NCBI GenBank assembly: GCA_963718665.1
Contig: OY970359.1
Coordinates: forward strand, 448,001 to 512,000
Source of the DNA: an uncultured Phycisphaerales bacterium
GTDB taxonomy: Bacteria > Planctomycetota > Phycisphaerae > Sedimentisphaerales > Anaerobacaceae
Length of the DNA: 64,000 bases
Direction of reading: 5' to 3'
Part shown: positions 1 through 64,000 of the stretch, one piece after another
Numbering within the stretch: position 1 is the stretch's first letter
Layout: the number at the start of each line of letters is the position of its first letter
Notes under the pieces: generated by a model
The model's database searches: none
Told to the model about the DNA's origin: nothing
What the model saw: only the letters and a program-made list of their open reading frames with translations
Translations under genes and position numbers: made by a program

Positions 1-1
1 C

Positions 2-208
2 GCAGGCATTCGAGGCCTCGACATCGCGGGCTGGTATTCCAGCCCCGTCCATCCGCTCAGTGATGCCGACCTCGCCAAAGTTGATTATCGCCGTGGCTGC
101 TGCCCGAGAGCCGAAGGCACAATTGAACGATTAGTCCACCTGCCGACCGGCCCATCGCTCAATAAACACAAATTAGAAGCGATGATGAGAATATTAAACG
201 GGGTTTAA
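2..208 (+). CDS. DegT/DnrJ/EryC1/StrS-family aminotransferase, C-terminal fragment (5' truncated by window edge)
   Basis: Frame 2 reads open to TAA at 206-208: ...GWYSSPVHPLSDADLAKVDYRRGCCPRAEGTIERLVHLPTGPSL..., matching the family C-terminal P.HP / CP.AE / LP motifs. Not in the ORF track. Confidence 0.6.
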   Translation, partial: AGIRGLDIAGWYSSPVHPLSDADLAKVDYRRGCCPRAEGTIERLVHLPTGPSLNKHKLEAMMRILNGV

Positions 209-588
209 GATTGACTATGGGCGAGGGCTAAGAGGACGAGGAAATAAGCCGTGAAAGATACGAAGGCGAGCAGAAAGCCGGCGAGGGCAGGGATTGCGGC
301 TGCGAAACTGGTTTTGTTGCGCCGGCAGCGTATTAACGACAATATGGCAAAGGTTACAGATGCAGCAGGCAGAATGGCGCAGAGAGTGTGAACGGTGTTA
401 TAAAAAGGAGTTTCCCTCACAAGGCAAATATCGGTAGAGCTGTTGTGCAGGGCTATAATCCTGTGGATTGAGGCATAGAAAAGTGGTATCGCGGCGACGG
501 CAAAAACGAGCGAAACGAGGCCCAGTCGGCTCGTCTTTGCACCGGGGCATACGGCTTCGATATTGTTTGTGTCCGGTTTTTCTGCCAT
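205..588 (-). CDS. Small hypothetical membrane protein (about 3 TM helices)
   Basis: ORF 205..663; likely start ATG 588 (MAEKPDT). Three hydrophobic stretches. Confidence 0.6.
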   Translation of the reverse strand: MAEKPDTNNIEAVCPGAKTSRLGLVSLVFAVAAIPLFYASIHRIIALHNSSTDICLVRETPFYNTVHTLCAILPAASVTFAILSLIRCRRNKTSFAAAIPALAGFLLAFVSFTAYFLVLLALAHSQS

Positions 589-703
589 TTTGGTTTCTCG
601 TAGTTTATACGATTGCCGGCGGCTATCGGCCCGGAAAATTATTCGCCACGGCAACGACCCCATAACCGCTACCCGCTGTTCACTAAATACAAGCGACTAA
701 CGA

Positions 704-1297
704 CTATCGACTGTCCGCTGTTTCTGGAAAATTTAACCTCGCAAATTCCCCGTGATATTTCTTCGCTGCTTTGTCGCGTGCTTTTGCCGCTTCTATCTCG
801 TTTTTGAATCCGCCTATCCAGTAACTTTTCCCCTTATGCTTGATTTTAACAGCCCAGCGATTTTGTGCTTTCTCGTAAGATACCCCGATAAACCGCGATG
901 TTGTCTTCGATTTGGTCTTTCGTTTGTTGCTCGAATTTTGTGCATGCGTCGCAAGACGCAGATTGTCCCTTCGATTATCTAACGACTCTCCGTTTTTGTG
1001 GTCAACAATTCGCCCCTTGGGTGCCCTCATAATCTCTCTGTGCAAATATACTGTTTTGGCTCCTCCCTTTTTGCTCCTGATGCCCCCTATGGCGTATGCT
1101 CTCCTTTCGTGACCGCCTAAGCACCACTTGATATGTCCAAAGCGGTAATAATCCGCCGGCTCAACTGTCGTCCATTCCCCCTCGCCTAAATATATCCTGC
1201 GAAACTCATACCCATATTTGTGCCTTCGATACAACATTACCGGCCAGGTGCAGATACGGTCTAACCAATTAGGTATCGTTACGTTAATCATTGTCAT
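704..1297 (-). CDS. HNH endonuclease with C-terminal AP2 DNA-binding domain (copy 1)
   Basis: YLHREIM...VDHKNGESLDNRRDNL (HNH) then SRFIGV...W...IG.F..EIEAAKARDKAAKKYHGEFARLNFP (AP2). GGAGAGG RBS upstream. Confidence 0.9.
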   Translation of the reverse strand: MTMINVTIPNWLDRICTWPVMLYRRHKYGYEFRRIYLGEGEWTTVEPADYYRFGHIKWCLGGHERRAYAIGGIRSKKGGAKTVYLHREIMRAPKGRIVDHKNGESLDNRRDNLRLATHAQNSSNKRKTKSKTTSRFIGVSYEKAQNRWAVKIKHKGKSYWIGGFKNEIEAAKARDKAAKKYHGEFARLNFPETADSR

Positions 1298-1599
1298 AAT
1301 GTCCTCTCCCTTGCCCTCGACTCAAGCTCCATAGGAACCGCAATCGGGGGTCCATTTTTTCGGAGCGCAGCGCAGATCCTCGGGGTTAGCTCCTTTGGTC
1401 TTCTGCCGGGAACCCATTTATTGTTCGTTGTTTATTGTTAGTTGTTCCTACAAACTATGAACCAACGACTAACGACTACAGATGATTTGCCTATCTTGGC
1501 GTGAAACTTGCCCTCCCGGGGCGAAATGTTTGCGCTTCTGCGCTACTACTGCCCTATCTTGGGCTTGCTACCTTGCGGCTCTCCGCTGCCTCTTTTTTT

Positions 1600-1695
1600 C
1601 GCCTGTTCTACTGCTCAACTTACTACTTTCCCGCGAAGCGCCGCCTGTTCTACTGCTCAACTTTCTACTCTCTCGCGAAGCGTCCCGCTTCGCGC
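1600..1695. repeat. Tandem duplication of an approximately 42-bp unit ending in a palindrome
   Basis: CGCCTGTTCTACTGCTCAACTT..CTAC....CGCGAAGCG occurs twice, followed by GCGAAGCG-TCC-CGCTTCGC. Confidence 0.75.
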
Positions 1696-1851
1696 GTCCC
1701 TCTATATATAGAGTGATTTTGGGGGTGTTTTAAGGAGTTACGAAATATTTTTTTCCTGCCCAAAATCGGTAAGTTCTTGTAGGAAAAGGAATAAAAAAAA
1801 TTTCAAAAATTCCCGGATTTTTTTGGGTATATAGGTAATCTCTAAAAAACA

Positions 1852-1915
1852 GGTTTAGCCGCCGCCGGCATGGCGGCTTCCTTATAATGTTTAGCCCGGC
1901 AACTTTATTGCCGGG
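1852..1915. repeat. Two REP-like hairpins with GTTTAG foot
   Basis: GGTTTAGCCGCCGCCGGCATGGCGGC (1852-1877) and GTTTAGCCCGGCAA-CTTTA-TTGCCGGG (1889-1915); reverse-complement relatives at 54977-55024 and about 10895-10945. Confidence 0.7.
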
Positions 1916-2107
1916 TCATAAAAATTGTAAAACCAATTTTATCGCGACCTATCCGGCGTAGCGCAAGCGAAGTCGGAAACGCGGGGCGGGAAAAAACGGT
2001 TGCTGTCACCATTATTCCCAACGGGGTTGGGTAAGTTGAAAACCCCCGGCAGAGAAATGTTTTTTTGTGAAAATAGGCGGTAGTTCTTAGTCTTCCTCTT
2101 TCGCATC

Positions 2108-3391
2108 TTACTGAGAGCGATCTTGGCTATCTTTAATTTTTGGCCAATGGCAATCTTTAAACTTTTTGCCACTGCCACAAGGACAAGGTTCATAAATTGA
2201 GACTTCTCTTTTTCTTACGACAAAATCCGCTTCTGAATCATCTAATGGAACTTGAGATGTATCTTTGGATATTTGAGAATTAACAAGATTCTTCATTCTT
2301 TCTACAAGTTTGGCTTCATCATCGCTTGATTTAGGTTCTATCCGCTTCCCACCAGGCTCCCAATGAGGAAAAAAACGTTTCCATAACTGGAAAGTAATAG
2401 ATTTTCCATTCGCAGGAGGTCCAAAGCCATATTGTGCTCCCCATACATCTTTTCTATGCTCTCCTAGTTTGCCCCACTCATACGACAGATTCTTCAAGTC
2501 TGCCTTTAAATCCTCCCCGGCGACAAATGTTTGGTCGGAATTTAGGAATGTTCCAGCAATAGACTTATGAAAATTGTCGTTAGAAACAAAAACCATGCAA
2601 AATGGCAAATAATAAATGTACTCTAAATCAATTTTATTAGTCGGCCTCGTTCCAATAAAGTTGCAAATCAATCCAAAGTAGAATAATACGAGGGCGTTAA
2701 AGCAGTAATATGCATAGGGTGAGAAGTCTTTAATCAACTTATATTCGCCGCGTTCCCACCTAATAAAAACACGCTGAGCCATTGGAAAATCGATACCAAA
2801 TTCCTCTATTAACCAGACCAAAAGATTCGTTTGATTATTTTCCTGTGACAAGAATTTGTTTACATATTGGTGCAATTGTTCAACACTATCAAATTGTTTC
2901 AATACTTTAATTTTTTGTTTGGCCGTATTTTTAAAAAGTTCCAAGTCTAAAGACCTTGTCGATTCCCGCCATTGCTCAGAAAGAATGTTTTCCGCTTCTG
3001 TGAAATTGCCAGATTTCCATTCATTAAGTGTTTTTTCTTCTGGCGAAACGTCAAATATTATCCCCTTCTTGCCAGAATCACCTTCCACAGGGACACCACC
3101 ACCTATATAAGGACGTCTTCTCATTTCCACCGGATACCCTAAAAGCGAATTTATAATCAGATATCTGTAATGTACGCTAATCGCTGAATCGAATGGCAGT
3201 ATTTTGTTTACCATACGCATTATTTGATCTTTGGAGACGGCTCCTTGCCTTGTTGGTTTTTTTAGGTCTCCAAGTATTTCTATGAGAAGGATCGGCGTTA
3301 TATTTATAAAATATAGTTTATTCAGAATAAATACCTCATCAAAAGAAAGTGACTGTAGTGCCGATTTGTCTAATATGATTGTTGGCCCCAT
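2108..3391 (-). CDS. SEC-C motif protein with a possible PIN-like N-terminal domain
   Basis: C-terminal PCPCGSGKKFKDCH (SEC-C). N-terminal IILDKS..., ITPILLIE and later DLEY....FVSND resemble PIN acidic motifs. Likely start ATG 3391. AT-rich. Confidence 0.7.
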   Translation of the reverse strand: MGPTIILDKSALQSLSFDEVFILNKLYFINITPILLIEILGDLKKPTRQGAVSKDQIMRMVNKILPFDSAISVHYRYLIINSLLGYPVEMRRRPYIGGGVPVEGDSGKKGIIFDVSPEEKTLNEWKSGNFTEAENILSEQWRESTRSLDLELFKNTAKQKIKVLKQFDSVEQLHQYVNKFLSQENNQTNLLVWLIEEFGIDFPMAQRVFIRWERGEYKLIKDFSPYAYYCFNALVLFYFGLICNFIGTRPTNKIDLEYIYYLPFCMVFVSNDNFHKSIAGTFLNSDQTFVAGEDLKADLKNLSYEWGKLGEHRKDVWGAQYGFGPPANGKSITFQLWKRFFPHWEPGGKRIEPKSSDDEAKLVERMKNLVNSQISKDTSQVPLDDSEADFVVRKREVSIYEPCPCGSGKKFKDCHWPKIKDSQDRSQ

Positions 3392-3498
3392 TATTACCCT
3401 ATTTATTACCAAATAATATGTGGCTGTTCCTATTTAATTAATCCGCAAAAATCCTATCGCGAGCTGTTCAATTAAAGAATCTTCAGAATATTCAGTAA

Positions 3499-4412
3499 TT
3501 ACTCGCCATCTAAACTATCTTGTGATAAGCATACAAAATTATCTAGTGACAATCTCATATGTTCTGAGATTATAATTTCGACGTGTCTTCTTTCAAAAAA
3601 GTCTTTGCCAAAACAACACTCTTTTAATTTTTTACCGCTTCCGCAGGGGCAATCTTCATCGGCACCAGTGTCCTCAGCTATCTTGATTCTACGGGTGCTT
3701 TCCTCAGTACGAGAAATTCGTAATGGATTACACTTTTTAACAAACACTAAATCTTTAAGATACTCAACACCAGTAAAAGGTATCGACTTATTATTAATGG
3801 CCATCATCTTGCATCTTTTGTCTGCTGGATTTTCTACCAAAGACACGCTGAGAAGATTCTTGATTTCCTTGACAATACCGTAGGCTAATTTCCCCCTATA
3901 AAGCTCCCCTGCTATATGCTCGCACTCTAAGCTTTCCATATTCCTACCACAGATGCTGCAATCTACTCTACTCACAACAGCTTCAATGCTGGAAAAAACC
4001 TTGTAAGGATAAAGTTTTTCTAATGCCTGTGCTTGCCTTTCCAAAAATTTGAATAAAGAAGTTCTATCAAAATGCGAAAATCTTTTGAGCAAGCGGAGAG
4101 AATCCAAAACATCTTGTAGCGTATCCCACGATCCAGGATAAGAGCCAGCACAGATTTGGGACCAGTATTGGGCGTAGCAATTTAACAGAGAAGCAAACCT
4201 GTCGAAGATAAAGCAATCATTATAAAATTCGTCCGGACGATTATTGGTTCCGGATTTCTCGTAATCATTTACTAGGGCACAAGTTTTTCTGCGACTTGTT
4301 TGGCGGATTCAAAATTTAAATTCGCCAACTCATTATAGTAGGACTCAAGGGTTCCTCGGCAATCAAGCCAATATTGTTGCAGACTCTCTGTTTTGAGCAA
4401 GATATTATCCAT
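3499..4412 (-). CDS. SEC-C motif protein with CSICG-CEH zinc-like motif; frameshifted as assembled
   Basis: ATG at 4412 overlaps the upstream stop. Adding one A to the A5 run (T at 4284-4288) fuses MDNILLKTESL...AEK with TCALVNDY...DVLDSLR into ORF 3499..4107. C-terminal CPCGSGKKLKECC. Confidence 0.65.
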
Positions 4413-4878
4413 TTATGAAATCATTAATATCAAACTGTTTGATTTTTTTTAGCCCTTCGACAGGACCGTTATATTCGAATTTCTTAAACTTGCCTTTGTC
4501 TTTATAAATAACGTTTAGATGAGCCTTAGGGTCATCTTTTGAAAGGTCGCCTCGCACCATAGATTTAAGGTAGTCATAGACAAAGTTAAGAAAAAGCGGT
4601 AACGCAACGTTTGTCGCCAAGAAAACCATGGGAAGCCATATCTCGGACGATTTTAAATCGATTACGTTCTCACATGAACTGATTTTAACGCTTATTTCTG
4701 ACTTGTTCTGTCTGAGCCATTTAGCGAATCTATAAGTATCTGGCTTTAGGACTTCATGACCTTTTCTAAAATTATCTTCTGCAGAAAGAAAGATACCATT
4801 AGAATTTTCGATGAATTCTTTGCATTCTTTGGCAGGTTCAATTTCTGCTAAGGTAAAAAGCTTTTTTTCGTTTTCCAT
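4405..4878 (-). CDS. Hypothetical protein with one hydrophobic helix
   Basis: 157 aa ORF, AAGGA upstream, segment IWLPMVFLATNVALPLFLNFVY; stop overlaps next start. Confidence 0.7.
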   Translation of the reverse strand: MENEKKLFTLAEIEPAKECKEFIENSNGIFLSAEDNFRKGHEVLKPDTYRFAKWLRQNKSEISVKISSCENVIDLKSSEIWLPMVFLATNVALPLFLNFVYDYLKSMVRGDLSKDDPKAHLNVIYKDKGKFKKFEYNGPVEGLKKIKQFDINDFING

Positions 4879-5155
4879 AGGTTCGTTCCTTATATTTCAA
4901 TTTCCCCGCTTATCAGTTTCGGCAAAAGCAAAATCATATTTCAGACGAACCTAACTATCTGTAAACAGCGTTTTCCAGAACAGCAAAGTTGACGGGCAAA
5001 GGTGCGAATCTCTTCCGGCCTTAAAAAAACGTTTTCACCAAACCCACTATAGATTTTCATAAACGAGGTATCAAATTAAAATCCATCCCTTTGGGATACC
5101 GCATTTTTACTTTTTACCTTTTACTTTTTGCCTTGAACAACCTACCCGCTACACG

Positions 5156-6283
5156 CTATCCGCTATTCTTAAGATGCTTTGCTATCCTGCTCGCGCTTGG
5201 CGCTTTTATCACTCCTCTTTCGGTGATAATCGCCGTGATGTTCTCCGCAGGCGTTACATCAAACGCAGGATTGTAAATATCAACGCCATCGGGCACTATC
5301 TTTTTAGTGCCCGTCTTGAGCGAAGTCGAAGGGCTGACTCCACCTATAAACCGAATCTCCTCCGATGGCCGCTGCTCGATAGGAATATCTTTACCTGTCT
5401 TTGTTTTCAAATCGAACGTGCTCGATGGCGCAGCGATATAAAACGGTATTTTGTGCGCTTTAGCAAGAACGCTCAGGGCATAAGTACCAGTTTTATTGGC
5501 TGCGTCGCCATTGGCGGCGATTCTGTCTGCCCCGGTGATGACCATATCTATTTTGCCATCCCTCATAAGCGCAGCAGCCATATTATCGCAGATGACCGTC
5601 GTATCGATTTTGGCCCGTTTCAATTCCCAGGCGGTCAATCGCGAACCCTGTAACAAAGGCCTTGTCTCATCGACAAAAACCGTGAATTTTTTGCCTCGTT
5701 TTTTCGCTTCATACAAAACCGATAAGGCCGTGCCCTGCCCTGCTGTCGCCAATGCCCCCGCGTTGCAATGCGTCAATATCCCTGCTCCACTTTTTATGAA
5801 TCTGGCGCCGTTAGCGCCGATTTTGCGGCACATCTCGATATCTTCCCGGCAAATATCATTGGCCTCTTTCAAAACCGCTTTGCAAAGCTCATCCAACGTC
5901 CCTGCCGAACTTTTTTCAGCGCATTTTACTATTCTTTCAAGTGCCCATCGCAGGTTGACAGCCGTGGGCCTGCTGCTCGCCAAGTATTCGCAATCCCGTT
6001 TCAATAACTTCACCGCCAAGTTCGCAGAGTTTATTTTATCTTTTTCTCTGCGGTCTTTGCGAGCTCGGCGGTAAATATTTTTCTGTAATGCCAAAACCGC
6101 CCCATATCCCCCTGCTACCCCGATTGCCGCGCATCCCCGAACCGCCAATGTCTTTATCGCGCCATATAACTGCTTAACGCCTACACAGCGAATTATTTTA
6201 TATTCCCCCGGCAGTTTCCTCTGGTTGATAATCTCCAGACAGCCATCGACCCCGCCAATCCATTTAAGCGTCTTTACCACCAT
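5156..6283 (-). CDS. mtnA: S-methyl-5-thioribose-1-phosphate isomerase
   Basis: VRGCAAIG, SRPTAVNL, LTHCNAGALAT, ETRPLLQGSRLTAWEL, GADRIAANGDAANKTG, NPAFDVTP. Confidence 0.95.
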   Translation of the reverse strand: MVVKTLKWIGGVDGCLEIINQRKLPGEYKIIRCVGVKQLYGAIKTLAVRGCAAIGVAGGYGAVLALQKNIYRRARKDRREKDKINSANLAVKLLKRDCEYLASSRPTAVNLRWALERIVKCAEKSSAGTLDELCKAVLKEANDICREDIEMCRKIGANGARFIKSGAGILTHCNAGALATAGQGTALSVLYEAKKRGKKFTVFVDETRPLLQGSRLTAWELKRAKIDTTVICDNMAAALMRDGKIDMVITGADRIAANGDAANKTGTYALSVLAKAHKIPFYIAAPSSTFDLKTKTGKDIPIEQRPSEEIRFIGGVSPSTSLKTGTKKIVPDGVDIYNPAFDVTPAENITAIITERGVIKAPSASRIAKHLKNSG

Positions 6284-6448
6284 TGCCCCATTCCTTATTA
6301 AAAATTGACGCCTTGCGTCATCCCCGAGAACCAGCTTCTTTGGTTTTGAAACAGGGGACCCATTTCAAAATCACCATCGCGCAGTTTACCCGCCGTGTAT
6401 TTTGGCGGGCGAATCCACAACTAAAGACTCAAAACTCAACACTAAACA

Positions 6449-9313
6449 CTAAATACTCTTTTCAGCTTTCGCATCCTCTTCGAGTTTTTTGCGGAGGTAT
6501 TTGCCCGTATAGCTGACCTCATTTTTGGTAATTTCCTCAGGCGTTCCCGTCGCGACAACCGTCCCGCCCCTTTCGCCGCCTTCAGGCCCAAGGTCGATTA
6601 TGTAATCCGCCAGCTTTACCACGTCGAGGTTATGCTCGATAACGACCACGGTATTGCCCAAATCAACAAGTCGCTGCAGAACGCTGAGCAGATTGTGAAT
6701 ATCGGCAAAGTGCAATCCGGTTGTCGGCTCATCGAGAACGTAGAGTGTATGCCCGGTCGCCGCCTTGCCCAGTTCCGCCGCAAGTTTCACCCGCTGGGCC
6801 TCACCCCCCGACAGCGTCGTTGACGCCTGACCGAGTTTGATATATCCAAGGCCGACGTCGTTGAGCATTTTCAAAAGGCGGATGACGGTCGGGAAGTTCG
6901 CGAAAAACTCAAGCGACTCCTCAATCCGCATATCCAGCACATCGGCTATATTCTTACCTTTACAAGTTACTTCCAGTGTCTCCGGATTATACCTTTTTCC
7001 TTTGCACTGCTGACAAGTCACATACACATCAGGAAGGAAGTGCATCTCAATCAACATTGTACCCTGGCCCTTGCAGTATTCGCAACGGCCGCCTTTGGTA
7101 TTGAAGCTGAAACGGCCTGCCTTGTAGCCGCGGATTTTGGCCTCGCGTGTTTTGGCGAAAAGCTTGCGAATCTCATCGAGGGCGCCGGTATAAGTCGCGG
7201 GGTTACTGCGGGGGGTTTTGCCGATAGGCGACTGGTCAATCTGGATAACCTTGTCGATTTGCGTTATGCCGAGGATGCTTTTGTGTTTGCCCGGATGCTC
7301 GCGGGAGCCATACAGGCGACGGCGTAACGCGGCCAAAAGCACCTGATTGACGAGGGTGCTTTTACCTGAGCCGGAAACGCCGGTAACGCCGATGAAAACG
7401 CCGAGTGGGAATTTGACGTCGATATCCTTGAGATTGTGCTCGGCAGCACCCCTTACCTCGACGCATTTGCGAAGATTGTATTTGCGTCTTCTCGAACCGA
7501 GTCCGATTCGCTTCCTGCCTCCGAGATAATCGCCCGTAAGCGACCTTGTGCAATTTATGATGTCCTGCAATTTGCCTTCGACCACCAGCTCACCGCCGTG
7601 TGCACCGGCGGCAGGGCCTATATCGATAATATGGTCGGCACTTCGCATAATGTCTTCATCGTGCTCGACCACGATGACGGTGTTGCCTATCTTGACAAGC
7701 CGCTGCAATATGCCAAGCAGCCGGTCGTTATCGCGTTTGTGAAGCCCGATTGTCGGCTCATCGAGAACATAGCAAACGCCGACAAGGCCGCTGCCCACCT
7801 GCGTTGCGAGGCGTATTCGCTGCGCCTCGCCGCCGGCAAGCGTGCCGCTCCTGCGGTCAAGCGTGAGGTATCCAAGACCGACATCGAACATAAAGCCGAG
7901 TCGCGCCTTTATCTCTTTCAATATTTGTTCGGCTATTACGGCCTTTTCGTTTTCGAGCTTGAGCTTGTTGAAAAACACCTGCGCCTTTTCGATGCTCATC
8001 GATGACAGCTCGTGAATGTTTTTGTTTCCAACCGTTACCGCGATTGCTTCGGGCCGTAATCTTGCGCCGTTGCACGCGGTGCAGTGCTGTTCGCTGAAAT
8101 AGCTGTGCAATTTTTCTTTGACGTATTCGCTTTCGGTCGCCTTCCATCTCCGCATCAGGTTCGGGATAACGCCTTCAAACCATATACCGTATTTGTCCTC
8201 ATCTTCCTTATTCGTGCCGTTCATCAGGAGACGTTTTATTTCATCGGGCAAATTCCCGAAAGGCATCGTCTTATCAACACCGAAGTCCCGGCAAAAACGG
8301 TTGACTAAGCGGTTGTAAAAAATATTCATCCGCTTGCCGCCTTTGCGCCAGGCGTCAATCGCGCCGTTTTCGAGCGACTTGGTTTTATCGGGCACAATCA
8401 GTTCGGGGTCGAATTCGAGTATTGTCCCTAAACCATCGCAGCTTTTGCACGCGCCATAGGGGCTGTTGAAGCTGAACAACCTTGGTGACAATTCTTCGAG
8501 CGACGCCTCAGGGTGCTGCGGGCAGGCGAATTTCTCGCTGTATATCGTCTCTTCCCACTTACCATCAGTTGAATCTGTGCCGGGTTTCTGGCTCAAAACC
8601 ACAATCGCCCCATCGCCGAGTTTCAACGCTGTCTCAACTGAATCCGCTAATCGAATTCGCACCGCCTCGTTTATAACCAGCCGGTCAACGACCGCGGCGA
8701 TATCGTGCTTTTTGTTCTTATCGAGCACGGGCGTGCCGCGAATATCGTAAATTCCCCCATCAACGCGCACCCGCACAAAACCTTCTCGTTGAATCGAGGC
8801 GAAGATGTCCTTGTGCTCGCCCTTTTTGCCGCGAATCAGCGGTGCGCAAATCTGCACCTTCGTCCCTTTGGGTTTGCTGATTAGCCAATCGACAATCTGC
8901 GATGAATGCTGGCTCGTAATTTCCTTGCCGCAAACCCGGCAGTGAGGCGTGCCGACTCTCGCGAACAGCAATCTAAAATAATCGTAAATCTCCGTCGTTG
9001 TCGCAACCGTCGAACGCGGATTGGCTGATGCGCTGCGCTGTTCAATCGCGATTGTCGGGGGCAGCCCGGTGATTTCGCCGACCGCGGGCTTTTGCATCTG
9101 CTCTAAGAATTGCCTCGCGTATGAGCTTAGTGATTCGACGTATTTGCGTCTGCCCTCGGCGTAAATGGTATCGAAGGCAAGCGAGCTTTTGCCTGAGCCG
9201 GAGATACCTGTGATGACAACCATTTTATCGCGGGGGATGCTCAGGTTGATATTCTTGAGGTTATGCTCCGCCGCACCGGTTATTTTGATGAACTTTTCCG
9301 TTTGCTCGCTCAT
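6449..9313 (-). CDS. uvrA: Excinuclease ABC subunit A
   Basis: Two Walker A motifs (GISGSGKS, GVSGSGKS), zinc fingers, LSGGEAQRVKLA, FSFNSPYGAC. Confidence 0.98.
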   Translation of the reverse strand: MSEQTEKFIKITGAAEHNLKNINLSIPRDKMVVITGISGSGKSSLAFDTIYAEGRRKYVESLSSYARQFLEQMQKPAVGEITGLPPTIAIEQRSASANPRSTVATTTEIYDYFRLLFARVGTPHCRVCGKEITSQHSSQIVDWLISKPKGTKVQICAPLIRGKKGEHKDIFASIQREGFVRVRVDGGIYDIRGTPVLDKNKKHDIAAVVDRLVINEAVRIRLADSVETALKLGDGAIVVLSQKPGTDSTDGKWEETIYSEKFACPQHPEASLEELSPRLFSFNSPYGACKSCDGLGTILEFDPELIVPDKTKSLENGAIDAWRKGGKRMNIFYNRLVNRFCRDFGVDKTMPFGNLPDEIKRLLMNGTNKEDEDKYGIWFEGVIPNLMRRWKATESEYVKEKLHSYFSEQHCTACNGARLRPEAIAVTVGNKNIHELSSMSIEKAQVFFNKLKLENEKAVIAEQILKEIKARLGFMFDVGLGYLTLDRRSGTLAGGEAQRIRLATQVGSGLVGVCYVLDEPTIGLHKRDNDRLLGILQRLVKIGNTVIVVEHDEDIMRSADHIIDIGPAAGAHGGELVVEGKLQDIINCTRSLTGDYLGGRKRIGLGSRRRKYNLRKCVEVRGAAEHNLKDIDVKFPLGVFIGVTGVSGSGKSTLVNQVLLAALRRRLYGSREHPGKHKSILGITQIDKVIQIDQSPIGKTPRSNPATYTGALDEIRKLFAKTREAKIRGYKAGRFSFNTKGGRCEYCKGQGTMLIEMHFLPDVYVTCQQCKGKRYNPETLEVTCKGKNIADVLDMRIEESLEFFANFPTVIRLLKMLNDVGLGYIKLGQASTTLSGGEAQRVKLAAELGKAATGHTLYVLDEPTTGLHFADIHNLLSVLQRLVDLGNTVVVIEHNLDVVKLADYIIDLGPEGGERGGTVVATGTPEEITKNEVSYTGKYLRKKLEEDAKAEKSI

Positions 9314-9870
9314 TAGCCACAGAGTTTCTTAGCCACAGAGGACACAGAGGACACAGAGGACACAGAGAAATAAATTAAAAACTGTGTAAACCCGTGTTAA
9401 TCCGTGTCTAATTTCAAAAGTATTAATCCGTTTAGTTTACCTTACGTTAGACACTGCAAAATTCATTGATAATCCAAACTTGTTATTGTAGCAAAACTAA
9501 GCCACAGATTACACAGTTTTCACAGATATTTTTGGCCACAGAGCACACAGAGAATTATTTTTTCAGACACAGATTTACACAGATTAACACTGCTTTTTTC
9601 ACCACGAAGACACGAAAAACACAAAGAATTTTTAACCACGGATGGACACGGGTTAACACTGCTTTTTATTAAGCCACAGATTTCACAGATTACACGGCTT
9701 TAGTCAGCCGGAGAGGCGTATTCGCAGCGTTCATTTCTCGATACTCGTATCTGTGAATGCCCGCTACTCATCCGCCGCCCCTTAGATAGGGGCATACCTT
9801 AGGTATTTACCGGCTGACTATAAAATAACACAGATTTGCACATAATTTTGGGACACGGATTTACACAGGA
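9314..9870. repeat. Array of degenerate 9-mer tandem repeats (AGCCACAGA.. / ACACAGATT / ACACGGATT type)
   Basis: e.g. GCCACAGAGGACACAGAGGACACAGAGGACACAGAGA near 9332-9368 and GACACAGATTTACACAGATTAACAC near 9566-9590. Similar tracts at about 13472-13565, 15110-15185, 38225-38335, 46605-46675, 49635-49990, 54893-54918, 56178-56208. Confidence 0.85.
9701..9820. mobile_element. 120-bp element with perfect 11-bp terminal inverted repeats (MITE or structured ncRNA candidate)
   Basis: TAGTCAGCCGG (9701-9711) and CCGGCTGACTA (9810-9820); several internal hairpins; interrupts a 9-mer tract. Confidence 0.55.
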
Positions 9871-9949
9871 TTCCTTCGACAAGCTCCCCCGATAAAAACA
9901 TTCGAGGGCAGGAGGATGAATAATCGCAATGGTCTAATTGATAGAACCC

Positions 9950-10693
9950 TTATTTCGGATAGCCGATTGTCTGGGCGACTATTATCTGTTCGGGCTTTAC
10001 TTTGACTGCCTCGCCGAATTTCTTCTGGTCAACCATTCCGCGCACTACCGCCGCCAGACCCTGCGATGCACAATACAAATAGACGTTCTGAACCATACAG
10101 CCCACTTCGACATCTCCCCAGATTTTTCGTTTTTCTTCCGAGACGGGGGCGGGGCCGTGACTTTCCTTCGGATTTCTTAAGGTAAAGACATAAACGAGGT
10201 TGAGCGGCGCGATGAATACGAAATCCTGCATTCCGGCCATTTTCCTGAAATCGCCCTTCGCGACGGGTTTAAGCTCGTGCTTTGCCGAGTCATACAAATA
10301 AATGCCCTCAGGCAGCACAGCGTAAATATCAACGCAATAAATGCCCATCGCCGCGGGCGAAGTGCGTTTGCCATCAGGCCTGTTTGTGCCGTCAGCCGAC
10401 CAAAGCAGGTCAGACAACTGCTGTGAGGTGAGCTTCTTATCCGAGATATCGCGCGTTGACTTTCTTTTCTTAAGCGCCTGCATCAGGGAGATCCCATTGT
10501 TCAAATCAGGGGGATTGAGTTTGATTACGCCATCCGCCTGGGGAACCGGCTGTAACTGACTGGTTGAGCCAGCAGCAGCATTAGCGTCACCACTCGCGCC
10601 GGACGTCGTGTTGACATCCTGCGAAAAACCGGAAGTTGTAATACCCAAAATGCCAATAGCCGGCACGGCCTTCAAAAATGTCCTGCGATTCAT
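9950..10693 (-). CDS. Nitroreductase/SagB-ThcOx-family protein with twin-arginine signal
   Basis: Start ATG 10693 with GGAGG; MNRRTFLK Tat motif; ALKKRKSTR, LSDLLWSA, RTSPAA, QNVYLYCASQGLAAVVRG, QTIGYP. Confidence 0.85.
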   Translation of the reverse strand: MNRRTFLKAVPAIGILGITTSGFSQDVNTTSGASGDANAAAGSTSQLQPVPQADGVIKLNPPDLNNGISLMQALKKRKSTRDISDKKLTSQQLSDLLWSADGTNRPDGKRTSPAAMGIYCVDIYAVLPEGIYLYDSAKHELKPVAKGDFRKMAGMQDFVFIAPLNLVYVFTLRNPKESHGPAPVSEEKRKIWGDVEVGCMVQNVYLYCASQGLAAVVRGMVDQKKFGEAVKVKPEQIIVAQTIGYPK

Positions 10694-10780
10694 ATATCCT
10701 CCAATCTCTTTTGACATCAAAAGTTTCGGATACTCCTGCACAACTGCCGTTCCAAAATTTATTGATAACTCAAAGTTGTT

Positions 10781-10809
10781 ATTGTATCAAACCCTGCCCC
10801 AAAACACAA
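10781..10809 (-). promoter_or_regulatory. Sigma70-type promoter for the nitroreductase gene
   Basis: Minus strand TTGTGT-N17-TACAAT with extended -10 TG. Confidence 0.5.
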
Positions 10810-11040
10810 ACTAACCCGGCGCAAAAAAAGAGCCGTGTTGTCCGAAGACGCAAACGGACAGGTAAGGCGTCAATTGTGGATTTGGGATGCGGATAACCCC
10901 GCCACTCGCCTGCGCAAAAGTTTAGGCGAAGATGGCGGGGCTAAATATCAGGTGACGTTTATTGGCATTTGACTTTGACCTTTACGGCATTGGTCCTTTC
11001 GAACTTGGGCTTTCAAGGCCTTTTTACCCCTGTTATTTTA

Positions 11041-11123
11041 GCAAATCCATACCAAACATCCTTCGCGGGCATATAAATTTACACATATAACCCATTGTAT
11101 TCCGCCGAGAAATCTGATATTAT
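11041..11123 (+). promoter_or_regulatory. Duplicated 83-bp promoter module, copy 1
   Basis: Near-identical to 12195-12277; ends in TTGTAT(11095)-N17-TATTAT(11118) with extended -10 TG. Confidence 0.75.
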
Positions 11124-11170
11124 GACTTGTGTTAAATAACCCCGCACCCACACACATATGGAGTTGGCTT

Positions 11171-12100
11171 ATGCACAGGCAAAAAACACTTGTTCGGCGT
11201 GTCGGGTTTACGCTTGTTGAACTGCTCGTCGTTATCTCTATTATCGCCCTTCTGATGGCCGTACTGTTGCCCGCCCTTAACAAGGCACGCACACAGGCCA
11301 AACGTATCGTTTGCTTAAGCAACCTCAGGCAGTTGACCCTCGGCTGGACGGCTTATGCCTCGGGCAACAATGATAAACTCGTCAACGGCGCTCCTGAACA
11401 ACCTTTCGCTGCATGCCCGGTCTGTTCAACCGGAGATACTTGCGGAGCTACTGTGCCAACCACTACTTCAGATTCTTATCATGTAAACGAGTTACCATGG
11501 ATCGGAAGCTATAACATCGCAACGACTTCGGATTGCGGCAAGAATTGCGCTATTGATTCCGGCGCACTATGGAGATACATAAATGACTACAAACTTTACC
11601 ATTGTCCAACAGGTATGAAAGGCGAAACAATTACATACTCGATTGTCGATGGAGTGAATGGTCGCCCCGATGGAAGAGCATCCGCAACCGTCCCGGCAGG
11701 AATATGGAAAAAAACTCTCGGTCAGATAAAAAGATCCGCAACGCAGATTGTCTTCGTCGATGAAGGGCGTATCACAGCAGATAGTTTTGCAGTCACTTAC
11801 GCCTCTGGCGGCTGGAGCCCTCCGGGGGACTGGTTTGACGGCCCTGATGCCCGGCACGGTAACGGGACGACCGTCTCCTTAGCCGACGGCCACGCCGAAT
11901 ACTGGCAATGGGCTGCCTTAGAAACAGTCAAACGTGCCCAATTGGTTGAATTGGGAACGGCAACAGGGTACTTCCCAGCGGGCGCAACACCAACACCGCC
12001 TGACGGCGCATTTCAGGACCTGTACAAAATGACGATTGGCTGCTGGGGACAATTAGATCCCAGTATCATTGTCACTGGACATCCGCCCAAAGTTGAGTGA
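11171..12100 (+). CDS. Prepilin-type N-terminal cleavage/methylation protein with H-X9-DG domain
   Basis: [46 protein letters not shown]; start ATG 11171. Confidence 0.9.
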
Positions 12101-12194
12101 AAAACCCGGCTTTTCGGACCTTCTTTTGTGGTGAGCACGCCTGCCCCGGCAGGCACGTCGAATCCACCGGTCTGCCATTTTGACTGTCATTTTG

Positions 12195-12277
12195 GCAAAT
12201 CCATATCAGATATCCTTCGCGGGCATATAAATTTACATATATAACCCATTGTATTCCGCCTGCAAATATGATATTAT
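12195..12277 (+). promoter_or_regulatory. Duplicated 83-bp promoter module, copy 2
   Basis: TTGTAT(12249)-N17-TATTAT(12272); homologous to 11041-11123. Confidence 0.75.
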
Positions 12278-12334
12278 AGGTTGTGCTGGTTTTTTGAACA
12301 TTGGCTGATTTACATTTATTATGAGGATACATTT

Positions 12335-13276
12335 ATGCACAAGCAAAAAACGCTTGCCCGGGGGAGTTTTCCTGCCAAAGGCGGAAACGCAACGGGGTTT
12401 ACACTTGTTGAACTGTTAGTCGTTATCGCTATTATCGCCCTTCTGATGGCCATATTGCTGCCCGCATTGAACAAGGCACGCGAACTGGGCAAACGAGCCG
12501 TCTGCCTAAGCAACCTCAAGCAGTTGACCCTCGCATGGTTGACTTATACCGAGGCCAACAACGATAAGATGGTTAACGGCGCACCTGTATCGCCAGCTCC
12601 GGCAACTCTTGCCGCTTGCCTGGCTTGTCCGACCGGGGATAATTGCGGGGCTGTTGCGCCAACTCCGACTAACTCCAGTGCCACAGATCCTCACCTTTAT
12701 GAGCTTCCCTGGATTGGAAACGCCTATGGAGCCACTGATGACTGTTGTAAGAAATGCGCGATTACAACCGGCGCATTGTGGAGATATGTGAATGACTTTA
12801 AGATTTACCGCTGCCCGACAGGCAATAAAGGCGAAATGATTACGTACACAGCATTAGATGCCGTAAACGGCCTGCCCAGAACAGATACGCAGTTAGCAGG
12901 AGTATGGCTAAAAAACAGAAATCAGATAAAGAGGACCGCAACTCAACTTGTCTTTGTTGACGAAGGGAAAGTTACACCGGATAGTTACGCAGTCAATTAT
13001 AACTCGCCGTTGTGGTTTGACCCACCTCATGTGCGACACAGCGGTGGAGATACTTTCTCCTTCTCAGATAATCACGTTGAAATCTGGAAGTGGAAATCGA
13101 AAAAAACGGTTGACTTCGCCGCAAGCTGTGAAACAGCTCCGGCGTATAACGTCTTTCCATCCGCAGCGCAACAGGATAATGATACCTGTCAGGACTTATA
13201 CTTGGTGCAAATACGCTGCTGGTCGAAAATCGAGTCTTCGGCCATTGTGGCCGCATACCCGCCCAAAATTGACTGA
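12335..13276 (+). CDS. Prepilin-type protein, tandem paralog (H-X9-DN variant)
   Basis: [31 protein letters not shown]; colinear with 11171..12100 through C-terminal PPKID/PPKVE; GAGG RBS. Confidence 0.9.
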
Positions 13277-13618
13277 AAAACCCGCGTGAATCGGCAAACT
13301 TCGGGGACATTTACCAGCAGCAGGCCCGGCATGCTCACATAGTATGATTTCATTTCTGAATTTTCTCCAATTATAATCATTTTCCCAATATAAACCGTCA
13401 ACATTTGGCAACCGACAGACGCCTCTACTTATACAGTTAAGGTCTTTGTATGTATGGTGGAAGATTTGTTTAGCCACTGATTACACAGATTACACTGAAA
13501 AAAAATATGCGACAGGGAGCGAAGCGACGATCCCGCTTCGGAAAATCAGTGCAATCTGTGGTTAATAAAAGCTTTTTGTGTCGAAAAACTTTATACACAC
13601 TTTTTGGAGGACACACTC

Positions 13619-15115
13619 ATGAAAAAGCTCTTTTTGGTATTTGTGGTTATCGCAATCGTCTCATCATCGGTTCAGGCCAAATACTCAGGCGGCTCCGGTG
13701 ACGCCAACGACCCATATCAAATCGGGTCTGCTACAGACCTGTTAACCCTAGCGGGAAGTACAGGCGACTACAATGCAAACTTCATTCTTATAGCGGATAT
13801 TGACCTCGCCTCCTATACCTTCACGACAGCCGTAATTGCACCGTATATTTATAATCCTGATGATGGTTACTTTCATGGTGTCCCTTTTATAGGTGTTTTT
13901 GACGGCAATGGGCATAAAATTACAAACCTGTTCATAAACATTACTAATGATTATGGAGGTGATTACCTCGGCCTGTTCGGATATCTTAACTACGGTGAGA
14001 TTAAAAATCTCGGCGTGGGAAATGTTAATATAACTTCTCTGCAAGGTTCATCTATTGGAGGTTTGACAGGGGAAAATTCATGTGGAATTATCATTAACTG
14101 TCATTCCTCAGGAGCCATTAATATTGTATATAATCCGACTGTTTGTCCAGCTCCTACGAGCATTTGTCTTGGCGGGCTAATAGGTTACAACAATTATGGT
14201 AAAATAAATAGTTGTTCTTCTTCAGTAAGTATAAATGGAGGGCATAATACACATTCTCTCGGCGGTTTAGCAGGATATAATTATTATGGCGATATAAATA
14301 ATTCTTTTGCAACTGGCAATGTTACCGGAGTATCTTCTTTTAATTCATTTGGTATGGATTTTGGAGGACTGGTGGGAGGAAATTATAACGGCATAATTAG
14401 TCAGTGTTGGGCCTCAGGAAATGTTAGCGGAGATGCTGAACAAAATGCACGAGGAAATTGTTGTTTTGGCGGTCTGGTAGGTCTCAATTATTATGGGGGT
14501 ACCATCAGTAACTGTTACGCGACAGGTAGTGTTAGTGTTACGAGTGGTATCAGGGGTGGTTATATCGGTGGGTTAATTGGGGAGAATGGTGATTATGACA
14601 GCAGCGCTACAAACTGTTATTCAACTGGTGCTGTAATTGGAAATCCTTATATTGTTTATGGCGGACTTGTTGGAGAAAACTCTATTGGTACTGTTACCGC
14701 TTCTTTCTGGGATATGGATACGAGCGGATTAACATTTAGTGACGGCGGCGAAGGTAAAACAACGGCGGAAATGAAAACAGAAAGCACATTTACCGATGCC
14801 GGCTGGGACTTTGTCGGCGAAACCGCAAACGGCACGGAAGATATATGGTGGATAATCGAAAACATCACTTACCCCAAACTTAACTGGCAAAGAATGATTA
14901 TGCCGCCTGGCCCGGGCGGTCCCGGCAAACCTAATGATGGCGGCATATATTTCCCGGACTACAATTTTGACGGTATCGTCAATTTTGTCGATTTTGCCAT
15001 ATTCGCCAACGCCTGGAATACTGAAAATCCTTTCATATCGCTCGACGGCGACAATGACGTTGACATCTACGACCTGAAAATCTTCTGCGATAACTGGCTG
15101 ACGTATACGAACTAA
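13619..15115 (+). CDS. Secreted GLUG-motif protein with C-terminal dockerin-like domain
   Basis: Signal peptide, YSGGSGDANDPYQI, repeated GGLVG-N..G.I..CYATG units, DGIVNFVDFAIFANAW; GGAGG RBS. Confidence 0.85.
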   Translation: MKKLFLVFVVIAIVSSSVQAKYSGGSGDANDPYQIGSATDLLTLAGSTGDYNANFILIADIDLASYTFTTAVIAPYIYNPDDGYFHGVPFIGVFDGNGHKITNLFINITNDYGGDYLGLFGYLNYGEIKNLGVGNVNITSLQGSSIGGLTGENSCGIIINCHSSGAINIVYNPTVCPAPTSICLGGLIGYNNYGKINSCSSSVSINGGHNTHSLGGLAGYNYYGDINNSFATGNVTGVSSFNSFGMDFGGLVGGNYNGIISQCWASGNVSGDAEQNARGNCCFGGLVGLNYYGGTISNCYATGSVSVTSGIRGGYIGGLIGENGDYDSSATNCYSTGAVIGNPYIVYGGLVGENSIGTVTASFWDMDTSGLTFSDGGEGKTTAEMKTESTFTDAGWDFVGETANGTEDIWWIIENITYPKLNWQRMIMPPGPGGPGKPNDGGIYFPDYNFDGIVNFVDFAIFANAWNTENPFISLDGDNDVDIYDLKIFCDNWLTYTN

Positions 15116-15254
15116 CACTGATTCTGTTAGCCACAAAAAGGCACAAAAAGCTTCAAAATTTGTTTTCACCACGAAGAAGCTTAAATTTTAATGACCTGGA
15201 AACCACGATGTAAAAGTCGGGGTTTTCTTTTTTATCTACAATAACTCCCGTCTC

Positions 15255-15293
15255 CTGTCCGCTCTTGGCGAGACCTCGCCTGTCGCTATGCGG
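15255..15293. repeat. 39-bp dispersed REP-like repeat
   Basis: CTGTCCGCTCTTGGCGAGACCTCGCCTGTCGCTATGCGG; close reverse-complement copy at 56131-56169. Confidence 0.75.
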
Positions 15294-15519
15294 CTTGGCG
15301 GATGCGTTTTTGGGGCCATACAAAAGGCCTGGAAATTTCTGCTTGCATACATCCCCCGCTTTGGATAATCTGTGGTTTTTCTTCGCGGCCGTGGTTTCGA
15401 TAAATCAGGCCCCGGCAAGGCAGTAAAGACCTTTAACATATTAAAAATGACACTGATGATATTAGAACCCGTCAGACAGGCAAAACCGCCATCTAACGGG
15501 TTTAACACGGAGATGAGCT

Positions 15520-17355
15520 ATGTTCAAAATCAGTGGAATTGACCTCGCCATAATTATCGTCTATTTCTGCACCGTTATTGTGGCGGGTCTGTGGGTTTCA
15601 AGGCGAGGAGCAAAGAACCTTGAATCCTATTTCTTAGGCGGCAAGTCGCTGCCGTGGTATATCCTCGGCATTTCCGATGCCTCGGGTATGTTCGACATAA
15701 GCGGCACGATGGTGCTTGTTACCTGGCTGTTTATGTATGGTCTCAAGAGTATCTGGCTGCCCTGGGTATGGCCTACGTTCAATCAAATCTTCCTGATGAT
15801 GTTCCTCAGCGGCTGGCTGCGGCGGTCGAACGTCCTGACCGGCGCCGAATGGATTAAGACGCGGTTCGGCGAGGACAAAGGAGCAAATCTCGCTCACATC
15901 AGCGTGGTGGCCTTCGCGCTAGTAGCCGTCGTGGGTATGCTGGCCTACGCCTTCAAGGGCATCGGCAAATTTGCCGTAGTGATGCTGCCCTGGCGTTTTA
16001 CGAATACTACCGAGGGTATTTTTTCCGACGCGAACATTTACGCACTGATACTAATGGGGCTGACTTCGCTCTACACCATCAAGGGTGGAATGATAAGCGT
16101 GGTCATCACCGAGGTTATGCAGTTTACCATTCTTACTGTCACCGCCCTTGTTATCGGAGGAATCGCCATCTACTCGGTCAGTCCGGCCGAAATACAGAAT
16201 CTGATACCGGCGGGCTGGACAAGCCCGTTCTTCGGGTACAAGTTAGGACTGGACTGGACGGGCGTCTTTGACAAGGTGAATCTGGCGATACAGGCCGAAG
16301 GCAATGAGCTTTTCGGCGTCATTTTCTGCCTGATGCTGTGCAAAGGCATTTTGGCGAGTTTGGCCGGCCCGATGCCAAACTACGACATGCAGAGAATTCT
16401 GGCTACTCGTAACTCTCGCGAGGCCTGTATGATGAACGGCTGGGTGACGACGGTCCTGATGTTTCCACGCTATATGATGGTCGCCGGCCTGACAGTCATA
16501 GCGTTAAAGTTTTGCACGCCGCAGCTCAAAGCAATGGCTAAGCCGGACTTGGAGGGAATCCTGCCTGTTGTCCTGTTCAACTATATGCCGCGGGGTGTAG
16601 TCGGATTCCTGCTTGCGGGCCTGCTGGCGGCTTTTATGTCTAATTTCGCCGCCACCGTCAACGCTGCCCCGGCGTATGTCGTCAACGACATATATAAACG
16701 ATACATCAATCCCAGTGCACCCGCACGAACAGAGATACTAATGAGCCGCCTCTCGTCACTGGTAATACTCGGTCTGGGTCTTATTCTGGGCCTGCTGGCC
16801 AAAAACCTCTTCAGCATTATGTGGTGGATTGTTGGCGCCCTCAACGGCGCTTATGTCATTGCCAATGTCCTCAAGTGGATATGGTGGCGATTCAACGGCT
16901 ACGGCTATTTCTGGGGTATGATAACAGGCATCCTCAGCGCAATGTTTGTTCCCGGGCTGATGAATTTCACATTCGGCCGTGACATCAATGCCCTTTACAC
17001 CTTCCCCATCATCTTCGCGGTTTCGGCTGTGGGTTGCTTTGTGGGCACCTTCCTGACCAATGCCGAAGACGAGGCGATACTCAAAAAATTCTACAAGACC
17101 GTCAATCCCTGGGGCTTCTGGGGACCCATTCGTGAAAAGGTCGTGCAGGAAAACCCGACCTTCAGGCCGAATCGAAACTTCAGCCGGGATATGACCAATG
17201 TTGTGGTAGGCATTATCTGGCAGTTGTGCCTTGTCACGCTGCCCATCTTCATCGTCCTCCGCGACTGGCCGTGGGTTATCGAGATTGCCGTCACCCTCGC
17301 GGCAACCTGTATATTCCTGAAATTCAACTGGTACAACAAACTTGAAAAGAACTAA
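15520..17355 (+). CDS. Sodium:solute symporter family protein
   Basis: Many TM helices, YFLGGKSLPW, TGAEWIKTRFG, QRILAT, GLLAAFMS. Confidence 0.9.
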   Translation: MFKISGIDLAIIIVYFCTVIVAGLWVSRRGAKNLESYFLGGKSLPWYILGISDASGMFDISGTMVLVTWLFMYGLKSIWLPWVWPTFNQIFLMMFLSGWLRRSNVLTGAEWIKTRFGEDKGANLAHISVVAFALVAVVGMLAYAFKGIGKFAVVMLPWRFTNTTEGIFSDANIYALILMGLTSLYTIKGGMISVVITEVMQFTILTVTALVIGGIAIYSVSPAEIQNLIPAGWTSPFFGYKLGLDWTGVFDKVNLAIQAEGNELFGVIFCLMLCKGILASLAGPMPNYDMQRILATRNSREACMMNGWVTTVLMFPRYMMVAGLTVIALKFCTPQLKAMAKPDLEGILPVVLFNYMPRGVVGFLLAGLLAAFMSNFAATVNAAPAYVVNDIYKRYINPSAPARTEILMSRLSSLVILGLGLILGLLAKNLFSIMWWIVGALNGAYVIANVLKWIWWRFNGYGYFWGMITGILSAMFVPGLMNFTFGRDINALYTFPIIFAVSAVGCFVGTFLTNAEDEAILKKFYKTVNPWGFWGPIREKVVQENPTFRPNRNFSRDMTNVVVGIIWQLCLVTLPIFIVLRDWPWVIEIAVTLAATCIFLKFNWYNKLEKN

Positions 17356-17376
17356 AAAACAACAGGAACAAAAGAT

Positions 17377-18579
17377 ATGAATAAGAAGACATTCGACGCA
17401 AAGGTTAAAAAGCTGTTCGCGTACCATAAGCGTTTCATCTCGCGCAAAAACACCAAGGTCAAGGAGACCAACGGCGTTTATTATCGATATAAATATCCCG
17501 TGCTGACCAGGGAACATACGCCCGTCTTCTGGCGATATGACCTCGATTACAAGAGCAACCCGAACCTTATGGAACGGCTAAGTATGAACTGTGCGTTCAA
17601 CCCCGGCGCTATCGAGTTCGACGGCAAAATATGCTTAGTCGTCCGAGTCGAAGGCGTTGACAGAAAATCATTCTTCGCAATAGCGGAAAGCAAAACAGGC
17701 GTCGATAATTTCAAATTTTGGGATTACCCAATTCTTCTCCCCGAAACAAGCGACCCGGATATCAACGTTTACGATATGCGATTGGTCAGGCACGAAGACG
17801 GCTGGATTTATGGCCTGTTCTGCTCTGAACGCAAAGACCCGAATGCCCCACGCGGCGACTTGTCATCCGCGACCGCTCAATGCGGCATCGTCCGAACAAA
17901 AGACCTCAAAAACTGGGAACGTCTCGATGACCTCAAAACCACATCGCCCCAGCAGCGAAACGTCGTTCTTCATCCCGAATTCATCAACGGCAAATACGCC
18001 CTTTATACACGCCCGCAGGATGGTTTTATTTCCGCGGGTTCAGGCGGCGGCATCGGCTGGGGACTCTGCGACAATATGGAACACGCGGTAATTACAGGCC
18101 CAGAAACAATCGTCGATGACAGGCAATACCATACAATAAAAGAGGTCAAAAACGGTCTCGGCCCCGCTCCCATCAAAACCGAAAAGGGCTGGCTCCAGCT
18201 CGCCCACGGCGTCCGCGCCTGCGCAGCAGGATTGCGCTATGTCGTTTACGCGTTTCTTACCAAGCTCGACCAACCCAACAAGCTCATCGCGGAACCGGGC
18301 GGTTTTCTGATTGCCCCGCAGGGCGAGGAACGTATCGGCGACGTATCGAACGTCGTCTTCACCAATGGCTGGGTCGCCCGCAAAAACGGGCAGCTCTTTA
18401 TTTACTATGCCTCTTCGGATACACGCTGCCACGTCGCGGAAACGACCGTTGATTTGATGCTGGATTACGTTTTGAACACCCCCGCCGACCCTGGTCGCTC
18501 TTATGCTTGCGTCCAGCAGAGATATAAACTGATTTCCAAAAATCTGCCGATAATGAAAGCGATGAGAATAAAGCCCTGA
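17377..18579 (+). CDS. GH130 glycoside phosphorylase (4-O-beta-mannosyl-glucose phosphorylase type)
   Basis: [61 protein letters not shown]. Confidence 0.9.
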
Positions 18580-18589
18580 AGACGGCTTT

Positions 18590-19272
18590 TTACTTTTGCC
18601 TTCTTTTGAAACATTCTTCCATAATGGCTGCGGTTGCGGTTGCGCCGAAGCGTGTGCAGCCGACTTCGCGGACTTTTAACGCCATATCGAGGTCTCGCAC
18701 GCCCCCTGCCGCTTTGACCTGCACCTTTTTCGATACGGCCTTTCTCATCAGTTTCAAATCCTCAATCGTCGCGCCTCCGCCTGCAAAGCCGGTCGATGTC
18801 TTTACCCAGTCGTGCCCGCCTCTTCGCAAAGCCGGCACGCATTTTTTTTCAATTCATCCGTCAGGTAGAAATTTTCAAGGATGACCTTCACAAGCACTTT
18901 ATTCTTATGAGCAGTATCGACGACGGCTTTTATATCGTTGCGAACATAATCGAAGTCGCGGCTTTTGAGTTTGCAGATATTGAGCACCATATCAAGCTCA
19001 ACAGCGCCGTCTTTAATCGCCTGCTCGGCCTCGAAGACCTTTGTTTCGGTCTTGTTGTACCCATGCGGAAAGCCGATTACCGTAGTGGGCTTTATATCCG
19101 TCCCTTTCAACAGCATAGCCACTAAGGGCAGCACTGAAGGCGAACAGCAAACGCTCGCCACACCGTATTTTTTTGCGACTTCGCAGCCCTTTCTAATCTC
19201 ATCAACCGTCAACTCCGGCTTCAAAAGCGAATGGTCTATCATTTTCGCTATGTCTCTGCTCATCCATTCCAT
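18590..19272 (-). CDS. deoC: Deoxyribose-phosphate aldolase; frameshifted as assembled
   Basis: IDHSLLKP, VIGFPHG, ELDMV, KVILE in 18802..19272 and DWVKTSTGF, VKAAGGVR, RFGAT in 18590..18838; one base missing near 18810-18818. Confidence 0.9.
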
Positions 19273-19387
19273 TGTTGTTCTCCAAATAAAAATAAGATAT
19301 CAAACCCAATTATCAATTATCAACTTTGGAGATTCAAGCTTTTAAATCAGCAATCTAAAATCATAATCTCAAACCCCTTTCCACTGC

Positions 19388-19419
19388 TTTTCCACAATCA
19401 GCACTTACGATGTGCACAA
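19388..19419. promoter_or_regulatory. DnaA-box-like sites upstream of dnaA
   Basis: TTTTCCACA (19388-19396, fits TTWTNCACA) and TGTGCACAA (19411-19419, one mismatch). Confidence 0.4.
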
Positions 19420-19688
19420 ACTGTTAAACGTAAAAAAAATTCAGCCACAACCCCATTGTCCGCCGAGAGATGGAACAAGTTGAAAAGAAAATTAAAGAAA
19501 CTCGATTGATTCAATTCGCATCCTCCCAATAATTGCAGTTGTTCTGCCTGCGGTGAGTAAAATTGAACCGCTTAATATAGTGTGGTTTCCAGCGTATGGA
19601 GACGCGAGAAAAACTTAAAAACGATTAGCTGCTTTGTCCGTCTTTCGTTGCCCGTAATGGCAAGTGAGGACGGTGCCGGAGAGGTAAA

Positions 19689-21149
19689 ATGCAAGGTATT
19701 GTCAAGGAGGACATCCGCACTTCGACTAAGTGCGTGGAAGTCCGCTCGAATGAAAACGCGATTATCGCAATTACTGACGCTATCGCGGAAAAAATCGGGC
19801 AGCAAAAGTTCAGAATCTGGTTTAAGAACTCGACTCGACTGACACTTTCGGATGGTCTCTTGAAGATTGGCGTTATAAATCCGTTTATCGCGAACTGGCT
19901 CGAAAGCCACTTCAGCTCGCAGGTTACAGAATCGGCGCGTGCGGTCGTTGGCGCAAGCTGCCAGGTCAGTTTCATCGTTGACCCGCAGCTTTGCGACAGC
20001 CACAGAACCGCCACATTCGACTGGCAGACAAAACCGGCCCTGAATTCCCCGATTACAGTTGAATCAGGCAGGACCATCACACAAAGGCCGACATACACCG
20101 GTCAGAAGCTCAAGCTCACCTTCGATACTTTCGTTGTCGGCCAATCAAATGAACTCGCATACAACGCCGCGAAAGCGGTTATCAATGATAAGCAGAGTCC
20201 TTTCAATCCGCTGTTTATCCACGGAGGGTATGGTCTCGGCAAAACGCACCTGCTGCAAGGGATATGCACTGAACTGCGTCGAACTAAACCGACAGCCAAC
20301 TGGCTGTATATGTCGGCGGAGGATTTTGCTAATCAATTTGTGCTGGCCTTGAAGACGAGAAAGCTGGATGCTTTTCGAAGTCGTATACGACAAACGGACT
20401 TGTTGGCTATTGACGACATACACTTCCTGGCCAGCAAACCAGCAACGCAGGAAGAGTTCCTGCATACATTTAATACGTTGGATTTGGCCGGCAGGCAGGT
20501 TATTCTCGCCTCCGACTCTCATCCTAAAATGATTACCCAGATTTCGGAAAAGCTCATCAGCCGATTTGTTTCGGGGATGGTGGTGAAGATTGACCAGCCG
20601 GATTTCAAAACCCGCTGCGAGATTTGCAGGCGCTATGCCCAGGGTATGAAGAAACCCATCTCCGAAGACGTAATCGCATACGTCGCCGAGCATCTCCGCA
20701 GTAATATCCGCGAACTGCAGGGGGCAATACTCAAGATTGCCGCTTTCGCCTCGCTGCAGAACGCCAAAATCGGCTTGGGCTTAGCGCAGGAGATTCTCGC
20801 CGAGCATATCGGACGCTGCGACCCGATAGTACATATATCCGATATCGAGTCAGCCGTCGCCGACTTCTTCGGCGTCAGCTCTTCGGCGATTCATTCTTCA
20901 AAAAAGGACCGCACGGTCTCGCTGGCAAGGCATTTCTGTATGTATCTGGCGAGAAAGCATACGAAGATGTCCAGCTCGGAGATTGGGCGACTGCTGGGGG
21001 ATAAGAATCACGCGACTGTTCTTGTGGCGTGCAAAAAGGTCGAGGAACAACTCGCCCGCAATGCCCAGCTTAACTGGCAGGATTCAACGGGCAATCGCGT
21101 TGCCAACGCAACGACTATCCTCGAACAATTAGAAAAAAGCATCAGATAA
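19689..21149 (+). CDS. dnaA: Chromosomal replication initiator protein DnaA
   Basis: TFDTFVVGQSN, NPLFIHGGYGLGKTHLL, LAIDDIHF, QEEFLHTFN, NIRELQG, HATVL. Exact start uncertain. Confidence 0.95.
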   Translation: MQGIVKEDIRTSTKCVEVRSNENAIIAITDAIAEKIGQQKFRIWFKNSTRLTLSDGLLKIGVINPFIANWLESHFSSQVTESARAVVGASCQVSFIVDPQLCDSHRTATFDWQTKPALNSPITVESGRTITQRPTYTGQKLKLTFDTFVVGQSNELAYNAAKAVINDKQSPFNPLFIHGGYGLGKTHLLQGICTELRRTKPTANWLYMSAEDFANQFVLALKTRKLDAFRSRIRQTDLLAIDDIHFLASKPATQEEFLHTFNTLDLAGRQVILASDSHPKMITQISEKLISRFVSGMVVKIDQPDFKTRCEICRRYAQGMKKPISEDVIAYVAEHLRSNIRELQGAILKIAAFASLQNAKIGLGLAQEILAEHIGRCDPIVHISDIESAVADFFGVSSSAIHSSKKDRTVSLARHFCMYLARKHTKMSSSEIGRLLGDKNHATVLVACKKVEEQLARNAQLNWQDSTGNRVANATTILEQLEKSIR

Positions 21150-21192
21150 GACGCGCAGACACAAGACCTCAGACCTAAGACGCAAGCCAAGA

Positions 21193-23334
21193 TTACTTTT
21201 TCTTTGGCTGGTCTTTTTTGTCGGAGAGACCGAGTTCAGCCAAAGCTGCCTTACGGGAGAGTTTGAACCTGCCCTGGTCATCAACAAGCAAAAGCTTGAC
21301 GGGGATGATATCGCCGAGTTTGCATACAGCGTCAACGCTCTTGACGTAGCTGTCGCTCAACTCGCTGACGTGGCAGAGGCCCTCTAAGCCGGGGATGAAC
21401 TCGACAAAGGCACCAAATTCCTTGATGGAAACGACTTTAGCATTGGGATAAAGAGTGCCTACCTTGGGGGCCTGGGTCATTGCCTCAATCATTGCCTTTG
21501 CCTTGAGGTGGCCGTCGCCGCCGACGCAACTGATGAAGACGGTGCCGTCATCCTCGATTTCGATTGTAGTATCGGTCTGTTCCTGGAGTGCCTTGATGTT
21601 CTTGCCGCCCGGGCCGATGATTTTGCCGATAAATTCGGGGTCGATTTTAACGGTAACAAGTTTCGGAGCGTAAACGCTAAGCTCCGGTCTGTGCTTATTG
21701 ATTGTCTTGGACATAGTATCGAGTATTTTAAGGCGTGCTTGTTTTGCCTTTTCCATTGCCTCGACCATAATGTTGTGCGGAAGGCCATCGGCTTTAATAT
21801 CGAGCTGGACCGCGGTAACGCCCTCGGTGGTTCCGGCGACTTTGAAATCCATATCGCCGTGGTGGTCTTCGTCGCCTATGATATCGGTAAGCAAAACATA
21901 TTTGCCGTCGTCGGCGGTGACAAGGCCGACTGATATGCCCGCAACGGGCTTCTTAATCGGGACACCGGCGTCCATCAGGGCGAGCGAGCCGCCGCAGACC
22001 GAGGCCATTGAACTTGAGCCATTCGATTCGGTAATATCGGAGATGATTCTTATCGTATAGGCGAATTCTTCTTCGGGAGGTCTGACCATTTCGAGTGCGC
22101 GTTCCGCGAGAGCGCCGTGGCCTATTTCGCGGCGACCAGGGCCTCGCATCGGCTTGACTTCGCCGACGGAAAACGGCGGGAAGTTATAATGCAGGGCAAA
22201 GCTCTGGGAATATTCATCCTGGAGGCCGTCGATAATCTGGGCATCCTGAATCGTGCCCAGGGTGATGCAGACGAGGGCCTGGGTTTCGCCGCGGGTGAAA
22301 AGGGCTGAGCCGTGGACGCGGGGTAAAATGCCGACTTCGCAGGTGATGGGGCGGACGTCGTCGTAACTTCGGCCGTCAAGGCGTTTGCCTTTGAGGGCAA
22401 GGTCGCGGATGATTTCGCCTTCGATTTTATCGAAAATCCGTTCGACCATTATCTCGTCATAATTTTGAGCGGACTCACCTTCCTGTTTGCAGTATTGCTC
22501 AATGAGGCGGTCGAGCAATTCGTTGACGGCGATTCTTCGCTGTTGTTTAACCGGTATCAGTTTGAGATTGCGAAGCTCATCGGCGATTTGTGAGCGGATT
22601 TTAGAGCAGAGCTCTTCGTCAATTCCGGAAAGCTCGGGCATTTCTTTTGGGACGCCGACTTTCTTCTGAAGCTCCTCGATAAGTTCGCAGACAACCTTTA
22701 CGGTCTCGTGCCCGGTTTTGATTGATTCTGCGATAACTGCTTCGGGTAATTCCTTGGCGGCAACTTCAATCATATTGATAGCGTCTTTTCTTCCGCCGAC
22801 GAGAACGTTCAAATCACCTTCTTCGAGCTGCTGGTGGGTAGGATTGATAATGAACTGGCCATTGACTCGTCCGACCCGGCAGGCGCCGGTAGGGCCATTG
22901 AACGGTATTTTGCTGATTGATAATGCCGCGCTTGCTCCAATCATCGCGGGGACATCGGGGTCGTTTTCCTTGTCGGCGCTGAGAACCGAGGCGATAATCT
23001 GAACTTCGTTAAAATAACCATCCGGGAACAGAGGCCGCAGAGGCCGGTCAATCATACGCGAGGTGAGAGTTTCCTTCGTTGAGGGTCTGCCTTCACGCTT
23101 GATGAAGCCGCCGGGGAATTTGCCGGCTGCGCTGTGTCTTTCACGATATTCTACTGAGAGCGGGAAAAAATCAATGTCTTCGGAACGAGGCGGAGCGACA
23201 ACTGCGCAAACAAGGACGACCGTTTCGCCGTAACGGACGACGACTGCGCCGTCTGCCTGCCTGGCGATTTTGCCCGTTTCGATGGATAAGGTTCGACCCG
23301 CTATTTCTCTTTCAACTTTTACAACGTTAAACAT
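21193..23334 (-). CDS. pnp: Polyribonucleotide nucleotidyltransferase
   Basis: FFPLSVEYRE, HGSALFTRGETQ, RREIGHG, SNGSSSMAS, GDMDFKVAGT, KH and S1 domains. Confidence 0.98.
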   Translation of the reverse strand: MFNVVKVEREIAGRTLSIETGKIARQADGAVVVRYGETVVLVCAVVAPPRSEDIDFFPLSVEYRERHSAAGKFPGGFIKREGRPSTKETLTSRMIDRPLRPLFPDGYFNEVQIIASVLSADKENDPDVPAMIGASAALSISKIPFNGPTGACRVGRVNGQFIINPTHQQLEEGDLNVLVGGRKDAINMIEVAAKELPEAVIAESIKTGHETVKVVCELIEELQKKVGVPKEMPELSGIDEELCSKIRSQIADELRNLKLIPVKQQRRIAVNELLDRLIEQYCKQEGESAQNYDEIMVERIFDKIEGEIIRDLALKGKRLDGRSYDDVRPITCEVGILPRVHGSALFTRGETQALVCITLGTIQDAQIIDGLQDEYSQSFALHYNFPPFSVGEVKPMRGPGRREIGHGALAERALEMVRPPEEEFAYTIRIISDITESNGSSSMASVCGGSLALMDAGVPIKKPVAGISVGLVTADDGKYVLLTDIIGDEDHHGDMDFKVAGTTEGVTAVQLDIKADGLPHNIMVEAMEKAKQARLKILDTMSKTINKHRPELSVYAPKLVTVKIDPEFIGKIIGPGGKNIKALQEQTDTTIEIEDDGTVFISCVGGDGHLKAKAMIEAMTQAPKVGTLYPNAKVVSIKEFGAFVEFIPGLEGLCHVSELSDSYVKSVDAVCKLGDIIPVKLLLVDDQGRFKLSRKAALAELGLSDKKDQPKKK

Positions 23335-23403
23335 AAGCTACCTCATAAACAGCCAAGTCGCATCGCGTAAGGGCGAAGTGCGGCCAAAGCAATGGGTTTA
23401 GTG

Positions 23404-23670
23404 TTATTTCCGCAAGCCGAGGCGGGAGATGACGTCGCGATATCGCTTCGGGTCTTTTTTGCCCACGTATTTAAGCAGTGAAGCCCTTGTGGCGACCATT
23501 TTAAGCAGTCCGCGACGAGAGGAATGGTCCTTGCGGTGGCTCTTGAGGTGTTCGGTAAGCTCGGTGATTCGCTCGGTCAGAATGGCAATCTGGACCTCCG
23601 GAGAGCCGGTGTCACCCTTATGAGTTTCGAAATTGTGAACAATACCTTCCTTTTTTGTTTTTGCCAGCAT
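23404..23670 (-). CDS. rpsO: 30S ribosomal protein S15
   Basis: [28 protein letters not shown]; canonical rpsO-pnp order. Confidence 0.98.
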
Positions 23671-23824
23671 TTTTCCAATAAACCTTTCTGATATTCCCGG
23701 CGGGCCAAAACCCGCCCTACATTAAGACACAAAAGTTACAAACAGGGCATTTTAGCAGTTTTTTTGCGGTCTGCAAGGGTAAAAAGCGGAAATAAAGGCG
23801 CGATTTGCGTCCGGAGGAAACCTA

Positions 23825-25480
23825 TCAGGTAATCAGGGTGCCGATAGCTGCTGAGCCATACTGGGTGAAATCATCAGTGCCGTATGTCTTGACCGCGCCT
23901 TCCTGCATAAGGTCCCAGAGGTGCAAAATGTCGCTTTTGAGGAAAACAGTGGTGACTTTTTCGTCGAACTGGGTGCCGAGACGATTTTCAATTTCCGTGA
24001 TGGCCTTATCGACGCTCACAGTATCCCGATAGACGCGTTCGGAGGTCATAGCGTCAAAGCAGTCGGCAAGCCCGACAATTTTACCCATAAGCGGAATCTG
24101 GTCACCCTTAAGCCCGGCGGGATAACCTTTGCCGTCAACACGTTCGTGGTGATTAAGAACGCCTGGAATGATGTCTCGCATTTGCCTGATGCCGCTGAGG
24201 ATATTGGCGCCGATGGACGGGTGCATCCTGAGGCGGTTTTTCTCCTTTGCAGTGAGCCGACCTATTTTGCAGAGCAGTTTTTCATCGATACCAATCTTGC
24301 CTATGTCGTGAAGCAAACCGGCGAGATAAATTTTCTGGATTTGCTCTTGGTCGAGTCCTTCATCTTCGGCAAGATGTTCGGCTATCCACTTGGAAATGAA
24401 GCCGACACGTTCCGAATGACCCCGTGTATAGCGGTCTTTGGCGTCGATGCTGCGAGTCAGCGCCTTGAGCGAGCCGATGAATAATTCCTTGAGGTCGCCA
24501 AACAGACGATTGTTCTCGACGAAAACGGCGCATTCGCTGGCGACGGAGGTGAACAGCTTGGCATCAGTAGAGTCGAAGTCAGGCTTCTCTAAGCGGTTTA
24601 TGGCAACAAGCATACCGATAACACGGGCAGTGAGGGGCTGCTTGTTGCCTGTGTCCTGAGACGGGTGCGTTTTAACCTTGCTCGTAAGAGGAACAATAAT
24701 GATATTATGAATATTTTTGGGCCATTCATATTTGAACGAACCATCGAAGTCGCTGTCTAAGAGGACTTCTTTGCCCTTGTTCAACTCCTCCTGGAGGCGG
24801 CTATGAAGAAGCAGGGTCGTGCGGTCGTCGATATCGATGACGCCAGCGCCCGCTACAAGGACAAAGCGTGATTTGTCATCGACAGTTTTTTCCTGGAGAA
24901 TGGCGATACCTTCGACGCCGACGATTTCGGTCAAGCTGTCGCAGGCCATCTGGAGGAAATTGGCGTCCGGCTCGACGATTTCCATATTGGTGCTTATTTT
25001 ATAAAGCAGGACAAGCTCCTCGTATGTCTGTGCCAGCTCGGAGCTAATCATATCCATCTGCTCAACGGACTTTCGCCCGGCAGTGAATTTTTCGACGAAA
25101 AAACGAAGCAATTCAGTGAGCAGATGCGACTGCTGCTGGTTGTTCATATCGGGAGTATTGCCGAGGTCAATAATAACGGCGACGCCGGTTTGCTTTTTTT
25201 CGCCTGTCAGGGGGACAAGAACGGATGAAATATACCTGCTGACCACTGAAGAATCGTCCTGTGGTTTGTCATTTTTATCAGGATGCTTGAGGCAGTCGCG
25301 GGCGATTTTGGCAAGCCGGACGGGGTCGGTTTCAAACTCGCCTGTTTTGCAGAGTAGCAGAGGCCTGCCTTCGAAATCGCAGACGGCAAAATTGACGCCC
25401 AGCGCAGTCAGCCGGCCGCCGAAATTCTTCAGCTCATGAATTTCTGATGCTATCAACCCTGTTGCAATTGTATCGAGCAT
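23825..25480 (-). CDS. GAF plus HD-GYP domain protein (cyclic di-GMP phosphodiesterase-like)
   Basis: DAKDRYTRGHSERV, LLHDIGKIG, HHERVDGKGYP, ADCFDAMTSERVY. Confidence 0.9.
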   Translation of the reverse strand: MLDTIATGLIASEIHELKNFGGRLTALGVNFAVCDFEGRPLLLCKTGEFETDPVRLAKIARDCLKHPDKNDKPQDDSSVVSRYISSVLVPLTGEKKQTGVAVIIDLGNTPDMNNQQQSHLLTELLRFFVEKFTAGRKSVEQMDMISSELAQTYEELVLLYKISTNMEIVEPDANFLQMACDSLTEIVGVEGIAILQEKTVDDKSRFVLVAGAGVIDIDDRTTLLLHSRLQEELNKGKEVLLDSDFDGSFKYEWPKNIHNIIIVPLTSKVKTHPSQDTGNKQPLTARVIGMLVAINRLEKPDFDSTDAKLFTSVASECAVFVENNRLFGDLKELFIGSLKALTRSIDAKDRYTRGHSERVGFISKWIAEHLAEDEGLDQEQIQKIYLAGLLHDIGKIGIDEKLLCKIGRLTAKEKNRLRMHPSIGANILSGIRQMRDIIPGVLNHHERVDGKGYPAGLKGDQIPLMGKIVGLADCFDAMTSERVYRDTVSVDKAITEIENRLGTQFDEKVTTVFLKSDILHLWDLMQEGAVKTYGTDDFTQYGSAAIGTLIT

Positions 25481-25561
25481 AAACTGCTCCGTTTACGGGG
25501 TAAGGCCAGGCGAACGCCAAACGCGGCAATTCTTGAAATACCTCCTCCCCCCTGCCAATCA

Positions 25562-25954
25562 TTACGTTTGACCAACCAGCTCCTTCTGGTAGAGGATGTC
25601 CTCTATGTTTCTCAGCAACTCTTTCGGGCTGAAGGGCTTCGTCAGGCACAGTGACACATTCAGCCGCTGCTGGTCGGCGTCGTCTATCGCGAAATTCCTG
25701 GCGGTAAGAAGAACAAAGGGAATACCGCGGGTCTTTTCATTTCCGCGGAGTTTTTCGAGAAGCTCCAGGCCACTCATAACAGGCATCATATAGTCGGCGA
25801 TAATAATGTCCGGTTTTTCATTACAGGCAAGCTCGTATGCCTCCTGCCCGTTGCCGGCGGTTATGGGTTCGTAACCGTTATTGCGAAGTTTTATCGCGAC
25901 GACATGAACAATATGCACTTCGTCATCGACGACCAGGACTTTTCTTGATGCCAT
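25562..25954 (-). CDS. Single-domain response regulator
   Basis: VLVVDDE, IIADYMMP, LTA, KPF; start ATG 25954 with AAGGA upstream. Confidence 0.9.
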   Translation of the reverse strand: MASRKVLVVDDEVHIVHVVAIKLRNNGYEPITAGNGQEAYELACNEKPDIIIADYMMPVMSGLELLEKLRGNEKTRGIPFVLLTARNFAIDDADQQRLNVSLCLTKPFSPKELLRNIEDILYQKELVGQT

Positions 25955-26346
25955 TCGTTGTTCCTTTCCGTTCCCGGCTGACATACACAGCGGTCAGCAA
26001 ATAGTTTATCTAACAATTTTTCGGCCTGCCGGGGGATGTCCTTAACCTGCGTAAATATAAGGAAATTCGCCGTAAAATAAGGTTTAAAGGCCTAAAACCC
26101 GTCCCGCAAACCTATAAGCCGTAATGGCTTAAACCAGCCCCGTGGCAGATAGTAATTTTTAAATTGGCAAGGACCGATAAAAAAGGCCGGCGGAGTTTTT
26201 TATGAGACGATGTAGGCGGTTAAGAAACCGGCGGACAATCAGGGTATGCCATAAAAAAGAATGACTCGCTGAAAGATTTGGAAATCAGCGAGTTCATCTT
26301 TTCCCGTCGCTCGAAATAGGATGAGTGGCGGGTCAACGGGCGTTTT

Positions 26347-26769
26347 TCATAAAGCCGCGTGTACGGCAGAATCATCCGGCTTTATAGCCCCCGTTGCGAG
26401 ATTGATGACCCAGCCCGCCTTACCCGAGCCAGCGGTGCTTGGGCCGTTTTCGAACCGTACTGCGCTGTTGCTGTTAAACGGATTAACAGGCATCGACGAC
26501 AGATAAGGCCCGCGATTATCGGCACCCTTCGTTGTCAGGGCCTTTTCAAAACTTGCATAGGTCTCAGTGGGCGGGAGCTGCTCGTTGTGCTGGATTTTGT
26601 AGAGTTCGAGCTGGCAACGAACTGTCTGCAGGTCCGCGAGGAAGCGTGCCTCTTGGACGCCTGTGCCTCGTGCGCTGAAGTCAGGAGATAAAATACCAGC
26701 GCCTACGCTGCAAATTGCTCCCACCAGAGAAACCTGAATCATTGCGAAACCGATTCTCGCTTTCGTCAT
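26347..26769 (-). CDS. GspG/pilin-like protein with degenerate prepilin N-terminus
   Basis: LQTVRCQLELYKIQH, GPYLSSMPVNPF, GW; N-terminus GFAMIQ instead of GFTLVE. Confidence 0.7.
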   Translation of the reverse strand: MTKARIGFAMIQVSLVGAICSVGAGILSPDFSARGTGVQEARFLADLQTVRCQLELYKIQHNEQLPPTETYASFEKALTTKGADNRGPYLSSMPVNPFNSNSAVRFENGPSTAGSGKAGWVINLATGAIKPDDSAVHAAL

Positions 26770-27067
26770 TAAAAATCACCCTCGAAGCTGTTGGAACAAC
26801 AGCTTCCCTCGTAAATAACCTGGTCCTGAACACCCGGTTTATCCGCCGCCTTTGCGGCAAACGGGTCGGTCCCTCCTGATACGGCCCCCCAGCCGGTCCC
26901 TTAATATAATAGCTATATCCCCCTGTTTACTCAGATGTAGCCGGTGTTCACGTAAAGTATATGGAATTTAATAGACAGTGCCAAATTTCGGAGGGCGCAA
27001 TATAGGACATTATGCAGATTTTTTTTGCCGCAAGGGCCGAAAATATCGCCTGCTCGGGCAAGTCGGC

Positions 27068-27517
27068 TTAAAAACGTATGTAATCGGGAGTGTTGGTAAT
27101 GCGGATTTTTCTGGCTGTCGGGCCGAGATGAGACAGTTCTATTTTTATATAGTTGATTCCCGCCAGGGCCTGCTCAACTTTGTCTGCCCATTCGATAAGA
27201 ACAACCGCGCCGGGATGACAATAATCGTCGAAGCCGATTTGCTCGAACTGGGCGATTGAATCAAGACGATAAGCATCAAGATGATAAATTTCAAGACGCC
27301 CAGAATATTCATTTACAAGAACAAATGTCGGGCTGGTAACTTCGTTGGCTGCGTCTTCGGCGCCAAGCCCCGCAACGATTCCCTTGATGAGATGCGTTTT
27401 GCCGCTGCCTAAGTTGCCGTAAAGCGCGATGACCTCCCCCCCCTTCAACTGCGACCCGAACTTCTGACCAAACTTAACGGTCTCGTTTGCGGAATTTGTT
27501 GTTACATCAATAGTCAT
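27068..27517 (-). CDS. tsaE: tRNA threonylcarbamoyladenosine biosynthesis ATPase
   Basis: GNLGSGKT, VTSPTFVLVNEY, HLDAYRL, IEWA. Confidence 0.95.
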   Translation of the reverse strand: MTIDVTTNSANETVKFGQKFGSQLKGGEVIALYGNLGSGKTHLIKGIVAGLGAEDAANEVTSPTFVLVNEYSGRLEIYHLDAYRLDSIAQFEQIGFDDYCHPGAVVLIEWADKVEQALAGINYIKIELSHLGPTARKIRITNTPDYIRF

Positions 27518-27530
27518 CTTAAATAATCAA

Positions 27531-28451
27531 TCATTTCAAATGGTCGTAGCCGGAGGGCTTTAAATCAGTTATTTTGCCGTCGGGCATTTTTATCTGCATT
27601 TTGCCGGCATTGGTAATCGTTCCGATTCTCGTAATTGGCACAGAATCATTCCACTGTTTCAACAATCTGCCGCAATTATCTTCGGCCAGCGTGAAAAGCA
27701 GTTCAAAATCCTCGCCGTCGTTGAGTGCGGCGAAAAAGGGGCCTGACCCCTTTTTTGCGTCGAGGGATATCGGGATTGAATTCGCGTCGAGAATTGCGCC
27801 TACATTGCTTTGGGTACAGATGCGATTCAAGTCGCTGCTCAGGCCATCGCTTAAGTCCATCATCGAATTGAGCTTAACAAGCGACGTGATTTTGAGCGCC
27901 TCTTTGACACGGGGTGTGAAATTAAGGTGCTTGCCGAGCAACGCCCCGCCAAGTGAACCCGTAACACAGATTGCGTCGCCGACTTTTGCGCCATTTCTGC
28001 GAACAGGCGGATTAGCCCCTGGTCTCGAAAGCATCGCGACGTTAATTACGAATTTACTGCTATCCGACCATTTCGTGATATCGCCGCCTATGAGTGGGCA
28101 GTTGAATTTATCGCAAGCCACGATAATGCCTGAGTGAAGCTCTTTGAGCTGGGCTTGGCCAAAACCAGCGGGCAAGCCAACACTGACCACGGCTGCAACG
28201 GGAATAGTCGCCATCGCGGCACAATCGCTCAAACTCGCCACCATTGCCTTATAACCGACCTGTTCAAGGGTTGCGGTTTTCAAATCAAAATGAACGCCAT
28301 CGAGGAGCATATCGGTCGTGATTAGAATCGAGACGCCGTCAGCCAGACGAATTTCCGCCATATCGTCGCCGATACCAATGGGGAAATCGCCGGGGGGCAG
28401 GTTTCGCTGCCGGGCAAACCAACCGGTAATGATGTCTTCGCCGTTACTCAT
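27531..28451 (-). CDS. thiL: Thiamine-phosphate kinase
   Basis: [44 protein letters not shown] overlap with argH stop. Confidence 0.95.
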
Positions 28452-29832
28452 CGCTTGGACAACTGTTTTTGCCAATAGGCGATTTGCTCTTTGGCCTGTT
28501 TCGGGCCTGCTGAGCCAATCGTAACGTATTTCGCGACAACATTGGCGGCGCCGAGCGATTTATAAACGTCGGCCTTTATTTCCGGAGAGAACTTTTTTAA
28601 TTCGGCAAGTTTCAGGTCGGCGAGGTTAATCCCCTGCTTTTCGCAATGCGCAACCAGAGAGCCGACTACGCCGTGTGCCTGCCGGAACGGGATACCTTTG
28701 CGAACGAGATATTCCGCCAGCGAGGTCGCATCCAAAAAGCCGGCGTCGAGGCCTGAGGCGATGCGTTTGGTATCGAAGGTCGTATGCGCAATAACCGCGG
28801 AGACCATATCAAGGCACTGGCTGATTGTATCGGCGGCGGCGAAGATATGAGTTTTGTCTTCCTGCAAATCGCGGTTGTAGCCGGTGGGTTGCGCCTTTAA
28901 TAAGGTGAGCATACCCATAAGTGCGCCGTATGTCCGGCCGGACTTACCACGAACAAGCTCAAGGGCGTCGGCGTTTCGCTTCTGCGGCATCATACTCGAC
29001 GACGTGCAGAAACTGTCGGCTATATGAACAAAGCCGAATTCGTTGGAACAGAAGATTATCAAATCCTCGCTCAGCCGGGACAGGTGCGTCGATATAAGTG
29101 CGCAATCGAAAATGAATTCCGCGCAGAAATCCCGGTCGCTGACAGCGTCGATTGAGTTATAAGCCATATCAGAGAAACCCAGTAGTTTGGCGGTGTTTTT
29201 TCTGTCCAAAGGCAGAGTCGAGCCGGCAATCGCGCCGCGCCGAGCGGCGAAATGCTGACCAACTGCCGACAATTGTCTAAGCGTATAAAATCCCGCTGAA
29301 GCTGCTCGACGAAATTCAGCAGATACGACGCGATAACAATGGGCTGCGCCCGCTGGAGATGGGTATATGCGGGCATTACATCATCGGTATATTTGGCCGC
29401 CTTGGCGACAAGCGATTTTTGCAGGCCGGAGATTTTGACCTGGATTGTATCAATCTCGTCGCGCAGCCAGAGCCGCAAATCAGTGGCGACCTGGTCATTC
29501 CGGCTTCGGCCCGTGTGCAGCTTTTTGGCGGCATTACCTGCTTTTTTGACAAGGGCATTTTCAATCGCCATATGAATATCTTCGTATGTCTTGTCGAATT
29601 TGAATTTACCCTCGGCGATTTCATGCCCGATTCGTTCAAGCCCGCGTTTTATTTTAGCAAACTCAGCTTTGGTAATGAGCTTGCGCTTCGCCAGCATTTG
29701 CGCATGCGCTATCGAGCCGGCGATATCGTATTTGTAAAGCCGTTTATCGATGCTAAGGGACTCAACAAAATCGACCATAAGTCGGTCAGGTGCGCCGGCA
29801 AGGCGGTGTTCCCAGCTTTTAAGTTTGGCCAT
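28448..29832 (-). CDS. argH: Argininosuccinate lyase; frameshifted as assembled
   Basis: [22 protein letters not shown] in the 5' [27 protein letters not shown] in the 3' ORF. One G restores SPLGAGAIAG at about 29235. Confidence 0.92.
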
Positions 29833-29956
29833 TTTTATCACTCCAAAAAGGGATTTCTTCGCAGATGATACGCCCCCCTGCCGGATGTGTCAAGCTGCGG
29901 GAAACGCCACAGCGGGCTTTATATAAGAAAAGAAAAATGGTAAATTAGAGAGCTAT

Positions 29957-30181
29957 ATGAAAAGCAGATGTCCGGTATGTGATAAGGTTATCGATGAGGC
30001 AACCCGGCAGAACAGCCGGGATGGGAAGTTTTATCCCTTCTGCAGCAACCGATGCAAACTGATAGACCTAGGGAAATGGCTCGACGGCAATTACAGAATA
30101 GCCGCACAAGCGAATGAAGAAGAGGAACCAGGCGAACAGGCCGCCAAAGCAAATAACCGGGACAAAACCGAAAACGGTTGA
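29957..30181 (+). CDS. yacG: DNA gyrase inhibitor YacG
   Basis: CPVC...YPFCSNRCKLIDLGKWLDGNYRI. Confidence 0.92.
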   Translation: MKSRCPVCDKVIDEATRQNSRDGKFYPFCSNRCKLIDLGKWLDGNYRIAAQANEEEEPGEQAAKANNRDKTENG

Positions 30182-30206
30182 CAAGCCGCAAATATCCGCC
30201 AATAAT
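30178..30206 (+). promoter_or_regulatory. Sigma70-type promoter candidate
   Basis: TTGACA-N17-AATAAT upstream of ATG 30278. Confidence 0.45.
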
Positions 30207-30277
30207 ACGGTTGTGGTATTGCAGCATTGATTCGGAGCATGTTTCAGGTCAATCGAAGCTGTTTGAAAGGAATCGAA

Positions 30278-31540
30278 ATGAACGGCGAAAACCAGGCGGG
30301 CATAATTCTCGACAGCTTGCTGTTTCCGAGGATATTCCGCAGCTTTCGGATGGCGATACAGCCGAGCAAACTGATAATCGCGTTTTGCATGATAGCGATG
30401 ACGGGCTTAGTCGGTTGGCTTATGGATTTGCCGAAAACAGTGGTAACAACGCCGGGGACAAACGGGATCGAGACGGAACTTAATCTTTTCCTGACGGCGC
30501 CGGAACGGCTCGACTCGTACATCGAAAGAAACGAAGATACCGAATACCACAGGGGGGTCTTTTCGACGATGTGGGGTTTCGGGATTGCGAAATTTCACGG
30601 CTCACTAAAAGCAATTTTCAGATTCGACCTGTTCGGCGTCCTGGATAATATCCAGGAGTACCTGCGGGCAATAAAATGGGCAATCCGGTATCACTTTATT
30701 TACTGCCTGATTTTCGCGGTGATAAATCTGAGCATCGCCGCGGTTGGCGGCGGCGCAATTTGCCGAATTGCCGCGTTACAATTCGCCCAAAACGAAAAAC
30801 CCGGCATCACAGAGTCGCTGCGATTCAGCACAAAAAGATTCACAAGCTTCTTCGGAACGCCCATTGTGCCTATGATAATAATCGCAATCGCCGGCGTTTT
30901 CGTAGTATTAGTTGGCCTGATAAGCGATATCCCGTTTGGCCTTGGAGAGATTGGCACGGGCCTTTTAATGCTGCCCGCCCTTGCCGCCGGGGCAATCATA
31001 GCCGCTGTTATCCTGGGTGTTATCGGCGGACTTAATCTGGCATTCCCCGCCGTCGCATATGACGGCTCCGACGGCCTTGACGCCGTCAGCCGCTCATTCA
31101 ACTATGTTTACGCCAAACCCTGGCGACTGGGCTTTTATACGGCGACGGCGGTAATCTATGGTGCTATTTGTTATATCTTCGTTCGCTTCTTCGCGTTTCT
31201 GCTTTTGTGGTCAACATACAGGGGACTTCGTGTGGGGGCTTTTACGCAAAGCGCCCGCGGCCTGACGGATAAAATTGCCGCGATTTGGCCTGAACCGACT
31301 TTTCCCCGCCTGCTGTCATACTCTCAGGCAACCGGCAGCGGTTCGGAATCAATAGCGGCGCTTCTGGTATATCTTTCCGCCCTTGTAATCGTCGGGCTGG
31401 TCGCATCATTCATAATCAGCTTTTATTTCTCGTCGAATACCGTGATATACGCATTAATGCGAAATCAGGTGGATGAGACGCCGCTGGAGACGGTTTACAC
31501 CGAGACAGCGGAAATAAAAAAGCCCGTTCACCTGAGTTGA
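30278..31540 (+). CDS. Hypothetical multi-pass membrane protein
   Basis: Several TM segments, DAVSRSFNYVYAKPW; AAAGGA RBS before ATG 30278. Confidence 0.75.
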   Translation: MNGENQAGIILDSLLFPRIFRSFRMAIQPSKLIIAFCMIAMTGLVGWLMDLPKTVVTTPGTNGIETELNLFLTAPERLDSYIERNEDTEYHRGVFSTMWGFGIAKFHGSLKAIFRFDLFGVLDNIQEYLRAIKWAIRYHFIYCLIFAVINLSIAAVGGGAICRIAALQFAQNEKPGITESLRFSTKRFTSFFGTPIVPMIIIAIAGVFVVLVGLISDIPFGLGEIGTGLLMLPALAAGAIIAAVILGVIGGLNLAFPAVAYDGSDGLDAVSRSFNYVYAKPWRLGFYTATAVIYGAICYIFVRFFAFLLLWSTYRGLRVGAFTQSARGLTDKIAAIWPEPTFPRLLSYSQATGSGSESIAALLVYLSALVIVGLVASFIISFYFSSNTVIYALMRNQVDETPLETVYTETAEIKKPVHLS

Positions 31541-31713
31541 CCGCCGACCGTTAAAACTGTAAGATAACGCCAAAACTGTTATGATATGATGTCTTAAAAT
31601 ACCACCCCAACTGTCCGATAAACACGCCAGCGGCGTTTCTGGGCAGCCGTTTAAGTGACAATTGAAGAATATATCTTTATAATGCAGGTGGCTTGGCCTG
31701 CCGATACTAAGTT

Positions 31714-33666
31714 ATGACCGAACCAAACTCTGATAAGCAGACAAATTATAAAACCGCAAATCTGGCGGCTTCTCAATCCGTGCCTAACGCGATGCTGAAG
31801 TTTCGCAGGCCTCTTATAGTACTGGCACATCTTGTCGCATTCGCGGTGTCACTGCTGCTGTCCTTCCTGGCAACATCGAATATGCAGCTACAGGCAGAGT
31901 GGCTGACAAAACAATATCCGCCCCTGCTGGTATTGGTCATTATCATCAAAACAGTGATTTTCGGACTCTTCAAGCAATATCGCGGGTGGTGGCGGTACGT
32001 CGGTATATCGGATTTGACGGGCATAGTGCGGGCGTCGCTGGTCAGCACAATACTGATTTTTGGGTTGTGGGTGGCGGGGCTGTATATCGACCCTGTCCGA
32101 AAAAACATTCCTAATATATCTGACGTCAGCCAGGCGGTATTTGTGGTGGATATGTTCTGCACCATATTACTCCTCGCCGGGCTTCGCATGGCCACCCGGC
32201 TGTATTACGAGGAATTCCGCACGGTCGAAGCGGGCAAACTAAAGCGATTTTTGATTGTGGGAGCGGGCAACACCGGCGAATCACTTCTGCGAGAGATTCA
32301 TCGAATGGCCGTGGCCGAATATGATGTGGTGGGTTTCATCGACGACGACCCCGCCAAACAGGGCATACACATACATGATATCCCGGTTCTGGGGACAGTT
32401 GAGCAGCTTCCTGAGATATGCAAGGAGAAAAACATCGAGGAGGTAGCCATCGCGATGCCCTCGGCGACGGTTCCCCAGCGAAGGCGCGTAGTGCAGGTCT
32501 GCCAGGGGACAAAGGTCCGCTTCAGGACGGTCCCGTCGATGACGGATATCGCGGGGGGCAGATTCAGGGTTTCGCAAATTCGCGACGTGGATATTAACGA
32601 CCTGCTGGGTCGCGAGGCAATCCAGCTTGACACGGATTCGATAGAGACATTTATCAGGGGAAAAATAATTCTGGTTACCGGCGCGGGCGGCTCAATCGGC
32701 TCGGAAATGTGCCGGCAGATTTGCCGTTTCGGGCCTAAAATGCTGCTGCTCGTCGAGCAGGCGGAAAACCCGCTGTTTTATATCGAGCGAGAGCTTCGTG
32801 AGAGATTCCCGGATATCGCTATGACTGCCGTCGTGTGCGACATTACCGACCAGCTTCGAGTTGAGGGTATTTTCGAGAAATACAGGCCTGAAGTAATCAT
32901 ACACGCTGCGGCACACAAACACGTGCCTTTGATGGAAGGCAACCCAGGCGAGGCGATTAAAAACAACGTCGTGGGTAGCCGCACGGTCGCGGATGCCGCG
33001 GATAAATTCGGCGCGGAAAGTTTCGTGATGATAAGCACCGACAAAGCGGTCAATCCCACCAGTATAATGGGGTCATCCAAGCGAATCGCGGAAACTTATG
33101 TGCAGGACTTGAACAGAACAAGCAAAACGCATTTTGTTACGGTGCGGTTCGGCAACGTGCTCGGCTCAGAGGGTTCGGTTGTCCCAATCTTCAAAAAACA
33201 GATTGCACAGGGCGGCCCCGTAACGGTAACGCATCCGGAAATGAAACGCTATTTTATGACAATACCCGAAGCCAGCCAGCTTGTCCTTCAGGCGGCATCG
33301 ATGGGCAAGGGCGGCGAGATTTTCGTGCTCGATATGGGCGAGCCGGTGAAGATTGTGGATTTGGCGACGGAATTGATTACCTTAAGCGGCTTCAGACCGG
33401 GCGTTGATATCGAGATAGTTTTCACGGGATTACGCCCAGGCGAAAAGCTCTTCGAGGAGCTTTCGATAAAGGGCGAGGATATGCAGGAAACCAGACACCC
33501 GAAAATCGGTATCTGGAAGAATATCCCGATGGATCGCGACCGCCTGCGGGCAAAAATCGAGGAACTCGTGGCAATCGCTAAAATCGGCGAGCACGCCGCT
33601 ATAGTGGCGAAGATTAAAGAGCTTGTCCCCGAATACATCGGCAGCAACGGCAATAAAACAACTTAA
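31714..33666 (+). CDS. Membrane-bound nucleoside-diphosphate sugar dehydratase (PglF/CapD/WbpM family)
   Basis: Four N-terminal TM helices, TGAGGSIGSE, HAAAHKHVP, STDKAVNPTSIMGSSKR, VRFGNVLGS, RPGEKLFEEL. Confidence 0.93.
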   Translation: MTEPNSDKQTNYKTANLAASQSVPNAMLKFRRPLIVLAHLVAFAVSLLLSFLATSNMQLQAEWLTKQYPPLLVLVIIIKTVIFGLFKQYRGWWRYVGISDLTGIVRASLVSTILIFGLWVAGLYIDPVRKNIPNISDVSQAVFVVDMFCTILLLAGLRMATRLYYEEFRTVEAGKLKRFLIVGAGNTGESLLREIHRMAVAEYDVVGFIDDDPAKQGIHIHDIPVLGTVEQLPEICKEKNIEEVAIAMPSATVPQRRRVVQVCQGTKVRFRTVPSMTDIAGGRFRVSQIRDVDINDLLGREAIQLDTDSIETFIRGKIILVTGAGGSIGSEMCRQICRFGPKMLLLVEQAENPLFYIERELRERFPDIAMTAVVCDITDQLRVEGIFEKYRPEVIIHAAAHKHVPLMEGNPGEAIKNNVVGSRTVADAADKFGAESFVMISTDKAVNPTSIMGSSKRIAETYVQDLNRTSKTHFVTVRFGNVLGSEGSVVPIFKKQIAQGGPVTVTHPEMKRYFMTIPEASQLVLQAASMGKGGEIFVLDMGEPVKIVDLATELITLSGFRPGVDIEIVFTGLRPGEKLFEELSIKGEDMQETRHPKIGIWKNIPMDRDRLRAKIEELVAIAKIGEHAAIVAKIKELVPEYIGSNGNKTT

Positions 33667-33693
33667 TCCGACATATCCAATTACCTGAAAAGC

Positions 33694-33730
33694 AAAAGGG
33701 CCGGCGATAATCGTCGGCCCTTGTTTTTTT
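33694..33730. terminator. Intrinsic terminator between convergent genes
   Basis: AAAAGGGCCGGCGA-TAA-TCGTCGGCCCTT followed by a T tract. Confidence 0.75.
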
Positions 33731-33747
33731 ATCGCTGTAAAATCTGA

Positions 33748-34800
33748 TTAGTTTTCAGATTTAGGCGGATCGTTTTTATCCTCCGTAGCTTTAGCGAAGG
33801 AGGATTCCCTCGGATGCGCAGCGGAGTAAACTTCCTTTATCTTGCCGGTCGTCAGATGCGTGTATATCTGGGTGGTTGAAAGCGACTGATGGCCGAGCAA
33901 TTCCTGAACACTGCGGAGGTCTGCGCCACGATTGAGCATATGGGTGGCAAAACTGTGCCGGAGTGTATGCGGGCTGATTGCGGGGTCGAGGCCCGCCATT
34001 TTGAGGTATTTGTCCATTTTCCGGCGGACGCTTCGAGTGCTGAGCCGTTTGCCGTGCTTATTGACGAACAGGACCTTGCCGTCGAAGTTGCCGTTGAGCT
34101 GGGCACGCTTGTTCCTGAACTCCATATAATGCTGGACGATTTGCAGGACCGAGGAGCTGATGGGGCAGATTCTTTCTTTTTTGCCTTTGCCCCTGATGTG
34201 AACGACTTCGCCGAGGAAGTCGATATCTTCGAGGTTAAGCGCGACAATTTCGCTTACCCGCATGCCGGTGCTGTAAAGCGTTTCCATAATCGCCCTGTCA
34301 CGGGCGCCGAGCCAGCTATCTGTCGGCGGCGTTTCGAGCAGGCGTTTTACCTGTTCATATTCGAGGAAACGCGGAAGGCGTTTTTCCTGCTTTGGCGTAC
34401 GTATGCCGACTACCGGGTTTGAGCTTACGCGGTTTCTTTTGACCAGGAACTTATAGAAGCTGCGAAGCGTCGCGAGCTTTCGTGCGATGGTGGCCTTCGA
34501 GTACTGCTTTTCATTCAGCGACGCCATATACGACCTTATGGCATTAACATCGGCTGATGCGAGCAACTGGTCAACATCGACCTTGGTCTGGGTCGCGACC
34601 GCGGTAGCCGTGCCGGAGTCGTGTGAGCCAAGCCCGTCGTCGTGGCCGTGCACATCGGAACCGCCTGCGTCGCTGTGGCCGGTGAGAAACCCGCCAAACT
34701 GAAGCAGGTCAACGCCGTAGCACTTGGCCGTATGGGGGCTGAAACGTTTTTCGAACTGGAGGTAGTTTAGAAAGTCCTGAATAATTACGCTGTCTTCCAT
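33748..34800 (-). CDS. xerC: Tyrosine recombinase XerC
   Basis: SPHTAKCY, ARKLATLRSFYKFL, RDRAIMETLYSTGMRVSE, GKGKKER, PHTLRHSFATH, LLGH..LSTTQIYTH. Confidence 0.85.
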   Translation of the reverse strand: MEDSVIIQDFLNYLQFEKRFSPHTAKCYGVDLLQFGGFLTGHSDAGGSDVHGHDDGLGSHDSGTATAVATQTKVDVDQLLASADVNAIRSYMASLNEKQYSKATIARKLATLRSFYKFLVKRNRVSSNPVVGIRTPKQEKRLPRFLEYEQVKRLLETPPTDSWLGARDRAIMETLYSTGMRVSEIVALNLEDIDFLGEVVHIRGKGKKERICPISSSVLQIVQHYMEFRNKRAQLNGNFDGKVLFVNKHGKRLSTRSVRRKMDKYLKMAGLDPAISPHTLRHSFATHMLNRGADLRSVQELLGHQSLSTTQIYTHLTTGKIKEVYSAAHPRESSFAKATEDKNDPPKSEN

Positions 34801-34865
34801 AACTTGTCCGCCTTTATCACAAACAAAAAATTGCGAGCCCCCGGGGAGGCCTCGCGGTTTTTGGT

Positions 34866-35105
34866 TTATTGTTTAACTTTTACCTTGTCAGCAATTAGTT
34901 CGTCGGCCTGACCTATAAGGGACTGCGTAAGCTTGAAACTCAGGACAGCGGCGTCGAACCAGTCGAAATCGGTCCGGCCGCTTCTGGCCTGGTCAACAAG
35001 GACATCCAGTAATTTATCCTCAGAACCCGCTTCATAACGGAAGATAAACTTCTGTTTGCCCTTTTTGAGAATGAGTTGTTTGCTTGCTTTACTCACAGCG
35101 ACCAA
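34866..35105 (-). CDS. Small hypothetical protein upstream of xerC
   Basis: 79 aa ORF with GAAGGA RBS; FIFRY...FDWFDAAVLS. Confidence 0.7.
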   Translation of the reverse strand: MVAVSKASKQLILKKGKQKFIFRYEAGSEDKLLDVLVDQARSGRTDFDWFDAAVLSFKLTQSLIGQADELIADKVKVKQ

Positions 35106-35343
35106 GTTCCTTCATTCCTAAATTCCACCGGGGACGACATTCCCCTTTTCTTTATCGGTCGTAATACGGAACACTTAAGTGGCCAAGTATAATTTTCTTC
35201 ACCGGAGGCGATAATATCGCCGTTGGCTAAAAGGCCACAGGAGTTTTATCGGCCAATAGGCCACAGGTCTTTACAAATTGAAGGAGATTGTTATGAGATT
35301 TTTAGAGGATTTTCACGGTCGCAATAGCTTACGGACGTTGCGG

Positions 35344-36276
35344 TTAAAACGCCCCGAAGAAGGTTTTGCCCTGCTTGTTTTCGGACCAGATTACCCTCTG
35401 GTCTTTAAGCTCGTCGAGATAGACCAGCGCATCGGCTGCATCGAGGCCGAGAACCGAGCAAACGTCGTTTAGCGAACAAGGTCTGCGTTTCAGCATTGAT
35501 AACAGCGTTTGAGGAACATCGGAGGCAGTTTTTCGGCAGTGTCCGGATACGAAATCCGCAATAACCTCACAATTAGGGGAAAGCCGGCGGGCTATCTCTT
35601 CAAGCTTGTCGGGGGCCACTTTTTCGATATTTTTTTCGGCAGTCGGCCTGACGGCAGTATTCAGATGAACCTTGTCGGGGCAGATTTTTTTTATCGCCTC
35701 GGAAATTTTTGCAACCTGGGCATCGTCGGTGTTCAATTTATCAACGAAGAAAACCTCAAGCCAGATTTGGCCTGGATAATCCCTTTTTAAGGCGCACAAG
35801 CCCTCAACAAGCATGTCAAAAGTAAGCTGTTCAACCGGGCGATTGATGGCCTCATAGGTTTGCTGGTCGCCGGCGTCCAGTGAAGGTAAAATCACGTCAG
35901 CACCGGCACAATCTTTTCTGACCTCGGGCAGGCAAAAAAGCGTGCCGTTTGTAAGGACGGCCACGGGGATAGAGGTTAGTTTTTTGATGCCTGCTATGAG
36001 CCGGCCTATACCTGAATGCAGGGTGGGTTCACCTGAGCCGCCAAGGGTTATGTAGTCAGCCGCAAGACCGGCATCCAGAATATCCTGTAGTTCGACGAGA
36101 ATGTCGTTGACCGGGACATATTCTTTCCGCTCAAGGGTTTTGCAGGTGGTTTTGCCGAGCTGGCAATAAACGCAATCAAGGGTGCAGGTCTTGAAAGGAA
36201 CGATATCTACGCCCAAACTGAGTCCCAGCCGGCGAGAGGGCACCGGCCCGTAGAGGTGTTTACCTGTATTAGCCAT
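35344..36276 (-). CDS. Radical SAM protein
   Basis: YGPVPSRRLGLSLG, CTLDCVYC (CxxxCxxC), GSGEPTL, LTNG. Confidence 0.9.
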   Translation of the reverse strand: MANTGKHLYGPVPSRRLGLSLGVDIVPFKTCTLDCVYCQLGKTTCKTLERKEYVPVNDILVELQDILDAGLAADYITLGGSGEPTLHSGIGRLIAGIKKLTSIPVAVLTNGTLFCLPEVRKDCAGADVILPSLDAGDQQTYEAINRPVEQLTFDMLVEGLCALKRDYPGQIWLEVFFVDKLNTDDAQVAKISEAIKKICPDKVHLNTAVRPTAEKNIEKVAPDKLEEIARRLSPNCEVIADFVSGHCRKTASDVPQTLLSMLKRRPCSLNDVCSVLGLDAADALVYLDELKDQRVIWSENKQGKTFFGAF

Positions 36277-37105
36277 TTTTTGCTCCGCTGGTTATTTCGA
36301 AGATTTTTCTGCAATCCGTTAGCAGTTCCTCAACCCATTCAATGGGCATAACAACAGCGGAGTCGGATTTTGCCTGCCGAGGGTTGGTATGAACCTCAAG
36401 GAAAAGGGCGTTTGCGCCCGCGGCAATCGCGGCTTTTGCGAGAATGGGGGCGAATTGCCGCCTGCCTCCCGTCGCATTGCCCAAGCCCCCCGGCTGCTGG
36501 GTGCTGTGGGTCGCATCGAAAACGACGGGGCAGCCAAGACCCTTCATAATACTGATAGCGGTCATATCGTTGACAAGTCGATTGTAGCCGAAGAACGTGC
36601 CACGTTCGGTGAGCATTATTTTGTCGTTGCCGCACGAGCGAATCTTCTCGACGACGTTGGTCATCTCTTTGGGCGAAAGGAACTGCCCTTTTTTGACATT
36701 TACCGGCTTGCCCGTCTCGGCGCAGGCACAGAGCAAATCGGTCTGCCTGCACAAAAAAGCGGGAATCTGAAGGGCATCGACAACTTTAGCGACCTTTTCG
36801 GCCTGCTCAGGCAGGTGAACGTCGGTCATAACGGGCAATTTAACCTTATCCCTCACAGCGGCTAAGATTTCGAGGCCCTTTTTCAGCCCGGGACCCCGAA
36901 AACTGGAAACGCTGCTGCGGTTGGCCTTGTCGAAACTTGCCTTGTAAATAACACCTATGCCTGTGTGTGAGGAAATATCCGCGAGCCGATTAGCAATATC
37001 AAGGCAGATTTGCTTTGTCTCGATTACGCAAGGCCCTGCGATTAGAAACATCGGGGCCTTGAGGCCGATATCAACAGAACCGATTTTGAAGGTTTTTGTT
37101 TTCAT
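36269..37105 (-). CDS. kdsA: 3-deoxy-8-phosphooctulonate synthase
   Basis: IAGPCVIE, KASFDKANRS, QIPAFLCRQTDL, KKGQFLSP, FDATHSTQQPG. Confidence 0.97.
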   Translation of the reverse strand: MKTKTFKIGSVDIGLKAPMFLIAGPCVIETKQICLDIANRLADISSHTGIGVIYKASFDKANRSSVSSFRGPGLKKGLEILAAVRDKVKLPVMTDVHLPEQAEKVAKVVDALQIPAFLCRQTDLLCACAETGKPVNVKKGQFLSPKEMTNVVEKIRSCGNDKIMLTERGTFFGYNRLVNDMTAISIMKGLGCPVVFDATHSTQQPGGLGNATGGRRQFAPILAKAAIAAGANALFLEVHTNPRQAKSDSAVVMPIEWVEELLTDCRKIFEITSGAKNG

Positions 37106-37503
37106 ATCTGCCGTCTCATTATCAACATTATGCGGTTGGTTGTCAAACCCCTATTACTGCGTTTTGTAAGTTCCTCGGCTATTATCTGTTTTAAAAAAGG
37201 ACGCGAGCTTTTTTTACGAGGATTACCGTGTTTTTAGGCCAAAATGGGGAATTTTGAAGAGATAGTCCAAAAAAACTTAAAAATCTGCTGATTTGCCAAG
37301 TTTAAGCTTGACAATGTAGATGGGAAGGGTAGCTTTCTAACAGGTAAATTCGGAGTTATTTGGGCCCTCTAAAAAAAGAGAGTAGAGTGATAATGAGGAG
37401 AAGAGAGGGCAACGTGGATTCTGAAATTAGACGTGCATTTCTCTTTGCTCCCCATTACCGAATATGAGGAAGAAACGATAAATTTTTAGGGAAAGGGAAG
37501 AAA

Positions 37504-38106
37504 ATGAAAACAAATCATCATCAACTCTGCATGGCGTTATTCGCCATGACCTTGCTGGCCTCAACAGCCCCGGCGACTATTACGGTGTACTGCGACGCAA
37601 ATGAGTTTATGAACGCAATCCCAAGCCCGGGCTACTTTACGGCGTACTGGGATACGCTCAACGGAGAGAAGGATTATGTGGCTCAACTTAATGATGGCGA
37701 ATATGCATTTCATGCCCACGCTGATAATGGGTTGCGTTCCGAGTTTGGCGGTAGTGCGTTATCAACCTGTGATGCGACCGACCTGCTACAGTTCACGTTC
37801 GAGAATAGCCCTGAAGAGGTTCATAGCGTCGGTGGAATCTTTGCCAGTACGGACTACATGGGCAATCCCACCGGTCAGGAGCTGGATATTGTGGTGGAAG
37901 ACATTTTACACTCGACGGTGACGGTGCCTATCTGGGGCAGCTGCTTCGTCGGGTTCGTGAGCGATATCCCGCTCGCTTTGCTGACGCTCGACAGCGTGGA
38001 CGACTGGCCGCAGGTGACCATCTTCCATGCCGACAGCCCAGAGCCAGCGACATTGGTTCTCTTGGCGTTGGGTGGGTGTACACTTTTGAAAAAACGCAGG
38101 GCATAA
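37504..38106 (+). CDS. PEP-CTERM sorting domain protein
   Basis: Signal peptide and C-terminal SPEPATLVLLALGGCTLLKKRRA. Confidence 0.85.
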   Translation: MKTNHHQLCMALFAMTLLASTAPATITVYCDANEFMNAIPSPGYFTAYWDTLNGEKDYVAQLNDGEYAFHAHADNGLRSEFGGSALSTCDATDLLQFTFENSPEEVHSVGGIFASTDYMGNPTGQELDIVVEDILHSTVTVPIWGSCFVGFVSDIPLALLTLDSVDDWPQVTIFHADSPEPATLVLLALGGCTLLKKRRA

Positions 38107-38139
38107 AAAGCTCGAAAAGACAACTTGTGTTACAAATCG

Positions 38140-38170
38140 AAGGGCTGTGCGAACAACACAGCCCTTTTTC
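38140..38170 (+). terminator. Intrinsic terminator after the PEP-CTERM gene
   Basis: AAGGGCTGTG-loop-CACAGCCCTTTTT. Confidence 0.7.
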
Positions 38171-38388
38171 TGTTTTCTATATCTGATTACCAGCCCAAAA
38201 ACCTAAGAGCATCTAACATAATGAAGAAGCCACGGATTGACACTGTTGATTTTAGACACGGATTAACACGGATTTACACTGTTTATAATTCATTTCTCTG
38301 TGTCCTCTGTGGCTAAAAAACTCTGTGGCTAAACTCCTTTTTGTTAGAGTGTTTAAATAATCAGCCGAGAGATTTACGAAATGCCGAA

Positions 38389-39345
38389 CTATTTCAACGC
38401 CCTTAGAATTTGCGCCCTGATACCCGCCGGCTTGGCGCCTTCGGGAACCATCACTCGCACCGCTTTGGGAATAATGGATATGCTGACGGGCACTGCCGGG
38501 CCCGGGTCGCCGTCTATTTCGGTAGCCAGTTTCGGATTCGGGGAATTAATGGTTACATTTTTACCCTGGCGATAGATGACGTCGCCGCAGCGAGGGTGCC
38601 GCTGAAAGATGGTCATCACGGAATGTTTGACTAAATGTGTCCTGTGGGAGCATTTGTAAACGCAGACATCAAGAAGCCCATCGCTGTAGTCGGCGCGTTC
38701 GAGAATATTAAGGCCCAGAGCATATCTGGAGATGTTGCCGACAAAAACAAGTCCCCGCCCGTCAAAAATCTGCTCGCCATCGACCTCGACGGTAATCGGG
38801 TCGAAACGATACCGCCAAAATGTCCGCCAGAGCGGCCAGAAGTAATCGAAATAATTGATGTGTCCGATACGATTCCCGCTGACCTCGGCGACAACCTCGC
38901 CGTCAAAACCGAAACCGGCTATCGAGGTAAAACACCTGCCGTTGGCGTTGCCCAAATCGAAATCGCGGGTAAAACCCGCTTCGAATGTCCGCGTCAGCGT
39001 CTCAAGCGATTTTTCGAGGCCCAATTCGTTCGCAAGGAGATTTTCGGTGCCGCCGGGAATAATCAGCAACGGCTTATCGCTACCCGAAAGCCCGTGCGCA
39101 ACCTCCCTGATAGTACCGTCGCCTCCCACTGCGACAACCATTGAGCAATTAGAGTCGGCAGCGGCATCTGAAGCAAGCTCGCAGGCGTGCTCCAGCGAAC
39201 GGGTGAGATTCATACGAACTTCGAAGCCCCTGTCCGTCAGGTATTCCTCGAATCGCCAGCCGGGCAGCTTCTCGCCGGTGCTCGCGCCGGACTTGGGGTT
39301 GATTATATAAGCGATATAACCGTCTTCTGGTTTAATTGCGCTCAT
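38389..39345 (-). CDS. Diacylglycerol kinase family lipid kinase (YegS/BmrU-like)
   Basis: IINPKSG, VGGDGT, PGGTENLLA, GFGFDG, IDGD. Confidence 0.9.
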   Translation of the reverse strand: MSAIKPEDGYIAYIINPKSGASTGEKLPGWRFEEYLTDRGFEVRMNLTRSLEHACELASDAAADSNCSMVVAVGGDGTIREVAHGLSGSDKPLLIIPGGTENLLANELGLEKSLETLTRTFEAGFTRDFDLGNANGRCFTSIAGFGFDGEVVAEVSGNRIGHINYFDYFWPLWRTFWRYRFDPITVEVDGEQIFDGRGLVFVGNISRYALGLNILERADYSDGLLDVCVYKCSHRTHLVKHSVMTIFQRHPRCGDVIYRQGKNVTINSPNPKLATEIDGDPGPAVPVSISIIPKAVRVMVPEGAKPAGIRAQILRALK

Positions 39346-39353
39346 AGTAACCG

Positions 39354-39911
39354 CTAAAAGAAAACCCTATTGTTTTTTCTTCCGCGTCTTCGGAACTGCT
39401 TGGCCATCATTACGGCGTAACTCTGGTGTATGTGCGGCAAATCTTCCAGACCCAGTTTTTTCTGCACGGCGGCGATTTTCTTTTCGCCCGGCCCTTCTAT
39501 TTCCACAAACCTGCCTAAAAGCGGCAGCTCATCGAGCGCTACTTCACATTCGCCATAATGCCACGCCCGACGCTTCTTTTGATACACAATCGTCTTTTTA
39601 TACCCAATCGCTTCAAGGAACATCTCCGCCAGCCGGCCATCATCGACCTCGAACTGAATTTCCTGTCTTTGCTTGAAACGCCCTTCCCGCCTCGGGCCTT
39701 TGAAAGTTATCACGACCTGATCCCTTCGGCCGATTAACTGGTGTCGAAGGCGCAACGCGCTGTCGGATTTTCTCAGCGACGACTTGCCGTCGTCAAAATA
39801 TGCGTCGGTATGAAGCCGCTCCCGCAAAAACTCTGCGTCGAGGGCCTTTAACCTTTTTTCAATGCCCTTGAACGAATCAACCTTCAGCTTCGCTTCGATT
39901 TCGATATACAT
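39354..39911 (-). CDS. cyaB: CYTH-domain protein (class IV adenylate cyclase-like)
   Basis: EIEAK, DAYFD, ALRLR, TFKGP, KKRR, LGRFVEIEG, SY. Confidence 0.85.
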   Translation of the reverse strand: MYIEIEAKLKVDSFKGIEKRLKALDAEFLRERLHTDAYFDDGKSSLRKSDSALRLRHQLIGRRDQVVITFKGPRREGRFKQRQEIQFEVDDGRLAEMFLEAIGYKKTIVYQKKRRAWHYGECEVALDELPLLGRFVEIEGPGEKKIAAVQKKLGLEDLPHIHQSYAVMMAKQFRRRGRKNNRVFF

Positions 39912-39928
39912 AGGTCCCCGATATCAGC

Positions 39929-42553
39929 TTAAACTACTATATTCACAAGCCGGGACTTGATTACTATTACTTTTTTCGGCTGTTCGCCCGCAAGGGCTGC
40001 AATGACCTTTTCGCTGGCCAGCGCCTTTTGCTTTATCTGCTCATCGTCCGCCTGCGCGGCAACAACAATCTTGTCTTTGATTTTGCCGTTGACCTGTATG
40101 GCTAATTCTATTTCGGCTTCCTTTACAAGCTCAGGGTCAAACTTCGGCCAGGATTCATAAGCGAGCGTCCTGGTATGGCCCAGTTTTTCCCAAAGCTCCT
40201 CTGCGATATGCGGCGCAAAAGGCGATAAAATCAGCACCAACTGCTCAATAACTGACTTCGGCAAAACGGGCTGCTTTATAAGATGATTGACGAGAATCAT
40301 CATCGAGCTGATTGCGGTATTAAAACCAAATGTCTCGACGTCGCCGCCAACTTTCTTAATTGTCTGATGTAGCAATCGCGTTGTCGCTTCATCGGGCTGG
40401 GTATTCTGAATTGCAACGTTAAGGTTGCCCGTATCCTCATTAATAACTAATCGCCAGACACGCTGCAAAAACCGGTGCACGCCCTCAACCCCCTGCATAC
40501 TCCAGGGCTTCACCGCTTCCAGCGGACCCATAAACATCTCATAAAGGCGCATCGAATCCGCGCCGTAATCAGCGACAACCTTATCAGGATTAACAACGTT
40601 GCCGCGCGACTTGCTCATCTTCTGGCCGTCTTCGCCGAGAATCATTCCCTGGTTGACCAATTTTTTGAACGGCTCTTTGGTGCTGACGTAACCAATATCA
40701 AAAAGGAACTTGTGCCAGAAACGAGAATACAGCAAATGCAAAACCGCGTGCTCCGCGCCGCCTATGTAAAGGTCAACGGGCATCCAGTATTTTCCCTTCG
40801 CGCCACCGCAGCAGCGATTATTGTTATTAGGGTCGATATACCGCAGATAATACCAGCAGCTTCCCGCCCACTGCGGCATCGTGTTCGTCTCGCGTAATGC
40901 AATCCCGCCGCATTGCGGACAGGTCGTCTTGAGCCAGTCCTTGGCTTTCGATAATGGCGGCTCACCCGTCGCGGGCGGCGTATAATCCTGCATATCGGGC
41001 AATTTCAACGGCAACGCTGATTCAGGTAAGCCTACTATCCCGCATTTTTCACAATGCACAAGAGGAATGGGTTCTCCCCAGTAACGCTGCCTGCTGAACA
41101 GCCAGTCGCGAAGCTTATAATTAATCGCCTTTTTACCAAGCCCTTTCTGCTCAAGATCTTTTGTGATCTCTTCTTTCATTTTGGCCGTTGGCATTTCGTC
41201 GTATTTCCCAGAATTCACAGCAATCCCATTACCAACCATCGCCCTCGGAAAAATCTCAGGGTGTGCGATATAGCGATCTATGAGTTGTTTCCCTGGAAGG
41301 GGCTTGGGGCCATCTTGCCGTAATTCAAGCATCCATTCATCACTAGGTTCTGGAAGAACAACAACACGAATCGGCAGATTGAATTTCTTCGCGAACTCGA
41401 AATCCCTGTCATCGTGCGCAGGCACAGCCATAATAGCGCCCGTGCCGTAGCTGATTAGAACGTAATCGCTTATCCAAATCGGTATTTTCGTCTCGTTGAC
41501 CGGGTTGATTGCGTAAGCGCCGGTAAATTCGCCCGTCTTTTCCTTCGCCAGATCTGTGCGGTCGAGGTCGCTTTTGCGAGCCGCCTCTTCGCGGTATTTC
41601 TTCACCGCGTCCTTCCTGTCCTTCGTCGTGATTACGTCAACAAGCGGATGCTCCGGCGAGAGCACCATATAGGTCGCGCCGAAAAGCGTATCGGGCCGTG
41701 TAGTAAAGACGCGAATATTTTCATTCGAGCCGGCAACTTTGAAATCAACCTCCGCGCCGATACTCTTGCCAATCCAGTTTCGCTGCATTTCCTTGATTGG
41801 CTCAGGCCAGTCAACTTCGACAAGGTCTTCGAGTAATCGCTCGGCATATTCCGTTATACGCAGCAGCCACTGCCTAAGAGGTTTCCTGATGACCGGGTGT
41901 CCACCTCGCTCACTCACCCCCCCTACGACTTCCTCGTTGGCAAGCACCGTCCCCAAAGCAGGACACCAGTTTACGGGCATTTCCGCTTCGTAAGCCAATC
42001 GATGGTCATCTATATATTTTCGTTTTTCAGCGTCGCTCAGTCCCGCCGGTATAGGCAGTTCTTTAATGGACCTTGCCTTTTGCTGTTTTTCATCAAACCA
42101 GCTATTGAAAAGATTCAGGAATATCCACTGCGTCCATTTATAATAATTCGGGTCGGTGGTATTGACCTCTCTGTCCCAGTCGTAGCTGAAACCAAGCGAC
42201 TTGATTTGCCTGCGCATTCCATCGACGTTATTCTGCGTTGTCTGGGCGGGATGTGTCCCCGTTTTTATCGCGTATTGCTCCGCGGGCAAACCGAACGCGT
42301 CCCACCCAATCGGGTGCAGAACATTAAAACCTATCATCCGCTTATAACGTGCAACTATATCGCTCGCGGTGTAACCCTCTGGATGCCCCACGTGCAAACC
42401 CTGCGCGCTTGGATACGGGAACATATCGAGAACGTAATATCGCGGCTTACTTTTATCACAATCAACCGCCGCAAACGTCTTGCCGGCCTCCCAGTTACGC
42501 TGCCATTTCTTCTCAATCTCGTTAAATTTGTATAATCCTTTTCGTTCTTCCAT
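39929..42553 (-). CDS. leuS: Leucine--tRNA ligase
   Basis: [53 protein letters not shown]. Confidence 0.98.
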
Positions 42554-42580
42554 TTTACTTTTTACTTTTTCCTTTTTACT

Positions 42581-42790
42581 TTATCTTTTGGAATGTGGGC
42601 AGCTATTATCGCTGCACCCGAAACACTTTTTCGATTGACCTTCTTTGACCTGCGCCGAGAATACCGAAAACTGCTTTTTCAGCTTCCCGCTGCTGCAATG
42701 TGCGCACTTTCGTTCGCCTTTATTGCCTGCGTTTTCCAGCAATTCGGTTATCTTGCCGCAGTCATCGCATTTATATTCGTAAATCGGCAC
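42581..42790 (-). CDS. FmdB-family zinc ribbon protein
   Basis: MPIYEYKCDDCG...CAHC...KKQFS. Confidence 0.88.
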   Translation of the reverse strand: MPIYEYKCDDCGKITELLENAGNKGERKCAHCSSGKLKKQFSVFSAQVKEGQSKKCFGCSDNSCPHSKR

Positions 42791-43062
42791 CGTTTACCCC
42801 GTGAGATACTGTTTAACTTTTTACTTTTTATCCCCGCAAGACCTTATCTCACGGGGTTAACCTCGTTTCTAATGTTAATATCATTCTTAAAGCGTTTTAT
42901 GTTATGATTATACGGGGTAAATATCAATACCAAACCGTATCAGCCGACGGTGCGTAAATAAGTTACTAAATCGCCTGTGAAGGATGTAATTGTTTCAAGG
43001 CGCAGTGGTCGATTATATAACAATGATGAAATGATACTTTCAGAAAGGATGATAAGGCAGAA

Positions 43063-43416
43063 ATGAGATTAATGGCTCCTATTTTTATGCTGGTTGGTTC
43101 GAATTTGTTTATGACTTATGCCTGGTATGGACATTTGAAAGACCTTAAGGGCAAGGCGGTTTTCATCGCCATCGTGGCAAGCTGGGCGGTCGCATTTTTC
43201 GAATATTGCCTCCAGGTCCCCGCCAATCGCATCGGCTTTCAATTCTTTTCGCTGGCGCAATTGAAGGTCATTCAGGAAATTATAACTATGACCGTCTTCG
43301 CGGTGTTTTGCGTCGTATATATGAAGCAATCGCTCAAGCTGGATTTCCTCTGGGCCGGTTTATGTCTGCTCGCCGCCGCGTATTTTATGTTCAGGGGCTT
43401 CACGTTGCCGAGCTAA
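43063..43416 (+). CDS. DMT-family small membrane protein (DUF486-like)
   Basis: SNLFMTYAWYGHLK, SWAVAFFEYCLQVPANRIG, QLKVIQE. Confidence 0.88.
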   Translation: MRLMAPIFMLVGSNLFMTYAWYGHLKDLKGKAVFIAIVASWAVAFFEYCLQVPANRIGFQFFSLAQLKVIQEIITMTVFAVFCVVYMKQSLKLDFLWAGLCLLAAAYFMFRGFTLPS

Positions 43417-43425
43417 AGGATAGAT

Positions 43426-44100
43426 ATGAAAACCGCTAAAATCAGAATCACAGTTTTACTCCTGCTTGTAATCTGCCTTGTCGCCCTCGGCTACTTCGGG
43501 CGGGGATACCTGTTGAACGAAATAACAATTCACCAGCTGCTCAGCGAAAATAAGCAGCTCAAGGAAGCAATCACAAACCTCACCGCCGAAGAACAGATTG
43601 GCTACGCCAAGGTCATTAAACAGGAAACACAAAACAACAAAGTTATAACCACGCTTCGCTTCGTCGAAACGGCCAGAGACGACAAAACCAAAAAAATTCT
43701 CGAAAAGAACTACACAATCGAAGGCGACGTCGTTCACTTCGACGCCCTGATTGTGAAATTCGGCAACAAAATGGTGCTGGATGGCCGTGAGCGGTCGATG
43801 TACCTGTGGCGAAGAATCTACGGCGAAACTATGGCCCCGCAGGATGGCTTCGCGATTGAGTCGCCCGGCGCTGAGCCCGCAAGATACGCCGATTTAATGA
43901 GCCGGTTATCAATTAAGCAAAGAGAAATGTTCTGGTCGAATATCTGGGATTTGGCTAACAATGTGGAGAAGCTAAAACAGGACGGCATCACGGCTATTTA
44001 CGGTAACACCGTATATTCCAAACTTAGCCCCGGCCTCATCTATGTCTTCAAAATCAGCTCGACGGGCCAGTTGTATCCCGAAGTTGTCCCGGATATGTAA
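43426..44100 (+). CDS. Hypothetical protein with N-terminal membrane anchor and coiled coil
   Basis: 224 aa ORF, AAGGA RBS, IEGDVVHFDALIVKF. Confidence 0.75.
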   Translation: MKTAKIRITVLLLLVICLVALGYFGRGYLLNEITIHQLLSENKQLKEAITNLTAEEQIGYAKVIKQETQNNKVITTLRFVETARDDKTKKILEKNYTIEGDVVHFDALIVKFGNKMVLDGRERSMYLWRRIYGETMAPQDGFAIESPGAEPARYADLMSRLSIKQREMFWSNIWDLANNVEKLKQDGITAIYGNTVYSKLSPGLIYVFKISSTGQLYPEVVPDM

Positions 44101-44146
44101 CAAAACCCGAAAAAGGGACCAAGCCTCTTTTAAATTCTCGCCAAGC

Positions 44147-44175
44147 TTGACAGTGTTTCCGCCTGCTGGGACAAT
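44147..44175 (+). promoter_or_regulatory. Sigma70-type promoter very close to the priA start (near-leaderless transcript)
   Basis: TTGACA-N17-GACAAT ending 9 nt before ATG 44185; no obvious SD. Confidence 0.5.
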
Positions 44176-44184
44176 CTCTTCCCT

Positions 44185-46560
44185 ATGAGCAAATATGAGC
44201 AAAACAGCTTATTCGGCGAAGACAAAACCGACAAAGCCCCCGCGGGCCACATTATCCGCGTGGCGTTCGAGTCGGGCGTCGATGCCGAATTCGATTACCT
44301 CGTGCCCGACAAGCTCTGGCCCATCGCTGCAGGCCAGCGAATCGAAACGCCATTCGGAAAATCAAACAAGCTCGAAACCGGCTTCTGCGTGGGTTCGACA
44401 AGCTCGCCACAGGTCGAAATAAATGTAATTCCCGCACAGCCGGCTAAAACCAAAAAATTCAAACTCAAAGCAATATCGGCTGTCGTTGACAAAGAGCCGC
44501 TCGTTGACGCTGGCCTGATGGAGCTGGCTCGCTGGATTAGCGATTATTATGTTTGCCCCCTTGGAATGGTGCTCGGCGCAATCGTCCCCGGGGCCGTCAA
44601 AAAAGGCGCAGGTGAAAGGAAACAAAAATACGTTTACTTAGCCATAGCACCGGAAAAAATTGAAAAAATAGCAGACCAGATAAAAGGCAAAAAGCAAAAA
44701 CGGGTTGTTCAGCAATTACGAAATGTAAACGCCTTTGAAATCGAATCAGCAATGGAACTTGAAGAACTGCTCGAAGCCGTCGGCTGCACCGATGTCCCCG
44801 TCAAAAACCTCGTCGAAAAAAGCATTATCAAAATCGCCCAGCGAACCGTCCTCAAATCTCTGCCCGCTATACCCGAAGGTATGCTCATCAAGCGGGAAAA
44901 AGTCATCCTCAACGATGACCAGCAAAAAGCCCTCGCAAACATCATCAGCAGAATCAACGAAGATAAATTCGGCGTCACGCTTCTCTTCGGCGTTACCGAC
45001 AGCGGCAAAACCGAACTTTACATAAAAGCAATCGAAGAAACACTCAAAAAAGGCAAAACCGCAATCGTAATGCTCCCCGAAATAGCGCTGACCACCCAGA
45101 CAATCCAGCGTTTCAGCGCAAGATTCGACCGCATCGCGGTTATGCACTCAGGCCTCACCGCCCCCCAGCGAAACACCCAATGGCACAAAATAAAATCGGG
45201 CGAGGCCGACGTCGTTATCGGCGCACGCTCCGCCGTCTTCGCCCCGCTGGCCAACCTCGGCCTCATCGTAGTCGATGAAGAGCACGAGCCAAGCTACAAA
45301 CAGGACACCACTCCCCGATACCACGGCAGAGACGTTGCTATAAAACGCGCACAATTATGCAACGCACATTGCCTTTTAGGAAGCGCAACCCCATCGCTCG
45401 AAACCCTGCAAAACTGCAAAACAAAAAAACAGTTCTTCAATATGGTCCGTCTGCCCAAACGCGTGATGAACCTCCCCTTCCCCGAAATGCGGCTCGTCGA
45501 TATGAAGGATTTTGCCTCGCAACTGATGAGCGAGCCGTTGACAAACCAACTCACCGAAACACTCGCCAGAAACGAGCAGGCGATTTTGCTACTCAATCGC
45601 CGCGGCTACAGCAACTTTATCTTTTGCCCATCCTGCAAACACATCCTGCGGTGCCGAAATTGCGACGTAACGCTGACCTTCCATAAAACACCCGATAGAC
45701 AAATTGCGCCAATCCCTACAATCACGGGCCGACACATGCACTCAGGCCTCGCAATCTGCCACTACTGCGGCTCACAAACCCTTGTCCCCGAAAAATGTCC
45801 CCTCTGCCGCAAAGGTATGACTATGATTGGCCTCGGCTCCCAGCGTCTCGAAGAAGACCTCGCCAAACAATTCCCAAACGCCAAAGTCGCCCGTGTCGAT
45901 AGCGACTCAATGAAAGGCGCCGACTACTACCGCGTCCTGCGCGATTTCAGCGAGGGCAAAATTAATATCCTCGCAGGCACGCAAATCCTCGCCAAAGGCC
46001 TGCACTTTCCCAACGTAACCCTCGTCGGCATCATCAGCGCAGACACCTCGCTATATCTCCCCGATTTCCGCGCTAACGAAAGAACGTTTCAATTGATTAG
46101 CCATGTCGCAGGCCGCGCGGGCCGCTCCGCCAAAAAAGGCATCGTCTTCATCCAGACCTTTTTAACCAATCAGCCCGCAATTCAATTCGCCCTCAAAGGC
46201 GATTTTGAGGGTTTCATAAAAGAGGAACTGACTCATCGAAGCGCCTGCAACCTGCCCCCCTTCTGGCGATTGGCCCTTATTACCCTGCGCGACAGGACCT
46301 TTGAAAAACTCGAATTGGCCGCCAAACTTATGCGAGAAAAAATCGACCGCATCGTAGCCGACGAAAAATTACAAATCCGGGTTCGCGGCCCCATACAGGC
46401 GATTATCAGCCGAATCCAGACCTTTCACCGTATGCAGATAATTCTTCAGGCCCCCCAGCCCGCCATTCTGCACCGGCTATTTACCACCCTCCGCAATTCC
46501 CCCTCTATTCGCCCCGCCGTTACAATCACAATAGACATCGACCCCATTGACCTTTTATAG
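44185..46560 (+). CDS. priA: Primosomal protein N'
   Basis: GVTDSGKTE, PEIALT, VDEEHEPSYKQ, GSATPS, NRRGY, four CxxC, PDFRANERTFQ. Confidence 0.97.
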   Translation: MSKYEQNSLFGEDKTDKAPAGHIIRVAFESGVDAEFDYLVPDKLWPIAAGQRIETPFGKSNKLETGFCVGSTSSPQVEINVIPAQPAKTKKFKLKAISAVVDKEPLVDAGLMELARWISDYYVCPLGMVLGAIVPGAVKKGAGERKQKYVYLAIAPEKIEKIADQIKGKKQKRVVQQLRNVNAFEIESAMELEELLEAVGCTDVPVKNLVEKSIIKIAQRTVLKSLPAIPEGMLIKREKVILNDDQQKALANIISRINEDKFGVTLLFGVTDSGKTELYIKAIEETLKKGKTAIVMLPEIALTTQTIQRFSARFDRIAVMHSGLTAPQRNTQWHKIKSGEADVVIGARSAVFAPLANLGLIVVDEEHEPSYKQDTTPRYHGRDVAIKRAQLCNAHCLLGSATPSLETLQNCKTKKQFFNMVRLPKRVMNLPFPEMRLVDMKDFASQLMSEPLTNQLTETLARNEQAILLLNRRGYSNFIFCPSCKHILRCRNCDVTLTFHKTPDRQIAPIPTITGRHMHSGLAICHYCGSQTLVPEKCPLCRKGMTMIGLGSQRLEEDLAKQFPNAKVARVDSDSMKGADYYRVLRDFSEGKINILAGTQILAKGLHFPNVTLVGIISADTSLYLPDFRANERTFQLISHVAGRAGRSAKKGIVFIQTFLTNQPAIQFALKGDFEGFIKEELTHRSACNLPPFWRLALITLRDRTFEKLELAAKLMREKIDRIVADEKLQIRVRGPIQAIISRIQTFHRMQIILQAPQPAILHRLFTTLRNSPSIRPAVTITIDIDPIDLL

Positions 46561-46679
46561 GTTGCAATTCCGCGGCTGATATGTTAATTTTATCCTAAGT
46601 TGTTAGACGCAGATTAACGCAGATTTACACTGTTTGAAATTTATTTCTCTGTGCCCTCTGTGTTCTCTGTGGCTAAACC

Positions 46680-46754
46680 CGGGGTGTAGCTCAGTTTGGC
46701 TAGAGCGCTTGGTTCGGGACCAAGAGGTCGCTGGTTCAAGTCCAGTCACCCCGA
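46680..46754 (+). tRNA. tRNA-Pro (anticodon CGG)
   Basis: Acceptor CGGGGTG/CACCCCG, anticodon arm CTTGG-TTCGGGA-CCAAG, T loop TTCAAGT; CCA not encoded. Confidence 0.95.
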
Positions 46755-46946
46755 TTTTTACTCCCATATTTTGTATTGGAAATTTATCTGTCTGCCTGCT
46801 AACTTCTCCCTTGCGTCTTAACTATCCGCCGCCCGCTAATTCTTAAATCCGCAATCCGCGATTGTTTGTGAATTTTTTGATTTGGCAATTGTGATTTGTT
46901 TAGGATTTTTTGATCTGTACGCTGAACGCTGAACGCTGTCCGCTGT

Positions 46947-47921
46947 TTAAAACCGATACATCACATTTATCGCACCGTACGAGTCCGTGCTGGCCTGCTC
47001 TTTATATTCCCTCGTCAGGAACGTCTGTGAATAGCTCATCTCGAACGATTTGTATCTGTAAACCGCCCCAATCTGGAGCTGCCCAACCGCCGGCTCCGTC
47101 GTAAGTCCGGTCAAAAACCGGTTATACTCAACCAGCTTGCCGCCAATCCGCGTAAAAATATACGCCGATTGAACCTCTGCAGGTTTATCAATGCACGCCG
47201 ACGCCGGCGCCTCAAGTCGCCCCGGCCCAAAATCATTCGGCAGATTTATCCCATATCTGAAAACTATCCCCAGGTCCGCGTTGCGGTGCAGCGTTCCAAC
47301 CGTCGCCCCGTATTCCAGGTGCGCATCAAAATTCTCTGTCCGCTTGAAATACTGCTCATCGACCCTCTGCCTTCTCAGCCACGTCAAGTCCGTCTCGAAC
47401 TCATTGCCTAATTGATTATTCCATCCCTCCGGCTCCGGCACCCCCATAAAGTGGTGCACGAAATCTTGAACCTGCCCCCCGCTCGCCACAGGCCCTATCA
47501 TTCCTATGTTCAGCTCTAAATGTTCCATCTGGTTTTCAGAGGCCCGCTGCGCAAATATTCCCCCATACAACCACCCCGCGAATACCATGTCGTGTTTGGC
47601 CCTTTTCTCAGGTTCGCTAACGTGGTCGGGCGTGTACATATTCTGACCGAAAAAATATCCCAGGGCGGTATTTACTTCCCCGTCGTTTTTCCCAAAACCA
47701 TTCCACCGCGAATAATCTTTCAGAAAATTGACGTCCGGCTGATGCGTGAAAGCAATTTCTGTCCCGTTGGTATAGTGCCGGTCTGTGCTATATAATGGCT
47801 TGATATACCCACCGTCGTTTTCCATATACAGCGTTAGAGTTTCCTCTCCTAATACGATGCCCATCATCGCAACGCAGATAATCCCCGCAAGGATTGCTAT
47901 GTTAACCCTGTGTTTTTTCAC
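46947..47921 (-). CDS. Lipid A deacylase LpxR-family outer membrane protein
   Basis: Signal peptide, ENDG, DRHYTNG, GQNMYTP, FAGWLY, GWNNQL, LPNDFG, C-terminal Phe. Confidence 0.85.
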   Translation of the reverse strand: MKKHRVNIAILAGIICVAMMGIVLGEETLTLYMENDGGYIKPLYSTDRHYTNGTEIAFTHQPDVNFLKDYSRWNGFGKNDGEVNTALGYFFGQNMYTPDHVSEPEKRAKHDMVFAGWLYGGIFAQRASENQMEHLELNIGMIGPVASGGQVQDFVHHFMGVPEPEGWNNQLGNEFETDLTWLRRQRVDEQYFKRTENFDAHLEYGATVGTLHRNADLGIVFRYGINLPNDFGPGRLEAPASACIDKPAEVQSAYIFTRIGGKLVEYNRFLTGLTTEPAVGQLQIGAVYRYKSFEMSYSQTFLTREYKEQASTDSYGAINVMYRF

Positions 47922-47989
47922 CTGCTTTTTAATAAAAATTAACCCCTAAACGTCACACTTCGGGCAAGGTCTTTTCATTGTTTATATAT

Positions 47990-48140
47990 CGCCCATTTTG
48001 CCGTCAAATATTAGATCTCGCCGTCTCATTTTCCGCCCATTCTATAAAAATATCGAATCCTGTCCACCTCTCTTTTCCCGTCCATTCTATAAAAATATCG
48101 AATCCCGTTTACCTCCCTTTTCCCGCCCATTCCGCCAAAA
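47990..48140. repeat. Tandem array with 44-45 bp period next to tRNA-Val
   Basis: CG(C/T)CCATT cores at 47990, 48034, 48079, 48124; the middle units are nearly identical. Confidence 0.8.
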
Positions 48141-48213
48141 AATCTGTTAAAGCATTACTGTGTGTTGCGGATAAGGATTCCTGCCCGAAAGGGAAAATAA
48201 CTGATATGAACAA

Positions 48214-48287
48214 TGGGCGGTACAGGATTCGAACCTGTGACCTCGTGCGTGTCGAGCACGCGCTCTAACCAACTGAGCTAACCGCCC
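48214..48287 (-). tRNA. tRNA-Val (anticodon GAC) with C at position 33
   Basis: Acceptor GGGCGGT/ACCGCCC-A, anticodon arm CGTGC-TCGACAC-GCACG, T arm ACAGG-TTCGAAT-CCTGT. Confidence 0.9.
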
Positions 48288-48615
48288 GGGATACAAAATT
48301 CCGGCCGGAGCATATTAACGGAAATTGGCGGGGAGTCAACCTTTTTATCGTTAGCGAAAACGGGCGGATAGTCAGTGTTGGGCAATAAATGGACGGATTG
48401 GATTTAATTTACTTGGCAGAATGGGCGGGAAAGAGGAGATTCCCAGTCAATCTTTTTAATGGTATCTTAAACGGTCAGAAGGTTAAATTTTTTGGCTGGA
48501 GGAAGTTGCCGAAGCGGGCCCTTCGCTCCGCTACGTGTCGGATTTCAATCCTTCGACGCACTACGTTTGCTCCCCGGCCTACGGATTGCCGGGGCAGGCA
48601 GGACAACGCAGAGCA

Positions 48616-49629
48616 TCAATTTCTGGTTTCAGATTTAAGCTGGCGGGTCATCAGGTCGGTAATGGCGGATTGGACGGATTTGTTCTTAAAGATGATATCA
48701 TAAACGGCCTGCGTAATAGGCATCTCGACTTTGTATTGCTGCAACAGGCCCTCGACAACGGATTGGCAGGTGGCGATACCCTCGATAACGGATTCGGTGG
48801 CGGATTGGGCAAGCTGGGGGGATTGGCCTTTACCGATTCTTTCGCCGAATGAACGGTTCCTGCCCTTTGGGGAAATGCAGGTTGTAACCAAATCGCCGAG
48901 GCCTGTGAGGCCCGCGAAGGTGTGGGGATTAGCGCCCATAGCGACACCAAGGCGAGATATTTCGGCGAGGCCCCTGCAAAGGAGAGCGGCCTTTGCGTTG
49001 TCGCCCGCGCCGATACCATCAATCATTCCGGCGGCGATGGCGATGATATTTTTCATTGCGCCGGCCAACTCGACGCCGACGACATCGGTATTGGTATAAA
49101 TGCGGAACCAGGAGATGCTGAGGGTGAGCTGGATTCGCTGGGCGAGCTGGTCGGAGGCGGAGGCGACGCAGGCGGTGGCGGGTAATCTCACGGCAAGCTC
49201 ATCGGCGATTGTGGGGCCTGATAATGCGGCTAAGCCGGATGAGGCGTCGGAGCCGAGGACGTCGGCGATGATTTGGGTTGGGCGAAGCAGGGTTTTATTT
49301 TCGATACCCTTTGCGACGGAGCAAATGGGGACGCCTTTGGGGGTGTGTTTTTTCAGGCGAGTCCAGATACTTCGCATAAACTGGCAAGGCACGGCGGAGA
49401 TAATCAGGTCAGCATCAACAATAATTTTTTTGTCGTCGGGTTCGAAAATAATCGTTTCGGGGAGTTTGTGGCCGGGGAGGAATTTTACATTTTCTCGGCT
49501 ATGAGCTATCTGCCGGAGCTGTTGGGCATCGTAACCCCAGAGACGGACGGGGATTTGTTTCTCCGCAAGGAGCATCGCCAGGACGGTTCCCATACCGCCA
49601 TCGCCGATTATTGATATGTTTTTAAACAT
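48616..49629 (-). CDS. gpsA: NAD(P)H-dependent glycerol-3-phosphate dehydrogenase
   Basis: Start ATG 49629, IIGDGGMG, AKGIE, LSGPT, AMKNIIAIA, GLGDLVTTC, RNR. Confidence 0.96.
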   Translation of the reverse strand: MFKNISIIGDGGMGTVLAMLLAEKQIPVRLWGYDAQQLRQIAHSRENVKFLPGHKLPETIIFEPDDKKIIVDADLIISAVPCQFMRSIWTRLKKHTPKGVPICSVAKGIENKTLLRPTQIIADVLGSDASSGLAALSGPTIADELAVRLPATACVASASDQLAQRIQLTLSISWFRIYTNTDVVGVELAGAMKNIIAIAAGMIDGIGAGDNAKAALLCRGLAEISRLGVAMGANPHTFAGLTGLGDLVTTCISPKGRNRSFGERIGKGQSPQLAQSATESVIEGIATCQSVVEGLLQQYKVEMPITQAVYDIIFKNKSVQSAITDLMTRQLKSETRN

Positions 49630-49693
49630 CGTATTAGCCACGGAGATATTATAGCCACAGAGAGCACAGAGGACACAGAGAATTTTTGAACCA

Positions 49694-49905
49694 CCCCCGC
49701 CGTTTTGCTTCCGACTTCGCTGGACAGGTCGCAAAACGAGACGCGGGGGCAGGCAGATTACACTGATTATGCGGATTTTTCAACAGAGAAGAATTTTAGA
49801 CGCTAATTTCGCAGAGAACGCTGTTTTTTTTATTTGCCACAGATTTCACCCCCGCAGTTTTGCTTCCGACTTCGCTGGACAGGTCGCAAAACGAGACACG
49901 GGGGC
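49694..49905. repeat. Two 57-bp direct copies of a composite GC hairpin element
   Basis: 49694-49750 and 49849-49905 differ at two positions; a shorter relative lies at about 54224-54261. Confidence 0.85.
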
Positions 49906-50086
49906 TACCCCCACAACTTTTCCCTACGGGAAAAACGACGTGGGGGTCTGCGCTACGCTCCGACGCAAGGCTTCGCAGATTTACACGGATTTGTCGGTGC
50001 TGGCCGAAACAATTTCTGATTTATGATTGCTGATTTCAGAAGAAATAAGTATGGTGTCCCCTGATATCGAGAAAGATTTAACTTCG

Positions 50087-51808
50087 CTAAAACATAGACT
50101 TTAGCTTTGCTTCTAGAACTTCTGAATTTATCGGCTCATCATATCGCCATTCAACTAAAGTTACTCCCTCTGTGCAGCATTTTAGTTTTTTCTTTTGATC
50201 TCGCTTTTGGGTATGCTTAAAAGCTTCTTCTCCACCAAAAAAGTCGACCGGTTCATAGTGTTGTTTCCCTTGATATTCAAAAGCGAGTTTTTTCGATGGC
50301 ACGAAAACATCTAAATGTAGCGGCTTGAGCCATTCAGGGATTGCATGATGCTCGGCTTCGGGAAAAATTGTTTTTACTAAATTATAAAGTTGCATTTCTG
50401 AAACCCAACCCTCGCCAATTCTTGGAAGATTATGATTTCCACGCAGTAAGTTTTCTGCTTCCCTCTGTATTTCTTCGACGAGTTCTATAAAAATATTTTC
50501 GCGTTCTTCAGCTCCATCAATGCAGAAATTATTCCCGCTCATGTTGTTTCTTATTAAATCTGTTTCATAAAATATTTTCCCGTTGATTTTGTGGCTACGA
50601 CCGGTATATCGTATTCCTTTAGTCCCATAGTCAGATTTTTTAATTTCAGCCATAGATTTTACGGTAGTAAAGTCTGGCTCTTTCTTGCCCCATCGCCATA
50701 GGTTGTGTTCATATGCTTCTATCCCATTAAGATGAAGGCCTTTGTCTAAAATGAATCTTTGATAGTATGCAGGAGAATATGTTGTCCAAAGCCCCTTGTA
50801 TTCCTTGTCCTCGGGAGCTTCGATGATTCTGCAATACTGAACTTGGTCTGGATACCTATCGAATAGTCTGCCTTCAGGGGTTTTATCGTATTGGGACGAA
50901 AATGAATCAATAGTAACTGGAGTACTATCTCTCTGATATTTGCCATTCCACAAATAGACACCTTGGTGCCAGTCATGTTTTCTTTGTTCGATTAACTCTT
51001 CCATAGTTGGAGTGTTATCAACGAGAATATCAAGTGGCAACTTAAGTCCTGCTTCTCGATATTGTTCAAGTGCTTTATCGATACATTAACAATATTCCGA
51101 TAAATTAGAATTGACCAATTCATTCCGCGATGATTCGCTTCTGAAGTATAAGAGGTCCCTTCCTGTCAGGGGGATTTTAGCAAGACGTTTAAGATAGATT
51201 AGTTCATTGTTAAGTTCGCCATAAAATCTATCGCCAAGCGTATTATAATATTTATTCACCGCATCCTCATATTTTCCATTGGAAATTAGTTTACGAATTT
51301 TCTGGTATTCAGGAAGAAGCTCTTTGGGTCTTTTGGTAGCTTCTATTTGCCTCATAGTTGTATAATTAAACGAGTCAAGGTATCCTTCATTTCTAAGTTT
51401 TTCGTTCACTTTTGTCATATCCTGTTGGTATGTTTTCCAGTATTTATTATCTAAATAGTTTGCAAGCTCCTCTGAAGTTTTATCGGTTTCTATTTGTAGT
51501 CGCTCCGATGCTTTCCGGATGCGATCTTTCTTTGCATTGGAGTTATATGAATACTCGTAGCCTTCGCAGAGATATAAAATAAGCGAAAGAACCTCAGCCC
51601 CATATATCTTAGGATACGGCAAACCTCCAGCAATTTTATAAAAAGATGCCATCAAATCAATTTGTTCATTTGTAAAGGTGACGATATGCCATACATCCTC
51701 TCCCTCACCCCTAATTTCATGTTTATTAGCTAGCTTGGCAAGTTCAACTGCTTGCGGATATCGTTTACTTTTAGAAAAACCAAAGTGTATTTTATACAAA
51801 TCAGACAT
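50087..51808 (-). pseudogene. Protein with C-terminal Vsr/DUF559-like PD-(D/E)xK nuclease domain, interrupted by one in-frame TAA
   Basis: ORFs 51086..51808 and 50087..51040 are in the same frame: SNLSEYC*CIDKALEQYREAGLKLPLDIL. C-terminal LDVFVPSKKLAFEYQGKQHY...RDQKK. Confidence 0.7.
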
Positions 51809-51845
51809 TATGACTCAATCATATAAGATAGGGAGCGGTCTATCT

Positions 51846-52559
51846 TTATTCCCTTTTATCAACCTCGTCTCTCGTTTGTATTTTCCTTCCACCTTTGCGT
51901 TTAGAATGATTTATAATGTATTCATGCCGATACAACATATAGTTTATTCGATAAAACCGCGTGAAGACCTCAGATATATTGTTCAGCAAGTCTTCTATTT
52001 TGATATTAAGCGGCCATGACACTTGAATAGAACCGAAATCTTCATAAATGTCTTCCGCATCAATATCGTTTTCATTTTGTTGTATTGCAAATAATATGCT
52101 GTGTCGGGCTAATCTAAAAATATTACTACTTACCTTTTTTTTGGCTTGCAAAGCAAGACATGAAGGGAAATCAGGTATGGAGTTTTCTTCGAAAACAAAT
52201 TTTCCGTATTCGTTAAGTTCCAGAACATGTCTCCAAAATTCGTCAGGCATACGACTAATATGTTGCGGAAAGAGAAAAGCCGTTTCGATATTAAACTCAA
52301 TGTTCTGCCAATTATAAAAACGAAAACTATGTTGGAGCTTATTTGAGTGGATCTCTAAAATATCTCCACTACGGAATAACTCCCAGTTATCGCTGGGGGT
52401 TGTTCTACAGGCAATCTCGGTAAGAATATCAGCTATAGTATCAAGGTATGCCTTAAAAAGATCTGTATTGTTTACAGAGTTATCTTCTTGCTGAAAAGAT
52501 CTGAAATACTGGTCTATATTAGCCGCCCATTTAATAAGTTTGTTTGCGGAAAATTCCAT
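51846..52559 (-). CDS. Hypothetical protein (AT-rich island)
   Basis: ORF 51846..52586, likely start ATG 52559 after AGAGG; no motif recognised. Confidence 0.65.
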   Translation of the reverse strand: MEFSANKLIKWAANIDQYFRSFQQEDNSVNNTDLFKAYLDTIADILTEIACRTTPSDNWELFRSGDILEIHSNKLQHSFRFYNWQNIEFNIETAFLFPQHISRMPDEFWRHVLELNEYGKFVFEENSIPDFPSCLALQAKKKVSSNIFRLARHSILFAIQQNENDIDAEDIYEDFGSIQVSWPLNIKIEDLLNNISEVFTRFYRINYMLYRHEYIINHSKRKGGRKIQTRDEVDKRE

Positions 52560-52978
52560 ATAATAGCAACCTCTGTAATTCCTCAATACAACATCAAAAT
52601 AATTTAAGCGTAATTTAAGGTGCCAGATTTTCCCTCTGCTTCTTTCTCAACCGCTCCTTTTTCGCCCATACATTTTTAACTTTTGATTTGTTATTTTGAT
52701 TCTTGCCCGCCTTCGGCAGAAATTCGCTTCGATGTTGACTCCTGACGAGAATAGGGAAATTATAAGCTGAAACGGTGGAAAAAAGCAAAAGGAAAGGGAG
52801 AACGAATTGAAGCCCTCGACCCATTCGACTTCGCTCAGGGCAGGCAGTTGAGCAGCGTTAATCTGCGTTAATCAGCGTCTAAATATCCTTCGTGTGCCTT
52901 CTTTTTTCGTGGTAACTCCCTTAAATACAAGCACTTATAACAAAAACGCATAATTTTTCAAGAAAAGTTGTATTTGTC

Positions 52979-53006
52979 TTGACTTGCAGATATTGTTTGG
53001 TAAAAT
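52979..53006 (+). promoter_or_regulatory. Sigma70-type promoter upstream of the HNH-AP2 leader and IS
   Basis: TTGACT-N16-TAAAAT with extended -10 TG. Confidence 0.55.
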
Positions 53007-53118
53007 TCTAACCCGCTGGCAGACGCTGGCAGGAGGCAGGGATAGAAATCCCAAGTTTAGCGCCTTGTGCGCAAGGTAAATCAAACCAATTTTCGTTTTG
53101 TGTTTTGTTGTTTGATAT

Positions 53119-54161
53119 TGCTCTGTAGAAAAGATTGAAGCATAAGGTTTAGTCATGGCGATAAGTGTTAATAATAACAATAACTTAGGTTTCAGCCATA
53201 AACCGCGTTGGAAAGGATTCCACGATGGCCAAACACGGAGTTATGACCAAATCACCTGTTATGCTGGCAAAGCAGGCACTTCAGACAGCCACAACGGCAC
53301 TCTCGCCATATTCAGCCAATCGCTCACGCCACGATTTTACACAGGCACAGTTGTTCGCCATTTTGACTCTGCGACAGTTTTTTCAAACCGACTATCGTGG
53401 GATTGTACAGTTGCTGGCGGACTTCACGGACTTGAGAGCTGCGATTGGGTTGTCAAAAATTCCTCACTACACTACCCTTCAAAAAGCACAGCAACGTCTG
53501 CTAAAAAAAGGGCTTGGGACAAGCTGTTAGCCGCCATTTTCAGTATTGCCAGCCGCGATGGCTTAATCGAGGAACGCCCCGAGGCATCCATTGATTCGAC
53601 GGGGCTGGAAAGCCGGTTTGTCAGCCGACATTTTCTAATGCGTCAAGGCAAACATACCCAGCAATATCGCCGATGGACAAAACTTACGGTTGTCTGCCAC
53701 AATGCCAGCCATCTGATTGCTGCCGGCTTGGTCAGCACTGGTCCCAGCAATGATTGTTCCTACCTTATGCCGGCAGTTTCCCAGGCGGTAACTAATCTGC
53801 CTATAGACCGGCTTTTGGGTGATGCAGGATATGACGCAGAAGCCAACCATAAATTCTGTCGTCAGTATCTCGGCATCCGCTCGACGATTATCGCTATCAA
53901 CAACCGACGAGGTAAAAAAGGCGAGCTTACAGGCCATTACCGAAATCAAATGAAGAATAACTTCCCGAAACGTAAGTTTGGTCAGCGATGGCAAGTTGAG
54001 AGTGTTATGTCTCGCATGAAACGTCGTCTTGGCTACGCCCTTCGTAGCCGAACGAATGAATCTCGCAGTACCGAGTGCGTCATGAGAGTTCTGACCTACA
54101 ACCTGATGCTTCTCTATTTACTTTTCATAAAGAACTTTTAATTAAAGGTTTCTACAAAGCA
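53119..54161 (+). mobile_element. IS5-like (DDE) insertion sequence, 1043 bp
   Basis: Terminal IRs TGCTCTGTAGAAA (53119-53131) and TTTCTACAAAGCA (54149-54161), 12/13 match; flanks GTTTGATAT and GTTTGAGAT look like a 9-bp target duplication with one mismatch. Confidence 0.85.
53225..54141 (+). CDS. DDE transposase expressed by probable -1 frameshift
   Basis: OrfA 53225..53530 (DYRG, PHYTTLQKA) overlaps a -1 frame carrying IDSTG, GDAGYD, RWQVESVMSRMKRRLG; A7G slippery run at 53503-53510. Confidence 0.85.
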
Positions 54162-54310
54162 GTTTGAGATTTGAAACTTGGAATTTGGGATTTGTGGGTC
54201 CCCTGTTGCAAGCCGATGGAGCCGCCCCTGCCGTTTTGCAAAGCAAAACGAGACGCAGGGGTCTCCGCTACGCTTCGAGGATCTGCGCTATGCTACGAGA
54301 GGAGATAAGT

Positions 54311-54922
54311 ATGTTTACACAACTAACAATAAGGGTTCCCGTCTGCCTTGACCTAATTTTTGCATGGCCTGTATTGCTTTATCGCAAGGTAAAATACGGT
54401 CATCCATTTCGCAAGATTCCACTAGGCGAAGGGAGGTTCACGATTGTTGAGCCGGGGGATTTTTATCAGTTGAACAGGTTTAACTGGTGCGCGAAGGAAA
54501 ACGGGCCTCGAATTTACGCGGTGCGGTTAGTGGGCGATTCGAACAACAGGACAAAGATTATTTCGATGCACAGGGAAATAATGGGTGAGCCGGCGGGGAT
54601 GCTGGTTGACCATCACAATCGCAATACCTTAGACAACAGGAAAGAAAACCTTCGCTTGGCGACACATTCGCAGAACCAGTTCAATAAAGGAAAGACCACC
54701 AAAAAAACAACATCGCGGTTTATCGGGGTTTTCTTCGAGAAACAATCCGGCCGATGGGTAGCAAGAACCACAGTTGGGGGGAAAAGGATATGGCTTGGCA
54801 GATTCGATGATGAAACAGAAGCGGCGAAGGCATACGATGAGGCGGCGAAGAAATACCATGGGGAATTCGCACAGTTGAACTTCCCAAATCTCACCGCAGA
54901 GAACGCAGAGAACGCGGAGTAA
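54311..54922 (+). CDS. HNH endonuclease with C-terminal AP2 domain (copy 2)
   Basis: Start ATG 54311 after GAGGAG; MHREIM...VDHHNRNTLDNRKENL, SRFIGV...WLGRFDDETEAAKAYDEAAKKYHGEFAQLNFP; full-length paralog of 704..1297. Confidence 0.9.
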   Translation: MFTQLTIRVPVCLDLIFAWPVLLYRKVKYGHPFRKIPLGEGRFTIVEPGDFYQLNRFNWCAKENGPRIYAVRLVGDSNNRTKIISMHREIMGEPAGMLVDHHNRNTLDNRKENLRLATHSQNQFNKGKTTKKTTSRFIGVFFEKQSGRWVARTTVGGKRIWLGRFDDETEAAKAYDEAAKKYHGEFAQLNFPNLTAENAENAE

Positions 54923-55097
54923 AGTCGAATGTCCAATATCGAATACTAAATGTTGAAGTGAATTACGCAGCAATGCGCCGCCGTACCGGCGGCGGCTAAA
55001 CCCGCCGTGACACGGCGGGCTAAATACGGATACGGAAATGCACTACGAAAAACTGGACCCCAGATCGTAGTCTGGGGCTTCGCTGCGCTACGAGAAA

Positions 55098-56099
55098 TCA
55101 ATCCTTTTCGGACAGGTCGTCATTGTATTTACTACGATTGGCATTCCACCATTTTTGGGCCTGGTCGTAGTTGTCGAATTCCTGAGAGACGAGAAAATTA
55201 ATGGCAGATTTGACGCTGTCGCGGAAATCGGGATCAGAATCATTCAGGCCTGTGATGAGTATATCCATGGCAGCGGGACTGGAAGCATCGATGAGCGAAG
55301 AAACGGTGTCCTCTTTGACATCCTCGTACTGGCTGGTGATGCCTGCCCCAAGGACAGCCAGGCGAATATCGGGCACTTGCTGGTTGGCGGCCTGAATTGC
55401 GGCGTTGCGGACATCTTCGCTTTCATCTGCGAGGGCGTCAACAAGGACTTTGCCGACGGCAGGGTCGGTGACATTTTCGCAGGCCTCGATTGCGCTTTTG
55501 CGGATATCGGGTTCGGTGTCGTTAAGGGCTTTGGCTGCAACGTAAACAACATTGGGGTCGTTGATGTCATTCATTGAGATCGCTTCCATCGCAGCAGTGC
55601 GAACATCGAGGTCGTTATCATCGAGGGCTTTATAAACAAGAGCGGGTATCAATTCGGGATGGGCATCGGCGAAGTCGGAAATAAAATCCACTTTTTCTTC
55701 GGAGGTCTTGAGGGCATCGAATGGTTTCAAATCATCAGGTTCGGGCAGGGTCGGCTCTTTGGGCTGTTCGGCGGCAACGGGTGGTTCGGTTTTTTTCTGG
55801 TCATCGGCAACCGGCGGACTGACTTCTTTGGCGGGCACTTTGGCAACAGTGGTTGTTTTATTATCCACAACGGGTTCAGCAGGCGAGGCGACTGTATTTT
55901 GATTAACTTCAGCCGGCGGCGGCTGAATATTGGCGTCCTGTTTAGGCGGTTTATTCTCGCTCGATGCCGGCAAGGGATGCGTTGGGGACGATTTACTCTG
56001 TTGTTTCTTCGGACAGCCGACGGCGAAAACCACCGCCAAGGCGAGCGTTACCATCAACACAGTTTTAACAGCCATTTCAAACCTGAATATACGGTTCAT
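55098..56099 (-). CDS. Lipoprotein with Pro-rich linker and HEAT/PBS-lyase repeats
   Basis: Lipobox FAVGC, PEK-rich linker, repeated ALxDxxxDVR/IR units. Confidence 0.8.
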   Translation of the reverse strand: MNRIFRFEMAVKTVLMVTLALAVVFAVGCPKKQQSKSSPTHPLPASSENKPPKQDANIQPPPAEVNQNTVASPAEPVVDNKTTTVAKVPAKEVSPPVADDQKKTEPPVAAEQPKEPTLPEPDDLKPFDALKTSEEKVDFISDFADAHPELIPALVYKALDDNDLDVRTAAMEAISMNDINDPNVVYVAAKALNDTEPDIRKSAIEACENVTDPAVGKVLVDALADESEDVRNAAIQAANQQVPDIRLAVLGAGITSQYEDVKEDTVSSLIDASSPAAMDILITGLNDSDPDFRDSVKSAINFLVSQEFDNYDQAQKWWNANRSKYNDDLSEKD

Positions 56100-56587
56100 A
56101 TTTTATGCTCCTCAAAAAAAGTTCAGCCACCCGCATAGCGGCGGGCGAGGTCTCGCCAGAGGCGGACAGAGATATTATAGCCACAGAGCACACAGAGGCC
56201 ACAGAGAATTTAAAATTAGTCACCCCGCTTCGCCCACAGGGCGAAAATGGTGTTTGCGATGTCGGTGTTGTCGATATATAGGCCGCGGAGGTGGTCATTA
56301 TTTCTTTGCCCTGAGCGGGGGTCCGTCTTCGCCGAAACAGGCCTGTGAGGTGCCCTGTTTCGTGGTCGAATGATGACAAGTAAAAGAACCACCAGTTAAA
56401 ACTGGCAGTATTGAAATCGGAAGAATAAAATCAAGCCGAGCAATATGTTTCTAATCAGCATCTTCATATCCGAATGACGATTATAATAACAGGATATTAT
56501 ATTTACCAGCGGGGGCTTTTTTTTTGGCGTCGAAGACGTATAATCAGACCCGTCGGACATATCGGACTTGTCTGACAAGGAGTAATA

Positions 56588-57673
56588 ATGAGTTATTTTC
56601 GTGATAATATCGAGCAGATGAAGGGTTATGAGCCGGGGTTTCAGCCCCCCACTGCTTCGCTTTGCGAAGCAAACCGTGGGGGCAGGCCAACCACGGAGGT
56701 GGTAAAGCTCAACACCAATGAGAACCCTTACCCCCCTTCCCCGGAAGTTTTGAAGGTGATAGGGGAGATAAAGCCGGAGCAGTTGCGCAGGTATCCCGAC
56801 CCGACGGGAAGCGTATTTCGTGAGGCGGCGGCAAAAATCAACGGGGTAGAGCCGGACTGGATTATGATTTGCAACGGCGGGGACGAGCTGCTGAGTATGG
56901 CGTTTACCGCATTTTGCGACAAAAAGCGGCCGGTTGCGTATCCAGTGCCGACTTATTCGCTTTACCCGGTGCTAGCGCAAATACAGGGCTGCAAGGCAAT
57001 CGAGGTGCCCTTCGACGAGGAATTTAACCTGCCTTCAAAATTGGCGAGGACCAAAGCGGCTTTGACAATCGTATGCAATCCGAATGCGCCGAGCGGGACA
57101 CTTATAGAGGCCGAAGAGTTGGCGGAATTAGCGGCGGAGATAAAAGGTGTTTTGCTGATTGACGAGGCATACGTGGATTTCGCGGAGCAAAACTGCATTG
57201 AATTAGTCAAACAGTTCGATAACATAATTATACTTCGTACGCTGAGCAAAGGTTATTCACTGGCGGGATTGCGTTTCGGATACGCGATTGCGAAGCCGAC
57301 ATTGATAGAGGGACTGCTGAAGGTCAAGGATTCATACAACGAAGACGCGATAGCGATAGCGGCGGCGACAGCGGCAGTACAAGACCAGGAGTATTTCAAA
57401 GAAATAATCGCGAAGGTAAAGGAGGAACGCAAACGGCTGAGTGAGCAGTTGAGGGCGATTGGATTTACGCTGCCGGAAAGCTCGTCGAATTTCGTATTCG
57501 CGGAACACACAAAGCGCAAGGCGAAAAGTATTTTTGACAAACTTGTTGAGAAAAATATATATGTGCGATACTGGGATTTGCCAGGTATCGAGAATAAGCT
57601 GAGAATAAGCGTGGGGACAAGAGAACAGAATGATACGCTTTTGTCGGCGTTGAAAGAAATAGTATCCGCGTAA
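56588..57673 (+). CDS. hisC: Histidinol-phosphate aminotransferase
   Basis: KLNTNENPY, RYPD, NGGDE, CNPNAPSG, IDEAYVDF, RTLSKGYSLAGLRFGY; adjacent to hisB. Confidence 0.96.
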   Translation: MSYFRDNIEQMKGYEPGFQPPTASLCEANRGGRPTTEVVKLNTNENPYPPSPEVLKVIGEIKPEQLRRYPDPTGSVFREAAAKINGVEPDWIMICNGGDELLSMAFTAFCDKKRPVAYPVPTYSLYPVLAQIQGCKAIEVPFDEEFNLPSKLARTKAALTIVCNPNAPSGTLIEAEELAELAAEIKGVLLIDEAYVDFAEQNCIELVKQFDNIIILRTLSKGYSLAGLRFGYAIAKPTLIEGLLKVKDSYNEDAIAIAAATAAVQDQEYFKEIIAKVKEERKRLSEQLRAIGFTLPESSSNFVFAEHTKRKAKSIFDKLVEKNIYVRYWDLPGIENKLRISVGTREQNDTLLSALKEIVSA

Positions 57674-57684
57674 AGGACTATGCT

Positions 57685-58269
57685 ATGAAAAAACGAATGG
57701 CGAAAATACACAGGAAGACAAAAGAGACAGACGTCAATATCTCGCTGAATCTCGACGGAGCCGGTAAATATGAAATCGATACGGGCGTCGGGTTCCTCGA
57801 CCATATGCTCACGCACCTAAGCAAGCACAGCAAAATCGATACGACCATAAAGGCCAAAGGCGACCTCGACGTTGACAGTCATCACACCGTCGAGGACATC
57901 GGGCTTTGCTTAGGCGAGTGCCTTGACAATGCGCTGGGAGACAAGAAAGGCATAAACAGATACGGCAATAGTTCTGTGCCGATGGAAGATTCACTTGCGA
58001 ATGTGTCGATTGATTTGTCAGGCAGGCCGAGCTGCGTTTATAATGTGGAATACCGGACGAGCAAGATTGGCGATTTCGACGTGGAGTGCCTTGAGGAGAT
58101 GCTGCGGAGCTTTTCAAACTCGGGCAAATTCAACCTGCATATAAACATCCCCTACGGCACAAACGCACATCACACCGCGGAAGCGATATTCAAGGCGCTA
58201 GGCCAAGCATTGGGGGCGGCGGTTAAAATAACAGGTAAAGACATCCCCAGCACAAAGGGAACACTGTGA
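57685..58269 (+). CDS. hisB: Imidazoleglycerol-phosphate dehydratase
   Basis: RKTKETD, GFLDHML, HHTVED, NAHHTAEAIFKA, PSTKGTL. Confidence 0.97.
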   Translation: MKKRMAKIHRKTKETDVNISLNLDGAGKYEIDTGVGFLDHMLTHLSKHSKIDTTIKAKGDLDVDSHHTVEDIGLCLGECLDNALGDKKGINRYGNSSVPMEDSLANVSIDLSGRPSCVYNVEYRTSKIGDFDVECLEEMLRSFSNSGKFNLHINIPYGTNAHHTAEAIFKALGQALGAAVKITGKDIPSTKGTL

Positions 58270-58775
58270 TTGAACCAGAACCAATTGAGTTTCGAGCGGG
58301 GATAGGCACGGACATTCACCGCTTAGTCGAGGGCAGGAAGCTGATGCTGGGCGGGATACAGATTCCGCACCCGATGGGGTTGCTGGGACACAGCGACGGC
58401 GACGCGGTGCTGCACGCGGTGATAGACGCCCTGCTTGGGGCCGCTGGTCTGGGCGACATAGGGACATTTTTCCCCGACGCCGACCCCAAATGGAAAGACG
58501 CGGACAGCAAGGAACTGCTATTCATCGTCAAAGAAAAATTAGCTGAGAAGAAATGGGATATCATCAACGTCGATGTAACGATTCACGCGGAACAACCCCG
58601 GCTGGAACCATTCAAGGGACAAATCAAGCGGGTAATCGCGGGACTTTTGGGAATCGATTTCAACGCGGCAAACGTCAAGGCAAAAACGAATGAAGGACTT
58701 GGCGAGGTCGGCGAAGGCACAGCAATAGCGGCAACGGCGATAGCAATGCTGAGGAAGAAAATCAAAAGGGTATAA
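58266..58775 (+). CDS. ispF: 2-C-methyl-D-erythritol 2,4-cyclodiphosphate synthase
   Basis: GIGTDIHRL, GHSDGDAVLHAVIDALLGA, GDIG, NVKAKTNEGLG. Confidence 0.97.
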   Translation: MIEPEPIEFRAGIGTDIHRLVEGRKLMLGGIQIPHPMGLLGHSDGDAVLHAVIDALLGAAGLGDIGTFFPDADPKWKDADSKELLFIVKEKLAEKKWDIINVDVTIHAEQPRLEPFKGQIKRVIAGLLGIDFNAANVKAKTNEGLGEVGEGTAIAATAIAMLRKKIKRV

Positions 58776-58824
58776 GAAGCAATTTCGGATTGCAGAAAAG
58801 CGGATTTGAAATTAGGAATTGAAG

Positions 58825-60465
58825 ATGACTTTGAAATTATATAACAGCTTAACGCGGCGATTAGAGGATTTTAAGCCGGTGAAGGAAGGCAGGGTCGGGA
58901 TATATGTTTGCGGGCCGACGGTTTATGGGCACGCGCATCTTGGCCACGCGAAAAGCTACGTTAGCTTCGATATTCTCGTCCGCTATATGCGATACCTCGG
59001 CTACAACGTAACATACGTTCAGAATATTACAGACGTGGGTCACCTTACCGATGATGCGGACCAGGGCGAGGACAAAATCGCAAAGGCAGCGGCGAAGGTC
59101 CATAAGCACCCGATGGAACTGGCAGAGATGTACACGCGCAGTTTCTTCGAGGATATGGACAAGCTCAACTGTGTCCGGCCCGATATAAGCCCGCGGGCAA
59201 GCGGCCATATCGTCGAGCAAATCGAATTAGTAAAGACGCTTATCGAGAAAGGTTACGCATACGAGGCAAACGGGTCGGTTTATTTCGATGTTTCCAAATT
59301 CACTGATTACGGCAAACTTTCGGGCAGGAACGTCGAGGATATGATTGCGGGGGCACGGGTGGAGATTTCGCAGGAAAAGAGAAACCCTGCGGATTTCGCG
59401 CTCTGGAAAAAGGCGGAGGCGAATCATATTATGCAATGGCCAAGCCCGTGGGGACAGGGATTCCCCGGCTGGCACCTTGAGTGTTCGGTGATGAGCACAA
59501 AATACTTAGGGCAACCCTTCGATATTCACGGGGGCGGGCTGGAAAACCAGTTCCCGCACCACGAATGTGAAATAGCGCAGGCGGAGGCGGCAACGGGGAA
59601 GCAATTCGTCAATTACTGGCTGCATAATAATATGGTGACGGTCGATGGCCAGAAGATGGGTAAGAGTTTGGGCAACTTTATTACGCTAAAGCAGGTTTTT
59701 ACGGATTACACCGATGTAGAAAAGCACGAGAGATTAAGCAAAAAATATGACCCTATGGCAGTAAGAATGTTAGTCCTCAATAGCCATTATCGTCATCCTA
59801 TAGATTTTTCCGATGACGCTTTAATTGCTGCTCAGAGTGGATACGATAAACTAACGGATGCGGTCATCGCAGTAAGAAAGCAAATTAAAAACGCACCAAA
59901 CGGATCTGTTGATAATAATGTTGCGAACCGCCTGAAAGAATTGAAAGATAAATTCGAGTCGGCAATGAACGACGACCTCAATACTTCGATTGCATTGTCG
60001 GTGATGTTTGAGTTGGCGGGTTTGTCTAGTGAAATGCTTAAGGATAGTAATCCTGTAACACCTTTTAAAGATCTATATAAAACATTACGCGCTGCCTACA
60101 AAAAAGTAACATTAGAAACGCTTACAGCAATTGATAATCTGTTTACGAAACTCGGCGGCGACGTATTAGGTATTGTGACAAAATCAATGGAGAAAACAAC
60201 GTCATCCACATTTGTTGATATGAAAGACGATATTCTTGATAAGTACAAAATATTTGTTGAATGGAGAAAATTAGCAAGAGACAAAAAAGATTTTGCCACT
60301 GCGGACACTATCAGAAATTACTTAAAGACTTCTGGATTAGATATACAAGATACATTACAAGATAGTTTCTTAAAATATCTTGAAGATTATTCATACCACA
60401 AAGAGGACGCAGAAAACTACATGCTATTTTTAACCAAAGAATTAAAGAAAATTTACGAAAAATGA
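58825..60465 (+). CDS. cysS: Cysteine--tRNA ligase
   Basis: YVCGPTVY, HLGH, DFALWK, GFPGWHLECS, DIHGGG, KMGKSLGN; extended AT-rich C-terminus. Confidence 0.97.
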   Translation: MTLKLYNSLTRRLEDFKPVKEGRVGIYVCGPTVYGHAHLGHAKSYVSFDILVRYMRYLGYNVTYVQNITDVGHLTDDADQGEDKIAKAAAKVHKHPMELAEMYTRSFFEDMDKLNCVRPDISPRASGHIVEQIELVKTLIEKGYAYEANGSVYFDVSKFTDYGKLSGRNVEDMIAGARVEISQEKRNPADFALWKKAEANHIMQWPSPWGQGFPGWHLECSVMSTKYLGQPFDIHGGGLENQFPHHECEIAQAEAATGKQFVNYWLHNNMVTVDGQKMGKSLGNFITLKQVFTDYTDVEKHERLSKKYDPMAVRMLVLNSHYRHPIDFSDDALIAAQSGYDKLTDAVIAVRKQIKNAPNGSVDNNVANRLKELKDKFESAMNDDLNTSIALSVMFELAGLSSEMLKDSNPVTPFKDLYKTLRAAYKKVTLETLTAIDNLFTKLGGDVLGIVTKSMEKTTSSTFVDMKDDILDKYKIFVEWRKLARDKKDFATADTIRNYLKTSGLDIQDTLQDSFLKYLEDYSYHKEDAENYMLFLTKELKKIYEK

Positions 60466-60962
60466 AGATACTTGGTATAGACCCGGGATTGCAGGTTTGC
60501 GGGTATGCGTGTATTGAGTCAAAATCAGGCGAAACAACCCTGCTTGAAGGCGGGGTGATTCACACAACGGCCAGCAAGGCAGTTGAAAAGAGATTAAATC
60601 AGATAGCAGAAGATATTGACTCGATACTGGACAAGTTCAAGCCCGATGTCGTTGGGGTGGAGCAGTTGTATTCGCATTATGCACATCCGCGAACAGCGAT
60701 ATTGATGGGGCACGCAAGAGGGGTTATATTGCAGAGATGTGCCGAGGCGGGCGTTGAGGTTAAGAGCTTCGGCGCGACGCGGATAAAGAAATGTATTACC
60801 GGTAACGGGCACGCGTCGAAAGAGCAGATGCAGAGGACAATCAAGACGCTTCTGGGATTGTCGGCTGTGCCTGAGCCGAATGACGTGGCGGACGCGATAG
60901 CGGCGGCGATGTGCTGTGCAGAAATGATGAGAAAAACTGGATTCCCGCTTCCGCGGGAATGA
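60462..60962 (+). CDS. ruvC: Holliday junction resolvase RuvC
   Basis: ILGIDPG, VEQLY, HARGV, TGNGHASKEQM, DVADAIAAA. Confidence 0.96.
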   Translation: MKILGIDPGLQVCGYACIESKSGETTLLEGGVIHTTASKAVEKRLNQIAEDIDSILDKFKPDVVGVEQLYSHYAHPRTAILMGHARGVILQRCAEAGVEVKSFGATRIKKCITGNGHASKEQMQRTIKTLLGLSAVPEPNDVADAIAAAMCCAEMMRKTGFPLPRE

Positions 60963-61643
60963 CAACTAAAACATTAAATTATGATAGCACGACTCGAAGG
61001 AAAACTTGTTAAGCTGGATACCGAAAGCGCATTAGTACAGGTGGGCGCGGTTGGGTATGAGGTTTTGCTGCCGGGGTATTGCATAAGTGCGTTAGCGGGC
61101 AGCATCGGCTCAAATATCACACTTTGCACGATGGAATACTATGAAGGAACATTGGGCGGCGGGAACCTTATCCCCAGGATAGTCGGATTTTTAAGCGACG
61201 GCGAAAGAGAATTTTTTCACAAGTTCACCAGCGTCAAAGGCATCGGCGTGCGAAAGGCGCTGAGGTCGCTGACAATACCGATTGCCAGTATCGCATCGGC
61301 GATTGAAAACGGGGATGACAAGACACTGACCGCGCTTGACGGCGTGGGTAAAAGAACAGCGCAGCAGATTATCGCGGAACTTAAAGGCAAATTAGGCAGA
61401 TTCGCAATCGGGGTCGGGCCAACTGGTGTGGCTGCTCCTGCTTTCAAACCATACCAGGCAGAGACGCTTGAGATTTTGATTGCCTGGGGTGAGAAGCGAA
61501 ATGAGGCAATGGAGCTGATTGAGCTTGCGTGCAAGAAACATCCGGATATAAAAAACGCGGAAGAGTTAGTACCGCTGGTGTATAGAATGAAACAAGGAAT
61601 TGAAGTATAAGGACTGGATTCCTGCTTTCGCAGGAATGACAAC
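60937..61643. repeat. Two dRS3-like palindromes (ATTCC-N10-GGAAT core) after ruvC and ruvA
   Basis: CTGGATTCCCGCTTCCGCGGGAATGACAAC (60937-60966) and ACTGGATTCCTGCTTTCGCAGGAATGACAAC (61613-61643). Confidence 0.8.
60981..61610 (+). CDS. ruvA: Holliday junction branch migration protein RuvA
   Basis: MIARLEG, VGYEV, SVKGIG, GVGKRTAQQIIAELK; between ruvC and ruvB. Confidence 0.95.
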   Translation: MIARLEGKLVKLDTESALVQVGAVGYEVLLPGYCISALAGSIGSNITLCTMEYYEGTLGGGNLIPRIVGFLSDGEREFFHKFTSVKGIGVRKALRSLTIPIASIASAIENGDDKTLTALDGVGKRTAQQIIAELKGKLGRFAIGVGPTGVAAPAFKPYQAETLEILIAWGEKRNEAMELIELACKKHPDIKNAEELVPLVYRMKQGIEV

Positions 61644-61675
61644 GAGAGACGAGTAACAGGCCACGAGCGACGAAA

Positions 61676-62728
61676 ATGGCGATAGACAGGGTCATAACGA
61701 GCGATTCGAGAAATGAAGCGGAGGAGAATTTCAACGTTTCGCTTCGGCCAAAGCAGTTGCGCGAGTGCATCGGGCAACAAAAGGTAATCGACAAGCTCAA
61801 AATAGCGATTGAGGCGGCGAAAAAGAGAAATGAGCCGTTGGAGCATATCCTGTTTTATGGCCCGCCCGGATTGGGCAAAACGACATTAGCCAACGTGGTT
61901 GCCAACGAAATGGACGCCAACATAAGGTGCACATCGGGACCTGCACTGACAAAACAGGGCGACCTGATGGGGCTTTTGAGCAATATCAACACGGGCGATA
62001 CGCTTTTCATCGACGAGATTCACCGGCTGAGCACGCCTGTTGAAGAATTTTTGTACCCTGCAATGGAGGAATTCAGGGTTGATTTCACGGTGGATAGCGG
62101 ACTGCACGCAAAGACGATAAATTTCCCGCTGAAACGATTTACGCTAATCGGCGCAACGACACGGGCGGGACTGCTGAGCGCACCGCTGCGAAGTCGATTC
62201 GGGATGCTGTATCATCTCGAATTTTACAATACGGCGGATTTGACTTTGATTCTCAAACGCTCAGCAAAACTGCTGCAATTAAATTGCGATGAAGGGACAC
62301 TGAACCTGATTGCGACACGGTCGCGCGGCACGCCGAGAATCGCGAATCGGCTGTTAAAACGCGTGCGCGATTACGCACAGGTAAAGGGACAGGGCAAACT
62401 GACAACCGCGATTGTCGAAAGCTCGTTGAAGATGGAGCAGATTGACGAACTTGGTCTCGACGAATTAGACAGGTCATTTTTGCGGGCTTTGGCGGGGGTA
62501 TATGAGGGTGGGCCTGCGGGTATAGAAGCCATCGCGGCGACGCTGGGTGAGGAACGAGACACGCTGGAAGACGTGGTTGAGCCATATTTGCTGCAAATCG
62601 GATTTGTCCGCAGGACGAAAAGAGGCAGAGAGATAACAAACGAGGCGTGCAGGCATCTTGGTTTGAAATACAACAAGAAGCCAACTGCCAACGATGAGCC
62701 GGAACTGTTCGACTCCGGCCAGCAGTAA
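61676..62728 (+). CDS. ruvB: Holliday junction branch migration helicase RuvB
   Basis: SLRP, GPPGLGKTT, FIDEIHRL, GATTRAG, SRGTPRIANRLL. Confidence 0.98.
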   Translation: MAIDRVITSDSRNEAEENFNVSLRPKQLRECIGQQKVIDKLKIAIEAAKKRNEPLEHILFYGPPGLGKTTLANVVANEMDANIRCTSGPALTKQGDLMGLLSNINTGDTLFIDEIHRLSTPVEEFLYPAMEEFRVDFTVDSGLHAKTINFPLKRFTLIGATTRAGLLSAPLRSRFGMLYHLEFYNTADLTLILKRSAKLLQLNCDEGTLNLIATRSRGTPRIANRLLKRVRDYAQVKGQGKLTTAIVESSLKMEQIDELGLDELDRSFLRALAGVYEGGPAGIEAIAATLGEERDTLEDVVEPYLLQIGFVRRTKRGREITNEACRHLGLKYNKKPTANDEPELFDSGQQ

Positions 62729-62730
62729 AC

Positions 62731-64000
62731 TCAGCTTATAGAATAGGAAATTTTAATCTGAATCACCCTGCGAGTATCTTTGGTTACCTTTGCCCGTTCG
62801 CTTATCCTGACGGGGCAAAGCCAGATTATTTTTCCGCTGTCAACGACAACGAGTAATCGCCTCCGCAACGATTGAGATATCTTCACAGCGGTTAAAAACT
62901 TGCCAACTCTTTTTTCGCCTGCCAAACCTAAAGGCCAGAATTTATCGCCACGTTTTCTCAGGCGAACTTCCAGCGGCAGTTTCAATTTTTTAAAATCGAA
63001 CCATTCAACAAGATTCGTTTTGGTCTTCTTGAAGCCGGCCAGGTCTTTCTGTTCGATTTCGATAATATCCGCGTTGATTGTATAGGGGCCGAATTGCGTC
63101 GCTCCGGGCACTTTTAACGCAACAGGTTCTGCCGTAATTAATTGGGCCGGTTTAGTTTTCAGATGTTTCTCAAAAACGATTTTGCCCCCCTGCCGGCTCA
63201 CTGTTATGCGATTCGGAAGCTGCAAGCGTCCATCATCCGGTAATCGTAATATGCTTGTGTAATGCCGTTCTGTAACGTCCTGCTCACCTGTGCCAAGATG
63301 CATCAACACCCTGCGGATAATCTCAATTTTGATTTCAGCGGGCCGATTGGCAATTTTGCCGGAATCTACAACAATTTCGTTCTCATTTACACTGGTGATA
63401 TCGGGCCAAATCATATCAGTTGTTCGGCAAATCATAAGATAAAACCCGCGAGACACTTTTGACAGAACAGCAAGGTTTTCGACTATATCGCCTGTGGAAT
63501 TTTCCTGCAAAGCGGGGAGCAGGCGATAACGGATGAAATTACGCCTGTATGCAAAATCAGTATTAGTCCTGTCGGTGCACCAATTCAAATTGCGGCTGTT
63601 GAGGTATTGAATAATCTCATTGTGAGTGGCGCAAAGCAAAGGCCTTATGAATGTGATTCCGTCGGTAAACTTTTTCGCGGGCCAGATTCCGCATAGTCCG
63701 CGGAGACCAGTTCCGCGAACCAGGCGGTCGATAACTGTTTCGGCGTTGTCGCTTTTATGATGAGCGGTGGCGATACAGGAACAATTTTGCGATTTGGCAA
63801 TATCGACCAGATTCCGGATTCGCAGATTTCTCGCGGCCGTCTCGATTGAGAGTTTCATTTTTTTCGCGTAATCACGCACGTCGATTTTCTTAGTGATGAC
63901 GGGGACTTTGAGTTTTTGGCACTGCTCAATCACAAAATCTTCGTCTCTTTGCGCCTCGTCACCTCTCAACTGATGGTTGATATGTGCGCAGCAGATACCG
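62731..64000 (-). CDS. tilS: tRNA(Ile)-lysidine synthetase (5' end beyond window)
   Basis: HINHQLRG, ETAARNLR, TAHHKSDNAET, RGTG, IRPLL, DRTN, RNFIR. Confidence 0.95.
   Translation of the reverse strand, partial: GICCAHINHQLRGDEAQRDEDFVIEQCQKLKVPVITKKIDVRDYAKKMKLSIETAARNLRIRNLVDIAKSQNCSCIATAHHKSDNAETVIDRLVRGTGLRGLCGIWPAKKFTDGITFIRPLLCATHNEIIQYLNSRNLNWCTDRTNTDFAYRRNFIRYRLLPALQENSTGDIVENLAVLSKVSRGFYLMICRTTDMIWPDITSVNENEIVVDSGKIANRPAEIKIEIIRRVLMHLGTGEQDVTERHYTSILRLPDDGRLQLPNRITVSRQGGKIVFEKHLKTKPAQLITAEPVALKVPGATQFGPYTINADIIEIEQKDLAGFKKTKTNLVEWFDFKKLKLPLEVRLRKRGDKFWPLGLAGEKRVGKFLTAVKISQSLRRRLLVVVDSGKIIWLCPVRISERAKVTKDTRRVIQIKISYSIS

Follow-up and report, generated by a model that had tools for sequence, protein, structure and literature searches.

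The window analysed here, a stretch of 64,000 nucleotides from the 2.61-Mb genome of a peat-bog bacterium of the Phycisphaerae (genome G000), contains two genes for small proteins with an HNH and an AP2 domain, each preceded by a long leader (Table 1). An initial annotation had proposed that the two leaders share one layout. This is correct: all sequences that it gave were found at their positions, including the T/G-rich short-period tracts that follow module A in both copies and module B, whose 3' end CGAGGATCTGCGCT is identical in both leaders and is followed by RBS and ATG.

Table 1. Features of the two HNH-AP2 loci (window coordinates).
Feature	Position	Strand	Basis
Terminator-like hairpin and T-run, just 3' of the copy 1 stop codon	645..666	-	
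Copy 1 ORF (c1), 197 aa; N-terminal helix, I-HmuI-like HNH, AP2	704..1297	-	ORF; Pfam; AF2; Foldseek
Copy 1 leader, RBS-proximal part, with RBS of GGAG type, two hairpin modules resembling B (one at 1369-1416) and short-period T/G-rich tract (~1440-1482)	1298..1482	-	sequence
Module A of copy 1 in two tandem versions, with small hairpins and conserved linkers	1483..1593	-	model R1, covariation
Insert in the leader of copy 1, with a long hairpin gacgcgcgaagcgggacgcttcgcg and the direct repeat gttgagcagtagaacaggcg in two copies	1594..1665	-	sequence
Copy 1 type I upstream block, promoter/operator-like; 3' end ctatatatagaggg	1666..1857	-	blastn, nhmmer
Copy 2 sigma-70-like promoter of type III leader: TTGACT, 16 nt, TAAAAT	52979..53006	+	sequence
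Copy 2 leader part 1: module A (53033-53083), T/G-rich tract interrupted by IS	53007..53115	+	
Insertion sequence in copy 2 leader; DDE_Tnp_1 transposase ORF at 53155-54141	~53116..54162	+	
Copy 2 leader part 2: remainder of T/G-rich tract, module B (54195-54289) with inserted dispersed hairpin module, RBS	54163..54310	+	
Copy 2 ORF (c12), 203 aa; HNH_3 and AP2	54311..54922	+	

In gene orientation, the first version of module A in copy 1 reads GAGGCA-[GCGG agag CCGC]-AAGGTAGCAA-[GCCC aagata GGGC] (1592-1551) and the second [GCCC cggga GGGC]-AAGTTTCAC-[GCC aagata GGC]-AAATCA (1522-1483). Model R1 matched this region twice, at genome positions 449497-449550 (window 1497-1550) with 65.1 bits and at 449551-449593 (window 1551-1593) with 29.9 bits. 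Both genomic occurrences of the direct repeat gttgagcagtagaacaggcg lie in the insert of this leader, and the c1 variant of module B has three further sites in the genome. With at most one mismatch, CGAGGATCTGCGCT occurs at ten sites, eight of them upstream of, and on the same strand as, an HNH-AP2 gene. The type I block of copy 1 was found by blastn exclusively upstream of HNH-AP2 genes, save for one 41-nt match within the block of a portal operon (see below), and its copies in other species are 88-95% identical. The IS noticed in the copy 2 leader is real, as judged by its DDE_Tnp_1 ORF, imperfect inverted ends of ~13 nt and a 5-bp target duplication (TTTGA). The leader portion preceding it aligns with the leader of paralog c19, which has no such interruption, at 91% over 116 nt, and a second copy of the same IS is located ~640 nt upstream of paralog c5. 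The 16 datasets listed for the sequence of window positions 600-2000 are all DNA metagenomes, with no RNA dataset among them. Contigs of X1-X4, mapped to window positions 1-4200, are fragmented, with depth peaks at the multi-copy leader parts (1401-1540 and 1681-1820) and joints that correspond to paralogous leaders.

Both ORFs do encode HNH-AP2 proteins. Pfam HNH_3 was matched with 39 and 42.3 bits (cut-off 24.8; E 6.4e-10 for copy 1) and AP2 with 48.8 bits in copy 2; in copy 1 the AP2 match is marginal (33.2 bits, 6.3e-08, just under the cut-off of 33.3) and is backed by a fold search, in which an AF2 model of c1 (pLDDT 88.2) matched AP2 domains as well as I-HmuI (1u3e). The PHROG family matched is phrog_99, HNH endonuclease (6.6e-39), PADLOC gave only a weak 'homing endonuclease' match, from which no role in defence is deduced, and 533 relatives with up to 44% identity are encoded on viral contigs. 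These viral matches start at about residue 29-33; the N-terminal helix of ~30 aa is lineage-specific and has no counterpart in the phage relatives. The protein is therefore predicted to combine this helix with an I-HmuI-like HNH nicking domain and an AP2 domain binding double-stranded DNA. Residues D99, H100, N108, N112, N121 and N124 (DH...N...N) do not vary among the 24 paralogs aligned, and the proteins presumably nick DNA. With dN/dS values of 0.13-0.35 in five of five pairs, the coding sequences are under purifying selection. This selection, the conserved AP2 domain and the size and divergence of the paralog family would also fit domesticated AP2 DNA-binding regulators that have expanded in an ApiAP2-like manner and are not nucleases at all. 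Such a role is highly improbable in view of the invariant catalytic DH and Asn residues and of phage HNH endonucleases as the nearest relatives.

That leader and HNH-AP2 ORF form a dispersed chromosomal unit was borne out, with 27 loci in the genome instead of two (29 matches; two loci are split by frameshifts); the window pair is two of these 27. The family was found in 17 of 18 same-genus genomes, is confined to genera g1 and g3, with weak matches in g5, and yields between 0 and 32 matches per genome among close relatives. The unit measures ~1.0-1.3 kb; a conserved upstream block, which belongs to one of three types (I, II, III), is followed by a modular leader rich in hairpins, then by the RBS and the gene for a protein of 193-232 aa. 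Loci are homologous to one another only within ~-600 to +600 of the ATG, the similarity stopping at the stop codon and tapering off at ~-600, and neighbouring genes are not shared. The possibility that the unit is an insertion sequence or transposon was rejected, as the loci have neither shared terminal sequences nor a transposase and the sole IS is the separate DDE element in the copy 2 leader. Internal in-frame stops were likewise discarded as evidence for pseudogenes, the stop in c11 being the natural stop.

At E<1e-6 the module A model has 14 matches in the entire genome and all 14 reside in HNH-AP2 leaders, i.e. the resemblance between the leaders is beyond chance. Among sampled loci, module A adjoins an HNH-AP2 gene in 29 of 30, and its position and orientation are constant among leaders. 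Its stems vary in sequence yet still pair, just as the initial annotation had stated: compensatory changes were found, with six of nine pairs changed on both sides and G-U pairs present, counts that are inflated by the model-fitted alignment of relatives. Pairing amounts to 89.6% compared with 69.8% in shuffles, and the covariation score is 0.402 versus 0.122 (0 of 500 shuffles as high), these values again being inflated as the alignment is model-fitted and the sequences are related. Comparison of 19 loci (67,152 bases) with Rfam 15 at E<=1 returned nothing on module A or B; the only matches were two tRNAs and three sub-threshold, chance-like ones, and HEARO was not matched in any of the 19 leaders. 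The leader motif thus matches no family described in Rfam, as had been suspected, and module A is a candidate for a new leader RNA motif.

Enrichment beside HNH-AP2 genes, originally assumed for both modules, holds for module A and does not hold for module B. The 5' half of module B occurs 45 times in the genome and only 11 of these occurrences are near units. Its exact pattern is present in 23 of 24 same-genus genomes, among them G013, which has no HNH-AP2 match, whereas a reversed control pattern was never found. Module B is an unremarkable hairpin repeat found throughout the genus. A dependence of B-like repeats on the nuclease was considered and rejected on the basis of the respective counts of HNH-AP2 matches and B-like repeats (0 and 6 in G013, 17 and 0 in G018, 32 and 1 in G011). 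RNAalifold supports only the outer stem of 5-6 bp in module B, while the inner stems vary among subfamilies. Module order and number differ among paralog leaders. The last 220 nt of the leaders (n=113) have a mean z of -2.3 against dinucleotide shuffles, and in this part the sense strand is stabler than the antisense strand in 97 of 113 cases.

Mosaic interspersed hairpin repeats such as BIME/REP of E. coli and pneumococcal BOX are among the known systems that come closest. The leaders resemble them in having short hairpin modules with conserved linkers in variable combinations, some of them spread over the whole genome; they differ in that module A and the blocks are tied to one gene family in one orientation, with no RAYT-like transposase involved. 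The leader modules could accordingly be selfish or neutral repeats of this kind that pile up in long leaders and have no role for the nuclease gene. In line with this, 166 of 519 leader-module HSPs lie outside units (in 97 intervals), only 33 of 548 period-7/14/21 tracts of the genome are in leaders, and module B behaves in the same way. For the leader as a whole we consider the explanation unlikely: neither module A nor any of the three block types is dispersed, module A covaries in constant place and orientation, and the block cores are conserved above the level of the coding sequence. It does suit module B, the heptamer tracts and several other hairpins.

The blocks at the upstream end of the units fall into three types, of which I and II are homologous, type I matching the 3' half of type II (nhmmer). 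With a type II profile derived from 50 HNH-AP2 leaders, 11 full sites were found in this genome, ten in front of HNH-AP2 genes and one in front of a portal operon, and ten partial sites, all of which are type I blocks; apart from these, there were two weak matches to internal operator-like repeats. Users of the type I/II block in this genome are consequently 20 HNH-AP2 genes and the portal-scaffold-capsid operon only. Nucleotide identity is 75-80% for the block core and 61-62% for the coding sequence, with the block exceeding the coding sequence in every one of 66 pairs (45 of 45 for type I and 21 of 21 for type II). Between species, blocks are up to 94-95% identical where the best coding sequence match reaches 68-71%. 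Phased T-tracts and operator-like palindromes are present in the type I/II block, as is a TATA-like box, immediately 3' of which stands a hairpin whose stem sequence varies between copies. Since scanning of the gene strand of type I/II leaders for sigma-70 elements revealed no convincing promoter, the block is a putative promoter by its architecture and position. Type III leaders carry TTGACT/TTGAAC, a spacing of 16-17 nt and a TATAAT-like element in a layout common to 15 leaders, and have what by sequence is a canonical sigma-70 promoter. In this genome, the type III profile matches seven type III HNH-AP2 leaders only, besides two weak matches of its module A part in the leaders of c26 and c9.

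The one user of the type II block that is not a nuclease gene is a conserved operon of phage-like character comprising genes for portal, scaffold and SU10 major capsid protein (7.7e-85) and about eight further genes, and it shares the leader architecture in addition to the block. A type II block precedes the portal gene in all nine same-genus genomes fetched and in one genome of genus g3; the 1.3-kb stretches fetched on the upstream side of the operon show no conservation. Furthermore, one relative has an AAA_25 gene behind a type I block that is combined with module A. It may also be that the portal-gene block is the leader that an HNH-AP2 unit left behind when it lost its gene. The capsid gene is single-copy, 84-96% identical within the genus and present in 14 of 16 sampled genera of the order; in the genus itself it was detected in 13 of 24 genomes, this one included. 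The HNH-AP2-rich genomes G002 and G011 (89-91% complete) gave no capsid match, and the nuclease family and the operon do not strictly co-occur. No large terminase was found in G000 with PF03237, PF03354 and PF04466.

The initial annotation also suggested a nuclease with an RNA partner in the manner of IscB, an ORF containing RuvC and HNH domains that occurs in many copies and has a structured omega RNA (HEARO) region directly upstream. The units have an HNH ORF, a conserved structured upstream non-coding region and the high copy number in common with this system, and it is conceivable that the leader is processed to a structured RNA that binds, guides or activates the HNH-AP2 protein. The tight linkage of leader and gene, the exclusiveness and covarying hairpins of module A and the additional N-terminal helix missing from the phage relatives all speak in its favour. 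The proposal nevertheless did not stand up and is very unlikely. Pfam detects only HNH_3 and AP2 in the proteins of 197-203 aa, no RuvC or other IscB part, and AP2 is a domain for double-stranded DNA. Instead of forming a single conserved scaffold, the leader strings together tiny independent hairpins in varying combination and has no HEARO match, and module A is absent from all ten type II leaders of this genome. Module B is also found in a genome devoid of HNH-AP2 genes, leaders of these types stand in front of the portal operon and of the AAA_25 gene as well, and the leader runs unbroken into the RBS of the ORF, which forms its 3' end.

We consider it probable that the leader is a cis-acting promoter and structured 5' UTR cassette of a phage-related regulon and not a guide RNA, because the blocks are better conserved than the coding sequences, because the cassette also serves portal and AAA_25 genes and because type II leaders lack module A. 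As would be expected for cis-regulatory DNA, different genes are found downstream, the sequence is continuous from the promoter-like block to the RBS, and sigma-70 elements are present in type III. A unit would then consist of a control block acting at the DNA level, a hairpin-rich modular 5' leader of 100-300 nt that is transcribed as untranslated region, the RBS and a small nuclease. Limitation of the type I/II block to 20 HNH-AP2 genes and the portal operon suggests joint activation of the nuclease paralogs and the portal-scaffold-capsid operon as a regulon of the phage-late type; transcription starts and co-regulation are inferred from this arrangement of sequences. Transcribed leaders are a feature of phage late control regions, as exemplified by lambda PR'-qut-6S RNA and the put stem-loops of HK022. 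The likeness lies in a conserved promoter region with promoter-proximal stem-loops in front of head genes. Here, however, the cassette has been copied ~20 times in front of nuclease genes, neither an antiterminator gene nor a pause site was found in the leaders, and a scan of type I/II leaders found no T-run terminator.

Beyond a cis-acting cassette, the shared block might reflect a domesticated nuclease regulon of a GTA-like particle, in which 20-30 nickases with their own specificities are induced together with head genes and cut the chromosome to fill the particles. Several observations could be accommodated in this way: the control block common only to nuclease genes and portal-capsid operon, the single-copy capsid gene that looks vertically kept, the negative search for a large terminase and the purifying selection on the coding sequences. 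There is also phage precedent for HNH nucleases beside packaging genes; such enzymes have HNH folds of the zinc-ribbon kind and are encoded by single copies adjacent to terminase and cos sites (PMC3592412, PMC12967558). In comparison with these, the units are similarly tied to head and packaging genes, in this case via the common control block, and differ in being dispersed and AP2-type and in lacking a large terminase detectable with three Pfam families. A GTA-like regulon is nonetheless improbable, given that the operon is distributed order-wide and HNH-AP2 genes only in g1, g3 and weakly g5, that several nuclease-rich genomes have no capsid match, and that 0-32 matches among close relatives together with decaying units fit selfish genes better than an essential machine.

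The cis-regulatory reading is compatible with mobility of the units. The initial annotation predicted that HNH-AP2 genes are not fixed in syntenic positions, and comparison of filled and empty sites confirmed this at the c1 site, which adjoins a conserved gene at window positions 2-208. The site is occupied in G000, G006, G017, G032 and G033, with leaders of type I, II or III (one tally adds G001 and G002), is without a unit in G012, G015 and G031 and holds just a 70-nt 3' remnant in G007. The closest c1 homolog (83% at the amino acid level) is found at a different site, in G002. G006 and G033 share a coding sequence at 84% and have leaders of type II and type III, respectively. Units are thus gained, lost and degraded at a common site, and recombination brings control blocks and coding sequences together in new combinations. 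Degenerate copies also occur in G000, namely the two frameshifted loci. Among the closest known systems are free-standing phage HNH(-AP2) homing endonucleases (phrog_99, I-HmuI-type), with the same domain pair, catalytic motif and fold. Like them, the units stand alone between host genes and are present or absent at one site; unlike them, they are chromosomal, occur in ~20-30 copies per genome across the genus and possess the additional ~30-aa N-terminal helix, a long conserved control block and a modular leader. They behave like free-standing homing-endonuclease genes. As neither terminal repeats nor target duplications, a conserved 3' end or a target site were seen, homing as their mode of spread is proposed by analogy only.

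Homing-endonuclease-like genes are usually studied as single selfish genes of phages and introns. In the present bacterial lineage, HNH-AP2 nucleases are kept at 20-30 intact copies per small genome, under purifying selection throughout. The control region in front of each copy exceeds the protein in conservation, and a phage-like capsid operon that is inherited vertically has it as well. It also serves as a caution that a conserved region upstream of an HNH gene need not be a guide RNA. A bolder scenario, to which we assign a low probability, is that 20-30 diverged HNH-AP2 nickases are co-induced with a domesticated, terminase-poor phage-head operon and open the chromosome at many defined sites, feeding a GTA-like particle or their own spread, with module A as a new class of leader RNA that gates translation. 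No paper describing a link between a nuclease family and a GTA-like system was found in searches of the literature on Planctomycetota. If the shared block does mean co-regulation, it would tie this nuclease family to a possible gene-transfer-agent-like system in this phylum.

The genome containing the window (G000, a single contig of 2.61 Mb) harbours 27 HNH-AP2 loci (29 matches), of which 25 are intact and two frameshifted. Paralogs are 38-61% identical to copy 1 (alignment of 24 proteins). Loci are homologous only from about -600 to +600 relative to the start codon and have no neighbouring genes in common; the repeated entity is therefore leader plus ORF, in line with the dispersed chromosomal element proposed in the initial annotation, whose quoted leader sequences of copies 1 and 2 were all found where it had placed them. 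Terminal repeats, target duplications or a conserved 3' end were not seen in the inter-locus homology of the G000 units. The presence of an IS within the leader of copy 2 was borne out (see the table); 116 nt of the part preceding it align at 91% with a paralogous leader that is uninterrupted. Paralog c5 has a second copy of this IS ~640 nt upstream (G000:C1, ~1,714,100-1,715,150), and paralogs c2 and c26 are followed within a few hundred bases by tRNA genes (L002 2385-2467 and L026 2239-2312, respectively).

In a first sample of the genus, 17 of 18 genomes encode the family with 2-32 matches each (none in G013); the relatives' genomes are MAGs, 80-97% complete, and kin, hence counts across them are not independent. 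The family also occurs in a further genus of another family (g3). Species-representative genomes contain 518 relatives, the best 80 of which all reside in MAGs labelled Phycisphaerales, Sedimentisphaerales, Planctomycetota or Pirellulales (third-party assemblies), in agreement with the Phycisphaerae supposed in the initial annotation.

Features discussed in the text and their positions
Feature	Position	Strand	Remarks
Copy 1 ORF	window 704-1297	-	197 aa; Pfam HNH_3 + AP2
Copy 2 ORF	window 54311-54922	+	203 aa; Pfam HNH_3 + AP2
IS splitting copy 2 leader	window ~53116-54162		DDE_Tnp_1 transposase ORF; imperfect inverted ends of ~13 nt; TTTGA duplication
Exact module B pattern	window 6321-6358	-	between uvrA and mtnA-like gene
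Type I block	10 copies in G000 incl. copy 1		3' end ctatatatagaggg
Type II block	10 HNH-AP2 copies in G000		phased T-tracts; operator-like palindromes, e.g. aacagttgtatgatacaactgtt; ttttcgtcaaaagcgcg...ccataggatagaggga
Type III block	7 copies in G000 incl. copy 2		canonical sigma-70 promoter sequence
Phage-like operon	L278 8096-17819 = G000:C1 ~1,660,100-1,669,800		portal, scaffold, capsid and ~8 same-strand ORFs
Cassette with AAA_25 gene	G032:C3, L097 1340-3049		type I block, 5' hairpin, module A, B-like hairpin, another hairpin module, RBS

The active site of the proteins is intact, residues D99, H100, N108, N112, N121 and N124 of the HNH region being invariant in 24 intact paralogs. The AP2 score of copy 1 (33.2 bits) falls just below the Pfam cut-off of 33.3, and the domain is backed by the predicted fold: the AlphaFold model (pLDDT 88.2) comprises an N-terminal helix (10-28), a beta-rich HNH region and an AP2 sheet-plus-helix (139-185). 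Foldseek matched AP2 domains of plants as well as I-HmuI, a homing nickase (1u3e, 31% identity across 70 columns), PHROGs returned phrog_99 'HNH endonuclease' (6.6e-39), and PADLOC gave a weak homing-endonuclease match and nothing else. By its model the protein would recognise double-strand DNA via AP2; that it is an AP2 regulator lacking nuclease activity we hold to be extremely unlikely. Matches to the 533 relatives on viral contigs (at most 44% identity) start at about residue 29-33. The common N-terminal extension noted before is therefore a helix specific to the chromosomal family. Values for dN/dS of 0.13-0.35 (five pairs computed) place the proteins under purifying selection. According to two published papers, many phages encode an HNH endonuclease adjoining packaging genes (PMC3592412, PMC12967558). 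Among the matches listed in literature searches, those for bacterial AP2/HNH homing endonucleases concerned phages and plant AP2 factors, HNH endonucleases in Phycisphaerae yielded one unrelated preprint, and none for gene transfer agents in Planctomycetes was about such a system.

Copy 1 resides beside a conserved gene (window 2-208), and this site is polymorphic among relatives. It carries a unit with a type I leader in G000 and G032, with a type II leader in G006 and G017 and with a type III leader in G033, is devoid of a unit in G012, G015 and G031, and retains only ~70 nt of the gene's 3' end in G007; with filled, empty and decayed sites the genes are not fixed in synteny. In G002, which has the homolog closest to copy 1 (83% aa), that homolog is encoded elsewhere and the site is occupied by a 53% paralog. 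Coding sequences of G006 and G033 agree at 84% over 561 nt while their leaders are of type II and type III, respectively, and the translations from G033 and G032, compared over 40 residues starting at residue 2, show no difference, yet overall identity is only 75%. Because of this polymorphism and these mismatches between leader and coding sequence, we conclude that units are gained, lost, decayed and re-assorted among species. By analogy, such behaviour matches the life cycle of free-standing homing-endonuclease genes, which is not proof of homing. A 152-aa hydrophobic ORF between the conserved gene and copy 1 (window 205-663, -) is present at the site in G017, G007 and G031 and missing in G006, G032 and G033; homologs were also found in G010, G003 and G005. 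Upstream of copy 1, two ORFs (window 2108-3412 and 3499-4107, both -) end in SEC-C-type CPCGSGKK motifs. This stretch (window 2100-4200) looks like a variable region; as a query it was missing among 150 listed of 465 DNA matches in the genus.

All 27 upstream regions follow a common plan, in which a conserved block is succeeded by a hairpin, small hairpin modules (none to several), a tandem tract (mostly of 7-nt period, T/G- or A-rich), often another hairpin module, the RBS and ATG. Type III blocks consist of TTGACT or TTGAAC, a 16-17 nt spacer and TAAAAT or TGnTATAAT, and type I is homologous to the 3' half of type II, as judged with the type II profile. Among 113 distinct leaders from G000 and related genomes, 57 are type II, 21 type I, 22 type III-like, 12 unclassified and one mixed. 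Block cores are more conserved than the coding sequences in 45 of 45 pairs for type I (75.1% vs 61.3%) and 21 of 21 for type II (79.6% vs 62.3%), block and coding divergence are uncorrelated (r 0.12 and -0.18), and the copy 1 block reaches 94-95% identity in other species, where the best coding match is 68-71%. We take this as indicating a multi-site regulatory region under strong constraint, combined with recombination between block and coding sequence. Compared with dinucleotide shuffles, folding is more stable over the final 220 nt of these 113 leaders (mean z -2.3; z<-2 in 62), and in 97 of them the sense strand exceeds the antisense strand in stability, which suggests that leaders are structured as RNA on the mRNA strand; composition may contribute.

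Module A is exclusive to the family in G000. A covariance model of its two-hairpin core, built from 12 copies, gave 14 matches at E<1e-6, all in HNH-AP2 leaders, the next one (E=0.0013) being unrelated. In 24 same-genus genomes it gave 92 matches at E<=1e-5, spread over 19 genomes, and an HNH-AP2 start follows 66-385 nt downstream on the same strand in 29 of 30 loci centred on such matches. The earlier observation that stems differ yet pair while linkers are conserved is evident as a plain pattern in the raw sequences and was upheld by covariation: in 48 aligned copies (43 distinct), pairing amounts to 89.6% of cells vs 69.8% in shuffles and the score to 0.402 vs 0.122, reached by 0 of 500 shuffles, figures that are tilted towards structure by the fitting of the alignment to the model and by the relatedness of the sequences. 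Six of nine pairs changed on both sides, one of them with CG 22, AU 14, GU 4 and unpaired 0.

The tie to HNH-AP2 genes claimed for the leader modules holds for module A and fails for module B. The 5' half of the latter occurs 45 times in G000 (<=1 mismatch), 11 of them near units, and five of the 12 exact patterns TCCCCTG-N20-32-CTCGGGGA lie in HNH-AP2 leaders. The exact pattern is found in 23 of 24 same-genus genomes, including G013 with six copies and no HNH-AP2 match, and is absent from G018 with 17 such matches; a reversed control gave zero in every genome. Conserved pairing is limited to the outer 5-6 bp stem. This genus-wide hairpin repeat (GGGTCCCCTG...CTCGGGGA; the window copy and 11 more exact ones in G000), with subfamilies continuing as GACGCnnnnGCGTCAATT or CAGGCGGGnGGATnAGG, does not depend on HNH-AP2 genes. 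Leader modules elsewhere in G000 account for 166 of 519 HSPs, in 97 intervals, and 33 of 548 merged period-7/14/21 tracts lie in leaders. Since module B, other modules and tandem tracts also occur outside units, leaders are mosaics of family-specific parts (blocks, module A) and general intergenic repeats. That the leader modules are neutral interspersed repeats is thus true for module B and the tandem tracts, but not for the whole leader, and as an overall explanation we regard it as unlikely.

The commonest short tandem repeats in G000 are period-7 tracts, built from many different heptamers (e.g. window 1440-1482 and 690-720). They also occur 3' of the stop codon of the conserved gene beside copy 1 (window 2-208), whether or not a species carries the unit, and resemble the heptamer repeats of cyanobacteria. 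Other hairpin modules, dispersed in four to more than ten copies in leaders and elsewhere (e.g. window 55053-55077 and the 8938-8965 region, 508938-508965), are tggattcccgcttgcgcgggaatgaca, ttagccccgcc...ggcggggtt, ccccagatcgtagtctgggg and cccccgccgttttg...caaaacgagacgcggggg followed by tcttcgc..gctacga.

One type II block of G000 (genome 1659724-1660059) precedes no HNH-AP2 gene. In the usual order of block, 5' hairpin, heptamer tract, hairpin module and RBS it runs into a phage-like operon for an SPP1_portal portal, a scaffold and an SU10-type major capsid protein (7.7e-85). Derived from HNH-AP2 leaders only, the type II profile finds 11 full sites in G000 (ten HNH-AP2 genes and the portal operon), ten partial sites, which are the type I blocks, and otherwise two weak matches to internal operator-like repeats only; the census of genes following type I/II blocks is complete for G000 only. 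Upstream of the portal gene the profile matches in all nine genomes retrieved from the genus (E 3e-25 to 6e-79), in G020 of g3 (1e-17) and weakly in two other genera, with no match in eight further genera. Furthermore, at the single module A locus without HNH-AP2 gene (L097, G032) the cassette precedes a gene for a 412-aa AAA_25 P-loop protein; of a homolog, G000 has a C-terminal fragment only (2387600-2388076, -).

Because it also stands in front of the capsid operon and the helicase-like AAA_25 gene, the leader is best read as an expression cassette and not as a private RNA partner of the nuclease. The latter reading, modelled on IscB, did not survive and is very improbable: 0 of 10 type II leaders in G000 contain module A, module number and order vary between paralogs, the leader continues without a break from promoter-like DNA into the RBS, the leaders matched no Rfam family at E<=1 (nor HEARO among these), and the protein, predicted to bind double-strand DNA via AP2, lacks all IscB-specific parts. 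Systems for comparison are IscB/HEARO, lambda late control, HK022 put, BIME/REP and BOX.

The capsid gene, single-copy and with 84-96% identity across the genus, was found in 13 of the genus's 24 genomes (incl. G000) and in 14 of the 16 genera that were sampled from the order. Such a distribution is the pattern expected of a vertically kept phage-derived element, which may be gene-transfer-agent-like or a domesticated podovirus-like element; a large terminase was not found in G000 with three Pfam families. A domesticated nuclease regulon serving a gene-transfer-agent-like particle appears quite unlikely to us. The unit is probably a homing-endonuclease-like nickase gene behind a promoter and structured 5' UTR cassette common to the phage-derived operon. 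We infer transcription starts, co-regulation and nicking activity: the nucleases would be expressed together with the phage-derived operon, module A and the 5' hairpin would act in cis on the mRNA in stability, translation or transcription processivity, and the units may spread by break-induced copying, with dispersed repeats serving as homology.
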